64,000 nucleotides of DNA from a bacterium (GTDB lineage: Bacteria; Patescibacteriota; Minisyncoccia; Phycocordibacterales; Zambryskibacteraceae): positions 32,001-96,000 of the forward strand of contig JAUSGI010000008.1 in assembly GCA_030649135.1 (NCBI GenBank), read 5' to 3'. Shown piece after piece: positions 1 to 64,000 of this stretch (the stretch's first letter is position 1; every line of letters starts with the position of its first letter). The notes below the pieces were generated by a model that did no database searches, was not told the DNA's origin, and worked only from the letters and a program-made list of their open reading frames with translations. A program made the position numbers and the translations under genes.

Positions 1-52
1 ACTGTACTTGTCCTGTTAGCTTATATTACACAATAAAAAAAATTTAAAAAAA

Positions 53-3000
53 ATGACAAAACTCATGGGGGTAATTCTTAGCTTAGTGCTAATGGCCGGG
101 TCGGTCCAAGCGGCCACCTTAGATGACATAGTATTTACAGAAATAATGGCGACTCCCAATGCTGTGGCTGATGCCGACGGCGAGTGGATTGAAGTTCAGA
201 ACAATTCTTTAAGCCCAGTAGATATTGGAGGTTGGATATTAAACGATGGTTCAGATCACACTATTTCCGGACCTTATTCTATACCAGCGGGTGAGAAAGC
301 GGTAATCTGTCGCGACAATGATTCCTCTGTAAATGGAGGAGTTAAATGCCATTATCAATCAGTTATGGTCCTAACTGACATTGGTAAAACTCTGCAACTT
401 CTTGAGGGGGTGACCACTATAAACGAGGCTACATACGGAGACACTGCTGGAAATTCGGGAAAATCAGTTTATATTCCTAGTGGAAGTTTCGAGTCTGTTA
501 GTCAATTTGGAAATGGCGATTATGGAACTCCGGCTGGGAATGGTGCATCAATTGGAACTCATTCCTACGCTTCGATTCAGATTGCAATTGATGCGGCAAT
601 TTCCGGTAACACGATAGATGTTGGAGCGGGGACTTACGCGGAGAATGTTTCGCTTGACGGAAAGACAAATCTTACAATTCAAGGCGCTGGAGAGGCAACC
701 ATTATTGAACCAGCAAGCGGAATTGGTTTTGCAATTAAAAATTCAAGCGGCATAACAATAAAGAATCTTAAAATACATACCACAGGAACCAATGCCCATG
801 GTGTCTGGGTTGCGGGAACTCCGAATGGCGGAGCAACGGCGGTAACTGGTCTTACCGTACAAGATGACACCATAGTTGTTGACGGTTATTCCAGCGGCAT
901 TTACGCCGAACAAGTTGATACAACACCTCATTCTGGCTGGCTAATAACAGGGAACACTATAACTGTAAATCCTGGCGCTGGTGTTACTGGTGATGGAATG
1001 GACTTGCACGATGTGTCGGGTTCGGAGGTAAGCTACAACACAATAATTCTGAATACTCCGACTGATAGCACAAATGTTCTCTGGACAAGCGAATTGTCAA
1101 ATCTTTCTAGTCTCATATTCTCCAATAACACCATCAGTGGCTCAAGCGGTAGTGAGATAGCAATCCTAACTGATTTTCTGGATGCTCTAGCAGATACATC
1201 AATTACCACCGTAACAGTAAGTGGAAACACGTTCAGTAATTGGGGTTCTAGGGCCCTAAGAGTCGGGACGGCTAACGGAACCGGAGCGGTGACGGAAATC
1301 GCAGTAAATTCAAACATATTCCAAATGGCCGCCGACACAACAGAAGTTATCGGCGGCACGGCTGCGTCAAGTGCGACTGGTAGCGGCAATATCTTCAATG
1401 TTAGTGGGACAGCAAAAATTCAAAAAGCGGTAGACGGGGCATTTTCTGGCGACACGATAAATGTCGCAGCGGGGACTTATGACGAACAGGTCGTAATAGA
1501 TGGAGAAGACCTGATATTACAAGGTGTTGGTGATACAACTATCATCCGACCATCTGCACCCGCAACGCTTACCCAGACTTATACCTTCCCAGCCGGAACT
1601 TTTTGGTCTGGCACAACTGCATCAAGTATTATCCTAGTGGAAAATGCCAGCGCTGTTACTATAAAAGATCTTAAAGTAGACGGTATTAATGTTACCAGTT
1701 TGCCCTTAACAGGTTCGCCTGACAGACTCGTCGGAGTTCTTTTGGGAGTATCTTCAGGTACCATTGATAATGCTACGGTCACTTCCATTAAAACAGCTGG
1801 CTATGCAAACCGTACATATGGCATTGAAGTAAGTGGCGCTGATAGTGGCACTTACAGCGTTGAAGTTAAAAGTTCTCATATAACAGACTGGGCTCGTAAT
1901 GGGATTGTTGCAGATGGAACTAATCTTACGGCCAACATCAATCACAACACGCTTGTAGGTCCTGGTACTATCTCTGGGCAGGTCGCTAACGGCATTCTTT
2001 TCATTGGTGGAGCTGCTGGTAACACTACAAGTAATACTATCAGCGGAATGCACTACAACGCAGATCCAGTATCTCGCAGTGCCGGTATCTTGATTTATGG
2101 CGCAACCACGGCCGGAATCTTGATAGACCAAAATGACATTTCCGATACGGATGATGGAATAAATTTGTCGGCCAGTTCTCATAACGCGACTGTCAGCAAC
2201 AACAATCTGCATAATAATCTAGAAGTAGGTATACAACTAGAAAACGGGACAGCAAACAACGCCATAACTGGGAACACAATTGTTAATAATACAATGGCTG
2301 GTATACGTTTTGGCGGTGCAGGTGATCCGGTTCCCGCGGAAGCGGATACTCCACCTGGGGCAGGTAATGTTGCTAATGATAAAAATACGATTACTGGTAA
2401 CGCGAACGGTATAGTAAATTACGATACGGGTCTTGGACAGATATTTGATGCCGCCAACAACTGGTGGGGCAACGTGAGCGGACCGTTCAACACTACAAGC
2501 AATCCTTTGGGAACCGGTGATTCTATTTCCGACAATGTAAACTTTGTTCCGTGGTATTCCACTAGCGGAATGACGACGCTTGTTTCCGCAAACATGATTG
2601 CTTACAATACCGCCTTGGATGCCGTTAGTCAGACGGACTACACGACTGCAAGCTGGTCTGCCTACCAAGCAATTGTGACTGCCAATACGAGGACCGACCA
2701 AAACACTCAAACTGAAGTTGATGACGCGACGGCCGCAATCACTACCGCGCAACTTGATCTGATTGCTATTGCCGACCTCACTGATTACAACACCGCTTTA
2801 GACGCAGTTGTTGAAAGCGATTATACGACCGAAAGCTGGGCAACGTATCAAGCTATTGTGGACGCCAATGTGGTAACCGACCAACATACCCAAGCTGAAG
2901 TTGATACAGCAATCGATAATATTACCATCGCGCAAGATGATTTAGTGGCAACACTGGACGTAGCAAAAACAACGGCACATGAAGCTCTTACAACTGCTCG

Positions 3001-3985
3001 CGCGTTATATACAGATACAAACTACACCGCTGAAAATCTAGTGGTCTTAAACGGATTCAAGTCGGATGGCGATATCGCGATTGACTCCGCTTCAGACTTA
3101 GCCGGAGTGTCCACAGCGCAGAACACAGCTACTGCTGGAATGGCCGGTGTGTTAAAAAATACACAAACAGCTCCTGACGATGACGGAAATGCGACAATGG
3201 ACTCTGACACAACGGAAGTGGTTATCACAGACCCGGATCAACCTGTTGACATTACAATTGAAAGTGGCACAGAAAATCCGACAATTGATGTTAGTGCATT
3301 TATTACCGATGGAATAGGAATATTGCCGGAGATTACAATCAATTCCGACGTAGCGGATGTTATAATTCCGGATAGTACGACAGTGACTGGCCCGACTGAT
3401 TGGGATGGGGTCATTAGCGTACCAACGGCTACCACTACTACTGGCACTGCCCCAGCTGGGTTTAGCGTTGGCGGTACTGTTATCTCGGTCGGTTCGTCTC
3501 AAGGAACATTAACCTTCAGTAATCCCGTTACGATATTACTTGCAGGTGTTACTGGAACAGTTGGCTACAAACCAGCTGGTTCAGATACTTGGCAGACGAT
3601 AACCAATGTTTGTGCCGACCCGTATGCAACTCCAGGCAACCCTCCAGCCGGTAGCGAATGCGCAATATCAAATGGTACTGATACTAAAATTGTCACCTTC
3701 CACTTCACGGAATTTGGAGAATTAGATTCTATTCCAGCTACGCCTATCCCTCCTCGTTCAAGCAGGGCAGGAGACTTTTCTCCGGCCGCGCGCAGAGCAA
3801 TCTTGGCAGCGACACCCAATGCATCAGCAGTATCGGTTGTAGGTCAAGTCCTTGGAGCCTTCACTGAAGATGAAAGACAGGCTCAAATTGTGTCCGTCCG
3901 CGGGCAACTTATAGAGAAGATAAATCAACTAATCGGTCTCTTGCGGGTGCAACTTGCAGCGGCCATAACAGCAGGCGATCAATAA
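53..3985 (+). CDS. Large secreted surface protein: signal peptide, lamin-tail domain (LTD), right-handed parallel beta-helix (NosD-like) repeats, WWG..PWY cap module, two FIVAR-like ~55-aa tandem repeats, conserved C-terminal tail
   Basis: N-terminus MTKLMGVILSLVLMAGSVQA is signal-like. The segment IVFTEIMATPNAVADADGEWIEVQNN...GGWILND is typical of LTD. There are many GxxxxxN/T beta-helix rungs. The motif WWGNVSGPFNTTSNPLGTGDSISDNVNFVPWY is shared with the 7764-9692 protein. Repeats of form YNTALDAV..DYTT.SW..YQAIV.AN..TDQ.TQ.EVD.A are FIVAR-like. Confidence 0.85.
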   Translation: MTKLMGVILSLVLMAGSVQAATLDDIVFTEIMATPNAVADADGEWIEVQNNSLSPVDIGGWILNDGSDHTISGPYSIPAGEKAVICRDNDSSVNGGVKCHYQSVMVLTDIGKTLQLLEGVTTINEATYGDTAGNSGKSVYIPSGSFESVSQFGNGDYGTPAGNGASIGTHSYASIQIAIDAAISGNTIDVGAGTYAENVSLDGKTNLTIQGAGEATIIEPASGIGFAIKNSSGITIKNLKIHTTGTNAHGVWVAGTPNGGATAVTGLTVQDDTIVVDGYSSGIYAEQVDTTPHSGWLITGNTITVNPGAGVTGDGMDLHDVSGSEVSYNTIILNTPTDSTNVLWTSELSNLSSLIFSNNTISGSSGSEIAILTDFLDALADTSITTVTVSGNTFSNWGSRALRVGTANGTGAVTEIAVNSNIFQMAADTTEVIGGTAASSATGSGNIFNVSGTAKIQKAVDGAFSGDTINVAAGTYDEQVVIDGEDLILQGVGDTTIIRPSAPATLTQTYTFPAGTFWSGTTASSIILVENASAVTIKDLKVDGINVTSLPLTGSPDRLVGVLLGVSSGTIDNATVTSIKTAGYANRTYGIEVSGADSGTYSVEVKSSHITDWARNGIVADGTNLTANINHNTLVGPGTISGQVANGILFIGGAAGNTTSNTISGMHYNADPVSRSAGILIYGATTAGILIDQNDISDTDDGINLSASSHNATVSNNNLHNNLEVGIQLENGTANNAITGNTIVNNTMAGIRFGGAGDPVPAEADTPPGAGNVANDKNTITGNANGIVNYDTGLGQIFDAANNWWGNVSGPFNTTSNPLGTGDSISDNVNFVPWYSTSGMTTLVSANMIAYNTALDAVSQTDYTTASWSAYQAIVTANTRTDQNTQTEVDDATAAITTAQLDLIAIADLTDYNTALDAVVESDYTTESWATYQAIVDANVVTDQHTQAEVDTAIDNITIAQDDLVATLDVAKTTAHEALTTARALYTDTNYTAENLVVLNGFKSDGDIAIDSASDLAGVSTAQNTATAGMAGVLKNTQTAPDDDGNATMDSDTTEVVITDPDQPVDITIESGTENPTIDVSAFITDGIGILPEITINSDVADVIIPDSTTVTGPTDWDGVISVPTATTTTGTAPAGFSVGGTVISVGSSQGTLTFSNPVTILLAGVTGTVGYKPAGSDTWQTITNVCADPYATPGNPPAGSECAISNGTDTKIVTFHFTEFGELDSIPATPIPPRSSRAGDFSPAARRAILAATPNASAVSVVGQVLGAFTEDERQAQIVSVRGQLIEKINQLIGLLRVQLAAAITAGDQ

Positions 3986-3998
3986 CTCCCAAACGCTC

Positions 3999-4514
3999 CT
4001 ACGCGTGGTTGTATAACAGTTTAAGTTTCTCAAGCCCTCGGTGTGCTTGCACGGCCATAGCATTCTTTGATTGTCCGGTGATAAGAGCCATTTCTTTGAG
4101 TGACAGATTTTGCACGTACCGCATGCGTATCACTTTCTGGTATTTTGTCGGAAGATGTTGAATTAATAGGAGTGCCGCTTTCCCGTCTAGGGTGTTGAAA
4201 AGAAGTTCGGAATGTTCAACGCTCGGCTCGTAGCCTTTTTCAAGTAGGACATCAAGGGAAGTGGTTTTGTGCTTCCGATATTCATCAATGATAAGATTAT
4301 TGAGGACGTGGTAGAGAAAAGCTTTCATGACATCAATCTTCCCTCCTTTCACGAGGTAGGCCCATGTTTTCATGAAGGTGTCTTGTACTAAGTCTTCGCC
4401 CCTAGCATGGTCGTGTATCTTGAAAAAGGCATGTGCATTGAGTCCCTTTTCGTAGTCATTGTGTGCTAGGGTTAATACTGTCTGTTGGCGCACCTTCTGT
4501 TTGGGGGTCATCAT
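3999..4514 (-). CDS. RNA polymerase sigma factor, ECF (sigma-70 family) subfamily
   Basis: Region 2 DLVQDTFMKTW and region 4 LSLKEMALITGQSKNAMAVQAHRGLEKLK are present. Size 171 aa. Confidence 0.85.
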   Translation of the reverse strand: MMTPKQKVRQQTVLTLAHNDYEKGLNAHAFFKIHDHARGEDLVQDTFMKTWAYLVKGGKIDVMKAFLYHVLNNLIIDEYRKHKTTSLDVLLEKGYEPSVEHSELLFNTLDGKAALLLIQHLPTKYQKVIRMRYVQNLSLKEMALITGQSKNAMAVQAHRGLEKLKLLYNHA

Positions 4515-4768
4515 ATATTAAGCATTAAGCCGAATCTCGGCGTGTCTTATTACAAAATTATTACAATCTGACTGCGACAAAGAGAGAAATAACCATATCT
4601 ATAGGCCTTAAATACCGTTAGGTCTGACCCTTTTTCTCTACACAGATATTACAGTAAGTATAACATACTTGGGATATCAGTGCGTTATGTAATAAATAGA
4701 GCTTTCTAGCGGCCTTATTGGTATAGAAACGACTTAATCCCACCGTTGACATTTCTGGATTAAATATC

Positions 4769-5152
4769 ATGCAAACACCCAAAACAATACTAATCATAGA
4801 AGATGAGAAAAGTCTTCGCGATGCCATCGTGGACATTCTACGTCTCAAAAACTTCTTGTCTCTTGAGGCAAAAAATGGTAGAGAGGGGGTGGAGCTCGCG
4901 CTCTCCAAACACCCTGACCTCATTTTGCTTGACCTTATTATGCCGGAGATGGACGGTATAATTGCGCTCAAAAATATTCGAGAAGATGCTTGGGGGAAAA
5001 AAGTTCCCATTATTATTCTAACGAATTTGAGTGCGACCAATGAACAGTTTGGGGATGATAAGGCGACGCTTAAGGCAACGCATTATTTAATTAAATCGGA
5101 TTGGAAGCTGCATGATATCGCAAAGAAGATCGAAGAAATATTGGAAACTTAA
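4769..5152 (+). CDS. Stand-alone response regulator receiver (CheY-like)
   Basis: ILIIEDEKSLRD, the phospho-acceptor context DLILLDLIMPEMDG, and a Lys-containing C-terminus. 127 aa with no output domain. Confidence 0.85.
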   Translation: MQTPKTILIIEDEKSLRDAIVDILRLKNFLSLEAKNGREGVELALSKHPDLILLDLIMPEMDGIIALKNIREDAWGKKVPIIILTNLSATNEQFGDDKATLKATHYLIKSDWKLHDIAKKIEEILET

Positions 5153-5160
5153 AATACTCC

Positions 5161-7182
5161 ATGAATAAAAAAACTATCATCTCTGCGTCCGATGATATAA
5201 TCCTAAATCTCAAAGTTTCGGCTAAGGAAAAAGAAATTGTCAGGCGCAAACTTGCTGTAACAGCAGAGAGGCTTGCTGCGACGGCAGTGAAACTTGCCAT
5301 AACAGCTAAGGAAAGAGAAAGTGTGAGGATTAAGCTAGCGGTGACTGCCGAAGAAAAGGAACATGTCAGGCTTAAGTTAGTGGTGACCGCAGAGAAGCTT
5401 GCTGTAATCGCAGAGAAGCTTGCTGTGACTGCCGAGGAAAAGGAAAGTGTCAGGCGCAAACTTGCCGTGACGGCAGCCAAACTTGCAGTAACGGCAGCTA
5501 AACTCTCCGCAACTACTGAGGAAAAAGAAAGTGTGAGACGCAAGAAGCTAGTCGCGACAGCAGCTAAGCTTGCTGTAACAGCAGAGAAGCTTGCTGCGAC
5601 CGCCAAAGAAAAGGAGAGTGTCAGGCGCAAACTTGCTGTGACCGCAGCCAAACTTGCTGTGACAGCAGAGAAGCTTGCCGCGACGGCCAAGGAAAAAGAA
5701 ATTGTTAGGCGTAAACTCGTCGTGACGGCAGAAAAGCTAGTCGTGACGGCAGCCAAACTCGCCGTGACAGCAGAGAAGCTTGCCGCGACGGCAGCCAAAC
5801 TCGCAGTAACTGCTAAGGAAAAAGAAATTGTTAGGCGTAAACTTGCAGCGACTGCTAAGGAAAAAGAAAGTGTCAGGCGCAAGCTGGTAGTGACTGCTAA
5901 GGAAAAAGAAAGTGTCAGGCGTAAGCTGGTGGTGACAGCCAAGGAAAAGGAGAGCGTCAGGCGTAAGCTGGTGGTGACAGCAGCTAAACTTGCTGTAACT
6001 GCAGCGAAACTCAAAAAGTCGTACGAAACACTCGAGAAGAAAGTGCTTGAACGAACCAAGAGTCTAGAAATGTCCAGAGCAAAGGAAGAGGCGGTTTTGC
6101 TCTCGATTGGTGACGGACTTCTTGTGACTAATGAAAAAGGAAATGTTATTATTATAAATAAGACAGCTGAAAAACTACTCGGTATTAAGAGTAAAGAAGC
6201 TATGGGAAAGGTCTTTTCCGAAGCCGTTCTTTTGGTAGATGAAAAAGGGGTGCCTATTCCGTCAGAGAAACATCCCGTAAGGATGGCTCTAGTAAGCGGC
6301 ATTACTACTGCCACTACTATTGTAGGTTCCACTTACTATAATGTGCGGAAAGATAAAACGAAATTTCCTGTGGCAATTATGGTCACGCCCGTTATTCTTG
6401 ACGGGAAGGTGATTGGAACAATTGAAGTTTTTCGAGATATTACCGCCGAGCGGGAAATTGATAAAGCCAAAACCGAATTTGTTTCCCTTGCTTCACACCA
6501 GCTCCGCACCCCGCTTTCTACGGTCAATTGGTACGCGGAAATGCTTCTGGCCGGAGATGTGGGGGAGTTGAATGAAAAACAAAAGAAATATTTAGATGAG
6601 GTATATCGCAGTAATCAGCGAATGGTTGAATTGGTAAACGCCCTTTTGGATGTCGCTTCTCTTGAAATTGGTACCTTTGTGGTTGAGCCGGAACCAACCG
6701 ATATAATCGAACTAGCGCAAAGTGTCATAGACGAACAAAAACCGCAGATTGAGGCCAAAAAAATAGTATTTTCTTTTTCATTCGGGAAAAATATTTCACT
6801 TATGCAGGCCGACCCCAAACTCCTGCGAATGATAGTGCAAAATATCTTGTCAAATGCGGTAAAATATACTCATGAAGGCGGGAAAATCGATATGTCGATT
6901 TCCTTAGCGGACAAAAATAATATTCTTCTGAAAGTCGATGATACGGGCTACGGCATACCCCAAAATCAGCAAGATAAAATATTTACCAAGCTGTTTCGGG
7001 CCGATAATGTCAGAGATAAAGACACGGACGGCACGGGCCTCGGGCTCTATATTGTAAAGTCAGTCGTTGAAAATTCTGGCGGGAAAATCTGGTTTAAGTC
7101 CGTGGGCGGGGAAGAAAATAAAGGCACCACCTTTTATGTATCGCTGCCTTTGGATGGGGCGAAAAAGCCGGCTAATATATAA
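5161..7182 (+). CDS. Sensor histidine kinase with N-terminal heptad-repeat coiled coil, PAS domain, HisKA and HATPase_c, no transmembrane segment
   Basis: H-box FVSLASHQLRTPLSTVNWYAEML. ATP-lid motifs N box (NAVKYT), DDTGYGIP and GTGLGLYIVK. A PAS-like block after the repeats. The N-terminal ~270 aa are repeats of AEKLAVTAKEKESVRRKLAVT. Confidence 0.85.
   Translation: MNKKTIISASDDIILNLKVSAKEKEIVRRKLAVTAERLAATAVKLAITAKERESVRIKLAVTAEEKEHVRLKLVVTAEKLAVIAEKLAVTAEEKESVRRKLAVTAAKLAVTAAKLSATTEEKESVRRKKLVATAAKLAVTAEKLAATAKEKESVRRKLAVTAAKLAVTAEKLAATAKEKEIVRRKLVVTAEKLVVTAAKLAVTAEKLAATAAKLAVTAKEKEIVRRKLAATAKEKESVRRKLVVTAKEKESVRRKLVVTAKEKESVRRKLVVTAAKLAVTAAKLKKSYETLEKKVLERTKSLEMSRAKEEAVLLSIGDGLLVTNEKGNVIIINKTAEKLLGIKSKEAMGKVFSEAVLLVDEKGVPIPSEKHPVRMALVSGITTATTIVGSTYYNVRKDKTKFPVAIMVTPVILDGKVIGTIEVFRDITAEREIDKAKTEFVSLASHQLRTPLSTVNWYAEMLLAGDVGELNEKQKKYLDEVYRSNQRMVELVNALLDVASLEIGTFVVEPEPTDIIELAQSVIDEQKPQIEAKKIVFSFSFGKNISLMQADPKLLRMIVQNILSNAVKYTHEGGKIDMSISLADKNNILLKVDDTGYGIPQNQQDKIFTKLFRADNVRDKDTDGTGLGLYIVKSVVENSGGKIWFKSVGGEENKGTTFYVSLPLDGAKKPANI
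5209..6015 (+). repeat. Tandem array of ~63-nt (21-codon, 3x heptad) near-identical repeats inside the histidine kinase gene
   Basis: Direct reading shows the same unit recurring. One instance is gcagagaagcttgctgcgaccgccaaagaaaaggagagtgtcaggcgcaaacttgctgtgacc. There are three consecutive copies of AKEKESVRRKLVVT near the 3' end. The long ORF on the opposite strand (5091..6332) is a repeat shadow. Confidence 0.8.
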
Positions 7183-7190
7183 TTAATCAT

Positions 7191-7661
7191 ATGTCCAACA
7201 AATCTGTGAAAAAGCAAACCATTCTGGTAATAGAGGATGAGAAACCTCTGCTTGAGGCCATTAATGACAAACTTGAAAAAAGCGGTTTCGGTGTGATTGC
7301 GGCCCGTAGTGTGGAGCAAGCGTTCAACGCGAATATCGCGAAAAACGGCCTAGGTGTCATAAATGTTCGAAGCATCGAGCAAGCGCTTAATTATCTTGAA
7401 AGTTTGGAACGAGTAGACGCAATTTGGCTGGACCATCACCTTTTGGGCAAAGAAGATGGTCTTGATTTTGTAAAAAAATTTAAAGCAAATGGCGGGCGCT
7501 GGAGTAAAATTCCTGTCTTCGTAGTTTCGAATGCCGCCAGTCCCAAAACTGTCAAGTCTTATGTAGATTCCGGTGTGAGCAAGTACTATGTCAAATCCGA
7601 CCATCGACTCGATGAAATTATCAAAGACATTCAATCTTTTTTAGACCATTCGGCGAAATAA
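7191..7661 (+). CDS. Response regulator receiver with internal 17-aa tandem duplication
   Basis: ILVIEDEKPLLE and the acceptor Asp in AIWLDHHLLGKEDG. The beta2-alpha2 segment is present twice: GFGVIAARSVEQAFN and GLGVINVRSIEQALN. Confidence 0.8.
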   Translation: MSNKSVKKQTILVIEDEKPLLEAINDKLEKSGFGVIAARSVEQAFNANIAKNGLGVINVRSIEQALNYLESLERVDAIWLDHHLLGKEDGLDFVKKFKANGGRWSKIPVFVVSNAASPKTVKSYVDSGVSKYYVKSDHRLDEIIKDIQSFLDHSAK

Positions 7662-7763
7662 ACCGGTTGTAATATTTCCGTCTCTGGAACGGCATTTATG
7701 GCAAGGGTAGGTAGTAAACTCAACTATTCGCTCAAGTCATTAATTAAATAACTAGTAAAACAT

Positions 7764-9692
7764 ATGGAAAAATCTAATAAGGGTTCAATTATACTAACCG
7801 TGCTGACCGTCTCCCTTGTAATCGGTTTTCTGGGGTCAATGGTCGCGTATGCATTCGTAAGTCCAGCGACAGTCAATCTTGGAACAGCGGCTGATTTTGC
7901 GATTCTCTCGAAAGCGGGAATCACTAACGTTCCCACCTCTGTCATTACTGGGAATATCGGAACAAGTTTAGATGAAGCCAGTACTGATACTGCTTTCGCA
8001 GGTATCACGTGTGGCCAAGTGACGGGGTCAATATACTCGTTCAACTCGACAGGTCCTCTCCCTTGTGTGTTAGCTGACTCTGTATTGGCTACAACTGTAG
8101 TAAGTACGGCCGTAGGCGATATGGAAACTGCAATAACCGATGCCAACAGCCGAACACCTGATGATATCGACCTTGCATTCAATGCGGGCGTAGGATGTGC
8201 TCTTGGCACTTGTGACCTCGCGGGGCTTACTCTCGCTCCCGGCGTCTATACATTCACAGCTCCTGGCAATGTCATCATCACAAACGATGTTACCCTCTCG
8301 GGTAGCCCAAGTGATATTTGGATATTCATCATCCCGGGGACTCTTGATATCAGCTCTGCCAAGAAGGTTCTTCTAACCGGCGGCGCAGTATCTGACAATG
8401 TCTTCTGGTCAGTTGCTGGCGCGACTCAACTTCAAACATCTTCTACGTTCGAGGGAAATATCCTTGAAGCAGGAACGCCTCTTGCGATGCTCTCCGGTGC
8501 TACACTACACGGAAGAGCACTGTCGAAATTCGCAGTTACGCTCGATGCCAATACCGTTACGACTCCTTCCGCCACACCACCTCCGACAACCGGTCCGGTT
8601 TTCGTGGAAGAGGGGGTTGCGAACGGTACTCTTGATTTAGGAGAACTATTCTTCAACACCGTTCAATCAGCAATCGATGACGCAGGTACTCTTTCCGGCG
8701 ACACCATTCACGTTACCGCAGGAACTTACAACGAAAGTATCGTAGTTAACAAATCATTAACGCTCAATTCCGTGGGAGCAGTCATAAACGGCTCGGCGGG
8801 ACAAAATGGTGTTTCTATCGGGGCAAGTGATGTTACGGTTAACGGCTTCGAAGTTACTTCTAGCGGTCTTAGTGGAGTCTACGGTATCGCTGAAACAACG
8901 CCTGTCAGTAACACAGTTATTACCCACAACGTCGTTCACGGCTTTCCCGCATTGGGTATTGCGTTGGCGGCTGGTTCTGTCAATGCAGAAGTTACAACTA
9001 ACGAAGTCTACGATGTGTACGGAGGCATCTATCTTTCTACCGGCGCAATCGGTGCACTTGTAGACGGTAACGATGTTCACGACTTAGTAAGCGGTGCTGG
9101 TCCTGACCAGGGAGCCGCGGTCGCGTTTGAAGGAAACAACACAGATGTTTCGGTAACCAACAACACTCTCACAAATAACGCTTTCGGTCTCTATGTGTGG
9201 TCTGCGTTCGGTTCTGACTTTACCGGCACTGTAGTTGAGCATAACAAATTTGTAGGCAACACAGACGGTGTGGAAAATACCAATACTGGTATTATCAACG
9301 CTTCTCCGAACTGGTGGGGAGCTGTCACAGGTCCGACTCATGCCACCAACCCTAGCGGTCTAGGCGATGCGGTGAGCGACAATGTTACTTTTGACCCATG
9401 GTATGTGGACGAGGCTATGACCACGCTGTCAAATGCCCCGGCTCCAGCTCCCGCTCCAGCACCAGAACCAGAACCAGAATCAAGGGGTTCAAGGTCCGGT
9501 GACTCACGAAGAGTTTCTGCTCAAACTGCCAATGTAGTGGTGGGCGAAATCCTCGGCATCTTTACCGAAGCTGAAAGACTGGCACAGATTGCGACTGTTA
9601 AGGTTCAACTGTCCTCTCTTATCCGCCAACTGATCGGTTTATTACAGGCCCAATTGATTACGGCGCTTCAGACAGAGATTCGGAACTATTAA
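7764..9692 (+). CDS. Secreted/anchored protein: N-terminal TM or signal anchor, DUF3494 (ice-binding-protein-like) domain, right-handed beta-helix, WWG..PWY cap, PAPAPAPEPEPE linker, conserved C-terminal tail
   Basis: LGTAADFAILSKAGITNVPTSVITGNIGTS and DNVFWSVAGATQLQTSSTFEGNILEAGTPLAMLSGATLHGRAL are the canonical DUF3494 start and end. WWGAVTGPTHATNPSGLGDAVSDNVTFDPWY and the tail ILGIFTEAERLAQIATVKVQLSSLIRQLIGLLQAQL match the 53-3985 protein. Confidence 0.85.
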   Translation: MEKSNKGSIILTVLTVSLVIGFLGSMVAYAFVSPATVNLGTAADFAILSKAGITNVPTSVITGNIGTSLDEASTDTAFAGITCGQVTGSIYSFNSTGPLPCVLADSVLATTVVSTAVGDMETAITDANSRTPDDIDLAFNAGVGCALGTCDLAGLTLAPGVYTFTAPGNVIITNDVTLSGSPSDIWIFIIPGTLDISSAKKVLLTGGAVSDNVFWSVAGATQLQTSSTFEGNILEAGTPLAMLSGATLHGRALSKFAVTLDANTVTTPSATPPPTTGPVFVEEGVANGTLDLGELFFNTVQSAIDDAGTLSGDTIHVTAGTYNESIVVNKSLTLNSVGAVINGSAGQNGVSIGASDVTVNGFEVTSSGLSGVYGIAETTPVSNTVITHNVVHGFPALGIALAAGSVNAEVTTNEVYDVYGGIYLSTGAIGALVDGNDVHDLVSGAGPDQGAAVAFEGNNTDVSVTNNTLTNNAFGLYVWSAFGSDFTGTVVEHNKFVGNTDGVENTNTGIINASPNWWGAVTGPTHATNPSGLGDAVSDNVTFDPWYVDEAMTTLSNAPAPAPAPAPEPEPESRGSRSGDSRRVSAQTANVVVGEILGIFTEAERLAQIATVKVQLSSLIRQLIGLLQAQLITALQTEIRNY

Positions 9693-9732
9693 CACCGATA
9701 CTCTCACTCTGGACTGATTAAAAGAACCACCC

Positions 9733-9765
9733 CGGCATCACGCCGGGGCGGTTCTTTATCCTCAC
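9733..9765 (+). terminator. Rho-independent terminator after the beta-helix gene
   Basis: ccccggcatcacgccgggg hairpin followed by cggttcttt. Confidence 0.5.
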
Positions 9766-9783
9766 TAAATAAGGTAAAATGAC

Positions 9784-10716
9784 ATGATGCGCCGAAAACT
9801 AAAGAATACCTTTATACCGCATCGCGGTAATCACCACCACCCCCATATACTGCGGCATAAGTCTCTCTCTGCCGTCTTGACTGTCGTAGTGCTCCTCGAG
9901 TTTACGATGCTTCTAAGTCCATTCGTGTGGCCGCGTCTTGGTATAGAGCTTGCGACGGTATTGCCCTCTGTGGTTACCCTTCTTACCAATAATGCCCGCG
10001 CGGAGGGCCACATCGCGAATGTAAAAGTGAACGATATTTTGACTCTCGCCGCGCAGGCCAAAGCCGATGACATGGCCTCCAAGGGATATTTTTCCCATAT
10101 AGGTCCAGATGGTACCAAACCGTGGTACTGGTTTAAGCAGGCAGGGTATCAGTATCAGTATGCCGGTGAAAATTTGGCGGTGAACTTCGCTAATTCGGAG
10201 GGGGTAGTAAAGGCTTGGCAGAATTCTCCCATGCATAATCTTAATCTTCTTGGCCCGCGCTATACCGAGACCGGAGTAGGTATTGCCACCGGTATGTACA
10301 AGGGTAGAGAGGCTGTGTTTGTGGTGCAGTTTCTCGCTTCATCACAGAAGACAGAGGCGGGTGTAGTAAATGCTACCTCCACCTTGCCTAAAGTATCTGG
10401 TATTCCCAGCCCTCTGAATATGGTGAATCCATTGGTGCTCGGCGTATCCACGGAGGATACCGGCAACCAATCCATATGGTTGCGCATTATCTCATCGCCA
10501 CGAACCTATGGCACGTATGCACTTTTCGTACTCACCTTCCTGTTCTTACTGGTACTTCTTACCGGTTGGGGCAGGCATCGTCCTAGGGCGTTAGTGTATG
10601 GAGTAATGATGGTGGGGCTACTGGCTGGAGTAATATTTATGAACAAGTATCTGACATTTCCGCAACCGGAACTCTCGGAAGATACTCAGAATGGGGCATC
10701 ATTTAACTCGCGGTAA
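9784..10716 (+). CDS. CAP/SCP/PR-1-like domain protein with His-rich N-terminus and TM segments
   Basis: GYFSHIGPDG...AGENLA...VKAWQNSPMHNLNLLGPRYTETGVGIA fits CAP family motifs. Hydrophobic helices at the N- and C-terminus. Confidence 0.65.
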   Translation: MMRRKLKNTFIPHRGNHHHPHILRHKSLSAVLTVVVLLEFTMLLSPFVWPRLGIELATVLPSVVTLLTNNARAEGHIANVKVNDILTLAAQAKADDMASKGYFSHIGPDGTKPWYWFKQAGYQYQYAGENLAVNFANSEGVVKAWQNSPMHNLNLLGPRYTETGVGIATGMYKGREAVFVVQFLASSQKTEAGVVNATSTLPKVSGIPSPLNMVNPLVLGVSTEDTGNQSIWLRIISSPRTYGTYALFVLTFLFLLVLLTGWGRHRPRALVYGVMMVGLLAGVIFMNKYLTFPQPELSEDTQNGASFNSR

Positions 10717-10718
10717 TT

Positions 10719-11819
10719 ATGGCAAGCGGCAGGAAAGTGGATAAACAGTTTTTGCTCATCTCCGTCGTTTTGATAGTGGTCGGTTTTTTTATCTTCAGCT
10801 CGGCCTCCCTTGCTCTACTGGCCAAAGAAAGTTCGAATTATTCAAGCGTAGCTTTCTCTCAAACGGTTTTCGGGCTTTTTCTCGGTACGGTGGCCATGAT
10901 AGTGGTCTCGCGTTTGGACTCTAAAAACTGGAAGAAAATGGCTTTCTGGCTTTTATTGGGCGCTATCATTCTCAATGTTTTGGTATTGGTGCCGGGGATC
11001 GGGTTCGAGCACGCCGGCGCCAGGCGTTGGATTATACTCGGTGGTATTTCTTTCCAGACATCAGAAATATTAAAATTGGCTTTCATTATCTACTTCGCGG
11101 CCTGGGCCGCCGGAGTCAAGGAGAAGATGAAAACTTTTGCCTGGGGTTTCTTGCCCCTCCTCGTTCTTTTTGCCGTCTCGGCCATTCTGCTCTTGAAACA
11201 GCCGGATACCGATAATCTTATTCTGATTATCTTCGCGGGCATGGCTATGTTTATCGCCGCGGGAGGGAAGTGGCGATACGTTTTTATGATTATACTGGCC
11301 GGCGTGGTGGGGCTTACCCTTCTGGCTTTTATGCGGCCGTACGTGATGCAGCGCATTACCACTTTCTTTGACCCGCAGACGGATGCCCAAGGTGCCAGCT
11401 ACCAAGTCCAGCAGTCTCTCATTGCTGTCGGTTCCGGTGGCCTTTTCGGTCGCGGATTCGGTCAAAGTGTTCAGAAATTCACCTATCTTCCCGAGCCGGT
11501 CGGGGACTCGGTTTTTGCCGTGGCGGCCGAGGAGTTCGGTTTCGTGGGTTCCGTTTTCTTGTTGTTAATCTTTGTCCTTTTCGCTACCAGAGGCCTCAAG
11601 ATTGCATCCGGGACGACAAGCGTCTTTGCTAGACTCACGGTGGTTGGAATTGTTATAATGATTGTCTCCCAAGCATTCGTCAATATCGGCGCCATGCTCG
11701 GAGTGATTCCACTCTCCGGTATTACTTTGCCTTTTGTTAGCCATGGGGGCACCTCCCTTTTTGTCACTCTTGTGGAAGTGGGTATCGTGCTCTCTATCTC
11801 TAGAACTCGAGGGTCTTAA
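10719..11819 (+). CDS. ftsW: SEDS-family cell division protein FtsW/RodA
   Basis: Polytopic membrane protein with DSVFAVAAEEFGFVGSVFLL and PFVSHGGTSL motifs. Adjacent to murG. Confidence 0.85.
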   Translation: MASGRKVDKQFLLISVVLIVVGFFIFSSASLALLAKESSNYSSVAFSQTVFGLFLGTVAMIVVSRLDSKNWKKMAFWLLLGAIILNVLVLVPGIGFEHAGARRWIILGGISFQTSEILKLAFIIYFAAWAAGVKEKMKTFAWGFLPLLVLFAVSAILLLKQPDTDNLILIIFAGMAMFIAAGGKWRYVFMIILAGVVGLTLLAFMRPYVMQRITTFFDPQTDAQGASYQVQQSLIAVGSGGLFGRGFGQSVQKFTYLPEPVGDSVFAVAAEEFGFVGSVFLLLIFVLFATRGLKIASGTTSVFARLTVVGIVIMIVSQAFVNIGAMLGVIPLSGITLPFVSHGGTSLFVTLVEVGIVLSISRTRGS

Positions 11820-11829
11820 ATCCTAAATC

Positions 11830-12975
11830 ATGCGTATTCTATTTACAGGTGGTGGCTCTGGAGGACATTTCTATCCGATAGTCTCTATTGCCGAAGAACT
11901 AAACTCTCTTGCGAAGGAGAAGAAACTTCTTGGGCTTGAACTTTTTTTTATGTCTCCTACTCCTTATAACCCGGGAGTACTTTTCGAGAACGGTATTATT
12001 TATAAGAAAAATAGCGCCGGCAAATTACGTCGCTCCGCCAATTGGTGGACCTTTCTGCCTAACTTCTTGGATTTATTTAAAACAGGGTGGGGGATTATCT
12101 CTTCGCTTTATATGGTCTACATGCTCTACCCCGATGTCATCTTCGGCAAAGGTGGCTATGCGAGTTTCCCGGTACTGGTGGCGGCTCGTCTCCTGCGTAT
12201 TCCCGTGGTTATCCATGAATCGGATACTGTTCCGGGCAGAGTAAATTTGTGGGCTGGTAAATTTGCCGCCATCGTCGCCGTTTCTTATAAGGAGGCGGCG
12301 AAATATTTCCCGGCTACTATAGTGGCTCATACCGGCCAACCGGTACGCAAAGATGTGGCTTTGCCCATTACTTCCGGCGCCCGTGAATTTCTAAAAATTG
12401 AAAACGATGTGCCGGTTATCCTGGTCTTGGGCGGCTCACAAGGAGCGCAAAAGATAAATGATATCGTCCTGGAGGGTCTCAAGGAATTGGTGGAGAAGTA
12501 TGCGATTATCCACCAGACCGGTAAAAATAATATCGCAGAAGTCAGAGCCACCGGGGAGGCCGTACTACTTAGCTCTATTCATAAAGACAGATACAAAGCG
12601 TTCGATTATCTTAATGTTTTGGCGCTTCGGATGGCAGCCGGAGTCGCCTCCGTGGTTATCTCGCGCGCGGGCTCCACAATCTTTGAGATTGCGGCGTGGG
12701 GGCTGCCTTCCATCATTATTCCTATCAGCGAAAAAGTTAGTCGAGACCAGCATTCCAACGCTTTTGCCTATGACCGCGCCGGCGCTTGCGAGGTGATAGA
12801 AGAAAATAATCTCACTACCAATATTCTTGCTTCGGAGATTGCGCGTCTGGTTTCCAATGAGTCCGAGCGGGCGAAGATGAAAGCGGCGGCCAAGGCATTC
12901 TACAAACCAGACGCCGCGCGTTTGGTGGCCGAAGAAATTCTTAAAATTGCTCTAGGGCATGAAATTGAAAAATAA
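11830..12975 (+). CDS. murG: UDP-N-acetylglucosamine--N-acetylmuramyl-(pentapeptide) pyrophosphoryl-undecaprenol N-acetylglucosamine transferase
   Basis: MRILFTGGGSGGHFYP; VIHESDTVPGRVN; GT-B architecture. Confidence 0.9.
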   Translation: MRILFTGGGSGGHFYPIVSIAEELNSLAKEKKLLGLELFFMSPTPYNPGVLFENGIIYKKNSAGKLRRSANWWTFLPNFLDLFKTGWGIISSLYMVYMLYPDVIFGKGGYASFPVLVAARLLRIPVVIHESDTVPGRVNLWAGKFAAIVAVSYKEAAKYFPATIVAHTGQPVRKDVALPITSGAREFLKIENDVPVILVLGGSQGAQKINDIVLEGLKELVEKYAIIHQTGKNNIAEVRATGEAVLLSSIHKDRYKAFDYLNVLALRMAAGVASVVISRAGSTIFEIAAWGLPSIIIPISEKVSRDQHSNAFAYDRAGACEVIEENNLTTNILASEIARLVSNESERAKMKAAAKAFYKPDAARLVAEEILKIALGHEIEK

Positions 12976-14161
12976 TAATGCAGCCACCGCTAGTAGCGGG
13001 GTCCCGCCAAAGGCGGTGATAGTACGAATAGCGCCTTCACCGACAGGGAATCTACATGTCGGTACCGCTCGTACCGCGCTATTTAATTTTCTCTTCGCCA
13101 AGCACAATGGCGGTAAGTTTCTCATTCGTATAGAAGATACTGATTTAGAAAGGTCAAAAAAAGAATATGAAAAAGATATTCTGGAAGGGCTCGAATGGCT
13201 AGGTATCACATCCGATGAGCCTGTGATGCGACAAAGTGATCGGCTGGAGATTTATGGGAAATATGCTAAGCAATTGATAGCCAAAAATCTTGCCTCCGAA
13301 GTGGATGGCGCCGTAATCTTGAAAAATGCTCAAACAGAAATCTCTTTTAACGACCTTATAAGAGGAGAAATCAAATTTGAAGATGTGCCTAGTGAACTGG
13401 TTATTCTAAAGTCAGACGGTACCCCAACTTATAACTTTGCCGTTGTTATTGATGATTACGAAATGGGCATTACTCATGTCATAAGAGGGGAGGACCATAT
13501 TTCTAATACACCAAGACAAATATTGGTGATAGAGGCGCTTGGGTTTAATCGTCCGCAGTATATACATATACCGATGATTCTTGCTCCTGACCGCTCTAAA
13601 TTATCAAAAAGACATGGGGCAACTTCACTTCTGGAATATCGAGAAAAAGGATATCTCCCTCAAGCGATGTTCAACTATCTGGCTCTTCTGGGCTGGAATC
13701 CCGGCACGGAACAGGAAATATTTAGCATGGCAGAACTGATTAAAGTTTTTGATATTGCCAAAATTCACAAAGGCGGGGCGATTTTCGATGAGAAGAAACT
13801 GGAATGGGTGAATAAGCAACATATAAACCTGCTTTCTCCGGAAGAGAAGATAAAAATTATTGCCCAAGAGTTTGATGTCAAAAAGATTCCGGAACTCGAT
13901 ACAGAAAAAATTTGCTGGAAAGATACTAGCTCGGAAGAAACGCTCGAACATCTCATTGAGTCGAAAAAAATTATTGAAAATGGTGATGACCTGATGCCTT
14001 ATGCCGAGAGGGAAGGGAAGGGTAATGTGTTGTGGCCAGTACGCTATGCTCTGTCGGGCGAGGAAAAGTCTCCGGACCCGTTTACCCTCATCGCTATTCT
14101 TGGCAAAGATGAGTCAGTCAAAAGGATAGAAAAAGCTATTGAATCTTTAAGTCAAAAATGA
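12959..14161 (+). CDS. gltX: Glutamyl-tRNA synthetase (short, ~400 aa)
   Basis: Class I HIGH-like PSPTGNLHVGTARTALFN and KMSKS-like KLSKRHG. Confidence 0.85.
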   Translation: MKLKNNNAATASSGVPPKAVIVRIAPSPTGNLHVGTARTALFNFLFAKHNGGKFLIRIEDTDLERSKKEYEKDILEGLEWLGITSDEPVMRQSDRLEIYGKYAKQLIAKNLASEVDGAVILKNAQTEISFNDLIRGEIKFEDVPSELVILKSDGTPTYNFAVVIDDYEMGITHVIRGEDHISNTPRQILVIEALGFNRPQYIHIPMILAPDRSKLSKRHGATSLLEYREKGYLPQAMFNYLALLGWNPGTEQEIFSMAELIKVFDIAKIHKGGAIFDEKKLEWVNKQHINLLSPEEKIKIIAQEFDVKKIPELDTEKICWKDTSSEETLEHLIESKKIIENGDDLMPYAEREGKGNVLWPVRYALSGEEKSPDPFTLIAILGKDESVKRIEKAIESLSQK

Positions 14162-15435
14162 AGAAAGTCATTTTAGCATTCGCATTATTTTTGGCTACTA
14201 TTCCGGTGATGAGTATGGCTGCCAACACAGGCGAGTTGGAACGGCAGATTGAACAAGTGAGGAAGGAGCGGGAAGTTCTCTTAGAAGAGCAGAAGAAACT
14301 TCAGACAGAGCTCGAAGCTGTCAATAAAGAAAGCCAGACTCTGGGAAGCGCCGTTAAGTCGCTTAACGCCACGAAGTTGAAGCTAGCCAAAGACATTAGT
14401 ATTACCCAGTCGAGAATCACTTCGACCAACCTAACCATACGGTCGCTCGAAAACACCATGAGCGAGAAAGAGCGACAAATAGTCGCTCATCGCAAAGCTA
14501 TCGCGCAGACTCTCTCCACGCTTTCGGAATATGATTCCCGCCCGCTAGTACTAAACCTGCTTGCTTCCACCGAACTCTCGGACCTTTGGAAGGATAGAAG
14601 CCAACTTGAAGGATTGAACAGTCATCTGGCGGAAGAGATTCTCGCCCTGCGCGAGACTCGCAAAATGCTTAGTCAAGAAAAAGAAAAAAAGGAAAGGGTG
14701 AAGGAAGAGCAGGAGAATCTCAAGGGGCAATTAAGTGGACAAAAATCAGTAGTCGAAGAGAATAAAAAAGCCAAAGAAATTATTCTCGCGGAGACCAAAA
14801 ATAAAGAATCTGAATATCAGAAAATGCTTGCCGAAAATCTGGCCAGGCAGAAAGAGTTTGAGGAGGATTTGTTCCGGCTTGAATCTGAACTTAATATCAC
14901 TCTTGACCCCTCGCTTATTCCCGTACCGCGAAAAGGCACTCTGTCCTGGCCGGTGGAAAATGTCTTTATCACCAGTCCGTTTGGCATGCGCTCGGCGGGA
15001 TTTCATGGCGGGACAGACTTCAGAGCTTCTGTGGGTACCCCAATTTTGGCTATAGCCGGTGGCACAGTCGAGGGGGCGGCCAATTCCGATGACCAAAAAG
15101 GATGTTACTCTTTCGGTCGGTGGATTCTTATCAGACATTTCAACGGACTTTCGAGCGTTTATGCGCATCTTTCCGCTTCATTGGTTAAGGCCGGACAGAA
15201 AGTGGGGAGTGGGCAGATTATCGGATATTCTGGAGGGTATCCTAGGGCGTACGGTTCCGGTAATTCCAGAGGACCGCATCTTCATCTCGGACTCTTTTCT
15301 TCCCAAGGTGTGGAAATTCGCTCTTTCACTTCGCAAAGATACAGAGATACCGGCTCGGGGTGTCATAATGTTCCTATTCCGGTTTCCGACATCAAGGCCT
15401 ATCTTGACCCGCTTGCTTACTTACCGGTTCTTTAA
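14158..15435 (+). CDS. M23-family metallopeptidase with signal peptide and long N-terminal coiled coil (EnvC-like)
   Basis: MKKVILAFALFLATIPVMSMA. Coiled-coil heptads. GTDFRASVGTPILAIAGGTV...HLHLG is the M23 active site. Confidence 0.85.
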   Translation: MKKVILAFALFLATIPVMSMAANTGELERQIEQVRKEREVLLEEQKKLQTELEAVNKESQTLGSAVKSLNATKLKLAKDISITQSRITSTNLTIRSLENTMSEKERQIVAHRKAIAQTLSTLSEYDSRPLVLNLLASTELSDLWKDRSQLEGLNSHLAEEILALRETRKMLSQEKEKKERVKEEQENLKGQLSGQKSVVEENKKAKEIILAETKNKESEYQKMLAENLARQKEFEEDLFRLESELNITLDPSLIPVPRKGTLSWPVENVFITSPFGMRSAGFHGGTDFRASVGTPILAIAGGTVEGAANSDDQKGCYSFGRWILIRHFNGLSSVYAHLSASLVKAGQKVGSGQIIGYSGGYPRAYGSGNSRGPHLHLGLFSSQGVEIRSFTSQRYRDTGSGCHNVPIPVSDIKAYLDPLAYLPVL

Positions 15436-15485
15436 TTCACCCCGCCTCAATTGATATTAAATCAGTGGCGGGGTAAAATATAATC

Positions 15486-15710
15486 ATGAAAAAAGATAAA
15501 GGCTTTATCAGTTGGTTAGTACTGATTATTATTGCCTTAGCGTTATTGAAATATTTCTTCGGTTGGTCTATTTTTGACGCGGCCAGTACGGAACAGGGGA
15601 GAGGTACCATTGCTTATATTAAAGATGTGTTGAGTTTCGTCTGGTATTATCTCAAGGTACCCGTGCTTTTCCTCTGGCGTATCATTTTTGACCTTTTGCC
15701 TTCTCGTTAA
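15486..15710 (+). CDS. Small membrane protein, hypothetical
   Basis: 74 aa with two hydrophobic helices. Followed by a second unlisted 40-aa hydrophobic ORF at 15717..15839 (MKVLMKMIRLLAFFLLAPIYVPAYLLMTFTFKWWSSLLDK). Confidence 0.35.
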   Translation: MKKDKGFISWLVLIIIALALLKYFFGWSIFDAASTEQGRGTIAYIKDVLSFVWYYLKVPVLFLWRIIFDLLPSR

Positions 15711-15928
15711 AACTATATGAAAGTTTTGATGAAAATGATTAGACTGCTTGCTTTCTTTCTTTTGGCGCCGATTTATGTGCCGGCATATCTCTTGATGACC
15801 TTCACCTTCAAATGGTGGTCATCCCTTTTGGATAAATAGAAATTGGTTGATTTGCTACCTTTTTTCGGCTAGTATAGCCGATGGAAACGGTATTATTTCG
15901 CGAGGCATATCAACCACAGGAGGGGAAC

Positions 15929-16681
15929 ATGGGTGGTACAAAGCTATTAAAGCCAGCGGAACGACTAGTTGTTGGGGTTGAATCTAAGCCCAACCCGAAG
16001 CGTGGTCAGAACCGCGATTGGGCGGTGGGTCAAGTCATCAATCTCGCCCACAAGCTCAAGGGCACCGAGGTCTACATCAAGGTCGAATCCACACTCGTAG
16101 CTTGCGGTTATGACCTTATCGCTGTGATTCACAGTTGTGGCCTTAAGGTCTTCGCAGACACCAAGCTCTCCGGTATGCCCGAGAAGCTCTCGGCCCACGG
16201 CGTACTCCTCAATGAGTACAAACCCGAGCTCGTTACGGTGATGTGTGCCACCGGGGTTACCGGGATGAAGGCGCTTAAGGCCGAACTGCCGAACACGGAA
16301 GTGCTCGGCGTACCGGTCCTTACAAGCTTCAAGGATACCGATGCGGATGAGGTATTCGACCGTTCGGTTGATGAGGCGGTCATACGATTTGCCCGGCTGG
16401 CAGATGACGCCGCCATCGATGGCCTCATCCTGGCACCAGGAGAAGTACAGATGATTCGGAAGAACTTCGGTGAAGTGATGACCTTAAACTGTCCTGGCGT
16501 TCGTTCGGACTGGATGGTCATCCGGGACGATGACCAGAATTATGGGCGTGTTATGACACCAGCGATGGCTATCAGGGCCGGCGCCGACCGTGTCATCGTG
16601 GAACGAGCGGTGACGCAGTCACTGCATCCGTATGAGGTGGTCATGCGCCTCATCGAGGAGATCGCCTCCATCAGACCGTGA
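15929..16681 (+). CDS. pyrF: Orotidine 5'-phosphate decarboxylase (GC-rich gene)
   Basis: Key OMP decarboxylase motifs: FADTKL, NCPGVR and DQ..V.TP..A...GAD..VV.R. SD AGGAGGGG sits 4 nt before the ATG at 15929. The track ORF begins earlier at 15881. Confidence 0.75.
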   Translation: MGGTKLLKPAERLVVGVESKPNPKRGQNRDWAVGQVINLAHKLKGTEVYIKVESTLVACGYDLIAVIHSCGLKVFADTKLSGMPEKLSAHGVLLNEYKPELVTVMCATGVTGMKALKAELPNTEVLGVPVLTSFKDTDADEVFDRSVDEAVIRFARLADDAAIDGLILAPGEVQMIRKNFGEVMTLNCPGVRSDWMVIRDDDQNYGRVMTPAMAIRAGADRVIVERAVTQSLHPYEVVMRLIEEIASIRP

Positions 16682-16756
16682 GTCTGCGGTCAAAATCGCT
16701 GCCTGGCCCAGGCTCCTAACTAGAGCTCGGGCCATTTTCTTTACATACAAATAAAA

Positions 16757-16786
16757 AGGGCCCACTGCCTTGCGACAGTGGGCCCG
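16757..16786. terminator. Bidirectional rho-independent terminator between convergent pyrF and pyrE
   Basis: gggcccactgccttgcgacagtgggccc perfect hairpin with A/T flanks. Confidence 0.6.
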
Positions 16787-16795
16787 AGGGCCATC

Positions 16796-17452
16796 TTACT
16801 TGGCAAACCGATAGGCTTGAATCTCTTCATAGATGTTGAGGGGAATGGTGTCCATGTCACGGTAGAGCCGGAGGAGCTCGGAAACACTTAGCGCAGCGTG
16901 AAGCAACAGGCCATGGGCGTTGAGGTTGTTCCGGCCCCCTTCTTCGCGGTCGATGAGCACGAAGACGTCTCGCACTTTAAGTCCGTAGAGTCCGTGAGCT
17001 CTGAGCACTTTGGCAGCAGTGAGTATGCTACCTGCCCTGTTGATGACTCCATCGAACAAGAGCACACTTGCTCCTGACGACCAAACACCGTCGATGTCAC
17101 CACCACCACCGTAGCTCTTCGGTGCTTTCGGAGTGATCATTGGGAATTCGGTACGATCCGAAAGCGAAGATACGACAGGTGTAATGGCAGTGGGGACATC
17201 GGCCAGAATCTCGCAGTCGAATGGTTCTATCATTTCCTCGAAGATGTCCACGGCCGTGGCTTTGGCTCCGGTCGGGTACGACCGCAGGACTGCTAGGTCG
17301 AGATAGTAAGGGGATAGCGGGGCGTCTGGTTCTGTTAGGTGCCTGTGAAGCTGGAATCCATTTCCACCGGGTGACTTACCCCTGTCCTTAAATGCCCCGC
17401 ACTGGTACAGCTCCTCCGCGAATTGTTTCTTGAGGTTGTCTAACCTGCTCAT
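16796..17452 (-). CDS. pyrE: Orotate phosphoribosyltransferase-like (type I PRTase), GC-rich
   Basis: PRPP-binding loop VLLFDGVINRAGSILTAAKVLRAHG. Size and the pyrF pairing fit. Confidence 0.65.
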   Translation of the reverse strand: MSRLDNLKKQFAEELYQCGAFKDRGKSPGGNGFQLHRHLTEPDAPLSPYYLDLAVLRSYPTGAKATAVDIFEEMIEPFDCEILADVPTAITPVVSSLSDRTEFPMITPKAPKSYGGGGDIDGVWSSGASVLLFDGVINRAGSILTAAKVLRAHGLYGLKVRDVFVLIDREEGGRNNLNAHGLLLHAALSVSELLRLYRDMDTIPLNIYEEIQAYRFAK

Positions 17453-17755
17453 GCTGCCTCCCCTTCAGGCTATTTAATTCCCGCTGTCTGGCGTTACCTT
17501 AATACAAATATCAATAAAATCAAGTTTGGAAACTTCCCTATTATGGTCAAAAAATAGGGGAGGGGTGGGGGCGTAATTTTCAATAACATCCAATTTTGTT
17601 AAATGTTTAGTAGATAGTAGGGAAGATTGAGTGATAATTAAATTATCCAGTTATCAGAATTCTTGGTCAGTAAGAGCCTAGCCTAAGGTCGCAAAGGTAT
17701 ATTGTGCGACACACATCTAAAGCCAGAAAGTCCTCTCCCCTCCTCATGTCGCTAA

Positions 17756-18367
17756 TTATTTTTGAGCGATGACTTGTATCCAATTTGTCCTGCCGGCAGG
17801 TGAAATATTTTCGTATACCATCCTACCAAAACCCGAATCCATCAAATATTTTTTAATTTCATCAATTGTGTAATAACTGAAAAATCGCTCGTAAGGATAC
17901 CCATAGTCATTTTCTGCCACTATTTCCTCCTCTGCCCTATCGGACCGTCTCTCCTTAACTGCGATGTAAAAATAGCCACCTGATTTAAGTTTGTCTCCGA
18001 TTTTTTCAATTACTTTCTGAGCCTCGTGTTTAGGCACATGAAGTAAAACTGCCTGCATGAAAACAGCGTCGAAAACACCATCCAGCTTATCTATATCTTT
18101 AAGGTCTAGAGTTTGGAACTTTCCTTCCGGAACTTCTCGCTTTGCAATCTCTATCATCTTTTCGGAGAAATCAATACCTGTGACGTCGAATCCTTTTTGT
18201 ATCAAATATTTTGACTCTATGCCGCTGCCACAACCGACATCGAGCACCGAATCACCCGGGTTCAAAAGCGATATGAATTTATCCGTTCCCTCAACCCACC
18301 AGTCATCTGGTTTGTGGTCTTGGTGCCAATCCTCGGCAATTCTGTTGTAAGTCTCCTTTAAATCCAT
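17756..18367 (-). CDS. Class I SAM-dependent methyltransferase
   Basis: Motif I VLDVGCGSGIES. Low GC like the host backbone. Confidence 0.8.
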   Translation of the reverse strand: MDLKETYNRIAEDWHQDHKPDDWWVEGTDKFISLLNPGDSVLDVGCGSGIESKYLIQKGFDVTGIDFSEKMIEIAKREVPEGKFQTLDLKDIDKLDGVFDAVFMQAVLLHVPKHEAQKVIEKIGDKLKSGGYFYIAVKERRSDRAEEEIVAENDYGYPYERFFSYYTIDEIKKYLMDSGFGRMVYENISPAGRTNWIQVIAQK

Positions 18368-18456
18368 ATAAACCCAATTCTACAACAGTTTGACTTCTCT
18401 TATTCCCTAGAGCAGACTTGACGCCAGACACAACCAACTTCCTTGCGGAGGGCTAT

Positions 18457-19281
18457 ATGCCTAAGAAGGGCTCACTCCTGGCTGAAGGTAAGACCAAGAA
18501 GATCTGGCGCGACGCACACACGACCTCTGGAGTTCTCATCGAGAGTAAGGATGAAGTAACTGCGGGCGATGGTGTCCGGCGGAAAGAATTCGAGGGCAAA
18601 GGCGCCTACTCGACCGCCACCACCGCAAAGTGCTTCGAGCTTTTGACGGCTCACGGCATCCCCAACCACTTTCTCAGGGGCTTCGACGCAACAACCTTCT
18701 GTGCACGGAAGCTCAGGATGATCAAGAAGGAGGTAGTTGTTCGACGTGTGGCAACCGGCTCCTACCTCAACCGCCGGCCTGATGTCGAGGAGGGCACGCT
18801 ATTCAAACCAGTGGTCGTCGAGTTCTTCGCCAAGATCGATGAAGAGCACGACCCGCTGGTGATCCACGACTTTGTCAGCGAGCGCATTCTCCTCTTCCAT
18901 GCGAGGAAACCTCTGGCAGAGGGCTATCTACGTGAGGTAGCCATGGCAGATGGACGGGCCACGGAATGGTTCGCTCTGCGCGAGATGGTCTCGCTCGCTG
19001 AACAGACCTTCGCTGCTCTCGAGGCGGCGTGGGCTACACAGGACGTCATGCTCGTCGATCTCAAGATCGAGTGTGGTAGGGACGATACTGCTAGTGGTAG
19101 AATCGTCGTCGGCGACGTTATCACCAACGACGAGTGGCGTATCTGGCCTGGTGGCGACAAGTCTCGCCAGCTGGACAAGCAGGTTTTCCGGGAGACGCCG
19201 GAGGCTACCCACGAAGCGATGAAGGCTCTCAAGGCCAACTACGCTAAGGTGGCGGAGATGGTGGAGAAGTTCCCGGTCTGA
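18457..19281 (+). CDS. purC: Phosphoribosylaminoimidazole-succinocarboxamide (SAICAR) synthase, GC-rich
   Basis: LLAEGKTKKIW near the N-terminus; LVDLKIECG and DEWRIWP. SD GGAGGG lies before the ATG at 18457. Confidence 0.75.
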   Translation: MPKKGSLLAEGKTKKIWRDAHTTSGVLIESKDEVTAGDGVRRKEFEGKGAYSTATTAKCFELLTAHGIPNHFLRGFDATTFCARKLRMIKKEVVVRRVATGSYLNRRPDVEEGTLFKPVVVEFFAKIDEEHDPLVIHDFVSERILLFHARKPLAEGYLREVAMADGRATEWFALREMVSLAEQTFAALEAAWATQDVMLVDLKIECGRDDTASGRIVVGDVITNDEWRIWPGGDKSRQLDKQVFRETPEATHEAMKALKANYAKVAEMVEKFPV

Positions 19282-19287
19282 CAGCAA

Positions 19288-19325
19288 CGCGCGGGCTCCC
19301 CTTCTGGGAGCCCGCGCTTTTCGTT
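19288..19325 (+). terminator. Rho-independent terminator after purC
   Basis: gcgcgggctccccttctgggagcccgcgc then ttttcgtttg. A second hairpin, aaacccgcccctaaccggcgcgggttt, follows at ~19340-19372. Confidence 0.55.
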
Positions 19326-19379
19326 TGTTAAATATTAAACAACAAACCCGCCCCTAACCGGCGCGGGTTTGTCTAAGAG

Positions 19380-19787
19380 TTACCTCTTAGCGATTTCAGA
19401 TTTGCTGAATTTTGCCCAACAAGCCGAAGAGGACATCCACGGCTTAGCGCCCTGCTTCTCGTAGAGGTAACGCGCGTAAGCAACGTTGTCATCGAGGTCA
19501 TGGACGTCTAAACCGAGCTTGTCCGCGGTTTGGGCGTGATAGAAGAGGTTAATCTGCATCACTCCTGTGTCACGGCGGTCCCTTCTCCCTTTTAACACGT
19601 TCCCTTCTGAATTGAATTGGCGGTAACGTGATTCACACTTGGCAATTTCGGCGAGAATAGGAATGTCGGCAAAGTAGTCGTTGATGAATTTCTCAACATT
19701 CTTCGAGTCTGTAATCGGTTGATAGTCTTCGGCTCGCACTTCTTTAGGCATTGGTTCTACCGTTGCCCTCATTTCCCCGGTTGGCAT
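19380..19787 (-). CDS. Lysozyme-like/SLT-type lytic transglycosylase domain protein (small)
   Basis: CESRYRQF...DTGVMQINLFYH resembles the SLT catalytic-Glu block E-S...G-[LV]-M-Q-I. No signal peptide at the annotated ATG. Confidence 0.45.
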   Translation of the reverse strand: MPTGEMRATVEPMPKEVRAEDYQPITDSKNVEKFINDYFADIPILAEIAKCESRYRQFNSEGNVLKGRRDRRDTGVMQINLFYHAQTADKLGLDVHDLDDNVAYARYLYEKQGAKPWMSSSACWAKFSKSEIAKR

Positions 19788-20008
19788 TATAAGCGATGGT
19801 ATCGCAGGTAATACGGCAACGGCGGAAGTTGAGAAGCTAAGGAGAAGACTAATGGTTGTGAGCTGTAAGATAACAGTAGGATAAACTTCTAATTTTAGGT
19901 GTCCGTATCCGTAAGGGCTCCCCTAAATGAAAAAGCCAGCTCTTGCTGACTTACCTACATACTATCACATTCAGCTATTGCTGTCAAGCAATTTAAATGG
20001 TGAAATAT

Positions 20009-20623
20009 TTATGAAGTGGCTCTGTTGAGCCATGGAATTGGATACTGCTTAAAGTCATCCAGACCCGGTTTGTTATAGATTAAACGATAGAGGGCCTCAT
20101 ACTCCCAAATAGCGCCGTTTAGGGCAATATGCGGCTTCGGTTCCGGTGGAATTCCCACGTATATCATAATGGCATCTGAATCTAATGCACTCCTTCTGTC
20201 TTTTACCGGCGGAATGATTCCCCTCTTGAGCATGTGGAATACAGCGATAGAGTGCTGGTCAAAGATACGTCTTTGTAGTTTCTCCTTACTTCTCGCTCGT
20301 CTAGCAGCCGCTTCTACGAATTGGACATCTACATAACAATTTTGGCCGGCTACTGTAATGTCAATCTTGTTACGTAACCAATCAAAAAATTTTAAGGTAA
20401 CTTCTGCCTCGGACTTCTTGCCCGGGTCTCTTATATCCTCTTCCGTATAGCCGTTTCTTAGGAGGGCTTCCGGTTTGACTTCAGCGCCATCCCAAATACG
20501 GCACTCTTCATAGAATCTGTCTTGGGGATTGGAGAAATCAAGGGCTCCTATGGAGACTAAAGAATTTTTCTCCGGATTAAGCCCAGTTGTTTCTACATCA
20601 AGTACAATCATTTTGGCGAGCAA
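20009..20623 (-). CDS. DEDD-family 3'-5' exonuclease (DnaQ/epsilon-like)
   Basis: Exo I motif VLDVETTGLNP. Conserved acidic residues later in the protein. Confidence 0.8.
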   Translation of the reverse strand: MLAKMIVLDVETTGLNPEKNSLVSIGALDFSNPQDRFYEECRIWDGAEVKPEALLRNGYTEEDIRDPGKKSEAEVTLKFFDWLRNKIDITVAGQNCYVDVQFVEAAARRARSKEKLQRRIFDQHSIAVFHMLKRGIIPPVKDRRSALDSDAIMIYVGIPPEPKPHIALNGAIWEYEALYRLIYNKPGLDDFKQYPIPWLNRATS

Positions 20624-21006
20624 TTAGCTGCCAGGGTGTAGCCTGCGGCTAGGGCGTCAGCGGCTGTCGGGAAAACAATTTTATTGCCCTCTTTTATCTG
20701 TTTGGCACCCGAACAATAAAGGTAGTGGTAGCGAGTACCGTTCTTGGATACTACCACCCCGCCGTCGCTACTACTTGGCGGGGCAAGCTTCCCTACTGCG
20801 TTCATAACAGATGCGGTTTCTTCTACAAGACTCTGGTCATATTCAATTCGTATCGGTTCCCTATTCCCTACCACGCTAAGTCTACCGATACCGAAAGAAA
20901 GCAAAGCAACCAAGATAATAGTGAGGGAAAGAAATAATTTCTGGAACAGAGGAAAGCGCTCAATTTTACCCTCCTTGTCATAAGAGACCACTTCTGTTAT
21001 ATTCAT
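20608..21006 (-). CDS. Membrane-anchored protein with C-terminal Ada-like metal-binding motif (degenerate)
   Basis: TM helix LFLSLTIILVALLSFGIG. C-terminus YHYLYCSGAKQIKEGNKIVFPTAADALAAGYTLAANC resembles the Ada_Zn_binding pattern (C..NvvF.s..A.aaG[FY]..C). The start is probably MNITEVV, which avoids overlap with rpmA. Confidence 0.35.
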   Translation of the reverse strand: MNITEVVSYDKEGKIERFPLFQKLFLSLTIILVALLSFGIGRLSVVGNREPIRIEYDQSLVEETASVMNAVGKLAPPSSSDGGVVVSKNGTRYHYLYCSGAKQIKEGNKIVFPTAADALAAGYTLAANCSPK

Positions 21007-21047
21007 AACCGTAATTATACGGTTCGACAAGCTCACCGTAAACAGCC

Positions 21048-21326
21048 ATGGCAACGAAAAAAGCAGGAGGTGCATCCAAAAACGGTCGGGATTCCAACCC
21101 GAAACATCTTGGTATTAAGGTCTCTCCGGGCGGTTCTGCCCGGGTAGGCTCTGTCCTCGTACGCCAGCGCGGCTCCGATGTGTTGGCTGGTAAAAATGTC
21201 TCAATGGGTAAAGACCATACTCTCTTTGCCATCAAAGATGGCGTAGTCTCTATTAGTTACAAACGCCTAGTTCACTTTGATAACTCTGTTATAAAAAAGA
21301 AAGTTATGAGTGTTGTGCCTTCCTAA
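21048..21326 (+). CDS. rpmA: 50S ribosomal protein L27
   Basis: [25 protein letters not shown]...[15 protein letters not shown] matches the L27 consensus. Confidence 0.9.
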
Positions 21327-21570
21327 ATTTTTCAAGCGCTTCGTGCTTTTCTTGACGTTTGGCTAACTTTTCATTCACCTCTTTCTCTTCTATTGCTCTA
21401 CTTTTCTCACTCTGTTCTTTCATTTGTCTTATCATATTTAAAGAAGTCGGATTTACAGGCATTGCTAGATTTTTGGGAATTAAGAAATTATTTGCGTAGC
21501 CGTCAGAGATATTTTTTTCTTCAAACTTCTTCCCCACCCCTTTGATATCTGTGAGTAAAATAACTTTCAT
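21304..21570 (-). CDS. rplI: 50S ribosomal protein L9, N-terminal domain only (truncated form)
   Basis: [38 protein letters not shown] is the L9 N-domain. Only 88 aa; the C-terminal domain is absent. Confidence 0.8.
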
Positions 21571-21573
21571 ATC

Positions 21574-22794
21574 CTATTGTGTTAGAATTTCAACAGCTTT
21601 TTGTAGTTGTGGGTCACGGCCCGCTTCCCTATCGGCTGTACTATATTTAACGAGAAATTGTGGCTCGATACCGTCTTGGGAAATAGAAAGGCCATTGGGG
21701 GTTAGCCAGCGGGCTATGGTAATCTTCAGAGAAGTTTCCGAAGTGATGTCCACTAATTCTTGGACGGACCCCTTACCGAAAGTCTTGTCCCCTACCAGAA
21801 TTGCTCTGCCGTGTTCCGCAAGAGCTCCAGCCAATATCTCGGATGCCGAAGCGGAGCCTCTGTCTACCAAAATCACAAATTTCAGCGCCTCGTTGAAGAT
21901 GTCGTAGCCCTTACTTCGATAAACTTTCTCTTCTCTTGATGGGCCGAAATCTTCTCTGACTACGACCTTGCTCGGAGGCAGAAACCAACTGGCCATGTCT
22001 ATCGCGGCCTCAAGGTACCCACCGGGATTGCCCCGTAGGTCAAGGAGAAGCTTATCGCTGTCAGAGAGGATAAATTCTCGCAGGGCAGCCCGGAAGAAGT
22101 TCGGAGATTGAGCCGAGAAGCTATAAAGTTCTATGACGAAAACACCCCCGGGCAATTCTCGGGTACTGAGGGTAGGAATATTTATTACTTCCCGAACCAC
22201 CTTAATATCAAGCGGCTCTTTGGCGCCGTTTCTGATAATAGTGAGCGCCACACTAGTGCCCTTTGGTCCGCGGATAATCTGGACGGCCTTCTCGGTAGAG
22301 AGGTTGGCTGTATCTTTGTTGTTGATTTTGACGATTCTGTCACCGGCCATGATACCGGCTCTCGAAGCTGGTGAGTCCTTGAGTGGTGCAATCACGATGA
22401 TGGCGCCATCTTTGGCGACTACTTCCATACCCACCCCTTCAAAGTTCCCTCGGATGTCGGATTCAAAAAGTGCAGATTCTACGGGGGGAAAAAATACTGT
22501 ATAAGGGTCGCCGAGTGATACCGTCAATCCTTGGATGGCTCCCCAAACTCTTTCCTGGTTGTCCACCTTCTGGGCGGTAGTACTGGCAGATACATACTTT
22601 TCATCGATGAGATTCCAAGCTTTCCAAAAGGGTGCGAAGTCCACATCAACTGGCTTGCCTTCGGTTTGGTTTTCTATTCCGGCCACTGTCGTGGACGGAC
22701 TGTTTTCTCCAGAGTTGAAGCCAAGGTTAAAAGAGCCGACAGCGATAATCACTCCGAGGACCAAGAGTGCGGCATGTCTCTTTAAAAATTCCAT
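21574..22794 (-). CDS. ctpA: C-terminal processing (tail-specific) peptidase, S41 family, with PDZ domain
   Basis: LDLRGNPGGYLEAAIDMASWFL and GSASASEILAGALAEHGRAILVG. TM anchor MEFLKRHAALLVLGVIIAVG. The start is probably M at 22794. Confidence 0.85.
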   Translation of the reverse strand: MEFLKRHAALLVLGVIIAVGSFNLGFNSGENSPSTTVAGIENQTEGKPVDVDFAPFWKAWNLIDEKYVSASTTAQKVDNQERVWGAIQGLTVSLGDPYTVFFPPVESALFESDIRGNFEGVGMEVVAKDGAIIVIAPLKDSPASRAGIMAGDRIVKINNKDTANLSTEKAVQIIRGPKGTSVALTIIRNGAKEPLDIKVVREVINIPTLSTRELPGGVFVIELYSFSAQSPNFFRAALREFILSDSDKLLLDLRGNPGGYLEAAIDMASWFLPPSKVVVREDFGPSREEKVYRSKGYDIFNEALKFVILVDRGSASASEILAGALAEHGRAILVGDKTFGKGSVQELVDITSETSLKITIARWLTPNGLSISQDGIEPQFLVKYSTADREAGRDPQLQKAVEILTQ

Positions 22795-22822
22795 TTTAGG
22801 TATTCTATCATATAATACAGAC

Positions 22823-24004
22823 GTGGCTATAAAACTACACAATACTCTGACAGGTTCGCTTGAGGCATTTGAGCCTCTCAAATCCGGTAAGGTCGGGATG
22901 TTTGTCTGTGGACCGACTGTCTACGATTTCTCACACTTAGGCCATGCGAAGACATACATTCAGTTTGACTTCCTCGCCCGTTATCTGGGTTACATGGGCT
23001 ATGAAGTGACGTATGTGCAAAATATTACTGATATAGACGACAAGATAATAGAGCGTGCTCGTGAAAAAAATGTCGAACCAAACATGTTGGCAGAGGAGTA
23101 TGAGAGATATTATCTCGAAGATATGGCGGCGCTCAATAATATTAGTGTCGATAAATACGCAAGGGCCCATGATTATATTCCGCAAATTGTCGACCAAGTG
23201 AAACGCCTATTGGCGAAGGATATGGCGTATCGCATTTCCGATGGATATTATTTTGATATCAAACAGTTCGAAGATTACGGAAGGTTATCGGGACGTTTAT
23301 CGTTGGAGCCCGGCGATGCGGTATCTAGAATTGATGAAAACCAGGAGAAAAGAAACCCCGGCGATTTTTGTCTCTGGAAGTTTCGAAAGGAAGATGACCC
23401 ATATTGGTCAACAGAACTTGGTGAAGGTCGCCCGGGCTGGCATATAGAAGATACGGCTATTACCGAAAGCGAACTTGGTCCCCAATACGATATCCACGGC
23501 GGCTCAATGGATTTAATTTTTCCGCACCATGAAGCGGAGATCGCTCAAATGGAATCGGCGTCGGGTCTGAAACCCATGGTTAAGTACTGGTTACATACAG
23601 GATTTCTGAATGTTAAAACCGAAAAAATGTCCAAAAGTTTGGGTAACTTCATTACCATTAGAGCGGTAACAGAGAAAGGTGTTTCCCCGTTGGCACTAAG
23701 ATATCTCTTTCTGCTATCTCACTACCGCACTCCGACCAACTTCAGCTTCGAAGCACTTGAAGCGGCGGAAAATGCCTATAACAGATTAAAGAAATTTGTA
23801 GCCGGCTTGTTGGGCACAGGAGTTGTAGACGAAAGTTACAAACAAAAATTTACGGAAAAGTTGGAAAACGATCTCAATACACCGCAGGCCTTGGCTGTAG
23901 TTTGGGGTCTAATTAAAGATAAAGACATCTCACCGGAGGATAAACTGGCCACTATTTTGGATTTCGATAAAGTACTTGGGCTGGGACTTGAATATAAAAA
24001 ATGA
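22823..24004 (+). CDS. cysS: Cysteinyl-tRNA synthetase
   Basis: MFVCGPTVYDFSHLGHAKTY (HIGH) and KMSKSLGN. The conserved N-terminus KLHNTLTGS.EAFEP places the start near an in-frame GTG at 22823. The track ORF extends further 5' and would overlap divergent ctpA. Confidence 0.8.
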   Translation: MAIKLHNTLTGSLEAFEPLKSGKVGMFVCGPTVYDFSHLGHAKTYIQFDFLARYLGYMGYEVTYVQNITDIDDKIIERAREKNVEPNMLAEEYERYYLEDMAALNNISVDKYARAHDYIPQIVDQVKRLLAKDMAYRISDGYYFDIKQFEDYGRLSGRLSLEPGDAVSRIDENQEKRNPGDFCLWKFRKEDDPYWSTELGEGRPGWHIEDTAITESELGPQYDIHGGSMDLIFPHHEAEIAQMESASGLKPMVKYWLHTGFLNVKTEKMSKSLGNFITIRAVTEKGVSPLALRYLFLLSHYRTPTNFSFEALEAAENAYNRLKKFVAGLLGTGVVDESYKQKFTEKLENDLNTPQALAVVWGLIKDKDISPEDKLATILDFDKVLGLGLEYKK

Positions 24005-24038
24005 CCCTCGGTTCGCATGAGCGCAACCGAGGGTCCAA
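24005..24038 (+). terminator. Rho-independent terminator after cysS
   Basis: accctcggttcgcatgagcgcaaccgagggt hairpin followed by a T-rich tract. Confidence 0.6.
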
Positions 24039-24065
24039 ATTCTTCTTCATTGTTGAGAATGGTTG

Positions 24066-24242
24066 CTACTTCTCGGGTGTGCTGAAGATAACCGCTCGAG
24101 CGATGCCGTTGCTATACGACGTGTCGGTGACCGAGTGAATTTCCACATTGGTGCCAAGATCTTCCTCAACCATCCTGTCGAGAATGGTGAGTGCTCGCGA
24201 CTCCCCATCGAATCGCCCCGCCCAGTATGTTTTTACTCGCAT
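24066..24242 (-). CDS. Small hypothetical protein (58 aa), GC-rich
   Basis: MRVKTYWAGRFDGESRALTILDRMVEEDLGTNVEIHSVTDTSYSNGIARAVIFSTPEK. No family recognised. Divergent from dnaB. Confidence 0.3.
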   Translation of the reverse strand: MRVKTYWAGRFDGESRALTILDRMVEEDLGTNVEIHSVTDTSYSNGIARAVIFSTPEK

Positions 24243-24396
24243 GGTCTGTCCCCCTAGGAGAAGTGCGTTGCATCTGGTAGAGTCATACGCCCAAAGCAGG
24301 TTTGTGTCAAGAATGCGGGTTCTCCACAACTTACACACCAACTTTTACACCTTTGTCAGCTTGCCCCGCCATGGCGGGGGTTGCTACCATTGTGGT

Positions 24397-25815
24397 ATGC
24401 AGGTACTAACTCTCGACGACAAAACTGGTTTGCGGATTCCGCCACACAGCATGGAGGCGGAGATGGCGTTACTTGGTTCTATCATGCTTCGTCCTGACGC
24501 TATTTATGACGTGCTCGATATTGTTACGCCAGCTTCGTTTTATTTCGAGAAACACAAAACCATTTTTGAGACTATGCTTGAATTGTTCGGCAAGCACAAT
24601 CCGATAGACATTCTTTCTCTTTCTTCGAGACTCAAAGAAAAGGATTTGCTCGAACGCCTTGGTGGGACTACATACTTAACCGAACTTTCTTCTGCGGTGC
24701 CATCTTCGGCAAACGCTAAACATTACGCCGAAATCGTGATGAAAAAGTTTATGATGCGCCAGCTCATAGAGGCTTCCGAGCATCTTTCCCATCTCGGCTT
24801 CGATGAATCCGGCGACTTGGAGGAAATCCTCGACCAAGCGGAGAAAAAAGTTTTTGACATTACCGAACGCTTCGCCGGTTCTGCCCGTTTCAGAGATCTC
24901 GTGCCACTCTTGGCCGAAGCATTTGAACGCTTCGAAAAACTCTCTTCGGCGGAGCACGAACTACGTGGCGTGCCGACGGGTTTCAAGTCGCTTGATGACA
25001 TCTTGGGTGGTTTCCAGAACTCCGACCTTATCATTATCGCCGCCCGTCCCTCTGTCGGTAAGACGGCCTTGGCTCTTGATATTGCCAGGCGTACGGCCAG
25101 TCTCCACCAAACCCCTGTAGGCATTTTTTCTCTTGAGATGAGCTCTGACCAGCTTGTTGACCGTATTGTGGCGGCTCAATCACGCACAGACTCTTCTGTC
25201 ATTAGGAAAGGTATACGTACTCAAACCGGCACTTGGCGTGATGATGTTTTCAAAAATATTCGTGACGCGCTCGATGAACTCTCGCGCACGCCTATCTACA
25301 TTGATGACCAACCGGGTAACACCATTATGAAAATGCGTTCGGCGGCTCGTAAGCTGAAAATTGAAAAAGGGCTCAAACTTCTGGTCGTTGATTATCTCCA
25401 ACTCATGGCACCTTCCACAGCGCGCATGAATGACTCAATGGTCCAGCAAGTCACGGAGATTTCCCGCTCGCTGAAACATCTTGCTCGTGAACTCAATATC
25501 CCGGTAGTAGCACTTTCTCAGCTTTCCCGCGCAGTGGAAACTCGCGGCGGCAAGCCCAAGCTCTCCGACCTGCGGGATTCCGGGTCCATTGAACAGGATG
25601 CTGACTTGGTGATGTTCATTCATTCCAATGAGGATGATATTCGCGACGAGAATGGCAAGATGAAAGAGGTTCAAAGGAAGGAACTCATCATCGCCAAGCA
25701 TAGAAATGGCCCTCTAGGTGTTGCCACACTCGACTATCACACCCGCTTCAATACTTTCGTTGAAATAGATTACTCAAATTACGGTAAAGCCGAAGAAGAA
25801 TTTAATAATTTATAA
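24397..25815 (+). CDS. dnaB: Replicative DNA helicase
   Basis: N-domain LRIPPHSMEAEMALLGSIML. Walker A ARPSVGKTALALDIA. RecA-like core. ATG at 24397 (MQVLTLDD); the track ORF starts upstream at 24148. Confidence 0.9.
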   Translation: MQVLTLDDKTGLRIPPHSMEAEMALLGSIMLRPDAIYDVLDIVTPASFYFEKHKTIFETMLELFGKHNPIDILSLSSRLKEKDLLERLGGTTYLTELSSAVPSSANAKHYAEIVMKKFMMRQLIEASEHLSHLGFDESGDLEEILDQAEKKVFDITERFAGSARFRDLVPLLAEAFERFEKLSSAEHELRGVPTGFKSLDDILGGFQNSDLIIIAARPSVGKTALALDIARRTASLHQTPVGIFSLEMSSDQLVDRIVAAQSRTDSSVIRKGIRTQTGTWRDDVFKNIRDALDELSRTPIYIDDQPGNTIMKMRSAARKLKIEKGLKLLVVDYLQLMAPSTARMNDSMVQQVTEISRSLKHLARELNIPVVALSQLSRAVETRGGKPKLSDLRDSGSIEQDADLVMFIHSNEDDIRDENGKMKEVQRKELIIAKHRNGPLGVATLDYHTRFNTFVEIDYSNYGKAEEEFNNL

Positions 25816-25820
25816 ACCGG

Positions 25821-26423
25821 ATGAATTCGATAGATAAACTGTCAGAAATATTCGCCCGTTTTCCCGGTATCGGACCGAGACAGGCTAAACGCTTTGTTTA
25901 CTTTCTGCTTTCCAGAAATGGTGACTACAGTAGTGAATTGGTGAAAGCGGTCCAAAGTCTCAAGAAGGAAATTATCCAGTGCGAGGGATGCATGAGGTTC
26001 TTTGCAGGGAATGGTCAAGTCTCGAAGCTCTGCTCAATCTGCGCGGATGATGCCAGGGACAGTTCAATGCTTATGATTGTGCCGCGAGATATTGATTTTG
26101 AAGCGATCGAGCGGAGCGGCAGTTATAAGGGCTACTATTTTATTTTAGGCGGTGTTGTTCCCATACTTGAAAAAGAACCGGAGAAAAGAATCAGGATTAA
26201 GGAACTTGAAAAAAGAATCAAAAGCAGTGAAAACCTTAAGGAAATTATTTTAGCGATGAATGCTAATCTGGATGGCGAGAATACCGCCGAATTTATCAAA
26301 CAAAAATACCAAGGCATTGTCTTGGTATTTTCCACTTTGGGGAAGGGCCTTTCGACCGGTGCCGAGCTCGAGTATGCCGACCCCGAGACTCTCAAAAACG
26401 CCTTTTTGCATAGGACCAAGTAG
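25821..26423 (+). CDS. recR: Recombination protein RecR
   Basis: HhH FPGIGPRQAKRFVYFLL. C4 zinc finger CEGC...CSIC. Toprim with DGENTAEFI. Confidence 0.9.
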   Translation: MNSIDKLSEIFARFPGIGPRQAKRFVYFLLSRNGDYSSELVKAVQSLKKEIIQCEGCMRFFAGNGQVSKLCSICADDARDSSMLMIVPRDIDFEAIERSGSYKGYYFILGGVVPILEKEPEKRIRIKELEKRIKSSENLKEIILAMNANLDGENTAEFIKQKYQGIVLVFSTLGKGLSTGAELEYADPETLKNAFLHRTK

Positions 26424-26500
26424 ACTGTTGACTTTTCTTCAAAAAGAGAGTATTATTCAGATAGACGAAATGCATCTCCCCACTGACTGAGGAGACTCCG

Positions 26501-26944
26501 ATGACAGAGAGATTCTCTCCCCACTTTCACCCCTGTGGTGGTCACCACGTCCACCTTGTCACGGGGCCAGGTTTTGGTGCCTCGGCGCCCTTCGCTTCTA
26601 TCCCGGCAGGAGAGTGCGTCATCGAAGGGGCCACCGACCGGAACGACCCTCAAGATGTTGAAGATGCAGCTCGACTCAAGAAGGAGCTTGGTGGTCTTAA
26701 GCTCCGCGCCGAAAGAGGACGAGCCAGAGGACTCTACTCTCATGCCAAGTGGCCCGACCAACTCGTTCCATACTGGACGGACTTCATCAACAACAAGCTG
26801 GCACCTAGGGAGTCCGCCGTTTTTGGTACATTTGCCTGCGATTTCGTGGGCAGGTGCGTGCGGGAAACGGATGGTGGTGACCCGCAGGGAGTTCTGCGGG
26901 TCAAAAAGGTCAGTGAGGTGCTAAGGCCAAAGGTTTCGGTCTAG
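26501..26944 (+). CDS. Hypothetical protein in GC-rich islet
   Basis: SD GAGGAG before the ATG. A + strand terminator follows. No recognisable domain. Confidence 0.4.
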   Translation: MTERFSPHFHPCGGHHVHLVTGPGFGASAPFASIPAGECVIEGATDRNDPQDVEDAARLKKELGGLKLRAERGRARGLYSHAKWPDQLVPYWTDFINNKLAPRESAVFGTFACDFVGRCVRETDGGDPQGVLRVKKVSEVLRPKVSV

Positions 26945-26949
26945 CATCT

Positions 26950-26995
26950 CGCAGGCGAGCGAGCCCCGACAGAGCCCCGTGCAATCTGCACGACC
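26950..26995 (+). terminator. Rho-independent terminator
   Basis: gagccccgtgcaatctgcacgacctttgcgcggggctc then ttttattt. Confidence 0.5.
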
Positions 26996-27011
26996 TTTGC
27001 GCGGGGCTCTT

Positions 27012-27404
27012 TTATTTAATCGAATCTATTTTAATTTCGAAGTAGGGTTGGCGGTGGCCGTATTTTTTGTAGTAGCGCGACTTCTGTTTGTATTTGATAA
27101 CGTCAATAGTTTTATATCTGGCTATTTTAGCTAAAGTAGCTTTTACTTCCGCACCCTTAATAAATGGTGTACCAATAGTGGCCTCGCTTGCGCCATCATC
27201 CACCAACAGCACTTTATCAAAGACGAGTTTGTCCCCTTCTTTATACTCATCACCAAGTTTCTCAATTTTGACCTTATCCCCCACTACCACGCGATATTGT
27301 TTGCCACCGGTAGTAAAGACGGCATAAAGAGCCTTGGTAGGCTTTTGGGGAGCCTTAGGGGTGGTTTTCTTAACTGCTTTTATAGGCGTTTTACTCTCTT
27401 CCAT
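27012..27404 (-). CDS. rplU: 50S ribosomal protein L21 with N-terminal Lys/Pro-rich extension
   Basis: YAVFTTGGKQYRVVVGDKVKIEKL...KYKQKSRYYKKYGHRQPYFEIKI matches L21. Confidence 0.9.
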   Translation of the reverse strand: MEESKTPIKAVKKTTPKAPQKPTKALYAVFTTGGKQYRVVVGDKVKIEKLGDEYKEGDKLVFDKVLLVDDGASEATIGTPFIKGAEVKATLAKIARYKTIDVIKYKQKSRYYKKYGHRQPYFEIKIDSIK

Positions 27405-27411
27405 AAGAAGC

Positions 27412-28461
27412 TTATTCTACTGAAGGTTTGTCCAATGTCAATGTTTCTAATCCTATTCCCTCACCAGAAATTCTTACTATATCCTTATCTATATTTCTGA
27501 ACTCTTTGTGAGAGGTATTGTAATGATTTACTACGACTCCTAAAGCATTTCCTAGCTTTCCATGCGCTTCTTGATAGGCGGCAAGGTGTCTCTGTAAATT
27601 CCCCACATTCTTTATGACGTCCTTTACGGTTTCCTCTATATGCAGAGCCTTTAAGCCTTGTAGTACAGTCTGGAGGTAAGCCAAGAAAGAGGTTGGTGAG
27701 ACGATGAGAACGTGGTGTTTGGAAGCGGCGCGCTGGATGAGCGACTCAGTATCTTCTTTGAGCATTCCAATTTTATTGACGATAAGGTCGTAATAAATTG
27801 CCTCGTGCGGAATGAACATAAAGGCAAAATCCATAGTCCCCTGCCCAGGCTGGATATATTTCGAAGTCTCGGTGATCCGGTTTTTGAGATCATTGACGAA
27901 TGATTTTTCCCGTTTTTCTTTTTCTATCGGGTCTTTCTCTTCTACGAGGCGGTTGTAGTTCTCGAGTGAGAATTTGGAATCGATTGGGATGATTTTATCT
28001 TTCACAAAAACCGCAGCATCGACGATTGTGCCGTCTGGAAAGGCGTATTGCATCTGGTAGCTGCCAGCAGGTAAAACGTTCTTAAGGAGCGTTTCGAGAT
28101 AATACTCACCAAGAACACCTCGCTGCTTAGGGTTCTTTAAGATTTCCTGGAGGCTTTGGAGCTGGTCGGCAAATGATACTACCTGCTTGTTTGTCTCATC
28201 GAGCTTGGTCAGTCCCTGAGTTACTTCTTTAATGAGCTTAGCGGATTCACCGAACTGGGCCCTAACAGAGTCATTCATTAGGCGGGTACTTTCGGACATC
28301 TTGTTATCTACCGTCCGGGAGAGTTCATTGAGCTGAGTCAGTAAAAGATTAAGTCCTTCACTTCCCTCCTTCTTTTTCTTGAGCTCTCGATAGAAGAAGA
28401 AAAGGGCTGTCGCATTCACCAAAACTAGAATAATGCCTGTGATTAGAGTGGAAGTGGTCAT
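27412..28461 (-). CDS. rmuC: DNA recombination protein RmuC
   Basis: N-terminal TM; coiled coil; GEYYLETLL, FIPHEAIYY and TSFLAYLQTV are the RmuC conserved blocks. Confidence 0.85.
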   Translation of the reverse strand: MTTSTLITGIILVLVNATALFFFYRELKKKKEGSEGLNLLLTQLNELSRTVDNKMSESTRLMNDSVRAQFGESAKLIKEVTQGLTKLDETNKQVVSFADQLQSLQEILKNPKQRGVLGEYYLETLLKNVLPAGSYQMQYAFPDGTIVDAAVFVKDKIIPIDSKFSLENYNRLVEEKDPIEKEKREKSFVNDLKNRITETSKYIQPGQGTMDFAFMFIPHEAIYYDLIVNKIGMLKEDTESLIQRAASKHHVLIVSPTSFLAYLQTVLQGLKALHIEETVKDVIKNVGNLQRHLAAYQEAHGKLGNALGVVVNHYNTSHKEFRNIDKDIVRISGEGIGLETLTLDKPSVE

Positions 28462-28735
28462 TTATAGTTTTTTAATTCTTTAATAAGTACGATACAGACT
28501 GCCAGGGCTATGATTAGCCCAATAACATAAGCCATATTTAACTTTGGTTAATTTCTCGTTATTAATCCCTCTCTCAAGGAAAATCGGCCTAAAACTTCGA
28601 TTGAGAGTATCACCCTTTCGCTTCTCGTACCCGGGTGCTCTCGTTCTTGGAGTTAATTTCAGCAGATTGTTGAGATTATGTTTACGGTATCATCAGACAG
28701 TTTCTTTTGCAAGTGGAAAAGGATAGAATGGAATC

Positions 28736-29194
28736 ATGTCACTGCACCAAGATATCAGAGAGCAAATGAAAGAGGCCATGAAAGCTCGCGACGCCTTACG
28801 TCTGAATGTTATTCGCGGTCTCTTGGCCTCCTTTACCAACGAGGCTGTTTCCAAGAAAAGGAAGCCCGACGAAGAACTTTCGGATGAGGAGGTTTTAACT
28901 GTCATAGGAAGGGCGGTCAAGCAGAGAAAAGATTCAATAGAACAATTTGAAAAAGGTGGCCGAACGGATTTGGCCGAAGTGGAGAAATCAGAACTCTCTA
29001 TTCTCGAGACTTATCTACCACAGCAAATGTCCAAGGATGAAATTGTGGCGTATGTGAAATCAAAACAGGCAGAACTTGGTATGACCGACCCTGCCAAAAA
29101 GAATCAATTCATGGGTACCATCATGAAAGAGTTGAAAGGCAAAGCTGACGGCACTTTGGTTAAAGAAGTGATTGACACTGTGATTGTTTCGTGA
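28736..29194 (+). CDS. yqeY: GatB/YqeY domain protein
   Basis: Size 152 aa. YqeY-like pattern ...MKAMKARDALRLNVIRGLLASF...ELKGKADG. Confidence 0.75.
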   Translation: MSLHQDIREQMKEAMKARDALRLNVIRGLLASFTNEAVSKKRKPDEELSDEEVLTVIGRAVKQRKDSIEQFEKGGRTDLAEVEKSELSILETYLPQQMSKDEIVAYVKSKQAELGMTDPAKKNQFMGTIMKELKGKADGTLVKEVIDTVIVS

Positions 29195-29221
29195 TACTGT
29201 CGAATAAGAAGGAGGTGCTCC

Positions 29222-29377
29222 CATGAGTCGTCTCCCGAAGAAAGCGAAGAAGGATGCTTCTACTACTCCCCCCGAGCAGGTCGATGACTACCTAACGAGG
29301 GGGGAAGATTACGCGGACGAGCTCGAGGAGTTCTTCCGCGAGCAAAGGAAGCGTAAGGAGGCGCTTCCCAAGAACTA
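29222..29377 (+). CDS. Small highly charged hypothetical protein (51 aa)
   Basis: Strong SD AAGGAGG 8 nt upstream. Followed by hairpin gagggcgggcgccccaagcgctcgccctc. MSRLPKKAKKDASTTPPEQVDDYLTRGEDYADELEEFFREQRKRKEALPKN. Confidence 0.4.
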
Positions 29378-29424
29378 GTTCACGTTATCGAGGGCGGGCG
29401 CCCCAAGCGCTCGCCCTCATCTGT

Positions 29425-29685
29425 CTATTTTAAATATCCTTCCTTTCTCAATCTCTCAATTTTAAAGACTGTCCCGTCTCTGTATCCGCCAATTTTCCCA
29501 TCCGAGCGTATCACCCTGTGGCACGGCACTTTGGGGTCCACATTTTTATTCAAAATATTCCCCACCGCCCGGTATGCCCTTGGCCTCCCTGCCCTCTTGG
29601 CCACGTCCTTATAAGTGAGCACTTTTCCTTTGGGAATAGTTTTGACTACAGTATAAACTTTCTCTTTTAAATTCATCATTAACAT
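29425..29685 (-). CDS. MGMT-family (Ogt-like) methylated-DNA--protein-cysteine methyltransferase DNA-binding domain protein
   Basis: VVKTIPKGKVLTYKDVAKRAG...PCHRVIRSDGKIGGY carries the PCHRV active-site motif. The true start is at the MLMMNLKEK methionines, so the ORF does not overlap the guaA 3' end. Confidence 0.75.
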   Translation of the reverse strand: MLMMNLKEKVYTVVKTIPKGKVLTYKDVAKRAGRPRAYRAVGNILNKNVDPKVPCHRVIRSDGKIGGYRDGTVFKIERLRKEGYLK

Positions 29686-29755
29686 ATTACGTGTTGGTAT
29701 TGTAAAAGAAAAGGTCGGTCGCCCACGAAGGACGACCGACCACGACCGAATCCGA

Positions 29756-31417
29756 CTAGCCCCACTCGATAGTCGAGAATGGCTTGTCGGAAGTACGATA
29801 AACCATGGCGCCGATTCCTGGTACTTCGTTTCCGGCGCGACGAACGAAACGCTTGTGGAACTCAAACGGAAGCTCCATTGCCTGCGCAGTGAACCCGTTC
29901 ACGCTAGAGACTGCCCAGTAGGCGATTACTGGGCCACTGCCAGCATCATCGCCCTTGGTGGTAGTGTGCACTGACTGGGTGACAACGGCACCAGCCTGCC
30001 ACACCAATGGATAGAGTCCGGTGCTCCGGAGCTCTTCGATATAAATGCCGTCCAACTGGCTCTCCATGGCAAGTTTCTCACGAGTCACTTCCCCTTCGAT
30101 ACGTACAGCAAGCCCTGGACCAGGAAATGGATGACGGGTAAGAAGTTCTTCCGGGACACCAATTTGTCGCCCGATATCCCTTCCTCCGTCCTTGACGCAG
30201 TCGGCGAGTGGTGTCAGTTCCTGAAAACGGAAGTTAAGGTTTGTGTTGTGATGGATCTTTATCGTAGCTTTCCGCGCCCCGCTTGCGTATCCTCCTCCGC
30301 TCTCGGAGATGTCAGTGTTGAGTGTTCCTTGTGCGATGAGTACCTGGTACTTACCATTCTCGCTCAAGCGCTCGGCTTCTTCCTCGAGCACGGGTTTGTA
30401 AACACCACGCATTACTAAGCGCTTGGCGCGCATAGCAGTCGGTGCCTTGTTGATACCCAGCAAACGTTGCCACCATGACCGCCTGGGTGAGAGTGCCCCA
30501 AGAAACCTATCAGTGGCATCGACGATTATGAGGGTGATCCACGGTTGGTTCTCAAAGTAACGACGTACGAAAGCCTTATCGTCAGGCCGATCGAGACCAC
30601 CAAGGTAGACACCATAGAATTGCTCGCGCCCGCTTGTAGCCTCCTTGATCAGGTATGCAGAAGTGGCAGAGTCTGACCCACCGGAGAGGGCCAGTACAAC
30701 CCTCTTGTCACCGATTTGTTCACGTAGCTCTGCGATCTTGCGCTTCGCGATGTCTCCCGCCGGAAAGCGATCTCTCGCTTTGCAGATCAGGAAACAGAAG
30801 TTCTCCAATATTCGTGGACCATCTGTGGTTTCAGAAACTTCCGGGTGAAACTGCACTCCATGGAGATGTCTCCACGAAGCAGCTGCCAAAGCATTTTCGG
30901 TAAAGCCGTAGACCGTGTCGAAGCTTACTGGTCCGTTCCCTTGGATCTGGTCTCCATGACTTTGGAGCACTAGCATTTCCTTCGAACATCCGCGAAATAG
31001 TTTCTCGAAGGTACGGAGCTTTAACTCATGGGTGCTGAACTCTTTACGAGTGGCAGCAGAAACCTGGATACCGATGTGCTTGGCCCACATCTGGAAACCC
31101 AAACAGATACCGAGCACCGATATGCCGAGATCGAAAATTCTCGAGTCGAAGGGTGGTGGTTCCATATGAACGGAAGCTGGTCCACCCGACAAGACGATGC
31201 CGGTCGGTGAAAGTATGGTGACATCTTCAGCCGTGACTGATGCCGGGTCAGCGACCAGACAGTAGACGCCGAGTTTGGCGAGCGCCTGGAAGATGAGGTG
31301 ATCGAACTGACTGCCCATGGCAAAGAGTAGAAAGACTTCTCTAGTGTGGCGAATCAGCATCTCTTCGTGGACAGCATCCAGTGATTCTGAAGTTGCCCTC
31401 CGGAAAGTGTCGAGCAT
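29756..31417 (-). CDS. guaA: GMP synthase (glutamine-hydrolysing), GC-rich
   Basis: GATase LGICLGFQ. ATP-PPase SGGSDSATSAYL. C-terminal ...TIEWG. Confidence 0.9.
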   Translation of the reverse strand: MLDTFRRATSESLDAVHEEMLIRHTREVFLLFAMGSQFDHLIFQALAKLGVYCLVADPASVTAEDVTILSPTGIVLSGGPASVHMEPPPFDSRIFDLGISVLGICLGFQMWAKHIGIQVSAATRKEFSTHELKLRTFEKLFRGCSKEMLVLQSHGDQIQGNGPVSFDTVYGFTENALAAASWRHLHGVQFHPEVSETTDGPRILENFCFLICKARDRFPAGDIAKRKIAELREQIGDKRVVLALSGGSDSATSAYLIKEATSGREQFYGVYLGGLDRPDDKAFVRRYFENQPWITLIIVDATDRFLGALSPRRSWWQRLLGINKAPTAMRAKRLVMRGVYKPVLEEEAERLSENGKYQVLIAQGTLNTDISESGGGYASGARKATIKIHHNTNLNFRFQELTPLADCVKDGGRDIGRQIGVPEELLTRHPFPGPGLAVRIEGEVTREKLAMESQLDGIYIEELRSTGLYPLVWQAGAVVTQSVHTTTKGDDAGSGPVIAYWAVSSVNGFTAQAMELPFEFHKRFVRRAGNEVPGIGAMVYRTSDKPFSTIEWG

Positions 31418-31625
31418 TTGCTACCTCCTTGGTTGGTTGTTAGCCCTAGAACATACGGCTTGAGCTGCTCTCTAAATAGACTACACATTATTAAAAACTA
31501 AAGCCATACCCTTGCAAAATGGTCTTTTTTGTTTCGAGACTCGCTCTCCACAACTTTTTTCTTACCCAAAGAGGTTTGTCTGTACTATAATGTATCGACT
31601 ATTAAAAACATAACAGACCCACGCC

Positions 31626-33941
31626 ATGAAAAAACCCGTCTCTCGCGCTAAACGCACACAAATTCTTTCCATCATCAAACGAGACGGTTCAGTAGTACCT
31701 TTTGATACTGGCAAAATTGCCCGCGCGGTAGAAAAAGCCATGCGCGCCGCCGGAGAGTTGGTAAATGGCGCGCCGGAGAGAATTGCGGAGGCCGTTTTCC
31801 AGAAAGTGCGCATGCCGAAAGAGGATAAGTCACTACCAACCCCAACTGTTGAGGGTGTGCAGGACTTGGTAGAAGCAGAACTCATGCTTCAGAAGTTTCT
31901 GGCCACCGCCAAGGCCTACATTCTCTACCGTGAAGAACGAACCAAGCTTCGTTACAAAGGTGTGGAAGTGCCGCAAAAAGTTAAAAAGCTTGCCACCGAC
32001 AGTAAAAAGTATTTTAAAAACCAACTCGGTGAATTTATTTATTATCGCACTTATTCCAAATGGATTGAGGATGAGAATCGCAGAGAAACTTGGATAGAGA
32101 CTGTCGATAGGTACATGGATTTTATGAAAGAGAATCTTGGACAGAAATTAAAAGATGCCGAATACGCAGAGGTGAGAGAATCTATTTTAAAACAAGAAGC
32201 TATGCCGTCTATGCGACTCTTGCAATTTGCGGGCAAGGCCGCTCGGGTAAATAATGTATGCGCGTACAACTGCTCTTATATCGCGCCGGAAGTTTTTCGT
32301 GATTTTTCCGAGATTATGTATATCTCGATGTCCGGTACTGGCGCAGGTTGGTCGGTAGAAAGCGAAAATATTCAGAAGTTGCCGCAAATTAAACGTCAGA
32401 CCGGTAAGAAACTGCCGACCTTCGTGGTGCCTGATAGTAAAGAAGGGTGGTGCGATGCACTCACGCTAGGTATGGAAACATGGGCAAACGGTTTGGATAT
32501 TGATTTTGATTTTTCCCAACTTCGTCCCGCCGGCGCCCGGCTGAAAACTATGGGAGGCAAGTCCTCGGGACCAGAGCCGTTGCGCGAACTCCTGACCTTT
32601 ACCAGGAGAAAGATGCTTGCCCGACAAGGCAAGCGGCTGGAAAACATTGATGCCCACGATATTATCTGTGAAATAGGCAATATCGTGGTGGCCGGAGGCG
32701 TGCGCCGTAGCGCCATGATTTCCCTCTCCGACCTCGAAGATAGCGCCATTCGTGATGCCAAGAAAGGACAATTTTGGAATACAGACCCGCAGAGAATGCT
32801 CGCCAATAACTCTGCCGTGTACGAGACCAAACCGACCAACACCGAATTTGTTGACGAGTGGCTGGCGCTGATGAAGTCCAATTCCGGGGAACGTGGCATT
32901 TATAATCGCGGCGGGTTACAGTTTACTTTGCCCAAACGTCGTCTGTCCCAGTTTACTTCCGAGACCATGCCGCGTTGGGGAGGCAATCCGTGCGGAGAAA
33001 TTATTCTGCAGTCAAAACAATTTTGTAATTTATCAGAAATTGTGGCGCGAGCGGAAGATACGGAAGCCACTTTACTGCGCAAACTAAAAGTTGCCACTAT
33101 TCTCGGGACGTATCAGGCATCGCTCACCAATTTTCCGTATCTCTCGAAAGAGTGGCAGGAAAATTGTGAGAAGGAAGCTCTGCTCGGTGTTTCTATCACC
33201 GGTCAGTGGGATTGTCCGGCCGTGCGCAAACCGGCAGTCATGCGAAAATTGCGCGATGAAGCTGTCAAAATAAATAAAGTGTATGCCAAGCGTTTCAGTA
33301 TCAATCAATCTACCTGCGTGACCTGCGTTAAGCCGTCCGGCAATCTTTCTCAAACAGTTGATTCCTCTTCCGGCATTCACCCGCGACATTCCGCATTCTA
33401 CATTCGACGTGTTCGCATTTCCAATACCGATTCACTTTTCAAAATGTTGCGTGACCAAGGTGTACCCTTCCATCCGGAAGTGGGACAAACTATGGAGAAT
33501 GCCACCACCTTCGTTTTGGATTTTCCGGTGAAAGCACCCGACCGCTCGGTCTTTAAAAATGACCAAAGTGCGATTGACCAGCTGGAATACTGGAAAATGG
33601 TGAAAGAAAATTTTACGGAGCATAATCCTTCCACCACTATTTCTATCGGTGATGACGAATGGATAGAAGTGGCAAACTGGATTTATAAAAATTGGGATAT
33701 TGTCGGGGGGCTGGCCTTCCTACCGCGCGAGAGCCATGTCTATAAACTCGCGCCCTATGAGGCCATTGATGAAAAGACATATACCGAGATGAATAAGCGC
33801 TTCGGGAACATTGATTTCTCCAAAATTGTGACCTACGAAGTGACTAACGAGCTTGACCAGAAGGCGGAACTTGCCTGTGTCAGCGGTGTTTGTGATGTTG
33901 ATGCCGTGGGGACATCGGCTGAACCCGGTTCCGTCAAATAG
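31626..33941 (+). CDS. nrdJ: Class II (adenosylcobalamin-dependent) ribonucleotide reductase with N-terminal ATP-cone
   Basis: ATP-cone VVPFDTGKIARAVEKA. Active-site block GGNPCGEIILQSKQFCNLSEI. 771 aa monomeric. Confidence 0.8.
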   Translation: MKKPVSRAKRTQILSIIKRDGSVVPFDTGKIARAVEKAMRAAGELVNGAPERIAEAVFQKVRMPKEDKSLPTPTVEGVQDLVEAELMLQKFLATAKAYILYREERTKLRYKGVEVPQKVKKLATDSKKYFKNQLGEFIYYRTYSKWIEDENRRETWIETVDRYMDFMKENLGQKLKDAEYAEVRESILKQEAMPSMRLLQFAGKAARVNNVCAYNCSYIAPEVFRDFSEIMYISMSGTGAGWSVESENIQKLPQIKRQTGKKLPTFVVPDSKEGWCDALTLGMETWANGLDIDFDFSQLRPAGARLKTMGGKSSGPEPLRELLTFTRRKMLARQGKRLENIDAHDIICEIGNIVVAGGVRRSAMISLSDLEDSAIRDAKKGQFWNTDPQRMLANNSAVYETKPTNTEFVDEWLALMKSNSGERGIYNRGGLQFTLPKRRLSQFTSETMPRWGGNPCGEIILQSKQFCNLSEIVARAEDTEATLLRKLKVATILGTYQASLTNFPYLSKEWQENCEKEALLGVSITGQWDCPAVRKPAVMRKLRDEAVKINKVYAKRFSINQSTCVTCVKPSGNLSQTVDSSSGIHPRHSAFYIRRVRISNTDSLFKMLRDQGVPFHPEVGQTMENATTFVLDFPVKAPDRSVFKNDQSAIDQLEYWKMVKENFTEHNPSTTISIGDDEWIEVANWIYKNWDIVGGLAFLPRESHVYKLAPYEAIDEKTYTEMNKRFGNIDFSKIVTYEVTNELDQKAELACVSGVCDVDAVGTSAEPGSVK

Positions 33942-33944
33942 GTA

Positions 33945-34487
33945 ATGCTCTATACTCGCAAGGGGGATAGTGGGACATCGGGGCTTTTCGGCACTAAGGA
34001 GCGTTTCTCGAAGGATAGCCCAATCTATGAAGCGCTCGGTACTCTAGACGAACTTAATTCCCTACTGGGTGTATGTCATGCGTATACCTTGCGTGAGAAA
34101 GAAGGGGGGGTTATGGCCGACGTGATCAGAAATGTTCAGGAACGTCTTTTTGTCGTTCAGGCAGAATTGGCGGGGGCGGATAAATGCATTACACAGACTC
34201 AAGTGGACGAGTTGGAGAAGACGGTAGACCGATATGAGGCGCAGATAGAAAATCCTCATGCCTTTATTATTCCCGGCGCAACAGGGTTGTCGGCTCTGCT
34301 CGACTATGCTCGAGCTGTGTCTCGCAGAGCGGAACGAGTAGTTATTGGAGCACATGCTCCCCACGAAGCGTCGGCTCCCACTAGAGCGTATCTTAATCGT
34401 CTTTCGAGTTTGCTGTATGCCCTGGCTCGGCATGTGGCGGGAAAAGCCGGTGCGCAAGAACCCGCCCCAACGTATAAGGAAGTCTGA
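33945..34487 (+). CDS. ATP:cob(I)alamin adenosyltransferase, PduO type
   Basis: MLYTRKGDSGTSGLFGTKERFSKDSPIYEALGTLDELNS matches the PduO-type N-terminus. 180 aa. Confidence 0.85.
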   Translation: MLYTRKGDSGTSGLFGTKERFSKDSPIYEALGTLDELNSLLGVCHAYTLREKEGGVMADVIRNVQERLFVVQAELAGADKCITQTQVDELEKTVDRYEAQIENPHAFIIPGATGLSALLDYARAVSRRAERVVIGAHAPHEASAPTRAYLNRLSSLLYALARHVAGKAGAQEPAPTYKEV

Positions 34488-34535
34488 TATTTTCTTGATT
34501 CCTCGTCCCTTTTTCGTTATTGTTTCTTTGTTAAA

Positions 34536-34607
34536 GGCCTCATCGTCTAGCGGCTAGGACACAGCCTTCTCAAGGCTGGAACCGGGGTTCGATTCCCCGT
34601 GAGGTCA
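34536..34607 (+). tRNA. tRNA-Glu (anticodon CTC)
   Basis: GGCCTCATCGTCTAGCGGCTAGGACACAGCCTTCTCAAGGCTGGAACCGGGGTTCGATTCCCCGTGAGGTCA. Cloverleaf with 7-nt anticodon loop TTCTCAA, U33 and A37. CCA is not encoded. Confidence 0.85.
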
Positions 34608-34744
34608 TACGAGCGGAAAGCACATGAACTGCTTCATGTGCGGGCGAAGTATGAAGACGGAAGCATATTTTTCTATCAAGAAAAATAGCTGAGTCCGGGG
34701 CTGGAAAATCTGCGAGTGGCGACGAGCAGATTATTGTGGCTCAC

Positions 34745-34767
34745 ATAGATTTGCATGCGAAGCATAC
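34745..34767 (+). repeat. 23-bp direct repeat, copy 1 (atagatttgcatgcgaagcatac)
   Basis: Second copy at 35493-35515 with 1 mismatch. Both are followed by atacaattt-like sequence. It contains a TTGCAT/TTGAAT -35-like hexamer. Confidence 0.6.
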
Positions 34768-34791
34768 GTTATTGGTATACAATTTGTACAT

Positions 34792-35199
34792 ATGACCTAC
34801 CTAAGCTACTTAATGGGAGCAGACAATATTGAGGATAAAGAGCTTACTGATTTGGGTATTAGTATTGAGGAGAAAAAGGCTGATGGAGACAGAACACTAA
34901 AGGTTCCAGATGAAAAGTTGAACGGGTACATTGAGTTAATGAAAACCAAGCTGAATAATGGCTTTTGGAATGAGATGGTTGGAGAAAGGGAGATCATCTT
35001 TGTTTTCAAGCTAAAAGATGGCTCAATCAAAGAATATAGGCTTTCACCTGAAAATGAGCAAGAAATTGATAACTTGTGTGCTGAACTGAATAACGAGCTA
35101 CCAGAGAAAACAGTAAATGTTTACAAGTACATTTCAGACAATAAGTTCTACCGTGATTTCATGATGGAACACTATGCTGATTTAATTAATAGAAAATGA
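34792..35199 (+). CDS. Hypothetical protein (135 aa), low GC
   Basis: Open frame with ATGA stop/start overlap to the next ORF. No recognised domain. Confidence 0.5.
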   Translation: MTYLSYLMGADNIEDKELTDLGISIEEKKADGDRTLKVPDEKLNGYIELMKTKLNNGFWNEMVGEREIIFVFKLKDGSIKEYRLSPENEQEIDNLCAELNNELPEKTVNVYKYISDNKFYRDFMMEHYADLINRK

Positions 35200-35405
35200 A
35201 ATTCCCACCAGAACCAAAAACTCCTTATATTTTGGATAAAGAACAGGATAAACGCATTTTTGAAAAACTCTCCAAATTCAAGAATAAAAAGCTAACTAAA
35301 GGACAGGAGGAGCTGATTGCTTTTCTTTACACACAACTTGAGGACGACTGGAGAACACCCCTTGAGGAGTTCATAGACAAGCTACTCGGAAGCACTCAAG
35401 CCTAA
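35196..35405 (+). CDS. Hypothetical protein (69 aa), translationally coupled to upstream ORF
   Basis: ATGA overlap. Charged helical protein. A hairpin gcaggcaaactgctttgcctgc lies downstream at ~35464-35485. Confidence 0.45.
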   Translation: MKFPPEPKTPYILDKEQDKRIFEKLSKFKNKKLTKGQEELIAFLYTQLEDDWRTPLEEFIDKLLGSTQA

Positions 35406-35492
35406 CAAAGAACTCTACAAAGGGTTTTGAATCTGATATCGTTAGGGTCACAAAATGTGTAAAGCAGGCAAACTGCTTTGCCTGCGGACATT

Positions 35493-35515
35493 ATAGATTT
35501 GAATGCGAAGCATAC
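35493..35515 (+). repeat. 23-bp direct repeat, copy 2 (atagatttgaatgcgaagcatac)
   Basis: See copy 1. Followed ~40 nt later by a strong terminator hairpin. Confidence 0.6.
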
Positions 35516-35552
35516 AATTTTTACCTAAAATAATTCCTTATTTATCAATACA

Positions 35553-35590
35553 CAAAAAGCCCGATTGCTCGGGCTTTTTGTGTATTCGAG
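35553..35590. terminator. Bidirectional rho-independent terminator
   Basis: aaaaagcccgattgctcgggcttttt is a hairpin flanked by A-tract and T-tract. Confidence 0.6.
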
Positions 35591-35603
35591 TGGCTCACAA
35601 TTA

Positions 35604-35693
35604 CTTCTTCCCCTCCTCACATCCACAGGCACAAGTACCATTTTCGGTGGTGTGAACATGGTCGCACTTGGAACATTTAGTTTCTTCTGGCAT
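35604..35693 (-). CDS. Tiny Cys/His-rich peptide (30 aa)
   Basis: Hand translation of the minus strand gives MPEETKCSKCDHVHTTENGTCACGCEEGKK. The terminator lies immediately downstream. It is below the ORF-track size cutoff. Confidence 0.3.
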
Positions 35694-35974
35694 AGTATAG
35701 TTGTTTAGTATTCTAATATATTCGCCGACCTTTTAAGTATAATATTTTATAGAGAGCAAAGCAATCCGTTTTTTAGTTGTGTATACCTGTATTTTTAAAA
35801 AATTCTTCCGGCGAAAAAGAGAAAACATGGAAAGGCGGAACGGGGCGAGGGCGGGGCGCCTAGTCCACGCGTGCGAAGTGGGTTCGCGCATGGGTTAGAA
35901 TATCCTCACAACTTGATTTTTATATAAAATCGTGTTATTTTGTGTTTAGATAAGTCAAGAGGGGGAAATCTTCC

Positions 35975-36529
35975 ATGAAATCAACTTCCGCTCCAATTCG
36001 TATCACCCAGGCAACCCCAGAAGACGTACTAGGTATGCAGGAAGTCTTCTACAAGACTTGGCTCGCAACTTACCCAAATGTCGAGTACGGTATCACCGTC
36101 GAGGACATCAGGGAGCGTTGGAAAAATCGGCTCGATGATGAGTACCTTGCCAAACGGCGTGAGCAGATGGCCAATCCCCCAATCGGTGAGTTGACTTTAG
36201 CCGCTCGGGATGGAAATCTGGTGGTTGGTGTTTGCCGGGTCATCAATCTTCCCAACAAGAACCAGCTGCAGGCACTTTACGTTCTTCCCGAATATCAAGG
36301 AAGAGGTGTCGGTACCACTTTGTGGGAAGAGGGTCGTAAATTCCTTGACGCTACACGAGACATCGAGGTTTGGGTCGCAACCTACAACACCAAGGCTATC
36401 GCATTTTACCAGCATCTTGGCTTTAGAGAAACGGGAGAGACCGACCTCGACGAACACTTCAAAATGCCTATAAGTGGTAACGTTATCCCGGAGATTGGGA
36501 TGGTGTTGAAGGCAGAACCGGCATCTTAA
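35975..36529 (+). CDS. GNAT-family N-acetyltransferase
   Basis: Motif A QGRGVGTTL. AIAFYQHLGF. SD AGAGGGGG. Confidence 0.85.
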   Translation: MKSTSAPIRITQATPEDVLGMQEVFYKTWLATYPNVEYGITVEDIRERWKNRLDDEYLAKRREQMANPPIGELTLAARDGNLVVGVCRVINLPNKNQLQALYVLPEYQGRGVGTTLWEEGRKFLDATRDIEVWVATYNTKAIAFYQHLGFRETGETDLDEHFKMPISGNVIPEIGMVLKAEPAS

Positions 36530-36570
36530 TGGGTGCCGTTTTTCTTTTATTGTATAATATAGAAAATAAT

Positions 36571-36771
36571 ATGAGCCACTTGTTTCGTAGCGATAAATGT
36601 AAAAAATGCGGTGGGGATGCACCCAACTGGAAGTGTCCAAAGTGCGCTAGCACGTCGAGTGTTTTTGACCCATTACATTGGCAGAAATGTCGTTTCGGAG
36701 CAAAATATCAAGCGCAGTGCCAGAAGTGCGGTGAAGCCGAAGATAATTGCACTTGCACAATAGTTTCCTAG
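36571..36771 (+). CDS. Small Cys-rich zinc-ribbon-like protein (66 aa, 10 Cys)
   Basis: MSHLFRSDKCKKCGGDAPNWKCPKCAS...CRFGAKYQAQCQKCGEAEDNCTC. TATAAT at ~36551. Confidence 0.45.
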   Translation: MSHLFRSDKCKKCGGDAPNWKCPKCASTSSVFDPLHWQKCRFGAKYQAQCQKCGEAEDNCTCTIVS

Positions 36772-36782
36772 TTTTTAAATTT

Positions 36783-38534
36783 TTACGGTCGTGCCGGCGG
36801 AGGGGCTTCCCTATCCGGCTGGATATCATAGTAGTTGATGAGAAACTTGGCGGTATTAACAAAGGTGTCTGTTAAGGTTTCCGAGGCGTATTGAACATTC
36901 TTGGGATAATAAGTATAGAGAAACACTAGGAATTCCGGGTCATAGGATGGGAAATAGCCGAAGAATGAGTGAAGGTAACGGTCATCATAATATCCTCCTA
37001 CCTCTGGTCTTGCGATTTGGGCGGTGCCTGTTTTGGCGGCAATATTGTAGTTCTCAAGTCGAACTTGACCATAGTGGAGAGAACGGTCCACCACTTCCGT
37101 GAGCATGCGCGATATTTCCGCCGAAGTATCGGGAGAAAGGACGCGTGCTCTCTCTTCCTCCGGGGGATAGAGAATATTTTTGGTGGGCCCAAGTTCATAT
37201 CTAATTCCCTTGACCAAGTGGGGGGTGATGAGCGTGCCACCATTGGCCAGAGCCGAGAGCGCGCGTACGGTAATGATGGGGGTGAGCGCAATACCTTGGC
37301 CGAAAGAGGCCTGCGCCAGTTCAAGGTCGCGGCCGGTTTTGAGATTGGAGACCAGGGATTTACCCTCGTTTGGCAGGTCAATGCCGGTAGTAGTTTCGAG
37401 GCCGAAGCGAAGCATGTAGTCGCTGAATTTTGCGTTACCCATACGAGAGACTACGAAGGCGGCACCGGTATTGAGAGAGTTATTAAGTACTGCCTGCATG
37501 GAAAGACCGGAGCCATGAGATTTGCCGTCATAGTTGCAGAAAGTTCTGGTATTGAGTGTCATACAGCCCGGGTCGTTATAAGTGCTTCTAGCTGTGATGG
37601 CGCCAGAGTCGATGCCAGCCGACATAGTCAGCGCTTTCAGGATTGAACCCATTTCGTACCTATCTTCTATCAATCTGTTACTAAAAATAGCCGCATAACG
37701 CTCGCTTTGTGGGGAATTTGGGTCGAAGGAGGGAGTTAATGCCATGGCGTATATTTCTCCCGTTTTGGGATTAATCACTATGCCGCCGGTAAAGTCGGAG
37801 GAATATTTCTCGGTTACTTTTTTTATCTCGCTCTCGAGATATGCTTCGACCGATGGTTCGATGGTGGTGACTATATCTCCTTCGAAACTCTCATCTTCGC
37901 TGACAGCTTTCTTTATACTGGAAAAAATCTCGGCGAAAAAATTGACGAAAACATCGTCACCGCTTCTCTTTAGTACAGACTCATAGAAACGTTCCAATCC
38001 GTAGCGCCCGGCAAGTTCGTCTCCGCTATAACCAATGAGTCCTACGGTATGGGCCGCTATGGTTTGGCCTGGATAGGTACGCCATCTTTCCTTAGCGACG
38101 GAGAGGCCGGAAATTTTAAGCGCTTGGATTTTATCCGCTTGTTCTGTCGGTAGGCGTTTCGCCAGCTCCTCGTATGGGTCATTTTTTTTACCGACTTTGG
38201 CAAAGAAGTCTTCTTTGACAACTGGCGTAATGGTGTTGACGGTTTCGTAAATATTTTCTAAGTCGGTACGCTGACTCAGCATACTCGGGTTGATATAAAG
38301 AATAAACCCGGTCTTAATACCGGCCGCCGGTACGAGCGTACCATCTTTAGCGGTGAAAAAGATTAGTCCCCGGTCAAAGTAATTTATTCCGGCAACGTAC
38401 TGATGCTCCGCTTTGGCTTCGAAATCTTCCCCCGATATTATCTGGATAAAATAAAGTTTGCTAACAAGCAGAAGAGCGCTTAACAGTACGAAAAGCGACA
38501 GGAGTCGTAATCTGTTCTGAAGCCCATGCATCAA
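36783..38534 (-). CDS. ftsI: Penicillin-binding protein 2/FtsI-type transpeptidase
   Basis: N-terminal TM. SxxK (GSILKAL), SxN (NNSLNTG) and KTG (AAKTGTAQI). Position after ftsL in the mraZ-rsmH-ftsL cluster. Confidence 0.9.
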   Translation of the reverse strand: MMHGLQNRLRLLSLFVLLSALLLVSKLYFIQIISGEDFEAKAEHQYVAGINYFDRGLIFFTAKDGTLVPAAGIKTGFILYINPSMLSQRTDLENIYETVNTITPVVKEDFFAKVGKKNDPYEELAKRLPTEQADKIQALKISGLSVAKERWRTYPGQTIAAHTVGLIGYSGDELAGRYGLERFYESVLKRSGDDVFVNFFAEIFSSIKKAVSEDESFEGDIVTTIEPSVEAYLESEIKKVTEKYSSDFTGGIVINPKTGEIYAMALTPSFDPNSPQSERYAAIFSNRLIEDRYEMGSILKALTMSAGIDSGAITARSTYNDPGCMTLNTRTFCNYDGKSHGSGLSMQAVLNNSLNTGAAFVVSRMGNAKFSDYMLRFGLETTTGIDLPNEGKSLVSNLKTGRDLELAQASFGQGIALTPIITVRALSALANGGTLITPHLVKGIRYELGPTKNILYPPEEERARVLSPDTSAEISRMLTEVVDRSLHYGQVRLENYNIAAKTGTAQIARPEVGGYYDDRYLHSFFGYFPSYDPEFLVFLYTYYPKNVQYASETLTDTFVNTAKFLINYYDIQPDREAPPPARP

Positions 38535-38536
38535 TT

Positions 38537-38860
38537 TTAGCGACTAAGTGTGTTGAACGAAAGGGATGTCACGCTCGTACGGGAAACATAAAGTGGCTTC
38601 TTAGCTTCTCGAAAGCCGTGCTGATACGCGAGCTCAAGGGAGACGTTATTCTTAAGTTCGATGTAGTCAAACTCGAGCGAACCAAGATTAGCCGAGATTT
38701 TAGCCATCTGCCTCTCCAGGTTTTGTCTGGTGGCAATATTTCTTGCGGTGGCATGTATGGCGTAGATATAGGCAAAGAGAGATAGTATCGATATAGCTAC
38801 TAAAATCCAGAAAACACGGGCTCGGTGGTCGTAGGAAATTGTTTTTGTCTTGTGTATCAT
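38537..38860 (-). CDS. ftsL: Cell division protein FtsL-like (bitopic, coiled coil)
   Basis: Single TM VFWILVAISILSLFAYIYAI then a helical region. Location between rsmH and ftsI. Confidence 0.65.
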   Translation of the reverse strand: MIHKTKTISYDHRARVFWILVAISILSLFAYIYAIHATARNIATRQNLERQMAKISANLGSLEFDYIELKNNVSLELAYQHGFREAKKPLYVSRTSVTSLSFNTLSR

Positions 38861-39717
38861 ATTTTCTCTATAACTCGTAACTTGGCACTGCGCGAACGTG
38901 GGTTGTTCATCGTCTCTTCTTCGCTTGCTGTTATCGGTTTTTTGGTTATTTGCCTGGCGGATTTTTCCTTTATTTTTTCCCGGAAGAAATTCTTGACTAT
39001 TCGGTCTTCTAAGCTATGGAAGGAGATAACCACCAATCTGCCTTGATGTCCGAGAGCTTCAAACCCTTTCTCCAGTCCGACCTCTAGACTGGAAAGCTCT
39101 TCGTTCGTCGCGATTCGGAGAGCTTGGAAAGTCTTGGTGGCGGGGTGAATTTTGTCCCGAAAGCTTCTGTGTTTTACCGTCTCCACCACCCTAACAAGGT
39201 CGAATGTGGTTTGAAACGGTTTGACCTTTCTTTGTTCCACAATGGCTCTTGCAATTTTTCCGGATAACCTCTCTTCTCCGAAGCCGCGCAGGATGAGTTC
39301 AATGGCGTGCTCATCCCAGGAGTTTAAAATGTCGGCGGCTCGGATGCCTGTGTTAGACATTCTCATGTCCAGAGGTTCGTCTCTAAGAAAAGAGAATCCT
39401 CTGCCGGAGCGCTCGAGCTGGTCGGTGGAAATACCGAGGTCAAAGAGGATGGCGTCAACCTTTTGGGTTACGACTTTGTCCAAGTCTCTGAAGTTTGCTC
39501 GGGTTACATCTACCTTCGGGTCTTGGTCGATGGCGATTACCTTTACTGTCGGGAATCGCCTTCTCACTTCCTTGCTATGTCCCCCGCCGCCATAAGTGGC
39601 GTCGAGGAATATTTCCCCAGACTTGAGGTCGAGAGCATTAATGCTTTCGTGTAAAAGAACAGGTTTATGCATATTCTGACTCGAGTCGTTTTCTATAGGC
39701 CGACCAGCTTGAGGCAT
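38857..39717 (-). CDS. rsmH: 16S rRNA (cytosine1402-N4)-methyltransferase
   Basis: HKPVLLHESINAL...FLDATYGGGGHS. SAM-MTase fold. Confidence 0.9.
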   Translation of the reverse strand: MPQAGRPIENDSSQNMHKPVLLHESINALDLKSGEIFLDATYGGGGHSKEVRRRFPTVKVIAIDQDPKVDVTRANFRDLDKVVTQKVDAILFDLGISTDQLERSGRGFSFLRDEPLDMRMSNTGIRAADILNSWDEHAIELILRGFGEERLSGKIARAIVEQRKVKPFQTTFDLVRVVETVKHRSFRDKIHPATKTFQALRIATNEELSSLEVGLEKGFEALGHQGRLVVISFHSLEDRIVKNFFREKIKEKSARQITKKPITASEEETMNNPRSRSAKLRVIEKI

Positions 39718-40060
39718 TCCAGATTTCCACCCTGTCGTGAACGCCGGTAATAACGACTGGGTTTTTCAGGTCCGCAAACTCCCGCAAAAATTCGGGGACC
39801 AGAATTCTGCCTATAGAATCGATCTCAACTTCAGATGCACCGGAGAAAGTGAATCGTGCATAGCGATGGTCACTTTCTACATGCCCAAGTTTCCCCACCT
39901 CTTCGGAGATTTGAACCCAGGTTTTGTGGGGGTAGAGAAAAAGACAATGATCTTTGCCTCGAGTAACAACGACTTTGCTACCGAGAGCTTTTCGGAATTT
40001 GGCAGGCAAAGAGAAGCGATTCTTCTCGTCAACTGTATGTGTGTACTCGCCGATAAACAT
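39665..40060 (-). CDS. mraZ: Transcriptional regulator MraZ
   Basis: MFIGEYTHTVDEKNRFSLPAKFR; two MraZ repeats. Confidence 0.9.
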   Translation of the reverse strand: MFIGEYTHTVDEKNRFSLPAKFRKALGSKVVVTRGKDHCLFLYPHKTWVQISEEVGKLGHVESDHRYARFTFSGASEVEIDSIGRILVPEFLREFADLKNPVVITGVHDRVEIWNASSWSAYRKRLESEYA

Positions 40061-40069
40061 TGTTTTTTC

Positions 40070-40125
40070 ATATTACCACTATTTCCCACTAACAAACATT
40101 CTATACCACCACATTCCACAACACT
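40070..40125 (-). promoter_or_regulatory. Candidate MraZ operator: direct GTGG(G) repeats at ~10-bp spacing upstream of mraZ
   Basis: Minus strand reads ...GTGGAATGTGGTGGTATAGAATGTTTGTTAGTGGGAAATAGTGGTAATATG...ATG. GTGGG-type repeats are the known MraZ box. Confidence 0.4.
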
Positions 40126-40174
40126 ACTAAAGTTATCCCCTTTTTATCCCCTCCTTATCCCCAATACTAAAAAT

Positions 40175-40195
40175 GTCAAACACCAGGTGTTTGAC
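40175..40195. promoter_or_regulatory. Perfect 21-bp palindrome GTCAAACACCAGGTGTTTGAC upstream of mraZ
   Basis: 10-bp arms are exact reverse complements. Could be an operator or a hairpin terminator of the upstream (minus-strand) gene. Confidence 0.45.
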
Positions 40196-40282
40196 ACAAT
40201 ATAATTCTGAAATAGAGAAAGCCTCACACAGAGAAGCCATGCTTGGCTTTTTCTATGCGAGGCCTACCGCTCGTGGTGGTCG

Positions 40283-40513
40283 TTAGAGCGACCAGTCCAT
40301 GCCTGGCATCCTCTGGTCCCGATCGTCCTCCGTGACCGCCTGAGCATTGGCAGGGACGAGATCCCATTCCCTCGGGACATCGTCGCCGATGCCGAGACCA
40401 GGGCAGTCGGGTTTCGTCACGAAGATGTAGGTTTCTCCTACCTTCCTGGCAAGTCCTCCCCCCTGCGTTCCGTAAATACCGAAGTTGTAGGTACAACCTT
40501 TCTTGGTATTCAT
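40283..40513 (-). CDS. Small hypothetical protein (76 aa), GC-rich insert
   Basis: SD GGGAGA 4-5 nt upstream of the ATG. GC far above the flanks. No recognised domain. Confidence 0.4.
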   Translation of the reverse strand: MNTKKGCTYNFGIYGTQGGGLARKVGETYIFVTKPDCPGLGIGDDVPREWDLVPANAQAVTEDDRDQRMPGMDWSL

Positions 40514-40574
40514 TGGTCTCCCTTCTTCCGAAGTTATCTACCGCTATCTTATCATACTACTACTTATATGTCAA

Positions 40575-40620
40575 GGATAGCTTTTTTAGCGTTGGATTGG
40601 ATAAAGGATTTACGGTAGTA
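40575..40620 (-). pseudogene. Duplicated fragment of gyrB 3' end (encodes ...RKSFIQSNAKKAILDI*)
   Basis: The minus-strand translation matches the last 16 aa of gyrB (RKSFIQSNAKKAVLDV*) at 41604-41651. About 85% nt identity over ~45 nt; not part of any longer ORF. Confidence 0.5.
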
Positions 40621-40727
40621 ATAATTCTTGGTTTACTTTATTCATTAGTAGGTCTTGAGTGACTCGTTACTTTTGTGTTGGCAGTCATATTAGCTAAACA
40701 GATAGAGATACTTAACAAGTTGGACAG

Positions 40728-40916
40728 ATGATTAGTCATGTTCTACAAAATATCATTCTATTTTTTAGTTTAGTTGGTATATGGCACCTTATACTTTTAA
40801 TTCTTAGCAACACACAAAACAAAGAAACATTTAAAGTTGACGTTAAACCAGAATTAGCAGGAATTTTATTATTGTTGTTTGTGATTGTGCTTCTATCTTT
40901 ATCTGGAGAGTTATAG
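40728..40916 (+). CDS. Small two-TM membrane protein, hypothetical
   Basis: 62 aa with two hydrophobic helices; low GC. Confidence 0.3.
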   Translation: MISHVLQNIILFFSLVGIWHLILLILSNTQNKETFKVDVKPELAGILLLLFVIVLLSLSGEL

Positions 40917-41047
40917 TGATTAGGTTATCCACACCTATCCCCTAAAAATTGGCTATTTGCTCTCCATATTACTTTCATAGTATAGTATGGGTGTGTCTGC
41001 GGGACGTCAGTCCTATCTAGCCAAATATTGCGCTGGAGACAGGCACA

Positions 41048-41422
41048 CTAAAGGATGTCGCTTATGGCGGCATTTTTTAGTGTCTCATCGTCATCGGAAG
41101 ATCGTAGCCCTTTTCCAGTAGATGTTTGTATCATTTTTATATCCCTATATTGTTTAGTGAACCATGCTGGTACAACACTTAGGAATTCAATAGCACCGTT
41201 ACCTTCTTGTGTTACTACGACTTTTACACGGAATTTCTGCACTATGGCTACAAAACCCCAACAACGGATAACGACATTCATTGGCACCCAAAGTCCTCTC
41301 CGATTTACTTTCTTGTAAACGATTTCCTCATCGTATTCTTGAAATGTAGTAGACGTCTCAAGTATGAATTTCGCCTTCTCAAGCATGTCAAAACGAAGTA
41401 TTTGCGCTCTTTTATCTCTCAT
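41048..41422 (-). CDS. Hypothetical protein (124 aa) within insert between gyrB copies
   Basis: Open frame; no recognised domain. Confidence 0.35.
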   Translation of the reverse strand: MRDKRAQILRFDMLEKAKFILETSTTFQEYDEEIVYKKVNRRGLWVPMNVVIRCWGFVAIVQKFRVKVVVTQEGNGAIEFLSVVPAWFTKQYRDIKMIQTSTGKGLRSSDDDETLKNAAISDIL

Positions 41423-41603
41423 TTTCTTTGGCGCTCCATAAACAAGGTGGTTAAACCCCTCTGATGTAAAACGAATTTCCTGACCAAGTGCAGGACAGTT
41501 TACAGAAATAAATGTTTTTTAAAGTGCTGCGGCTTCCCGTTTTATCTGTTCATAGTCTGCAACACGCTCTTCTATTGATTTTTTGTCTGTCATTTTATAA
41601 AAA

Positions 41604-43559
41604 TCACACGTCTAAAACGGCTTTTTTAGCGTTTGATTGGATGAAAGATTTGCGGGAAGGGACGTCGGTGCCCATGAGAATGTCGAAAATACGGTCCGCT
41701 TCTCTCGCATCCACAACAGTTACTTGTTTAAGAATTCTCGCTTTTGGATCCATGGTTGTTTCCCAAAGTTCTTCCGAGTTCATTTCCCCGAGACCTTTAT
41801 AACGTTGGATGTCGGCGCCTTCGATAGTCTTCTCGTTTTTTTCTTCGTCGGAATAGACATAAATAATTTCTTTCCCTTTTTTGATTTTATAGAGCGGCGG
41901 TTGAGCGATGTAGACATAGCCGGCATCGATGAGCGGTCTGAAAAATCTATAAAGTAATGTCAAGAGTAGAGTACGGATATGCGCGCCATCAACATCGGCA
42001 TCGGTGGCAATAATAATTTTGTGATAACGGAGTTTAGTGATATCAAAAGTATCCCCTATTGCCGTGCCGAAGGCGATGACTAGGTTTTTAATCTGTTCGC
42101 TCGCGAGCATCTTATCTAGACGCGCGCGCTCAATATTGAGAATCTTACCGCGCAAAGGGAGTATGGCTTGGATGCGTCTGTCTCTTCCCATCTTGGCGGT
42201 ACCGCCAGCCGAATCTCCCTCAACGATAAAGAGCTCTGCTTCTTCTGGGGTAGTGCCAGACTGGCAATCAGAGAGTTTGCCAGGCAGAGTCATGCCCTCA
42301 AGCGCTCCTTTGCGCAGGACTGAGTCCTTGGCCGCCTTGGCGGCTTTGCGCGCCTTGAGCGCGAGTACCACCTTCTGAATCATACTTCTGGCATCATCGG
42401 GATTTTCCTCAAGATAGGCAGAGAATGCGTCACCGAAGACGGTATTAACCATGCTCTGGGCCTCCACGCTACCGAGTTTTGATTTGGTCTGTCCCTCAAA
42501 TTGAATCTCACGCAATTTAATCGAAATGACAGCAGTCAGACCCTCGAGCGCGTCATCTCCGGTGAAGTTATCCTCCTTTTCACTCACCATATTATTCTTG
42601 CGGGCGTATGAATTTAGACTTCTGGTCAGGGCAGTCTTGAAACCGGTAACGTGAGTACCGCCTTCAGTAGTGTAAATATTATTGGCGAAAGGCAGGATGC
42701 GGGAAGAGATATCATCGACATATTGCAGGGCCACCTCCACTGTCTCGTAGTCGTTACCGTTCGCCTTCTTCTCAACATAGAAAATATTTTTATGTATCGG
42801 TTTGTTTCGCTCATTTTCGAATCGTACGAGAGATACCAGTCCCCCTTCGAAATAAAAAGACATGGAAGGTGTTTCCAGTCCCAACTCTCGTAGATAAAAG
42901 ACTTCGCTATCGGCAACTTTTGCTATCCCTCGGGCATCCAGGACCGATATGCGGAGACCCTTGACGAGATATGCCTGCTGGCGCAAATGATCGGCAATCC
43001 GTTCGAAGTTGAAGTTGGTATCCGGGAAAATAGCGGGGTCCGGTTGAAAGGTAATGACGGTACCATGGAGTTTTGAGGCGCCAATTTTCTTGACTGCACT
43101 TTTTCTTTTGCCCTGGCTGTACTCTTGAGCATAAACTCCCCCATCTCGGTGCACTTCGGCCCGGCAATAAATAGAGAGAGCATTGACTACCGAGCCACCG
43201 ACGCCGTGTAGTCCTCCGGAGATTTTGTATCCCTCTCCGCCGAACTTGCCGCCGGCATGCAGGGTAGTCATGATGGTCTCGAGTGCCGAGACTTTGGTTT
43301 GTTTGTGCGTATCAACCGGAATACCCCGGCCGTTATCAACCACGCGGACACGATTGTTGGGCAAGAGCACAACCTCTATATCGTCGGCAAATCCCCCCAT
43401 GGCCTCATCCCGAGAGTTGTCGAAAATCTCCGTCACAAGGTGGTGGAGGCCGTCGGGACCGGTGGTACCGATATACATGCCTGGACGTTTGCGCACCGGC
43501 TCGAGACCCTCTAAGACCGTAATTGATTCAGCGCTGTAATTGCTCTCTTTTTTCGGCAT
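41604..43559 (-). CDS. gyrB: DNA gyrase subunit B
   Basis: GHKL ATPase LHAGGKFGGEGYKISGGLHGVG. Toprim EGDSAGG. C-terminal tail. Confidence 0.9.
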   Translation of the reverse strand: MPKKESNYSAESITVLEGLEPVRKRPGMYIGTTGPDGLHHLVTEIFDNSRDEAMGGFADDIEVVLLPNNRVRVVDNGRGIPVDTHKQTKVSALETIMTTLHAGGKFGGEGYKISGGLHGVGGSVVNALSIYCRAEVHRDGGVYAQEYSQGKRKSAVKKIGASKLHGTVITFQPDPAIFPDTNFNFERIADHLRQQAYLVKGLRISVLDARGIAKVADSEVFYLRELGLETPSMSFYFEGGLVSLVRFENERNKPIHKNIFYVEKKANGNDYETVEVALQYVDDISSRILPFANNIYTTEGGTHVTGFKTALTRSLNSYARKNNMVSEKEDNFTGDDALEGLTAVISIKLREIQFEGQTKSKLGSVEAQSMVNTVFGDAFSAYLEENPDDARSMIQKVVLALKARKAAKAAKDSVLRKGALEGMTLPGKLSDCQSGTTPEEAELFIVEGDSAGGTAKMGRDRRIQAILPLRGKILNIERARLDKMLASEQIKNLVIAFGTAIGDTFDITKLRYHKIIIATDADVDGAHIRTLLLTLLYRFFRPLIDAGYVYIAQPPLYKIKKGKEIIYVYSDEEKNEKTIEGADIQRYKGLGEMNSEELWETTMDPKARILKQVTVVDAREADRIFDILMGTDVPSRKSFIQSNAKKAVLDV

Positions 43560-43642
43560 TTAAGTTTCCCCTATTCTAGCATAAATAGAGCTAGAAAGAA
43601 AGAGAAAATGTGTCAAAAACCCATATATAGGTTATAATTTAA

Positions 43643-44125
43643 GTGATGGTTATTTCAGAAGACAAGATTAGACGAGCAATAGAAGAAAAAGAGATAAGTA
43701 TACAGCCATTCAATGGGTCTTTACTTAAAGATGTTAGTTACACTTTCACTCTAAGTAACAAGTTTTGTCTGCCAAAAGTTACTACCGAATTCATTGACGC
43801 AAGAGATTCTATAGAGTTTGAAGAAAAAGTGATGCCTGATGAAGGATACTTACTTAGGCCTGGAGAATTTATTGTCTGTTATACCAAAGAAAAAGTCACT
43901 TTAAATAACAAATTCGTTTGTTTAATAAGTACAAGAGCATCGTTAGCTCAAATGGGATTAAATGTTACTCAAGGTTCCTTCCTGACAGGATCTGATACGG
44001 ATAACATCTTTGCGCTAGAGACAAGTAATAATGGAAACCTGCCCATTAAATTATTCCCTGGAATGAAGATAGCGAAAGGGGTTTTCCTAAGAGTAGACTC
44101 GGATTCTAGTTCTAACATTGGGTGA
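43643..44125 (+). CDS. dcd: dCTP deaminase-like (dUTPase superfamily)
   Basis: VSYTFTLSNKF; LRPGEFIV; ISTRASLAQMGLNV; LFPGMKIAKGVFL. These align to the dCTP deaminase blocks. Confidence 0.65.
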   Translation: MMVISEDKIRRAIEEKEISIQPFNGSLLKDVSYTFTLSNKFCLPKVTTEFIDARDSIEFEEKVMPDEGYLLRPGEFIVCYTKEKVTLNNKFVCLISTRASLAQMGLNVTQGSFLTGSDTDNIFALETSNNGNLPIKLFPGMKIAKGVFLRVDSDSSSNIG

Positions 44126-44257
44126 TGTTTTGTATATACAATAAAATTATATTATGCTATAATCACAAGTGGATTATACGCCTGTTTTAAGGCCAGCCAT
44201 GCACTCTCCAGGCATTTCGGGACTTGAGCCCGTTCAGCCTAGAAAGGAGGGATGTGC

Positions 44258-44434
44258 ATGCTAAATGTGATTTCGCTGGATCAACCCGTCCGGTTCGTGG
44301 ATAGGTCGGGCCAGCCCTGCGAGGGGAAACCTCTATTTCTCTCGCGGGACACGTATGGTAACTGGGGTCTCTCTGTTCAATACAGTGAAACAGGGATTTC
44401 CTGGGTTGCTTTCGACCAAATCAAGCAGTAGTAC
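44258..44434 (+). CDS. Small hypothetical protein (58 aa) in GC-rich islet
   Basis: SD AAAGGAGGG immediately before ATGTGCATG. MLNVISLDQPVRFVDRSGQPCEGKPLFLSRDTYGNWGLSVQYSETGISWVAFDQIKQ. Below the track cutoff. Confidence 0.35.
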
Positions 44435-44910
44435 TGCTGGTCAAAAGCAATTGCCCGTCTAGAACAGACGTGAGCGGAAATCCACATGAAGTCCCTAAAT
44501 GGCAAGGGTATAAGTGTGGGCGAGACCGCAGACTCGGCATCCCTCTTGCCGTCTTCCAATGAGGCACGCATCTACTGTGGGCTGAGGAAGAGAAAAGAGA
44601 CAAGGCGATTGGTTCCCAATCGTCTTCCGTCCAAAGTTTGTTTATGAAAATAGATTTTGGACGGAGGAGGTATCCCAATATATCCATGACCTAACTAGGC
44701 CATTATTTTAGAGCGTATTTAATACCATCAATCATGATTGACTTATCTATTTACATATGCTATCATTAACAGCAGATTAGATCGCAAGGCTTCCGTTCCC
44801 CGCCAGTTAAAGGGGATTACAAACCGGCATCGACTCACAAGATGAGTCATGCCAATGAAGTTCCTTCAAGAGTCTCAGTCACACAAGTGACTAGACGCGG
44901 GAGAAGTAAA

Positions 44911-45258
44911 ATGTGGTATCAGTACGGATGGGGAGAAGAGAAGGACATGCAGCGCTCAGCAGAGCGTTGGATGTGCAAGGGGTTTCAAGTTCGGGCCAAC
45001 CTCCAGCAGGGGACGGCTTGGGCCCTCGTGTCGGATTTCACCTTCCCTGGTGCGATCCCACATGAGACTTGCCCGGATTGTAGGGGAACCGGCTGGTGCT
45101 CGCACCATATCCCGGACTGCCCTGGCGAGCAGGTCTGCGACGGGAAGTGCTACACGTGCGTCGAGAGCGGGACGATCTGCCTCCAGCCCACCTGGGCGGA
45201 GGGTCGGGTCGTAACGCTCGAGGAAGCGGTGGCCTACCTGAAGCAGGGCCATCACTAA
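44911..45258 (+). CDS. Cys-rich protein with DnaJ-type CxxCxGxG zinc-finger-like motifs, GC-rich
   Basis: CPDCRGTGWCSHHIPDCPGEQVCDGKCYTCVESGTIC. Strong terminator downstream. The start is probably MWYQYGWG, after a GGAGAAG SD. Confidence 0.45.
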   Translation: MWYQYGWGEEKDMQRSAERWMCKGFQVRANLQQGTAWALVSDFTFPGAIPHETCPDCRGTGWCSHHIPDCPGEQVCDGKCYTCVESGTICLQPTWAEGRVVTLEEAVAYLKQGHH

Positions 45259-45275
45259 GATCACAACGTGTCACC

Positions 45276-45318
45276 AAGGCCCTGCGCGACTAGCAATCGC
45301 GCAGGGCCACTTCTTTTT
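45276..45318 (+). terminator. Rho-independent terminator
   Basis: ggccctgcgcgactagcaatcgcgcagggcc then acttcttttt. Confidence 0.6.
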
Positions 45319-45436
45319 ACACTCCTTCTTCTATTCTCGTTCTTACATTTATAATACGCTGTAGCGTAAATTAAGTGTATACGTTATAAAGTGTCTATAG
45401 GTAGAAGATAACGTGTGTATATATCTTCTTAAAAAC

Positions 45437-46579
45437 TCAAACCCTGCGAATTTCGGCTTTGAAGTCTGTTTCAGTTTTATTCTCGAGTTCGGCGTGGAGT
45501 TTATTGACCTCCTCGTTAGTTAATGTTCTTTCTAGGCTACGGTAAGTAATGCGGAAAGTGTAACTTAACTTCCCAACGCCAAATTTCTCCGTGTTCTCGT
45601 ATTTGTCCAAAAGTTCTACTTGCTCAATCAAATTTCCTCCTATATCTCGGATGACATCGAAATAATCATTGGGCACGAAGTCCTTGTCTACCACGAAGGA
45701 AATGTCCCGTATCACCGGTGGAAATTTAGAGACTTCTTTAAATTTAGTGCCAAGTGTTAATTGTGATTTCACTCTCTCGTCTGTAGACCAAAGCAGGCGA
45801 ATATCAGGCAAGTCCATGGCCATCATGGCGAGACGTTCAAGGCCGAAACCGAATGCCCAGCCGTGATACTCGGTTAAGCCGAAATTGGAAAGCACACTCT
45901 TTTTAGGCATACCGGAGCCGAGCATCTCAACCCACTTTCCCTTCACTTCCGCTTCCATCTCAAAACTTGGGTCAGTATAAGGAAAGTTATGGTCATAAAA
46001 GCGGAAGTTTGTACCTTTGTCAAAAATGTTTTCAGCAACTTCCGTAAGAACGTTTTTGAGGTCTTCCGGTTTAACGGTCATCTTGGCATCGGGCACGAGA
46101 TATAGTCCGCCTATCTGGTGAAATACATTCATATGAGTACGGTCTATCTCATCCTTGCGGTATACCTTGCCGAAACAAATTACTCTCAAAGTTTCTCCCC
46201 TTTTTATTTTTTCCTTGATAGACGGATGGTTCAAGTAGTAATACCAGAATACCGTGTCGTGAGTACGTAACACATGATTTTCGTCCACATAATATGTGTC
46301 TGATTTACTTCTGGCCGGGTGTCCGGGAGGCATGTTAAACAAGTCAAACAAAATCTCGGTAGAAATAATTTCCGGTATTTGAATTATGTCAAAACCTTCA
46401 AGACTCCGGACTTTGAGAGTTCGGTCCACCACCTCCTTTAATGGGCTGCCGGTAGCGCGAGAAAGGTCCGGTAGGGAAAGAAAGCGTTTCAGGCGCTCCG
46501 ATTCCGGGTCGTTTTTCGTCTCTAGGTCCTTGCGTAATTTCTGCTCTTCCTCTGATTGAATTACTATATTTTCTGCCAT
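45437..46579 (-). CDS. pheS: Phenylalanyl-tRNA synthetase alpha subunit
   Basis: HPARSKSDTYY; GKVYRKDEIDRTHMNVFHQIGG; FGFGLERLAMM. Confidence 0.9.
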   Translation of the reverse strand: MAENIVIQSEEEQKLRKDLETKNDPESERLKRFLSLPDLSRATGSPLKEVVDRTLKVRSLEGFDIIQIPEIISTEILFDLFNMPPGHPARSKSDTYYVDENHVLRTHDTVFWYYYLNHPSIKEKIKRGETLRVICFGKVYRKDEIDRTHMNVFHQIGGLYLVPDAKMTVKPEDLKNVLTEVAENIFDKGTNFRFYDHNFPYTDPSFEMEAEVKGKWVEMLGSGMPKKSVLSNFGLTEYHGWAFGFGLERLAMMAMDLPDIRLLWSTDERVKSQLTLGTKFKEVSKFPPVIRDISFVVDKDFVPNDYFDVIRDIGGNLIEQVELLDKYENTEKFGVGKLSYTFRITYRSLERTLTNEEVNKLHAELENKTETDFKAEIRRV

Positions 46580-46616
46580 TATCTTATATGGTATGGTATA
46601 GTGGTTTTTATCGCAA

Positions 46617-47864
46617 ATGGTTGAGATTCAAACCCTTTTCTTGTATGGTTCCATTTTCGTCTCGCTTTATTTCGAGGTATTTCTGCTTATCACCTATCTG
46701 GAAGTACAAGCAGAATTAATTCTCGAAGGGGAACATCTTGCCAAGCCCATCACCCGGTTTCCAACTGTGACCATCGTCGTCCCCTGTTTTAACGAGGCAT
46801 ATACGGTCAATAAAACCGTCCGCTCACTTTTAAATTTGGATTATCCCAAAGATAAACTTTCTGTCATTCTCGTGAATGACGGCTCGACCGACGGGACAGG
46901 CCGTGAACTTGCCAAGTTTAAGAAGCATCCTCAAATTAGTATTCTCTCCAAGGAGAACGGTGGCAAATATACGGCGCTTAATCTCGCTTTGGCGAAAGTC
47001 CAAAGTGACTTGGTGGGCGGCCTTGATGCCGATTCCTTTGTCGACCCACTTGCTTTGAGGAAAATTGTGCCATTTTTTGACGATGCCAATATTCAAGCGG
47101 TAATCCCTTCGATTAAAGTCTTTGAACCCAAAAGTGTCTTACAGCATGTTCAGAAGATTGAGTACAGCTGGGGTATCTTCCTGCGCCGAATGCTTTCCTC
47201 TATAGGCGCGCTTTACGTCACGCCCGGACCATTTTCCATCTTTCGCACGCGGGTGTTTACGGAACTGGGCGGCTATGTCCGCGGGCACCATACCGAGGAC
47301 TTGGAAATGGCGCTACGCATGCAGAAGCATCATTATAAAATCGTCAATTCCTATGGAGCGCATGTTTATACCGTCACGCCGGCAAATTTACCGGCACTTT
47401 ACAAACAGAGGGTGCGCTGGACTTACGGTTTTCTTAATAATGTTCTGGACTACCGTGGGATGTTCTTCAATAAAAAATACGGTCACATTGGAATGTTTGT
47501 CTTGCCTGTCGCCACTTCCTCAATTTTTTCCACTCTCTTTATTGTCGGTAGCACTCTCTGGAATAATTTATCCGGAGTGCTTGACCTTTTGGCCAGATTC
47601 CGGACGGTAGGTTTCAGCTGGAAGTTGTTGCTTCCCTCTTTCGACTGGTTTTTTATCAGTACTGGTGTGACACCCTTTCTTACCATAGGCGCACTAACTC
47701 TTACCCTCGTTATTCTGTATCTGTCTATTAAAATGGCTGACGGCAAGGTGAATCTTACGAGGGGTATTTTCTACTACCTCGTACTCTACATTTTCATCGT
47801 GCCCTTGTGGTTAACCAAGGCGTTATTCAATACTGTCTTTAGGAGACAAATTAGTTGGAGATGA
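46617..47864 (+). CDS. Processive family-2 glycosyltransferase (PgaC/cellulose-synthase-like) with flanking TM helices
   Basis: VTIVVPCFNEAYTV...VILVNDGSTDGT; DAD motif; QRVRW (QxxRW) motif. N-terminal TM and C-terminal multi-TM. Confidence 0.85.
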   Translation: MVEIQTLFLYGSIFVSLYFEVFLLITYLEVQAELILEGEHLAKPITRFPTVTIVVPCFNEAYTVNKTVRSLLNLDYPKDKLSVILVNDGSTDGTGRELAKFKKHPQISILSKENGGKYTALNLALAKVQSDLVGGLDADSFVDPLALRKIVPFFDDANIQAVIPSIKVFEPKSVLQHVQKIEYSWGIFLRRMLSSIGALYVTPGPFSIFRTRVFTELGGYVRGHHTEDLEMALRMQKHHYKIVNSYGAHVYTVTPANLPALYKQRVRWTYGFLNNVLDYRGMFFNKKYGHIGMFVLPVATSSIFSTLFIVGSTLWNNLSGVLDLLARFRTVGFSWKLLLPSFDWFFISTGVTPFLTIGALTLTLVILYLSIKMADGKVNLTRGIFYYLVLYIFIVPLWLTKALFNTVFRRQISWR

Positions 47865-48556
47865 TAGACTTTAAAAAATATATTGTTGCGTTTATCATTA
47901 CTGCTTTTATCTTTGGCACGGCAATTTTCGTATCCAATCTGATAGGACAAAAGAAGCTCGAGGATGTTCGCGCCATCGAGAATCGGGTGGCGCTCGATAT
48001 TCTCTCATCGGAAACCCAATTTGCCTTACTTGAAGAAACTTCCTGCAAAGACATTGGCCCGGGTTTTCTTTCTAAAGAACTCGGCTCTCTCGGAGAGAAG
48101 CTCGCTTATGCGGAAAACCAGACCGAATTTAACGCCGGTGACCTTGAGTATCTGAAACGTTCGTATTTCTTGCTTGAAATCAAGGACTATCTCTTGATGA
48201 AACGGCTGACGGAGAAATGTGGTATCCGGCCAACCTTCATTCTATATTTCTACTCTACCCAGGAGAAGTGTGAAGACTGCGAAAGGATGGGCTATGTTCT
48301 GACAGCGTTACGGGATAAGTATCAAGACTTGCGAGTATACTCATTTGATTATCACTTCGATGTCGGGGCAGTTGGCACCCTCATTTCTATTTATAAAGTT
48401 AAATCGGACCTACCGGCTATGATTATCAACGGTCTTACCTATTACGGCTTTCGCTCCGTCGAAGACTTGGAGAAGACCGTGCCCGCTCTCAAAGAGCTTG
48501 CGGCCAAGGTCAAAGCCGCCGAAAAAGCCACCACTTCAACTCCGAAAATCAATTAG
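47855..48556 (+). CDS. Membrane-anchored thioredoxin-like (CxxC) protein, overlapping GT2 stop
   Basis: N-terminal TM IVAFIITAFIFGTAIFV. ILYFYSTQEKCEDCERMGYVL resembles a thioredoxin-fold CxxC. Confidence 0.45.
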   Translation: MEMIDFKKYIVAFIITAFIFGTAIFVSNLIGQKKLEDVRAIENRVALDILSSETQFALLEETSCKDIGPGFLSKELGSLGEKLAYAENQTEFNAGDLEYLKRSYFLLEIKDYLLMKRLTEKCGIRPTFILYFYSTQEKCEDCERMGYVLTALRDKYQDLRVYSFDYHFDVGAVGTLISIYKVKSDLPAMIINGLTYYGFRSVEDLEKTVPALKELAAKVKAAEKATTSTPKIN

Positions 48557-48589
48557 GTATCTGTATCGAGACGGGAAGAGAATTTAGAG

Positions 48590-48946
48590 TTAGGTCTTGA
48601 GTGACCACGGCGGCTGGAGTTTCCCGATGTAGGTCTTTGGCCCGCCGTACTGATCTGCTGTGATGTCGACGATCGTCCCGTCGTCCATCTGAAAGAACGT
48701 GTGGTTTTCCTCGCCGTACCTCCCTTGGATGATTGCGCCTAAACCGAGTCGGTGGCGCAGGTAGATAGTTGCCGCACCACAGGCAAGGTGCGGGAACGAG
48801 CCGAGTATTTGCTTCACGAAGAGTGCGGTATCACCGACATCGGCATACGCGCCATAGAGTTCGGCAAGTAACGCCTCGTCGACACTCTTCGTCTCGAACG
48901 CTCTCCGGACATCTCCCACGATGCTTTGTAGTTCGGCTTCGTACAT
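48590..48946 (-). CDS. Hypothetical protein (118 aa), GC-rich islet
   Basis: SD AGGGGG before the ATG. No recognised domain. Confidence 0.45.
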   Translation of the reverse strand: MYEAELQSIVGDVRRAFETKSVDEALLAELYGAYADVGDTALFVKQILGSFPHLACGAATIYLRHRLGLGAIIQGRYGEENHTFFQMDDGTIVDITADQYGGPKTYIGKLQPPWSLKT

Positions 48947-48989
48947 ACTGCACCACCCCCTTACACTTCTAGTATACCACTTCGGCGCG

Positions 48990-49181
48990 TTAGGTACGTT
49001 TTACAAGTAGAAACCGATCAAGCACGAGCGCATCGAGGTTCATCCGCAGGAACGTTCGCACTGCATCCTGTGGCGTCTCGACGATCGGCTCATCCTTGGA
49101 GTTGAAGGAAGTATTCACCACGACTGGGATACTGGTGATCGAGGCAAACTCGCTGATAGCTACCTCAACTCCGAAAACCAA
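48990..49181 (-). pseudogene. Remnant of NodU/CmcH-family carbamoyltransferase (C-terminal ~60 aa only)
   Basis: PVVVNTSFNSKDEPIVETPQDAVRTFLRMNLDALVLDRFLL matches the conserved carbamoyltransferase C-terminal block. Nothing upstream encodes the remaining ~500 aa. Confidence 0.55.
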
Positions 49182-49505
49182 ATGAATGTGTTATAGAGGC
49201 GGTCACTTATTAGAAGAGACATTGGTTGATTAAGGGATAAAAATTGGTTAGACTAACGTTAGACTAATAATCGTCAGTAGACGAGGAGAGAGAGGGCATA
49301 CCATGAGCTGGGAAGATGTTCCAGTAAGAATTATTATTTCACCAATGCGGGAGGTGCCAGCCAAGGAAGCAACGTCTCTGTTCAAGATCATCATGCGGAC
49401 CCAACAGACTAAGCCTATTCCTCTAGTGGATAAGGCCCCAGGTCACGCGAGCACCGACTAAAGAAAATAGTCGTGTGTCTTCGCTGGCCTTTTTAATTTT
49501 CAAAC

Positions 49506-49581
49506 TGGAGCCGGGAAGAGGACTCGAACCTCCGACCTGAGCTTTACAAAAGCCCTGCTCTACCAACTGAGCTATCCCGGC
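49506..49581 (-). tRNA. tRNA-Thr (anticodon TGT), CCA encoded
   Basis: The reverse complement is GCCGGGATAGCTCAGTTGGTAGAGCAGGGCTTTTGTAAAGCTCAGGTCGGAGGTTCGAGTCCTCTTCCCGGCTCCA. Anticodon loop TTTGTAA. Confidence 0.85.
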
Positions 49582-49588
49582 ATTTACA

Positions 49589-50029
49589 CTACCTTACCTC
49601 TTTTTTGTCGTCTTGAGAACCGTCTTCGCAGACATCATGTATTTCCCCGTTTCCTTTCTCAATGTCGGATATGTTTTTAAAGAATTCCGAGATGCCGTCT
49701 GATTTTTTTAATAACCTTGAGTCGCGCATATTGTTGGCGTACTGTTCCCTTTTTTCTCCAAGGTAAACAAGTAATTTGTTGAAAGAATTTCTGGAATGAA
49801 TGGGGATTTGTTTGTGGAAAAGAAAAGAAGTTTTCTCCTTACCTTCTGAATACAAGTGAACTACCTTGTGATAAATAGCGCGTACGCGAATATCACCCCT
49901 CGAGATGATGCTTAATAAGAAGAACGGTTTTTTTTGTTTTTCCCCAAACTTTTTGGCCGCTATAAGCAGCACAACCGCCAGACCGGAGACGGCAAAAGAG
50001 ATTATAAATATCAAATCTAGAGCTGGCAT
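49589..50029 (-). CDS. Hypothetical membrane protein (N-terminal TM)
   Basis: ALDLIFIISFAVSGLAVVLLIAA, then a charged soluble region. Confidence 0.45.
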   Translation of the reverse strand: MPALDLIFIISFAVSGLAVVLLIAAKKFGEKQKKPFFLLSIISRGDIRVRAIYHKVVHLYSEGKEKTSFLFHKQIPIHSRNSFNKLLVYLGEKREQYANNMRDSRLLKKSDGISEFFKNISDIEKGNGEIHDVCEDGSQDDKKEVR

Positions 50030-50032
50030 GCG

Positions 50033-50485
50033 CTAATTAACGGAAAACCGCACAAAATGTCCTATTTCAGCACGCTCGCCGAATTTCTGTACGGTATTGT
50101 TTATAAGGTCGCTGATTTTTTGTCCGGGGTCTTTGATAAATGGTTGCTCGAGCAGTTCGGCAGTATCGGTTGGATTCATGGCAGCTATGTGCATGCAAAT
50201 ATCGCGGGCGATAGATTTGAATTCGGGATTTTTGGCGACAAAGTCCGTCTCGCAAAGGAACTCAATCATCACCCCGACCGTCTCACCGGTATGAATGTAA
50301 GAGACTACTGTGCCGGCTCCGAGAGTGCGGCCGCCTTTCTTAGCGGCGATTTCGGCCCCTTTTTCCTTGAGAAGGATTATGGCCTTGTCTTTATCCCCCT
50401 CCGCCGCTTCCAAAGCCTTCTGACATTCCATGATGGAGAGGCCGGTTTCTTCGCGCAGAGCTTTGATTTCAGCTGTGGTAATCAT
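50033..50485 (-). CDS. tsf: Elongation factor Ts (short form)
   Basis: MITTAEIKALREETGLSIMECQKALEAAEGDKDKAI is the UBA-like N-terminus. IAAKKGGRTLGAGTV. Confidence 0.85.
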   Translation of the reverse strand: MITTAEIKALREETGLSIMECQKALEAAEGDKDKAIILLKEKGAEIAAKKGGRTLGAGTVVSYIHTGETVGVMIEFLCETDFVAKNPEFKSIARDICMHIAAMNPTDTAELLEQPFIKDPGQKISDLINNTVQKFGERAEIGHFVRFSVN

Positions 50486-50487
50486 CT

Positions 50488-51216
50488 TTAAACCTTTGGT
50501 TCTGCTGGTTCCGCTGGTACTGTTTCCCTGCCTTTCTTATATGCAGTCACCAACGTTTCTAGGATAAAGGCAATGCTTTGTCTCGAGGAGTCGTTACCGG
50601 GGACGGCATAGTCAATTTCGTAGAGGTTAGAATCAGAGCCAGCCAGGGCTACCACCGGAATGTGCATTTTGCGTGCCTCAGCGACGGCTATGGATTCTTT
50701 TTTAGGGTCAATGACTACCAAAAACTTCGGTAAAGATTTAAGTTGAGCCAGTCCTCCGAAATAAATAGTAAGTCTCTCAATCTCACGGTCGAAAAGCAGG
50801 CGTTCTTTTTTGGTGTATTTGCCTAGCTCACCTTTTTCTCTTTGTTCGACAAGCTCTGCCAGCCTGGCAATACGTTTCTTGATTTCAGAAAAATTGGAGA
50901 GAGTGCCCCCAATCCACCGACCGGCGACATAAGGCATATCAAGTTCCCTACCGGCTTTCTTGATAGCTTCTCTTGCTTCACTTTTGCCTCCGACCCAAAG
51001 GGCCACGGCCTTTTCCTTGCCTTTCTCTTCCACAAAAGCTTGTGCCTTCTCCAGTTCCTTACTGGTTTTCTCCAGGTTGAATATTTCGAGATTATTTTTG
51101 GAGCCGAAAATAAAGGGTTTGGCAGACGGGTGTCTGCGAGATTTTACGAAACCGAAGTGAGCTCCAACAGCAAAAAGAGCATTCACCGCCGAAGCTTTGT
51201 TGATTTTCTCCATGGT
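50488..51216 (-). CDS. rpsB: 30S ribosomal protein S2
   Basis: FAVGAHFG...; VVIDPKKESIAVAEARKMHIPVVAL. The start is probably MEKINK. Confidence 0.9.
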   Translation of the reverse strand, partial: TMEKINKASAVNALFAVGAHFGFVKSRRHPSAKPFIFGSKNNLEIFNLEKTSKELEKAQAFVEEKGKEKAVALWVGGKSEAREAIKKAGRELDMPYVAGRWIGGTLSNFSEIKKRIARLAELVEQREKGELGKYTKKERLLFDREIERLTIYFGGLAQLKSLPKFLVVIDPKKESIAVAEARKMHIPVVALAGSDSNLYEIDYAVPGNDSSRQSIAFILETLVTAYKKGRETVPAEPAEPKV

Positions 51217-51322
51217 CGATAAGTTTAGCAGAAAAGCCCGTCTCTTACAAGGATAGAAAAACACCCTCGACTGTTGCCAGCCGAGGGTGTGGTGACTGTT
51301 GGGTCTGCGGGAGCGCGGACGC

Positions 51323-51580
51323 TTAGCTGGGCGTTTCCTGTTTTCTTACCTTCCTTTTCTTGCGAAAAGGAGAGTCACGGTGTAAGACGGTACACCACGC
51401 CTTACCGTCGCTTCCAGCCTCGGCGCTACCAGATATATAGCCCCGGTAGTCTACGAGGATGTCCTCAGAGCCGGACATGCCAGGCGTGTGGTTTTCGCAC
51501 CACTTGATCTCCAGCATTTCCTTCGTGGAGTCGGCATCTCCTTCACACCCTGGGCAGTAGGGGCGCGCCGTCTCGCTCAT
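51323..51580 (-). CDS. Small Cys-containing hypothetical protein, GC-rich
   Basis: MSETARPYCPGCEGDADSTKEMLEIKWCENH... The ATG overlaps the upstream stop (ATGA). Confidence 0.35.
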   Translation of the reverse strand: MSETARPYCPGCEGDADSTKEMLEIKWCENHTPGMSGSEDILVDYRGYISGSAEAGSDGKAWCTVLHRDSPFRKKRKVRKQETPS

Positions 51581-51834
51581 AGCGCCCTCCCTGCAGTCCA
51601 CAGACCAAGGTCGTAGAGACGGCGTTTGTCGAGGTTCGCGTCGTACCTACAACGACTGCACTGTACCCTGATAGACTCGCCTTTCACGAGCCCCATGATG
51701 ACCATCTCGGCCTTGCAGACGAAGTGTATGGCCTGGTTGTTCTCGATGGTGATGGTTCTCGGGTTCTTCGTCTGGTCAATCCGTAGGATAGGGGGTAGGT
51801 CATCCTTATCACTCAAAAATGCTAGGAGATTCAA
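51577..51834 (-). CDS. Small hypothetical protein with CSRC motif, GC-rich, TTG or internal start
   Basis: ...VQCSRCRYDANLDKRRLYDLGLW. No ATG at the ORF start (TTG); the start is uncertain. Confidence 0.3.
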   Translation of the reverse strand: MNLLAFLSDKDDLPPILRIDQTKNPRTITIENNQAIHFVCKAEMVIMGLVKGESIRVQCSRCRYDANLDKRRLYDLGLWTAGRAL

Positions 51835-51894
51835 ATAGTTCGGAGCGGCCTAACCCCACCTTACCTAGAAATATAGAAAAATCAACCGGGGTGT

Positions 51895-52680
51895 ATGATT
51901 AGTTTTATGTTGAATAAAGAGACCCCAAAAGGCAGGGATTATAGCCAAGATATCCGTTGGCTACTCGAAGAAAAGTATCATGGTCAAATGAGTGAGGCGG
52001 CCCAGACGGACATAGAAAGAATTAAACAGGGTGAGCCCGTAGCCTATGTTATTGGCTTTGTGGATTTTCTGGGGTGTAAAATTGACCTCTCGCAAAAGAC
52101 TTTGATTCCTCGAGCAGAGACGGAATTTTGGGTGGAACAAGCAATCAGAAGCATCAAGAAGGATGTTCCTACAGGGGTAAGGTGTCTTGATATGTTTGCC
52201 GGGTCTGGATGTATTGGGGTTGCCGTGCTTAAGAACATCCCTTTTTCGACAGTAGATTTTGTGGATTGTGACGCTACAGCGATTACACAAATTGCCATCA
52301 ACTGTAAACTAAATGGTATCGAAGCGTCTCGTTGGAAGGTCATAAAATCGGATGGGTTTCAACGTGTAGACGACTCGTATGATTATATTTTTGCCAATCC
52401 GCCATATATTGCCAAAAACAGAAGGAGTGATGTGGCAGAATCTGTCTTAACCCATGAACCGCGCGGAGCACTTTGGGGTGGTACCGACGGCCTCCTCTAC
52501 ATTAAAACTTTTCTCGACCAAGTAAAAGAATATTTGAATGAAGGGGGCACGGTCTATATGGAATTCGATACTCACCAGAAAGACGAGATAGAAAAGATTT
52601 TAATGACTAAAAGTTTTAATAAAATTGATTTTTGCCAAGATCAATTTGGTAAATGGCGATATCTCGTTTTAATTGCCTAA
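51895..52680 (+). CDS. prmC: Release factor glutamine N5-methyltransferase
   Basis: [12 protein letters not shown]; NPPY motif (IFANPPYIA). Confidence 0.85.
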
Positions 52681-53562
52681 ATTGGCCGCTGTGGCTTCGA
52701 GAATCGGTCCCATCTCCCCTTTCATGATTCTTTCTATGTTATGCCACGACTCCTTGAGACGGTGGTCGGTAATGCGGTCCTGGAGAATATTATAGGTACG
52801 AATCTTCTCCGAGCGGTCCGCGGTACCAATTTGAGATTTCCTGTCTGCGGAATACTTGGCCTCTTCCTCCTCCTCTTTCTTAGCTTCAAGCTTGGCAATG
52901 AGAATGCTCATAGCTTTCTCACGATTCTTTAATTGGCTTCTCTCGGCAGTAGAGCGCACATCAATGCCGGTTGGTTTATGGATAATCCTGACCGCAGTTT
53001 CGATCTTATTAACATTTTGACCCCCGGCACCTCCCGACCTGGAAGTTTCTATCTCTAAGTCGGAAGGTTTGATTTCAATGGTAGTTTTTTTGCGTAACGG
53101 CAGAATAGCCACAGAAGCAGTCGAGGTGTGGACCCTGCCCATCTTTTCCGTCGCGGGTACTCGTTGGATGCGATGTACCCCAGTCTCGAAGCGTAGTTTC
53201 TTATAAACATCCCGTCCGCGTATTTCAAACGCCGCTTCCTTATAGCCCCCCAGCGATGTATCAGAACTGTAGAGCGGGGAGACCCCCCAGCCTTGGAGAG
53301 CGGCGTAGAGGGTATACATTTCGGAGAGTTCTCTGGCAAAGAGAGCCGCCTCCTCCCCTCCGGCACCGGCACGCACTTCCAGGATAATTTCATTTGGGAA
53401 CTCATCGTCTTCTCCTGTAATTTTTTCTGCCGAAAGAATTCTGTCCATCTCCTCAAGCATCATTTGTTTCGACTCCTCGTCTTCGGGAGGCAGGCGTAAA
53501 AGAGCCTTGGCTAAATAGGCAGTCTTGGGATTATTTTTATATTTTTCTATATCAAAACTCAC
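52669..53562 (-). CDS. prfA: Peptide chain release factor 1 (short)
   Basis: GGQ motif ([18 protein letters not shown]). [14 protein letters not shown] is the RF1-type PxT tripeptide. Confidence 0.8.
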
Positions 53563-53864
53563 TTCTTCTTGCTACGACTTGTCCCGAGCTTCGTCGAGGG
53601 AACCTTTCTAGGAGTAGCTTGCGCCTGTCTTTGTTTGAAGCGTTCGACTCGACCTGCGATATCGAGCGTGCGCACCTCTCCGGTATAGAAAGGGTGGGTA
53701 GCGGAAGATATTTCTACCCGAAAAACAGGATACTCTTTCTTGTCTACTTTGGCTTTGGCGGTTTCCTTGGTCACAACCGTGGAAGGAATGATAAATTCTG
53801 TGCCATCAGAGTTATCGATAAAAAGTACCGGTCGATAATTGGCGGGGTGAATTTCTTTTCTCAT
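53559..53864 (-). CDS. rpmE: 50S ribosomal protein L31 (type B, no Cys)
   Basis: [13 protein letters not shown]...[21 protein letters not shown]. Confidence 0.85.
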
Positions 53865-53887
53865 TGGAACTCTATTATATCAGCAAA

Positions 53888-55324
53888 TTAGAGGTTCTGC
53901 AACGGGTTAATCATGGTCAGCTGGATGTTCGAGGCCCTGTTCATCACCTGATTTCCATAGCTTAGACCGACATTTGCTCTACCTCTGGTGTAGCAAGTTT
54001 TACCGGAGTAATATCGACAAGCGGCACTACGCTCATCGGTAAAGTCTTGGGAGCCGGCACCAAGATTTCCAAGTAGAATAGCCGAAGCCATAATGGCATC
54101 GGCCGGGTTCCAGGGGTCAGGATTCGTCTTGCCAACCGCCGAGGCAATCTGACTTTCGATAAGGTTCCAGGTCGAAGGAATAAACTGGGCCGGCCCCATA
54201 GCGCCACCGTATCCCGGGACACCCGCAATAGGACACGAAACTCTAGTCCCCAAAGCGTCTCGTCCCAGATTTTTTAAAATAGTTTGCAAGAGCGGCAGGT
54301 CACGTGTCGGGTGAATACCGTTTAAAAACATTCTGCCTGTGTTGACCCCCTTGGTCTCACCGGTGGCAAGGTTCGTGATTACACAAGAACCGACATTTGC
54401 CCCGAGGTTTGACTCTTGTTGGAGGATTGCCAAAATAAATGCCGGTCGCACTCCCGTTTTGACGCTTGCCGTTTCGGCATATTGGAGGGCCGTACCGAAG
54501 GGAATCGCTCCGGCATCTCTTAGTGGAAAGAGTACGGCTTTAATCTGTGCTGCCTTAGCTTGTCTGTCTGCCAAGACTTGTTCGTAAGTTTTTTCTTTGG
54601 TCTGGTTAATAGCCAGGAGGGTCTTTTTCTCGGTCTGGTCTATTTCCACTTCTTTCTTGGATGCTTCCATGGCGGCGCGGGCAGCCGCCTCGGCTTCCCT
54701 TTTTTTATTCAGAATTGCTTTCTCCGTTTCGGTCAGGGTTCTGGTGGTTCTTAATTCGGTAAATAGGTCAGCCAGCGCCTGCTCGGTGGAAGCATAGGTA
54801 TCTATGTCTATAAAAAATTCAGAAAGATTCTTGTCGCTTAACATGGCCTCGACTAATGAATAAGAATTGATATCGTTTGTCTTACGCAAAATATCAGCAA
54901 TGGCGTTTTTACCCTTCGTGATGCGGGTATCAAGTACTACAATTTCTTTTTGCTTGACCGCGATATCTTTTGTCAGGTTAGCTATAGCAATATTTTTCCC
55001 CTTGATATTAGCTTGGGCGGCCTTTATTTTGGCAGTAAGAGCTGCAATGTCTCTAGTAAATGAGGCGCTGTCCTGTTTAGTTTTATTGAGCGTTACCGTC
55101 CATTCAGCAATCTCTTTATTACAGGCTTCAAGCTCTTGTTCAAGTTGGGCCCGACTCTTATTGGCGATTTGGTCGGTACAGGCATCTTGAGCGAGAGCGG
55201 AGTGATAATTGGGAACAATCAAAAAGCCGATAACGAGTATCGAGACGGAAATTATTTGGAGTGGATTAAACTGGAGGTGTTTCTTTTTTGACTTCACTTT
55301 CATTGGTTTCAATAGTTTCCTCAC
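53888..55324 (-). CDS. Membrane-anchored coiled-coil protein with C-terminal MltB-like lytic transglycosylase domain
   Basis: TM ISVSILVIGFLIV. Long coiled coil. ILQQESNLGANVGS...GAMGPAQFIPSTW matches the MltB family. Confidence 0.7.
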   Translation of the reverse strand: MRKLLKPMKVKSKKKHLQFNPLQIISVSILVIGFLIVPNYHSALAQDACTDQIANKSRAQLEQELEACNKEIAEWTVTLNKTKQDSASFTRDIAALTAKIKAAQANIKGKNIAIANLTKDIAVKQKEIVVLDTRITKGKNAIADILRKTNDINSYSLVEAMLSDKNLSEFFIDIDTYASTEQALADLFTELRTTRTLTETEKAILNKKREAEAAARAAMEASKKEVEIDQTEKKTLLAINQTKEKTYEQVLADRQAKAAQIKAVLFPLRDAGAIPFGTALQYAETASVKTGVRPAFILAILQQESNLGANVGSCVITNLATGETKGVNTGRMFLNGIHPTRDLPLLQTILKNLGRDALGTRVSCPIAGVPGYGGAMGPAQFIPSTWNLIESQIASAVGKTNPDPWNPADAIMASAILLGNLGAGSQDFTDERSAACRYYSGKTCYTRGRANVGLSYGNQVMNRASNIQLTMINPLQNL

Positions 55325-55937
55325 CTTCTTTGCCCTTCTTTTCCACTTCTATTTCCGAAAGGTCAACCGGTAGAACCTCTTCCTCCTTCTCTTCTCGTGG
55401 AGCCGATACCAAAGCCACCACTTCCTCCGGATTTTCTTTAAGCTCAACACCCGATGAAAGTATAATGTCTTTAGCTAGAATCTGGTCACCGAAATTGGCT
55501 AGAGGGCTTATGTCTATATTGATGCTATGGGGTAAATCTTTTGGCATCGCTTCTATTTTGAGTTTGTAGAGCACTTTTACGAGCATTCCGCCCAAATCTT
55601 TGACTGCCGGTGAAACCCCGATAAATTCGAGAGGTAATTCCACTTCTACTTTGTGGCCTTTTTCAAAGACATAGAAATCCGCATGACGAGGCACGCCGGT
55701 AATGGGGTCGAGGTCCACATCTTGGATTAGGCTTTCCTTAATACCTTCTGGTGTCTCTAGGGTCACTACGCTTGATTCCCCTGCTTCCTTCCAAACCTTT
55801 ATAAAGTCAATCTTGGGAACAGAAATCGAGGTAGATGCTTCCTTTTTACCATAAAAGACTGCGGGAACCTTTCCCGCTTTTCTGATTTGATCCAATTTAT
55901 CGGCCTTATTCCGTGCCTCTGCCTTCAAGGTAAGCAT
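55266..55937 (-). CDS. rplY: 50S ribosomal protein L25/general stress protein Ctc
   Basis: MLTLKAEARNKADKLDQIRKAGKVPAVFYGK; acidic C-terminal extension. Confidence 0.85.
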   Translation of the reverse strand: MLTLKAEARNKADKLDQIRKAGKVPAVFYGKKEASTSISVPKIDFIKVWKEAGESSVVTLETPEGIKESLIQDVDLDPITGVPRHADFYVFEKGHKVEVELPLEFIGVSPAVKDLGGMLVKVLYKLKIEAMPKDLPHSINIDISPLANFGDQILAKDIILSSGVELKENPEEVVALVSAPREEKEEEVLPVDLSEIEVEKKGKEGEETIETNESEVKKETPPV

Positions 55938-55946
55938 ATCTCCATC

Positions 55947-57590
55947 TTACTCGATTGCGATGTGAGATTCAAGATACTCCAAAGTGCCGTTCACCTTCTT
56001 GCCGGGGTTGAAGATATTTTGTGGGTCGAAAATTTCTTTGGTTTGTTTGAAGAGTCCCAGTACCTTCGGCGAATACATTTTATTTAAATACGGAGTGCGG
56101 ACGATGCCGTCATTATGTTCAGCAGTAGTCGTTCCCTTATACTCCGCTACTAAGTCATAAAACTTATCAGCAACAATTGGAATCTTTTTTCGCTCACTTT
56201 CTTTTCTCAAATCCATAAGCGGAATGATGTGGAAATTGCCGTTACCCGCGTGTCCGGCGATATTAGCCTCTATACCCGCCTCTTCAAGAATTTTGAGCGC
56301 CCGCGGCAGAAATTCCGGAACTTTCTCAGCCGAGATACAGAAATCATCCACGAAGGGGGCCGTTCTTTTACCCTTGACATGTTTTCTCAATAGATTAAAC
56401 GACTCTCTGCGCATGACCCAGAATTTTTCTTCTTCAGAATCCTTTTCTATCACTCTTGACCAGACATTAAACGACTTGAGAGCTTCCATAACTTTTTTAA
56501 CCTTTTCTTTTACTTCTCCTTCTGCTTGTTCAGCTATCTCTACCAAAATGATGAGTTTGGGTAAACCAAGCATTCTTAATCCAATAAGAATTTCTGGAAT
56601 AAATTGCGCGGCAAATGATACGAGTCCGGTTCCGGCTTTTCTGGCAATTTCTGGCATGAAGCGGATACCTAGCTTGAGCGTATCTTCATCAAAGGTCTCG
56701 AGACTCTCTGGGTCATGGGGCAAGATAGCATTGACCACTTGCGGAAGCTCATCCCATGATTTTAAGAAAAGTGCGACCATGTCGTGATACTTTTTTTCAG
56801 GCACTAACTTTAGTTTCATTTCCGTGACGATGCCAAGTGTCCCCTGCGAACCCACCAAAAGCTTATTTATGTCAAACACCTGGTGTTCGACATCCCAGAC
56901 ATTCCAAAGGTAATATCCGGCAGAGTTTTTTGATACTTTAGGTTTTGCTTGTGCCAGAGCTTCTTTATTATCTTCCACCAGACTGAATATCTTTTGGTAA
57001 ATACTGCCCTCGAAATCTCCTTGTGCCATCTTGACATCAAGTTCGGTTCTGGAGAGAGGCTTGACTACATACTCATTGCCATCAGCGAAAATCACTTTTG
57101 ATTCCAGAATAAAGTTTTCCATTTTGCCGTAGCGTAAACTTCTCTCCCCCGCACAATTATTGCCAAACATACCACCGAGAGCGCACAAATTTTTTGAAGC
57201 CGTAAAGCAAGGCAAGATGAGTCCTTTTTCTTGCGTCCTTTGCTCAAAATCACGATAGAACATTCCCGGCTCTACCAACACAGAGGTTAAACCTTTGTGC
57301 TCGGAGATCTCAGCCATTTTATTAAGATATCTTGTCACGTCGGCGACTACCGACTCGCCGAGTGGTCCACCGGTCATATCCGAACCGGCTGCTCTGACGG
57401 TGACAGAATTACCAGGATTCTCCCCTACCCATTTGACAAGATTCTTCAAGTCTTCGGTATCTTTCGGGAATACCACAAGCTTAGGCTTCACTTCAAACAA
57501 TGAGGCATCGTGCGAATATGTCTTGAGGGTCGCTTCGTCATCCGAAATATCGCCTTTAAAAAATTTCCTGACTTCTTCCGCTAAGGTCAT
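55947..57590 (-). CDS. FAD-linked oxidase (GlcD/D-lactate dehydrogenase-like)
   Basis: FAD_binding_4-type N-domain ...VTVRAAGSDMTGG... and a C-terminal FAD-oxidase domain. 547 aa. Confidence 0.8.
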   Translation of the reverse strand: MTLAEEVRKFFKGDISDDEATLKTYSHDASLFEVKPKLVVFPKDTEDLKNLVKWVGENPGNSVTVRAAGSDMTGGPLGESVVADVTRYLNKMAEISEHKGLTSVLVEPGMFYRDFEQRTQEKGLILPCFTASKNLCALGGMFGNNCAGERSLRYGKMENFILESKVIFADGNEYVVKPLSRTELDVKMAQGDFEGSIYQKIFSLVEDNKEALAQAKPKVSKNSAGYYLWNVWDVEHQVFDINKLLVGSQGTLGIVTEMKLKLVPEKKYHDMVALFLKSWDELPQVVNAILPHDPESLETFDEDTLKLGIRFMPEIARKAGTGLVSFAAQFIPEILIGLRMLGLPKLIILVEIAEQAEGEVKEKVKKVMEALKSFNVWSRVIEKDSEEEKFWVMRRESFNLLRKHVKGKRTAPFVDDFCISAEKVPEFLPRALKILEEAGIEANIAGHAGNGNFHIIPLMDLRKESERKKIPIVADKFYDLVAEYKGTTTAEHNDGIVRTPYLNKMYSPKVLGLFKQTKEIFDPQNIFNPGKKVNGTLEYLESHIAIE

Positions 57591-58435
57591 AGCATATTAA
57601 ATATTTTCAGCCGGCCGAGAACCACTTTTTTCATTTCCTCCACTCCTTCGGCCAAGAATTTATAAGGTGCTATTTCACCCGACTTAAGACCTTCCTCGAT
57701 TCCCTCTTTGTAAGCAACCCTTAATTCGGTATTGATATGAATAATTCTGATACCGGCCTTGATTGCCTCCCGAAATTCCTCTTCTTGATTTCCGGAGCCG
57801 CCGTGCAGCACCAACGGTATGCCGACAGTTTCCGCAATAGCCTGAATGCGTTCGATATTAAGCTTGGGCTCACCTGTTTTCACTATGCCGTGAACGTTAC
57901 CGACGGATGGCGCAAGCATGGCCACACCGGTAGCTCTCACAAACTCAAGTGCCTCTTCAGGCTTGGTTTGTGTTTCAAGCGAAACACCTTCAGGCAGGGC
58001 ATCAAGCAGTTTGGATGATTTGCCTATAAAACCAAGTTCCCCCTCTACTATTATTTCCGTATTTTTAGAACGAGCATATTCCACGACCTCTCTGGTCATT
58101 TTAACGTTTTCCTCAAGTGTTTTATCTGCAGCATCGATGATAACGCTATCGACTCCTGCATCAATGGCCAACTTTGCCTTTTCCACGGAATAAGTATGGT
58201 CGGCGTTAATAAAAACCGGTAGACCGTTTGCCCTTGCGGTTTTTACCAAAGAAATCACCTCCTCAAGTCCGATGAAGTCCCGCTCCCCTTCGGAAACCCC
58301 GATGATGACCGGGACACCCAGCTCCTTAGCTGTCTCAACTACCGCCTTGAACCCTTCCGAGTCTGAAATATTGAAATGGCCTATAGCCACTTGTTTCTCT
58401 TTCGCCCAAGCTAGGTATTCCCTTAAAGTTTTCAT
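57587..58435 (-). CDS. fba: Class II fructose-bisphosphate/tagatose-bisphosphate aldolase
   Basis: GHFNISDSEG; INADHTYS; HGGSG. Start at MKTLREYL; the track ORF extends 5' to 58699. Confidence 0.85.
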   Translation of the reverse strand: MKTLREYLAWAKEKQVAIGHFNISDSEGFKAVVETAKELGVPVIIGVSEGERDFIGLEEVISLVKTARANGLPVFINADHTYSVEKAKLAIDAGVDSVIIDAADKTLEENVKMTREVVEYARSKNTEIIVEGELGFIGKSSKLLDALPEGVSLETQTKPEEALEFVRATGVAMLAPSVGNVHGIVKTGEPKLNIERIQAIAETVGIPLVLHGGSGNQEEEFREAIKAGIRIIHINTELRVAYKEGIEEGLKSGEIAPYKFLAEGVEEMKKVVLGRLKIFNML

Positions 58436-58466
58436 TCTTACAATTCTATCATGATATACTTTCTGT

Positions 58467-59453
58467 ATGCATGACTTCGTAGCCATAGGCGAGACTACTA
58501 TTGACGCGTTTATAAAGCTTGAGAATGCGAGTGTCAATTGCGATGTAGATAAGGAGAATTGCAAAATCTGTCTGCCTTTTGCGGCCAAAGTGCCGTATGA
58601 GTTCGTGGTCGAGGTACCGGCGGTCGGTAATGCGGGCAATGCCTCCGTGTCTGCTAGTCGCTTGGGCTTGAAGTCCGCCCTCGTTGCCAATATCGGCAAA
58701 GATAGCGATGGAGAAAAGTGTTTGCGCGCACTGGAGGCAGACGGAGTCTCGACCGAATATATCGGTATCCAGGAGGGTGAGAAAACTAATTACCACTACG
58801 TGCTCTGGTACGAAAGTGATAGAACTATTCTCCAGAAACATAGTAAATTTATATACAAACTACCGGATATTGGAGAGCCAAGCTGGGTATATCTGACTTC
58901 TCTTGGGAAAGATTCGGATAAATATCATACCGAGATTGTCGAGTATCTTAAAGGCCATCCCAACATCAAACTTGCCTTCCAACCTGGCATATTTCAAATT
59001 GGTCTCGGTAAAGATAAGCTCAAAGATATCTATGGGAGAACAGATATATTTTTTTGTAACGTTGGAGAAGCAGAAAAAATTCTGGGCATCGATACTTTGG
59101 GCATAAACGAGCTTTTAAAACGTATGCAGGCTCTCGGACCCAAAATTGTGGTTATCACAGATGGACCGAATGGAGCATATGTCTTTGACGGTAAGGATAT
59201 CTTGTTCCAGCCACCCTACCCCGATCCCAAGCCCCCTTACGAACGCACCGGAGCGGGCGATGCCTTTGCTTCGACGACGGTGGCCGCTCTGGCGCTTGGT
59301 AATGACCTCCCTACCGCTCTCTCATGGGGTGCAGTCAATTCAATGTCCGTGGTTCAACAAGTCGGCGCCCAAAAAGGTTTGCTCACCCGCCCTCAAATCG
59401 AAGAATATTTGAAAACTGCCCCTCCCGATTTCAAAGCCAAGCAAGTAAAATAA
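58467..59453 (+). CDS. PfkB-family carbohydrate kinase
   Basis: GNAGNASVSASRLGL; GAGDAFASTTVAALALG. Confidence 0.85.
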   Translation: MHDFVAIGETTIDAFIKLENASVNCDVDKENCKICLPFAAKVPYEFVVEVPAVGNAGNASVSASRLGLKSALVANIGKDSDGEKCLRALEADGVSTEYIGIQEGEKTNYHYVLWYESDRTILQKHSKFIYKLPDIGEPSWVYLTSLGKDSDKYHTEIVEYLKGHPNIKLAFQPGIFQIGLGKDKLKDIYGRTDIFFCNVGEAEKILGIDTLGINELLKRMQALGPKIVVITDGPNGAYVFDGKDILFQPPYPDPKPPYERTGAGDAFASTTVAALALGNDLPTALSWGAVNSMSVVQQVGAQKGLLTRPQIEEYLKTAPPDFKAKQVK

Positions 59454-59455
59454 TA

Positions 59456-60442
59456 TTACCGCTTTATAATTTTGTTGACTGCTCCGATAATACTTTTGGT
59501 GCCCATACCGTAGTGTTCTATGAGTTCATCTGGAGTTCCGGATTGGCCAAATTGGTCGTCTACGCCCAGAAACTCCATGGGCACCGGGAAATTTTTAGCT
59601 AAACATTCCGCCACGGCAGAACCCATACCACCACGAATTTGATGTTCTTCCAGAGTTATTATCCTGCCAACTTTCTTGGCAAATTTTACAATACTTTCTT
59701 CGTCTAAAGGTTTAATGGTCGCAAGGTTCACTACTTCTACTTCAATCCCCTGCTCCTCAAGCTCTTTAGCTGCTAGGAGTGCTCTGTGAAGAAGCGCCCC
59801 GGTAGCAATGATACCCGCTTGGGGCTTTTCGCTAGTCCAGTAAGTTTCTGCTTTACCAATCTTGAAGGGTGTTTGTTCTGTTGTTATAATAGGCGTCTTT
59901 TCACGGGCGAGGCGTATATAAACCGGCGTGCCTGTATCCACGCTTGCCAAAGTGGCTTTCTTGGCTTCTATGGCGTCGCAAGGAGAAAGTACCATCATGC
60001 GAGGAATAACGCGAGTGATAGCGATGTCTTCTATGGCCTGATGCGTCCCGCCATCAGGACCGACAGAGATGCCGGCATGGGAGCCGATAATCTTAACTGG
60101 CCTATCGTTATAACAAATATTGGTGCGAATCTGCTCCCAATTCCTACCGGGAGAAAACATGGCGTAAGAGCTGATGAAAGGAATCTTGCCCATCGCCGCT
60201 AAACCGCTGGCTACTCCGGCAAGGTTTTGTTCGGCCACTCCAACTTGAATAAATCGGTTCGGAAATTTCTCGGCAAACAGATTCATCTTGGTAGACTCTG
60301 TCAAATCAGCGCAGAGCCCCACTACCTGCATGTTTTTCTCCCCTGCCGCCAAAAGTCCTTCGCCGAATCCTTGCCGAATCGGTATTTGTTCTACATCCTT
60401 ATCAAATATCTTCGTATTCAGTTTTAAGTCAGGGTTTAGCAT
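59456..60442 (-). CDS. Transketolase, C-terminal subunit (pyrimidine-binding + C-terminal domains)
   Basis: VGVAEQNLAGVASGLA...GPDGGTHQAIEDIA. Confidence 0.9.
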   Translation of the reverse strand: MLNPDLKLNTKIFDKDVEQIPIRQGFGEGLLAAGEKNMQVVGLCADLTESTKMNLFAEKFPNRFIQVGVAEQNLAGVASGLAAMGKIPFISSYAMFSPGRNWEQIRTNICYNDRPVKIIGSHAGISVGPDGGTHQAIEDIAITRVIPRMMVLSPCDAIEAKKATLASVDTGTPVYIRLAREKTPIITTEQTPFKIGKAETYWTSEKPQAGIIATGALLHRALLAAKELEEQGIEVEVVNLATIKPLDEESIVKFAKKVGRIITLEEHQIRGGMGSAVAECLAKNFPVPMEFLGVDDQFGQSGTPDELIEHYGMGTKSIIGAVNKIIKR

Positions 60443-60465
60443 TATTTATAGTGAGTTTATCGAAC

Positions 60466-61077
60466 CTACCTATTTTTATTAGTCCATAAATTATCCCACC
60501 AACTTGACGGGTCCTCGCTTAAAGCTATTTTAGCCAGGGCCTTGCCACTTTTTGTCTTGAATCTTTCCAAGTATTTGTCCTTCTCGCCCCCTTCACCCGG
60601 TTTTCCTTCTAACCAAATCAAAGCTTCTTTATTGCCTTGCCAAACGTACTCTCGTAAGAGAAAAAGTTGGTCAATCAGGTCAGCCTCTTTGGCTATTATA
60701 GCCTCCACGCTTTCCCGCTTGTCATACTCGTCGGCGATTTCCTTCAAATCTCCGAAGGGCAAAGTGCCGAGTTGTTCAGCTTTAATCTCCTCGTCGAAGA
60801 TTTTGACATATTTTTTGTGAATCCAGTTGTGGTCCCCCGTTCTGACTTCGCCCATATCATGAGTAAGGCACATCATCACAACCTTATAAGGATCCGCTTT
60901 CTCCATTTTGGCCAAAAACCAGCCTATTAATGTTGCCCGATAGGAGTGAGTGGCAATATTGTCTGACATGTCATCCGTCAGAAGAGTTTGGCGGTGCATG
61001 CGCGGTAATTTGCGCATGGTACCCATTTCAAAAAGGAACCTGACTATCTTTTGTTCGTTTGAATCACTCATGTTCAC
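60466..61077 (-). CDS. HD-domain phosphohydrolase (YfbR-like)
   Basis: HSYRATLIGWFLA...CLTHDMGEVRTGD. Confidence 0.8.
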   Translation of the reverse strand: MNMSDSNEQKIVRFLFEMGTMRKLPRMHRQTLLTDDMSDNIATHSYRATLIGWFLAKMEKADPYKVVMMCLTHDMGEVRTGDHNWIHKKYVKIFDEEIKAEQLGTLPFGDLKEIADEYDKRESVEAIIAKEADLIDQLFLLREYVWQGNKEALIWLEGKPGEGGEKDKYLERFKTKSGKALAKIALSEDPSSWWDNLWTNKNR

Positions 61078-61957
61078 TTCTTATTTTACCGCCCAGAGTC
61101 CGTAATTCGGACAAAGCCACATCACCCTGTTTATCAGCCGGCACTTTATCGGTCGGACCTTTGCCGGGAGGACTGCCGTGCCAGCGGTAATCACGTTCAA
61201 ATTCCGGAACTCCCTTACCTGCGATAGTATGAGCAATAATTACGGTTGGTTTGCCGAATATCCCCTTAGCCGCCTCGAAGGCATCAGCAATTTCTTCGAT
61301 ATTGTGCCCATCTATTTCAATCACGTGCCAATTCCAAGCGCACCATTTATCGGAAAGTGATTCAAGTGGCATAATATTTTCGGTATACCCCTCTATCTGG
61401 ATATTATTTCTGTCTATTACGGCAGTCAGGTTGTGTAGCTTCTCTTTGCCCGCAAGCATGGCTGCCTCCCAAGTCTGCCCGCAATCCTGCTCCCCGTCGG
61501 AGAGGAGCGCGTAGATGCGTCGCTCACTTGTCAGACCGTAGTCAATCTTATCGGCAAGCGCCATACCAACTGCTTGGGAAAGCCCGGAGCCAAGTGGTCC
61601 GGAACTGGACTCTAACATTGGCAAAAAATCTCGGTGCGGATGTCCCTGCAGGCGTGAGCCGAACTTTCGGAGAGTCTTGAGCTCTTCGACCGGAAAATAA
61701 CCGGCATGAGCCATGGTCGAGTAGAGCACCGGACAAATATGGCCATTCGAGAGTACCAACCTGTCCCGTTCCGGCCAGTCTGGTTTCTGGGGATTATGCT
61801 TCAGGGTATGAAAGTATAGTACGGTAAAGATATCGGCCATATCTAAAGGTCCCGCGGTATGCCCGGAGCCGGCGGTAATAAGCGCTTCAATAAGCGAGAT
61901 GCGAATGTTATTCGCCTTCTCTTTAAGTTCGGTTAATTTTTCGTCAGTGATTTCCAT
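61064..61957 (-). CDS. Transketolase, N-terminal subunit (TPP-binding)
   Basis: GSGHTAGPLDMADIFTVLYF; GHPH; DGEQDCGQTWEAAMLAG. Confidence 0.9.
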   Translation of the reverse strand: MEITDEKLTELKEKANNIRISLIEALITAGSGHTAGPLDMADIFTVLYFHTLKHNPQKPDWPERDRLVLSNGHICPVLYSTMAHAGYFPVEELKTLRKFGSRLQGHPHRDFLPMLESSSGPLGSGLSQAVGMALADKIDYGLTSERRIYALLSDGEQDCGQTWEAAMLAGKEKLHNLTAVIDRNNIQIEGYTENIMPLESLSDKWCAWNWHVIEIDGHNIEEIADAFEAAKGIFGKPTVIIAHTIAGKGVPEFERDYRWHGSPPGKGPTDKVPADKQGDVALSELRTLGGKIRSEHE

Positions 61958-62493
61958 AATTCTTGAAAGCCCGACCCGACCACCAACCTATCTGCGCCGG
62001 CATTTTGGAGCGCCTGATAGTTGGTAATATTGATTCCCCCATCAATGCTCATCGGCACTTGGGGAAACTTTTCTTTAACCTTTTTTATTCTATCAAAAAT
62101 CTGTTCATCTAGCGGATGTCCTTGCGCGCCAATCTGGGCGATAGACATGAGATGGATAAAATCTATTTGAGGTACAAGCGGGGAAACTTCTTCTAACGGT
62201 GTTTCGAGTTCTACTGCCAAGCCAATCTCCACTTTGCCTTTAAACTTACTAATCTTTTCTTCGAGAGTATGAACGATAATTCTCTTGGCTCCCCTCTTCA
62301 CCCAGCGCTCTACAATTTCTCCTGGTTGCTTTACCATCAAGTGCACTTCAAAGTTGATGCCCAGAGGCTCTATCCAGATATCTGCCTCGAGCGTATCAAG
62401 GTGCACCAATCTTACCTCCTTTGGTATCTGGGAGAGCTTAAAATCTAAATCGGCAATGTTGGTAGGTAAAATAGCCGGGATAATTTCACTCAT
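61933..62493 (-). CDS. rpe: Ribulose-phosphate 3-epimerase (short)
   Basis: IIPAILPTNIADL; VHLMV; MSIDGGIN; AGADRLVVGSG. Confidence 0.75.
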   Translation of the reverse strand: MSEIIPAILPTNIADLDFKLSQIPKEVRLVHLDTLEADIWIEPLGINFEVHLMVKQPGEIVERWVKRGAKRIIVHTLEEKISKFKGKVEIGLAVELETPLEEVSPLVPQIDFIHLMSIAQIGAQGHPLDEQIFDRIKKVKEKFPQVPMSIDGGINITNYQALQNAGADRLVVGSGFQELWKSLTKN

Positions 62494-62962
62494 GAATACG
62501 ATTCATTTTAGTAATACGCCTCGCATATTTTTCCGTATTCTTAAATGGAGTATCGAGCCATTCTTTGACCACCTCTTTCATCTCTTCTTCGGTGATAAAT
62601 CTCGCTCCTAAAGAAAGTACGTTGGCATCGTTGTCAGCTCGGGAGATCTTGATGATTGACTCGTGCTCTTCTTGCACTACGCATTGTCCCTGTCCATAAT
62701 AAACCGTAGCCCGGACGTTATTAAATTTGTTGGCCGCCATGCCTTCTCCCTGGCCGGAACCGCCCAGGACAATCCCTCTCACTTCATTGGGGTGCATTGA
62801 GACTTCGCGGGCTACTGGAATGATGAAATCGGGATAGTCGTCTTCCTCGTTGTATTCAAAGGCACCCTTATCCCCCACTTCGTAACCAAGCCCCTGGAGA
62901 AAAGGAACTAGTTTTTCCTTAAGTCCGAATCCGGCATGGTCAGAACCTACGAAAATTTTCAT
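62486..62962 (-). CDS. rpiB: Ribose-5-phosphate isomerase B
   Basis: MKIFVGSDHAGFGLKEKL...GIVLGGSGQGEGMAANK. Confidence 0.9.
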   Translation of the reverse strand: MKIFVGSDHAGFGLKEKLVPFLQGLGYEVGDKGAFEYNEEDDYPDFIIPVAREVSMHPNEVRGIVLGGSGQGEGMAANKFNNVRATVYYGQGQCVVQEEHESIIKISRADNDANVLSLGARFITEEEMKEVVKEWLDTPFKNTEKYARRITKMNRIHE

Positions 62963-62963
62963 A

Positions 62964-63953
62964 TCATTTGATGTGCGAGCCTAACTTAATAACATGCTCT
63001 AAGAGCGTGTAGCAGTACCCCATTTCGTTGTCATACCAAGCGAGCACTTTCACCAAGTTACCGCCGACCACGCGAGTGAAGTTAAGGTCGGCAATCGAGC
63101 CGTAGGGACTACTTAAAATATCCGAGGAGACCAGTTCTTCTTCAGTAACAGTGAAGATTCTTTTCCACCTCTCCTCGCCCGATGCTTTCTTCAAAATGTT
63201 GTTTACCTCCTCGACGGTAGTTGCCCTTTTGGATACAAAGGTGATGTCTACAATAGAACCAGCCACAACCGGTACCCGCATAGCGATGCCATCGAACAAT
63301 CCGTTAAGCTTGGTAAATGCTTTAGTCACAGCAATAGCGGCACCTGTGGAGGATGGCACTATATTTTGCGCTGCAGCGCGTCCCTCCCGGAAGCCTCTCT
63401 GGGAAGGACCATCCACTAAAGACTGTGAAGCTGTATAGCCGTGGGTAGTGTTCAAAACCGCTTTCTCTATACCGATGGCTTCATCGAGAATAGCAATTAA
63501 AGGACTGCCGGCATTGGTGGTACAGGAAGCATTGGAAGTAATAAGGCAAGTAGAAAGTTTTTCTTCATTTACCCCCATGAGTACTGTGGCTCCCTCAATA
63601 CCCCCAATCGGTTCATCTTTCATCGGAGCAGTTACCACTACCCTCTTAGCTCCGGCATCAAGATGCGCCTTCGAGCCGGCGTAGCTTGCAAAAAATCCCG
63701 TGGATTCAATAACTACATCTATATTGAGTTCTTTCCATGGCAGGTTACTTGGGTCTTTCTCCTGGAAAAATTTAACATCAAATTTGCCGTTCCAGTTGCC
63801 GTAAACGGTGTCATGCTTTAATAGATACTCAATGTTCTCCCGGTCACCCAAGTCGTTAACAGCCACCACCTCGACCTCCGGTCGCTCGACAGCCAATTTA
63901 TAAAAAGCCCTGCCGATTCTACCCGCCCCATTGATTGCCACTCGTATTGCCAT
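62964..63953 (-). CDS. gap: Glyceraldehyde-3-phosphate dehydrogenase
   Basis: MAIRVAINGAGRIGR; SNASCTTN active site. Confidence 0.9.
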   Translation of the reverse strand: MAIRVAINGAGRIGRAFYKLAVERPEVEVVAVNDLGDRENIEYLLKHDTVYGNWNGKFDVKFFQEKDPSNLPWKELNIDVVIESTGFFASYAGSKAHLDAGAKRVVVTAPMKDEPIGGIEGATVLMGVNEEKLSTCLITSNASCTTNAGSPLIAILDEAIGIEKAVLNTTHGYTASQSLVDGPSQRGFREGRAAAQNIVPSSTGAAIAVTKAFTKLNGLFDGIAMRVPVVAGSIVDITFVSKRATTVEEVNNILKKASGEERWKRIFTVTEEELVSSDILSSPYGSIADLNFTRVVGGNLVKVLAWYDNEMGYCYTLLEHVIKLGSHIK

Positions 63954-64000
63954 CCTAGAATTGTACCATAGCGCCTATATCAATAAAGTGTCGAGCGCTA

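What the first reader, a model, noticed from the sequence alone, without database searches (positions are those of the whole stretch)
44150..45320. GC-rich, structure-rich islet between dcd and pheS with two small strongly expressed-looking ORFs (one DnaJ-type zinc-finger-like)
GC is about 55-60% against ~40% in the flanks. The 58-aa ORF has a near-perfect SD (AAAGGAGGG). A ~400-nt spacer is full of hairpins (cgattggttcccaatcg; tccgtccaaa..tttggacgga). A 116-138 aa protein carries CPDCRGTGWC...DCPGEQVCDGKCYTC, which resembles CxxCxGxG zinc fingers. A very strong terminator follows. It could be a foreign mini-operon, or a structured ncRNA plus a small protein.
Basis: seen in the sequence. Interest (0 to 1): 0.5.

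Follow-up and report, generated by a model that had tools for sequence, protein, structure and literature searches.

The report
Foreign orphan small-gene cassettes beside gyrB
A 1.2-kb GC-rich stretch in a tiny-genome Parcubacteria bacterium is a strain-specific insertion holding two self-contained small genes found nowhere else, one for a cysteine-rich, probably zinc-binding protein; it looks like picked-up accessory DNA, and is only moderately remarkable.

Summary
Positions 44170-45320 contain two GC-rich blocks (49-54% and 58-66%; the window averages 46.7%), and the second is the GC maximum of the whole window. The stated Shine-Dalgarno (SD) site, hairpins, Cys-rich ORF and terminator are all present.

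In the closest relatives with little or no insert there (five loci: gaps of 63-113 nt), pheS and gyrB are adjacent. None of the 80 related loci encodes the dcd-like gene or either islet ORF. The dcd-like gene plus the islet therefore form a 1.84-kb lineage-specific insertion in a variable slot.

The islet is two co-oriented monocistronic cassettes:
- **Cassette 1:** extended -10 promoter, SD-occluding leader, 57-codon ORF, structured 3' region.
- **Cassette 2:** second promoter, 137-nt four-hairpin leader, 115-codon Cys/His-rich ORF (GC3 0.77), strong terminator.

Codon-position GC supports coding on the + strand. The antisense ORF that an automatic gene caller picked is a shadow. I found no homologue, no Pfam, PHROG or PADLOC family, and no Rfam family.

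RNA folding is far more stable than in shuffled sequence (z -6 to -7), but without relatives there is no covariation test.

Best reading: moron-like, horizontally acquired orphan cassettes of unknown function. Three similar cassettes lie elsewhere in the window. Interest is modest.

The parts
43600..45436 (.). The whole lineage-specific insertion between the gyrB promoter and the pheS stop codon. It contains the dcd-like cassette and the GC-rich islet.
   Evidence: In relatives L003, L004, L008, L010 and L025 the gap from the pheS stop to the gyrB start is 63-113 nt. In the window it is 1877 nt. None of the 80 related loci encodes the dcd-like protein, ORF59 or ORF138.
43643..44125 (+). Divergent dCTP-deaminase-like gene (160 aa, GC 36%, GC3 0.30) with its own promoter-like site at 43610-43638. 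It flanks the islet and is co-oriented with it, but its base composition is the opposite.
   Evidence: Pfam DCD E 1.2e-19. TIGR02274 scores 80 bits, below the 92.8 cut-off. It aligns to M. tuberculosis Dcd 2qlp at E 1.8e-13, with SSLGRLGL replaced by ASLAQMGL and DPGF by TGSD.
44135..44163 (+). Promoter P1: -35 TATACA, 17-nt spacer, extended -10 TGcTATAAT.
   Evidence: 10 of 12 matches, TG present. TRTGCTANNAT occurs only three times in the 64-kb window: at the gyrB promoter, P1 and P2.
44170..44260 (+). Leader of cassette 1. In a long irregular hairpin, CAUGCACUCUCC (44198-44209) pairs with the SD and start codons GGAGGGAUGUGCAUG (44246-44260).
   Evidence: Fold of 44170-44275: -34.6 kcal/mol, z -2.05. 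The SD AAAGGAGGG is at 44243-44251.
44258..44431 (+). ORF57 (59 aa if started at ATG 44252): an orphan small protein predicted as a three-stranded beta meander.
   Evidence: Codon-position GC is 0.55/0.40/0.60. The SD lies 7 nt upstream. Single-sequence AlphaFold2 gives pLDDT 69. No homologue or family was found.
44432..44685 (+). Structured 3' region of cassette 1, ending in tandem hairpins at 44603-44625 and 44626-44665. Probably a 3' UTR that acts as a stabiliser or a terminator without a U-tract.
   Evidence: The hairpins fold at -40.2 kcal/mol with z -7.2 on the + strand, against -27.8 kcal/mol and z -1.7 on the - strand. The frame of ORF57 continues with two in-frame stops into ORF53, and the third-position GC signal there is weak.
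44738..44766 (+). Promoter P2: -35 TTGACT, 17-nt spacer, extended -10 TGcTATCAT.
44774..44910 (+). Leader of cassette 2 (about 137 nt). Four hairpins are enclosed by a closing helix that pairs CUUCCG with the SD region CGCGGGAG. The SD GGGAGAAG is at 44899-44906.
   Evidence: Fold of 44774-44920: -51 kcal/mol, z -4.97, with 0 of 200 shuffles as stable. No Rfam match.
44911..45258 (+). ORF116 (115 aa; 138 aa if started at ATG 44842): an orphan Cys/His-rich protein, probably zinc-binding, with one CxxCxGxG motif.
   Evidence: Codon-position GC is 0.59/0.50/0.77. Third-position GC reaches 0.80-0.93 and starts to rise only at 44910. A full HMMER search of 1.84 billion proteins returned only spurious hits to repeat proteins. 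Motif-level hits to DnaJ, anti-TRAP and lambda Q are weak.
45278..45318 (+). Intrinsic terminator: a perfect 12-bp GC-rich stem followed by ACTTCTTTTT. It also faces the convergent pheS gene.
   Evidence: Fold -27.1 kcal/mol, z -5.9.
44956..45264 (-). Antisense shadow ORF (98-102 aa). It is not a gene, but it is the ORF an automatic gene caller picked on the identical public contig.
   Evidence: L001 gene table. Its codon-position GC of 0.77/0.51/0.61 is the mirror image of the sense frame. It matches only itself in the 5.8-billion-cluster database.

Best explanation
**What it is.** The islet is the GC-rich part of a 1.84-kb lineage-specific insertion in the pheS-gyrB intergenic slot of a Zambryskibacteria-like Parcubacterium. 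It consists of two horizontally acquired, self-contained small-protein gene cassettes on the same strand. Their architecture matches phage 'morons': extra transcription units with deviant base composition, their own sigma-70-type promoter and their own terminator, sitting between genes that are adjacent in relatives.

**Cassette 1.**
- Promoter P1, with an extended -10.
- An approximately 88-nt leader whose 5' half pairs with the SD and the start codon.
- A 57-codon ORF.
- An approximately 250-nt structured 3' region that ends in tandem hairpins.

**Cassette 2.**
- Promoter P2.
- A 137-nt four-hairpin leader that also occludes the SD.
- A 115-codon ORF for a Cys/His-rich, probably zinc-binding protein.
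- A strong intrinsic terminator that also insulates the convergent pheS gene.

**Shown here.**
- The insertion status.
- The foreign composition.
- The coding periodicity on the + strand.
- The promoter, SD and terminator consensus matches.
- Folding stability well beyond shuffled controls.
- The absence of any homologue.

**Inferred, not shown.**
- The units are transcribed from host-type promoters.
- Translation is gated by the leader helices.
- The DNA arrived by illegitimate or homology-facilitated recombination in a recombination-prone zone around gyrB.
- The products act as small binding or regulatory proteins, with a zinc-finger type for ORF116, possibly of phage or mobile-element descent.

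The cellular role of the two proteins is not established.
For: **Synteny.**
- The order GT2 | pheS > gyrB > mraZ > rsmH is conserved in relatives.
- The pheS-gyrB gap is 63-113 nt in L003, L004, L008, L010 and L025.
- The dcd-like gene, ORF59 and ORF138 are absent from all 80 related loci.
- The same slot holds unrelated genes in other relatives: a PaaX_M/Cas2-like ORF in L002 and L005, and a Peptidase_C39_2 plus NlpC/P60 pair in L017 (Pfam-tested) with similar paired ORFs in L027, L040 and L050.

**Composition.**
- 44951-45250 is the GC maximum of the window.
- ORF116 has the highest GC3 of any gene in the window, 0.77 against 0.38-0.58 for native genes.

**Coding.**
- Both ORFs show GC3 > GC1 > GC2, and the GC3 signal of ORF116 begins at ATG 44911.
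- SD sites sit 7 nt upstream of both start codons.
- ORF57 gives pLDDT 69 from a single sequence.

**Signals.**
- P1 and P2 match 10 of 12 consensus positions with a TG extension.
- Within the window, they share TRTGCTANNAT only with the conserved gyrB promoter.
- The terminator is confirmed.

**Structure.**
- Leader, 3' hairpins and whole-transcript folds give z -2 to -7.
- Other GC-rich genes of the window average -0.4 to -1.2.

**Context.**
- The neighbouring gyrB-mraZ gap is also expanded, from 150-180 nt to 1543 nt.
- It contains another GC-rich orphan cassette and a relic duplicate of the gyrB 3' end.
- Similar cassettes lie at 26.4 kb and 51.3 kb.

**Reproducibility.** An identical 4775-bp contig exists in a separate public assembly, Logan SRR13727527.

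**Moron definition.** Taken from PMC3594210.
Against: - No homologue exists for either protein, so purifying selection cannot be measured and neither ORF is proven to be a gene.
- ORF57's periodicity is only marginal with 57 codons. Its region is unusually structured for a coding sequence (z -3.3 to -4.3), which would also fit a non-coding RNA.
- No phage genes, integrase or significant flanking repeats were found. The mode of acquisition is therefore unknown, and 'moron' applies by architecture only.
- Promoters and terminators are consensus predictions. No expression data are available.
- The tandem hairpins lack a U-tract, so where transcript 1 ends is uncertain.
- The AlphaFold2 model of ORF116 is poor (pLDDT 42.6).
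Confidence: 0.57

Rival explanations
1. Cassette 1 (about 44170-44680) is mainly a structured non-coding or dual-function RNA of about 500 nt, and ORF57 is incidental or secondary. Cassette 2's 137-nt leader is a new cis-regulatory RNA such as a riboswitch, a thermometer or a protein-binding leader.
For: - 44170-44700 folds at -213 kcal/mol with z -7.05, and 0 of 100 shuffles are as stable.
- Every 150-nt window across ORF57 has z -3.3 to -4.3, against about 0 in neighbouring genes and about -1 in other GC-rich genes.
- The + strand is about 23 kcal/mol more stable than the - strand.
- The tandem hairpins are strongly + strand specific.
- Leader 2 has z -4.97.
- GC-rich islands in AT-richer genomes are often structured RNAs (general knowledge).
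Against: - No Rfam family matches, even at E up to 10 with permissive filters.
- No related sequence exists anywhere, so covariation cannot be tested.
- ORF57 has a near-perfect SD at ideal spacing, coding-type GC periodicity and a protein-like structure prediction.
- The - strand also folds well (z -5.0), so part of the signal is simple palindromy.
Confidence: 0.17
2. The islet is decaying, functionless debris of transferred DNA: pseudogenised fragments from a high-GC donor that happen to retain open frames.
For: - There are no homologues at all.
- ORF57's frame continues into ORF53 through two in-frame stops, with a weak third-position GC signal beyond the stop. That fits a truncated, formerly longer gene.
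- Composition is a mosaic: the dcd-like gene at 36% GC sits next to blocks of 52% and 62%.
Against: - Both ORFs keep good SD sites at optimal spacing.
- Both have host-type extended -10 promoters of a kind that is rare in the window (8 sites in 64 kb).
- A perfect terminator is present.
- ORF116's GC3 of 0.8-0.93 has not ameliorated towards the host value, and its frame is intact for 115 codons.
- This much retained expression machinery is not expected in drifting debris.
Confidence: 0.15
3. The islet is a toxin-antitoxin or other addiction or defence module. Examples would be a type I-like system with a structured toxin mRNA and an antisense RNA from the 44731-44702 minus-strand promoter-like site, or a dCTP-deaminase-based defence operon with two accessory proteins.
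For: - SD sequestration by a 5' anti-SD is typical of type I toxin mRNAs (general knowledge).
- A minus-strand promoter-like site at 44731-44702 and a minus-strand terminator-like hairpin at 44622-44606 could frame an antisense RNA of about 110 nt.
- The dcd-like gene is co-oriented with the islet, and no terminator lies between them.
Against: - There is no hydrophobic small peptide anywhere in 44150-44900.
- The minus-strand RNA folds poorly (z -1.7), and its -10 is weak.
- PADLOC finds nothing for the dcd-like protein, ORF59 or ORF138.
- The dcd-like gene has the opposite composition (GC3 0.30 against 0.60-0.77), so it does not share an origin with the two ORFs.
- The ORFs are 480 nt apart with separate promoters, unlike type II pairs.
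Confidence: 0.06
4. The islet is an assembly chimera: reads from a high-GC organism were joined into a Parcubacteria contig.
For: - Composition changes abruptly.
- The sequences are found in no other dataset.
- The only other record comes from a single sequencing run.
Against: - An identical 4775-bp contig spanning GT2, pheS, the islet, the dcd-like gene and the gyrB start exists in a separate assembly.
- The GC-rich blocks sit exactly between host-type promoters, SD sites and terminators, and are flanked on both sides by syntenic native genes.
- Three further cassettes of the same design exist in the window.
Confidence: 0.03

Closest known systems
Phage 'morons' (HK97/HK022 type; reviewed in PMC3594210)
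   Same: - An extra transcription unit lies between genes that are adjacent in relatives.
- Its GC content differs from the surroundings.
- It has its own sigma-70-type promoter and its own factor-independent terminator.
- Its small accessory ORFs are often of unknown function.
   Different: - It sits in a housekeeping chromosomal region (pheS, gyrB, mraZ) of a Parcubacterium, not in a phage or prophage.
- No phage gene lies nearby, and there is no PHROG match.
- Two cassettes lie in tandem, and their leaders and 3' regions are unusually structured.
DnaJ cysteine-rich zinc-finger domain and its small relatives (anti-TRAP, the zinc finger of lambda Q antiterminator)
   Same: - ORF116 has an exact CxxCxGxG (CPDCRGTG).
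- That motif is followed by seven further Cys and two His within 38 residues.
- The weak best hits are to DnaJ, anti-TRAP and lambda Q.
   Different: - There is only one canonical repeat, whereas DnaJ has four and Q and anti-TRAP have two.
- All matches are non-significant (E 0.02-0.6, scores far below cut-offs), and Pfam gives no hit.
- There is no J domain, no Q fold evidence and no confident structure model.
Small genomic islets acquired by illegitimate or homology-facilitated recombination at variable intergenic slots
   Same: - Presence or absence varies among relatives at one slot, and other lineages carry different cargo there.
- Composition is a mosaic.
- The neighbouring insertion is bounded by a duplicated gyrB 3' end.
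   Different: - This islet has no integrase, no tRNA target and no significant direct repeats. There is only an 8-bp TGTATATA at 44131 and 45416, which is at chance level.
SD-sequestering mRNA leaders (type I toxin mRNAs, RNA thermometers, riboswitch expression platforms)
   Same: In both leaders, an upstream pyrimidine-rich anti-SD pairs with the SD as the closing helix of a multi-hairpin leader.
   Different: - There is no match to any Rfam family.
- There is no hydrophobic toxin peptide.
- No ligand-binding motif is recognisable.
- Conservation cannot be tested.

Membership tests
Phage moron | Extra DNA between two genes that are adjacent in related genomes | tested here: met
   pheS and gyrB lie 63-113 nt apart in L003, L004, L008, L010 and L025, against 1877 nt here.
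Phage moron | Own promoter and own factor-independent terminator | tested here: met
   Consensus level only. P1 is at 44135-44163 and P2 at 44738-44766, each matching 10 of 12 positions with a TG extension. The terminator is at 45278-45308. There are no expression data.
Phage moron | GC content different from the neighbours | tested here: met
   52-65% GC against 36% (dcd-like gene) and 44% (pheS). ORF116 GC3 is 0.77 against 0.38-0.58 for native genes.
Phage moron | Resides in a phage or prophage genome | tested here: not met
   The flanks are pheS, gyrB and mraZ. There is no significant PHROG hit (best E 0.029), no match in the phage collections, and nothing in a six-frame Pfam scan.
DnaJ-type CXXCXGXG zinc finger (Pfam DnaJ_CXXCXGXG; anti-TRAP) | Significant match to the family model | tested here: not met
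   Pfam gives no hit at E up to 1. NCBIfam DnaJ scores 13.7 bits against a cut-off of 585, and anti-TRAP scores 12 bits against 65.
DnaJ-type CXXCXGXG zinc finger (Pfam DnaJ_CXXCXGXG; anti-TRAP) | Two or more CxxCxGxG repeats forming the zinc centres | tested here: not met
   Only CPDCRGTG fits the motif. The remaining Cys follow a C-x6-C-x5-C-x3-C-x2-C-x6-C pattern.
DnaJ-type CXXCXGXG zinc finger (Pfam DnaJ_CXXCXGXG; anti-TRAP) | Binds zinc | not testable with these tools
   This needs metal analysis of purified protein.
Any described RNA family (Rfam 15) | Covariance-model score at or above the gathering threshold | tested here: not met
   The whole window at gathering threshold gives only two tRNAs. 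Permissive scans of the islet give only miRNA-hairpin noise of 14-21 bits, against thresholds of 54-90.
Type I toxin-antitoxin | Small hydrophobic toxin peptide plus an overlapping antisense RNA | tested here: not met
   No hydrophobic ORF of 20 aa or more lies in 44150-44900. The candidate antisense RNA folds weakly (z -1.7), and its promoter matches only 9 of 12 positions.
Integrative genomic island | Integrase and flanking att-type direct repeats | tested here: not met
   The six-frame scan shows no integrase domain. The only bordering repeat is an 8-mer with E 3.5. The adjacent insertion at gyrB's 3' end does have a 52-nt duplicated gene end.
Known anti-phage defence systems (PADLOC) | Match to a defence-system protein model | tested here: not met
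   There are no hits for the dcd-like protein, ORF59 or ORF138.

The most novel reading that the evidence does not exclude
The islet and its three look-alikes in the window belong to an undescribed class of minimal, GC-rich promoter-ORF-terminator cassettes. The look-alikes lie at 26430-27015, 40210-40580 and 51262-51860. On this reading, such cassettes colonise intergenic slots of candidate phyla radiation (CPR) bacterial chromosomes, here clustered around gyrB next to a group of DnaA-box-like repeats. Their unusually stable RNA structures, including a roughly 500-nt transcript from P1 and two SD-occluding leaders, would be functional regulatory or non-coding RNAs rather than by-products.
Probability: 0.1. 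Interest if true: 0.6.

Novelty: new member of a known kind. Interest (0 to 1): 0.3.

Why it matters
If the reading is right, even a very reduced Parcubacteria genome takes up and wires in foreign small genes at defined intergenic slots next to essential genes. It would do so using strong host-type promoters and insulating terminators.

There is also a practical lesson. The real + strand gene (ORF116) is missing from a 15-billion-protein collection, because the gene caller chose the antisense shadow ORF. High-GC orphan genes inside lower-GC genomes can therefore be mis-called systematically.

The proteins have no relatives, so nothing can yet be said about their role. The structured leaders would become interesting only if homologues or expression data appear.

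Tried and rejected
**Homologue searches that found nothing real.**
- Word-index searches with ORF138 and ORF59.
- A full HMMER search of 1.84 billion representative proteins. Its three hits were summed short matches in repeat proteins, with none of the Cys aligned.
- A search with the antisense product, in case gene callers had stored the wrong strand. It matched only itself.
- Scans of viral and metagenome contigs. The single hit, L083, is the tail of an unrelated 240-aa ORF.
- BLAST against phage and plasmid collections.
- blastn and tblastx against the 80 related loci.

**Family searches that found nothing.** Pfam, PHROG, NCBIfam and PADLOC on the ORFs, and a six-frame Pfam scan.

**Structure.**
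- The ORF116 model has pLDDT 42.6 and is unusable.
- The ORF57 model has pLDDT 69, but Foldseek against the PDB gave no match below E 1.9.

**Mobile-element signatures.** There are no meaningful direct or inverted repeats at the islet borders.

**Other ideas considered and dropped.**
- Homology among the GC-rich orphan proteins of the window: none found.
- An antisense small RNA across the tandem hairpins: rejected, because the structure is specific to the + strand.
- A start at ATG 44842 giving 138 aa: disfavoured, because there is no SD and the GC3 signal begins only at 44910.
- An ORF124-RecR C-terminal similarity (blastp E 5e-4): not supported at the DNA level.
- Exact look-ups of the gyrB and mraZ proteins, to find other strains: not on record.
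Full report
**Observation**

The described features are all present.
- In 200-nt windows, GC is 49-53.5% over 44200-44700. It falls to 38-41% around 44600-44900 and rises to 58-66% over 44900-45300.
- The flanks are 35-36% (dcd-like gene) and 38-48% (pheS).
- The window mean is 46.7% (sd 5.2% in 300-nt windows). 44951-45250, at 64.7%, is the highest value in the whole 64 kb.
- AAAGGAGGG sits at 44243-44251, ahead of ATG 44252 and ATG 44258.
- The quoted hairpins are at 44606-44622 and 44626-44665.
- The Cys-rich ORF is 44842-45258.
- The terminator is 45278-45308, a 12-bp stem with 10 G-C pairs followed by a T-run.

**Organism and synteny**

The pheS product is 84% identical to that of a Parcubacteria MAG. 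It is 75-79% identical to those of other Parcubacteria-group MAGs, two of them labelled Zambryskibacteria.

In those relatives the order is GT2 | pheS > gyrB > mraZ > rsmH. The pheS-gyrB gap is only 63-113 nt in L003, L004, L008, L010 and L025. In the window the gap is 1877 nt.

None of the 80 related loci encodes the dcd-like protein, ORF59 or ORF138. None resembles the islet by blastn or tblastx. The dcd-like gene and the islet are therefore a lineage-specific gain.

The slot is variable in other lineages too. L002 and L005 carry a PaaX_M/Cas2-like ORF there. L017 carries a Peptidase_C39_2 plus NlpC/P60 pair (Pfam-tested), and L027, L040 and L050 carry similar paired ORFs.

An identical 4775-bp contig exists in a separate public assembly of run SRR13727527. 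This argues against a chimera.

**Anatomy**

The islet is two co-oriented units.

Unit 1:
- Promoter P1 (44135-44163: TATACA, 17 nt, TGcTATAAT).
- A leader in which CAUGCACUCUCC (44198-44209) pairs with GGAGGGAUGUGCAUG (44246-44260), burying the SD and both candidate start codons (-34.6 kcal/mol).
- ORF57 (44258-44431).
- A 250-nt structured tail ending in tandem hairpins at 44603-44665. These fold at -40.2 kcal/mol with z -7.2 on the + strand, against -27.8 kcal/mol and z -1.7 on the - strand.

Unit 2:
- Promoter P2 (44738-44766: TTGACT, 17 nt, TGcTATCAT).
- A 137-nt leader of four hairpins, closed by a helix that pairs CUUCCG with the SD region (-51 kcal/mol, z -4.97).
- SD GGGAGAAG at 44899-44906.
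- ORF116 (44911-45258).
- The terminator.

The motif TRTGCTANNAT occurs only three times in the window: at P1, at P2 and at the gyrB promoter. The gyrB promoter is conserved in relatives as TRTGCTAAAAT. The more general TRTGNTANNAT occurs eight times. The cassettes therefore carry the strong extended -10 promoter type of this lineage.

**Coding or not**
- Codon-position GC for ORF116 is 0.59/0.50/0.77. In a frame plot the third-position phase reaches 0.80-0.93, and it rises only from 44910 onward. This favours ATG 44911 over ATG 44842 as the start.
- ORF57 shows 0.55/0.40/0.60. That is the coding pattern, but it is marginal with 57 codons.
- The antisense ORFs of 79-102 aa are mirror images of the sense frame (GC1 0.77). 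Yet the gene caller on the public contig chose one of them. As a result the real product is absent from the protein collections.
- Native genes of the window have GC3 of 0.38-0.58. ORF116 has the highest GC3 of all.
- Single-sequence AlphaFold2 gives pLDDT 69 and a three-stranded beta meander for ORF57. It gives an unusable pLDDT of 42.6 for ORF116.

**Homology**

None was found.
- The word-index searches returned nothing.
- A full HMMER scan of 1.84 billion representatives returned three hits. All are summed short matches in repeat proteins, with no Cys aligned.
- The antisense product matched only itself.
- Viral, metagenome, phage and plasmid searches were empty, apart from one chance hit.
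- Pfam, PHROG and PADLOC gave nothing, and neither did a six-frame Pfam scan.
- NCBIfam and PDB sequence searches gave only sub-threshold motif-level hits of the Cys-rich segment: DnaJ at E 0.023, anti-TRAP at E 0.17 and lambda Q at E 0.56.

ORF116 has one exact CxxCxGxG and ten Cys in all. 'Zinc-binding' is therefore a reasonable inference, but membership of the DnaJ-type family is not supported.

**RNA**

Rfam gives nothing at gathering thresholds. Permissive scans give only miRNA-like hairpin noise.

Even so, the islet is exceptionally self-complementary.
- 44170-44700 has z -7.05 and 44774-45320 has z -5.93 on the + strand.
- The - strand gives z -5.0 and -4.8, and is about 23 kcal/mol less stable in each half.
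- In a 150-nt scan the islet averages about -2.9 (my average of the 16 + strand windows). The neighbouring genes are near 0. The other GC-rich genes of the window (purC, pyrF and others) average -0.4 to -1.2.

I read the structured parts as leaders, a 3' UTR and a terminator of two mRNAs. A non-coding or dual-function RNA from P1 cannot be excluded, because there are no relatives for a covariation test.

**Context**

The same design recurs three more times in the window: host-type promoter, SD, GC-rich orphan small ORF and hairpin terminator.
- 26430-27015: ORF147.
- 40210-40580, on the minus strand: ORF76.
- 51262-51860, on the minus strand: ORF85 and ORF92. ORF92 has a CPGC...C..H pattern and a basic tail.

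The gyrB-mraZ gap is also expanded, to 1543 nt against 150-180 nt in relatives. It holds a relic second copy of the gyrB 3' end at 40563-40614, which translates to RKSFIQSNAKKAILDI*. About 1 kb was therefore inserted there with duplication of the gene end. The -35 element of the ORF76 promoter lies inside that relic.

No such repeat bounds the islet studied here.

**Interpretation**

The best-supported reading is a pair of horizontally acquired orphan small-gene cassettes with moron-like architecture. Morons are extra transcription units with deviant GC and their own promoter and terminator, located between genes that are adjacent in relatives (PMC3594210). Here they sit in a chromosomal housekeeping slot rather than in a prophage.

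What the proteins do is unknown. ORF116 is probably a small zinc-binding protein. Translation of both ORFs is plausibly gated by the leader helices.

Rival readings are:
- a structured ncRNA in unit 1 (0.17);
- functionless decaying DNA (0.15);
- a toxin-antitoxin or defence module (0.06);
- an assembly chimera (0.03).

**Verdict**

The feature is real and foreign. It is a new, homologue-less member of a known kind. Interest is modest unless expression data or homologues turn the structured RNA parts into something testable.

Noticed in passing
window 40210-40580 (- strand): A second GC-rich (57-59%) orphan cassette. It has a promoter (TTGACA, 16 nt, TAAGAT with TG), SD GGGAGA, a 76-aa ORF at 40283-40513 and a hairpin terminator at about 40220-40265 (-31.5 kcal/mol, z -4.9). 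No Pfam, NCBIfam, PADLOC or PHROG hit.
   Followed up: partly
window 40563-40614 versus 41604-41654 (- strand): A relic duplicate of the gyrB 3' end, translating to RKSFIQSNAKKAILDI* against the live gene's RKSFIQSNAKKAVLDV*. It bounds an insertion of about 1.04 kb that holds ORF124, a structured element and a 62-aa membrane-like ORF. This looks like integration with target-end duplication, or homology-facilitated recombination. In relatives the gyrB-mraZ gap is only 150-180 nt.
   Followed up: partly
window 40985-41085 (+ strand): A strongly structured element of about 100 nt (-46.6 kcal/mol, z -5.6). It has a TATAGT -10-like box upstream and a terminator-like 3' hairpin, and it converges on the 3' end of ORF124. 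It may be a small RNA or a bidirectional terminator. No Rfam match at the gathering threshold.
   Followed up: partly
window 26430-27015 (+) and 51262-51860 (-): Two more GC-rich orphan cassettes with promoter-like sites, SD and strong terminators. They encode ORF147 (26501-26944), ORF85 (51577-51834) and ORF92 (51323-51601). ORF92 has CPGC...C..H and an RKKRKVRK tail. No Pfam hit for ORF147 or ORF92 (ORF85 was not run against Pfam), and no significant PHROG hit for any of the three.
   Followed up: partly
window 40133-40163 and 40925-40933; L002-L010 gyrB-mraZ gaps: A cluster of DnaA-box-like repeats lies upstream of mraZ (TTATCCCC three times; relatives have TGTGGATAA or GTGGATAAC). GTGG repeats resembling MraZ boxes are next to it. 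The only perfect TTATCCACA in the window is at 40925. The region may be near oriC.
   Followed up: partly
window 40173-40196 and 56869-56893: The 24-nt palindrome ATGTCAAACACCAGGTGTTTGACA occurs twice in the window. One copy is just upstream of the mraZ region. It could be an operator.
   Followed up: no
window 43643-44125 (+): The 'dcd' is a divergent DCD-family protein. TIGR02274 scores 80 bits, below the 92.8 cut-off. Against M. tuberculosis Dcd, SSLGRLGL becomes ASLAQMGL and DPGF becomes TGSD, while the LE(L/T)SN glutamate is kept. Its GC3 of 0.30 is among the lowest in the window. It is absent from this slot in all 80 related loci, so it is itself an acquired gene.
   Followed up: partly
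window 45437-46579 (-): PheS is a 380-aa protein that carries a C-terminal FDX-ACB anticodon-binding domain. That domain is normally part of the beta subunit or of monomeric organellar-type PheRS. No pheT lies adjacent.
   Followed up: no
window 15881-16681, 16796-17452, 18418-19281, 48590-48946: A class of GC3-rich genes (0.61-0.70), including pyrF-like (OMPdecase) and purC (SAICAR synthetase). These are probably also horizontally acquired in this reduced genome.
   Followed up: no
L001 2972-3268 = window 44956-45252 (-): The automatic gene call on the identical public contig picked the antisense shadow ORF (98 aa) instead of the + strand ORF116. The likely real protein is therefore missing from the large protein collections.
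   Followed up: yes
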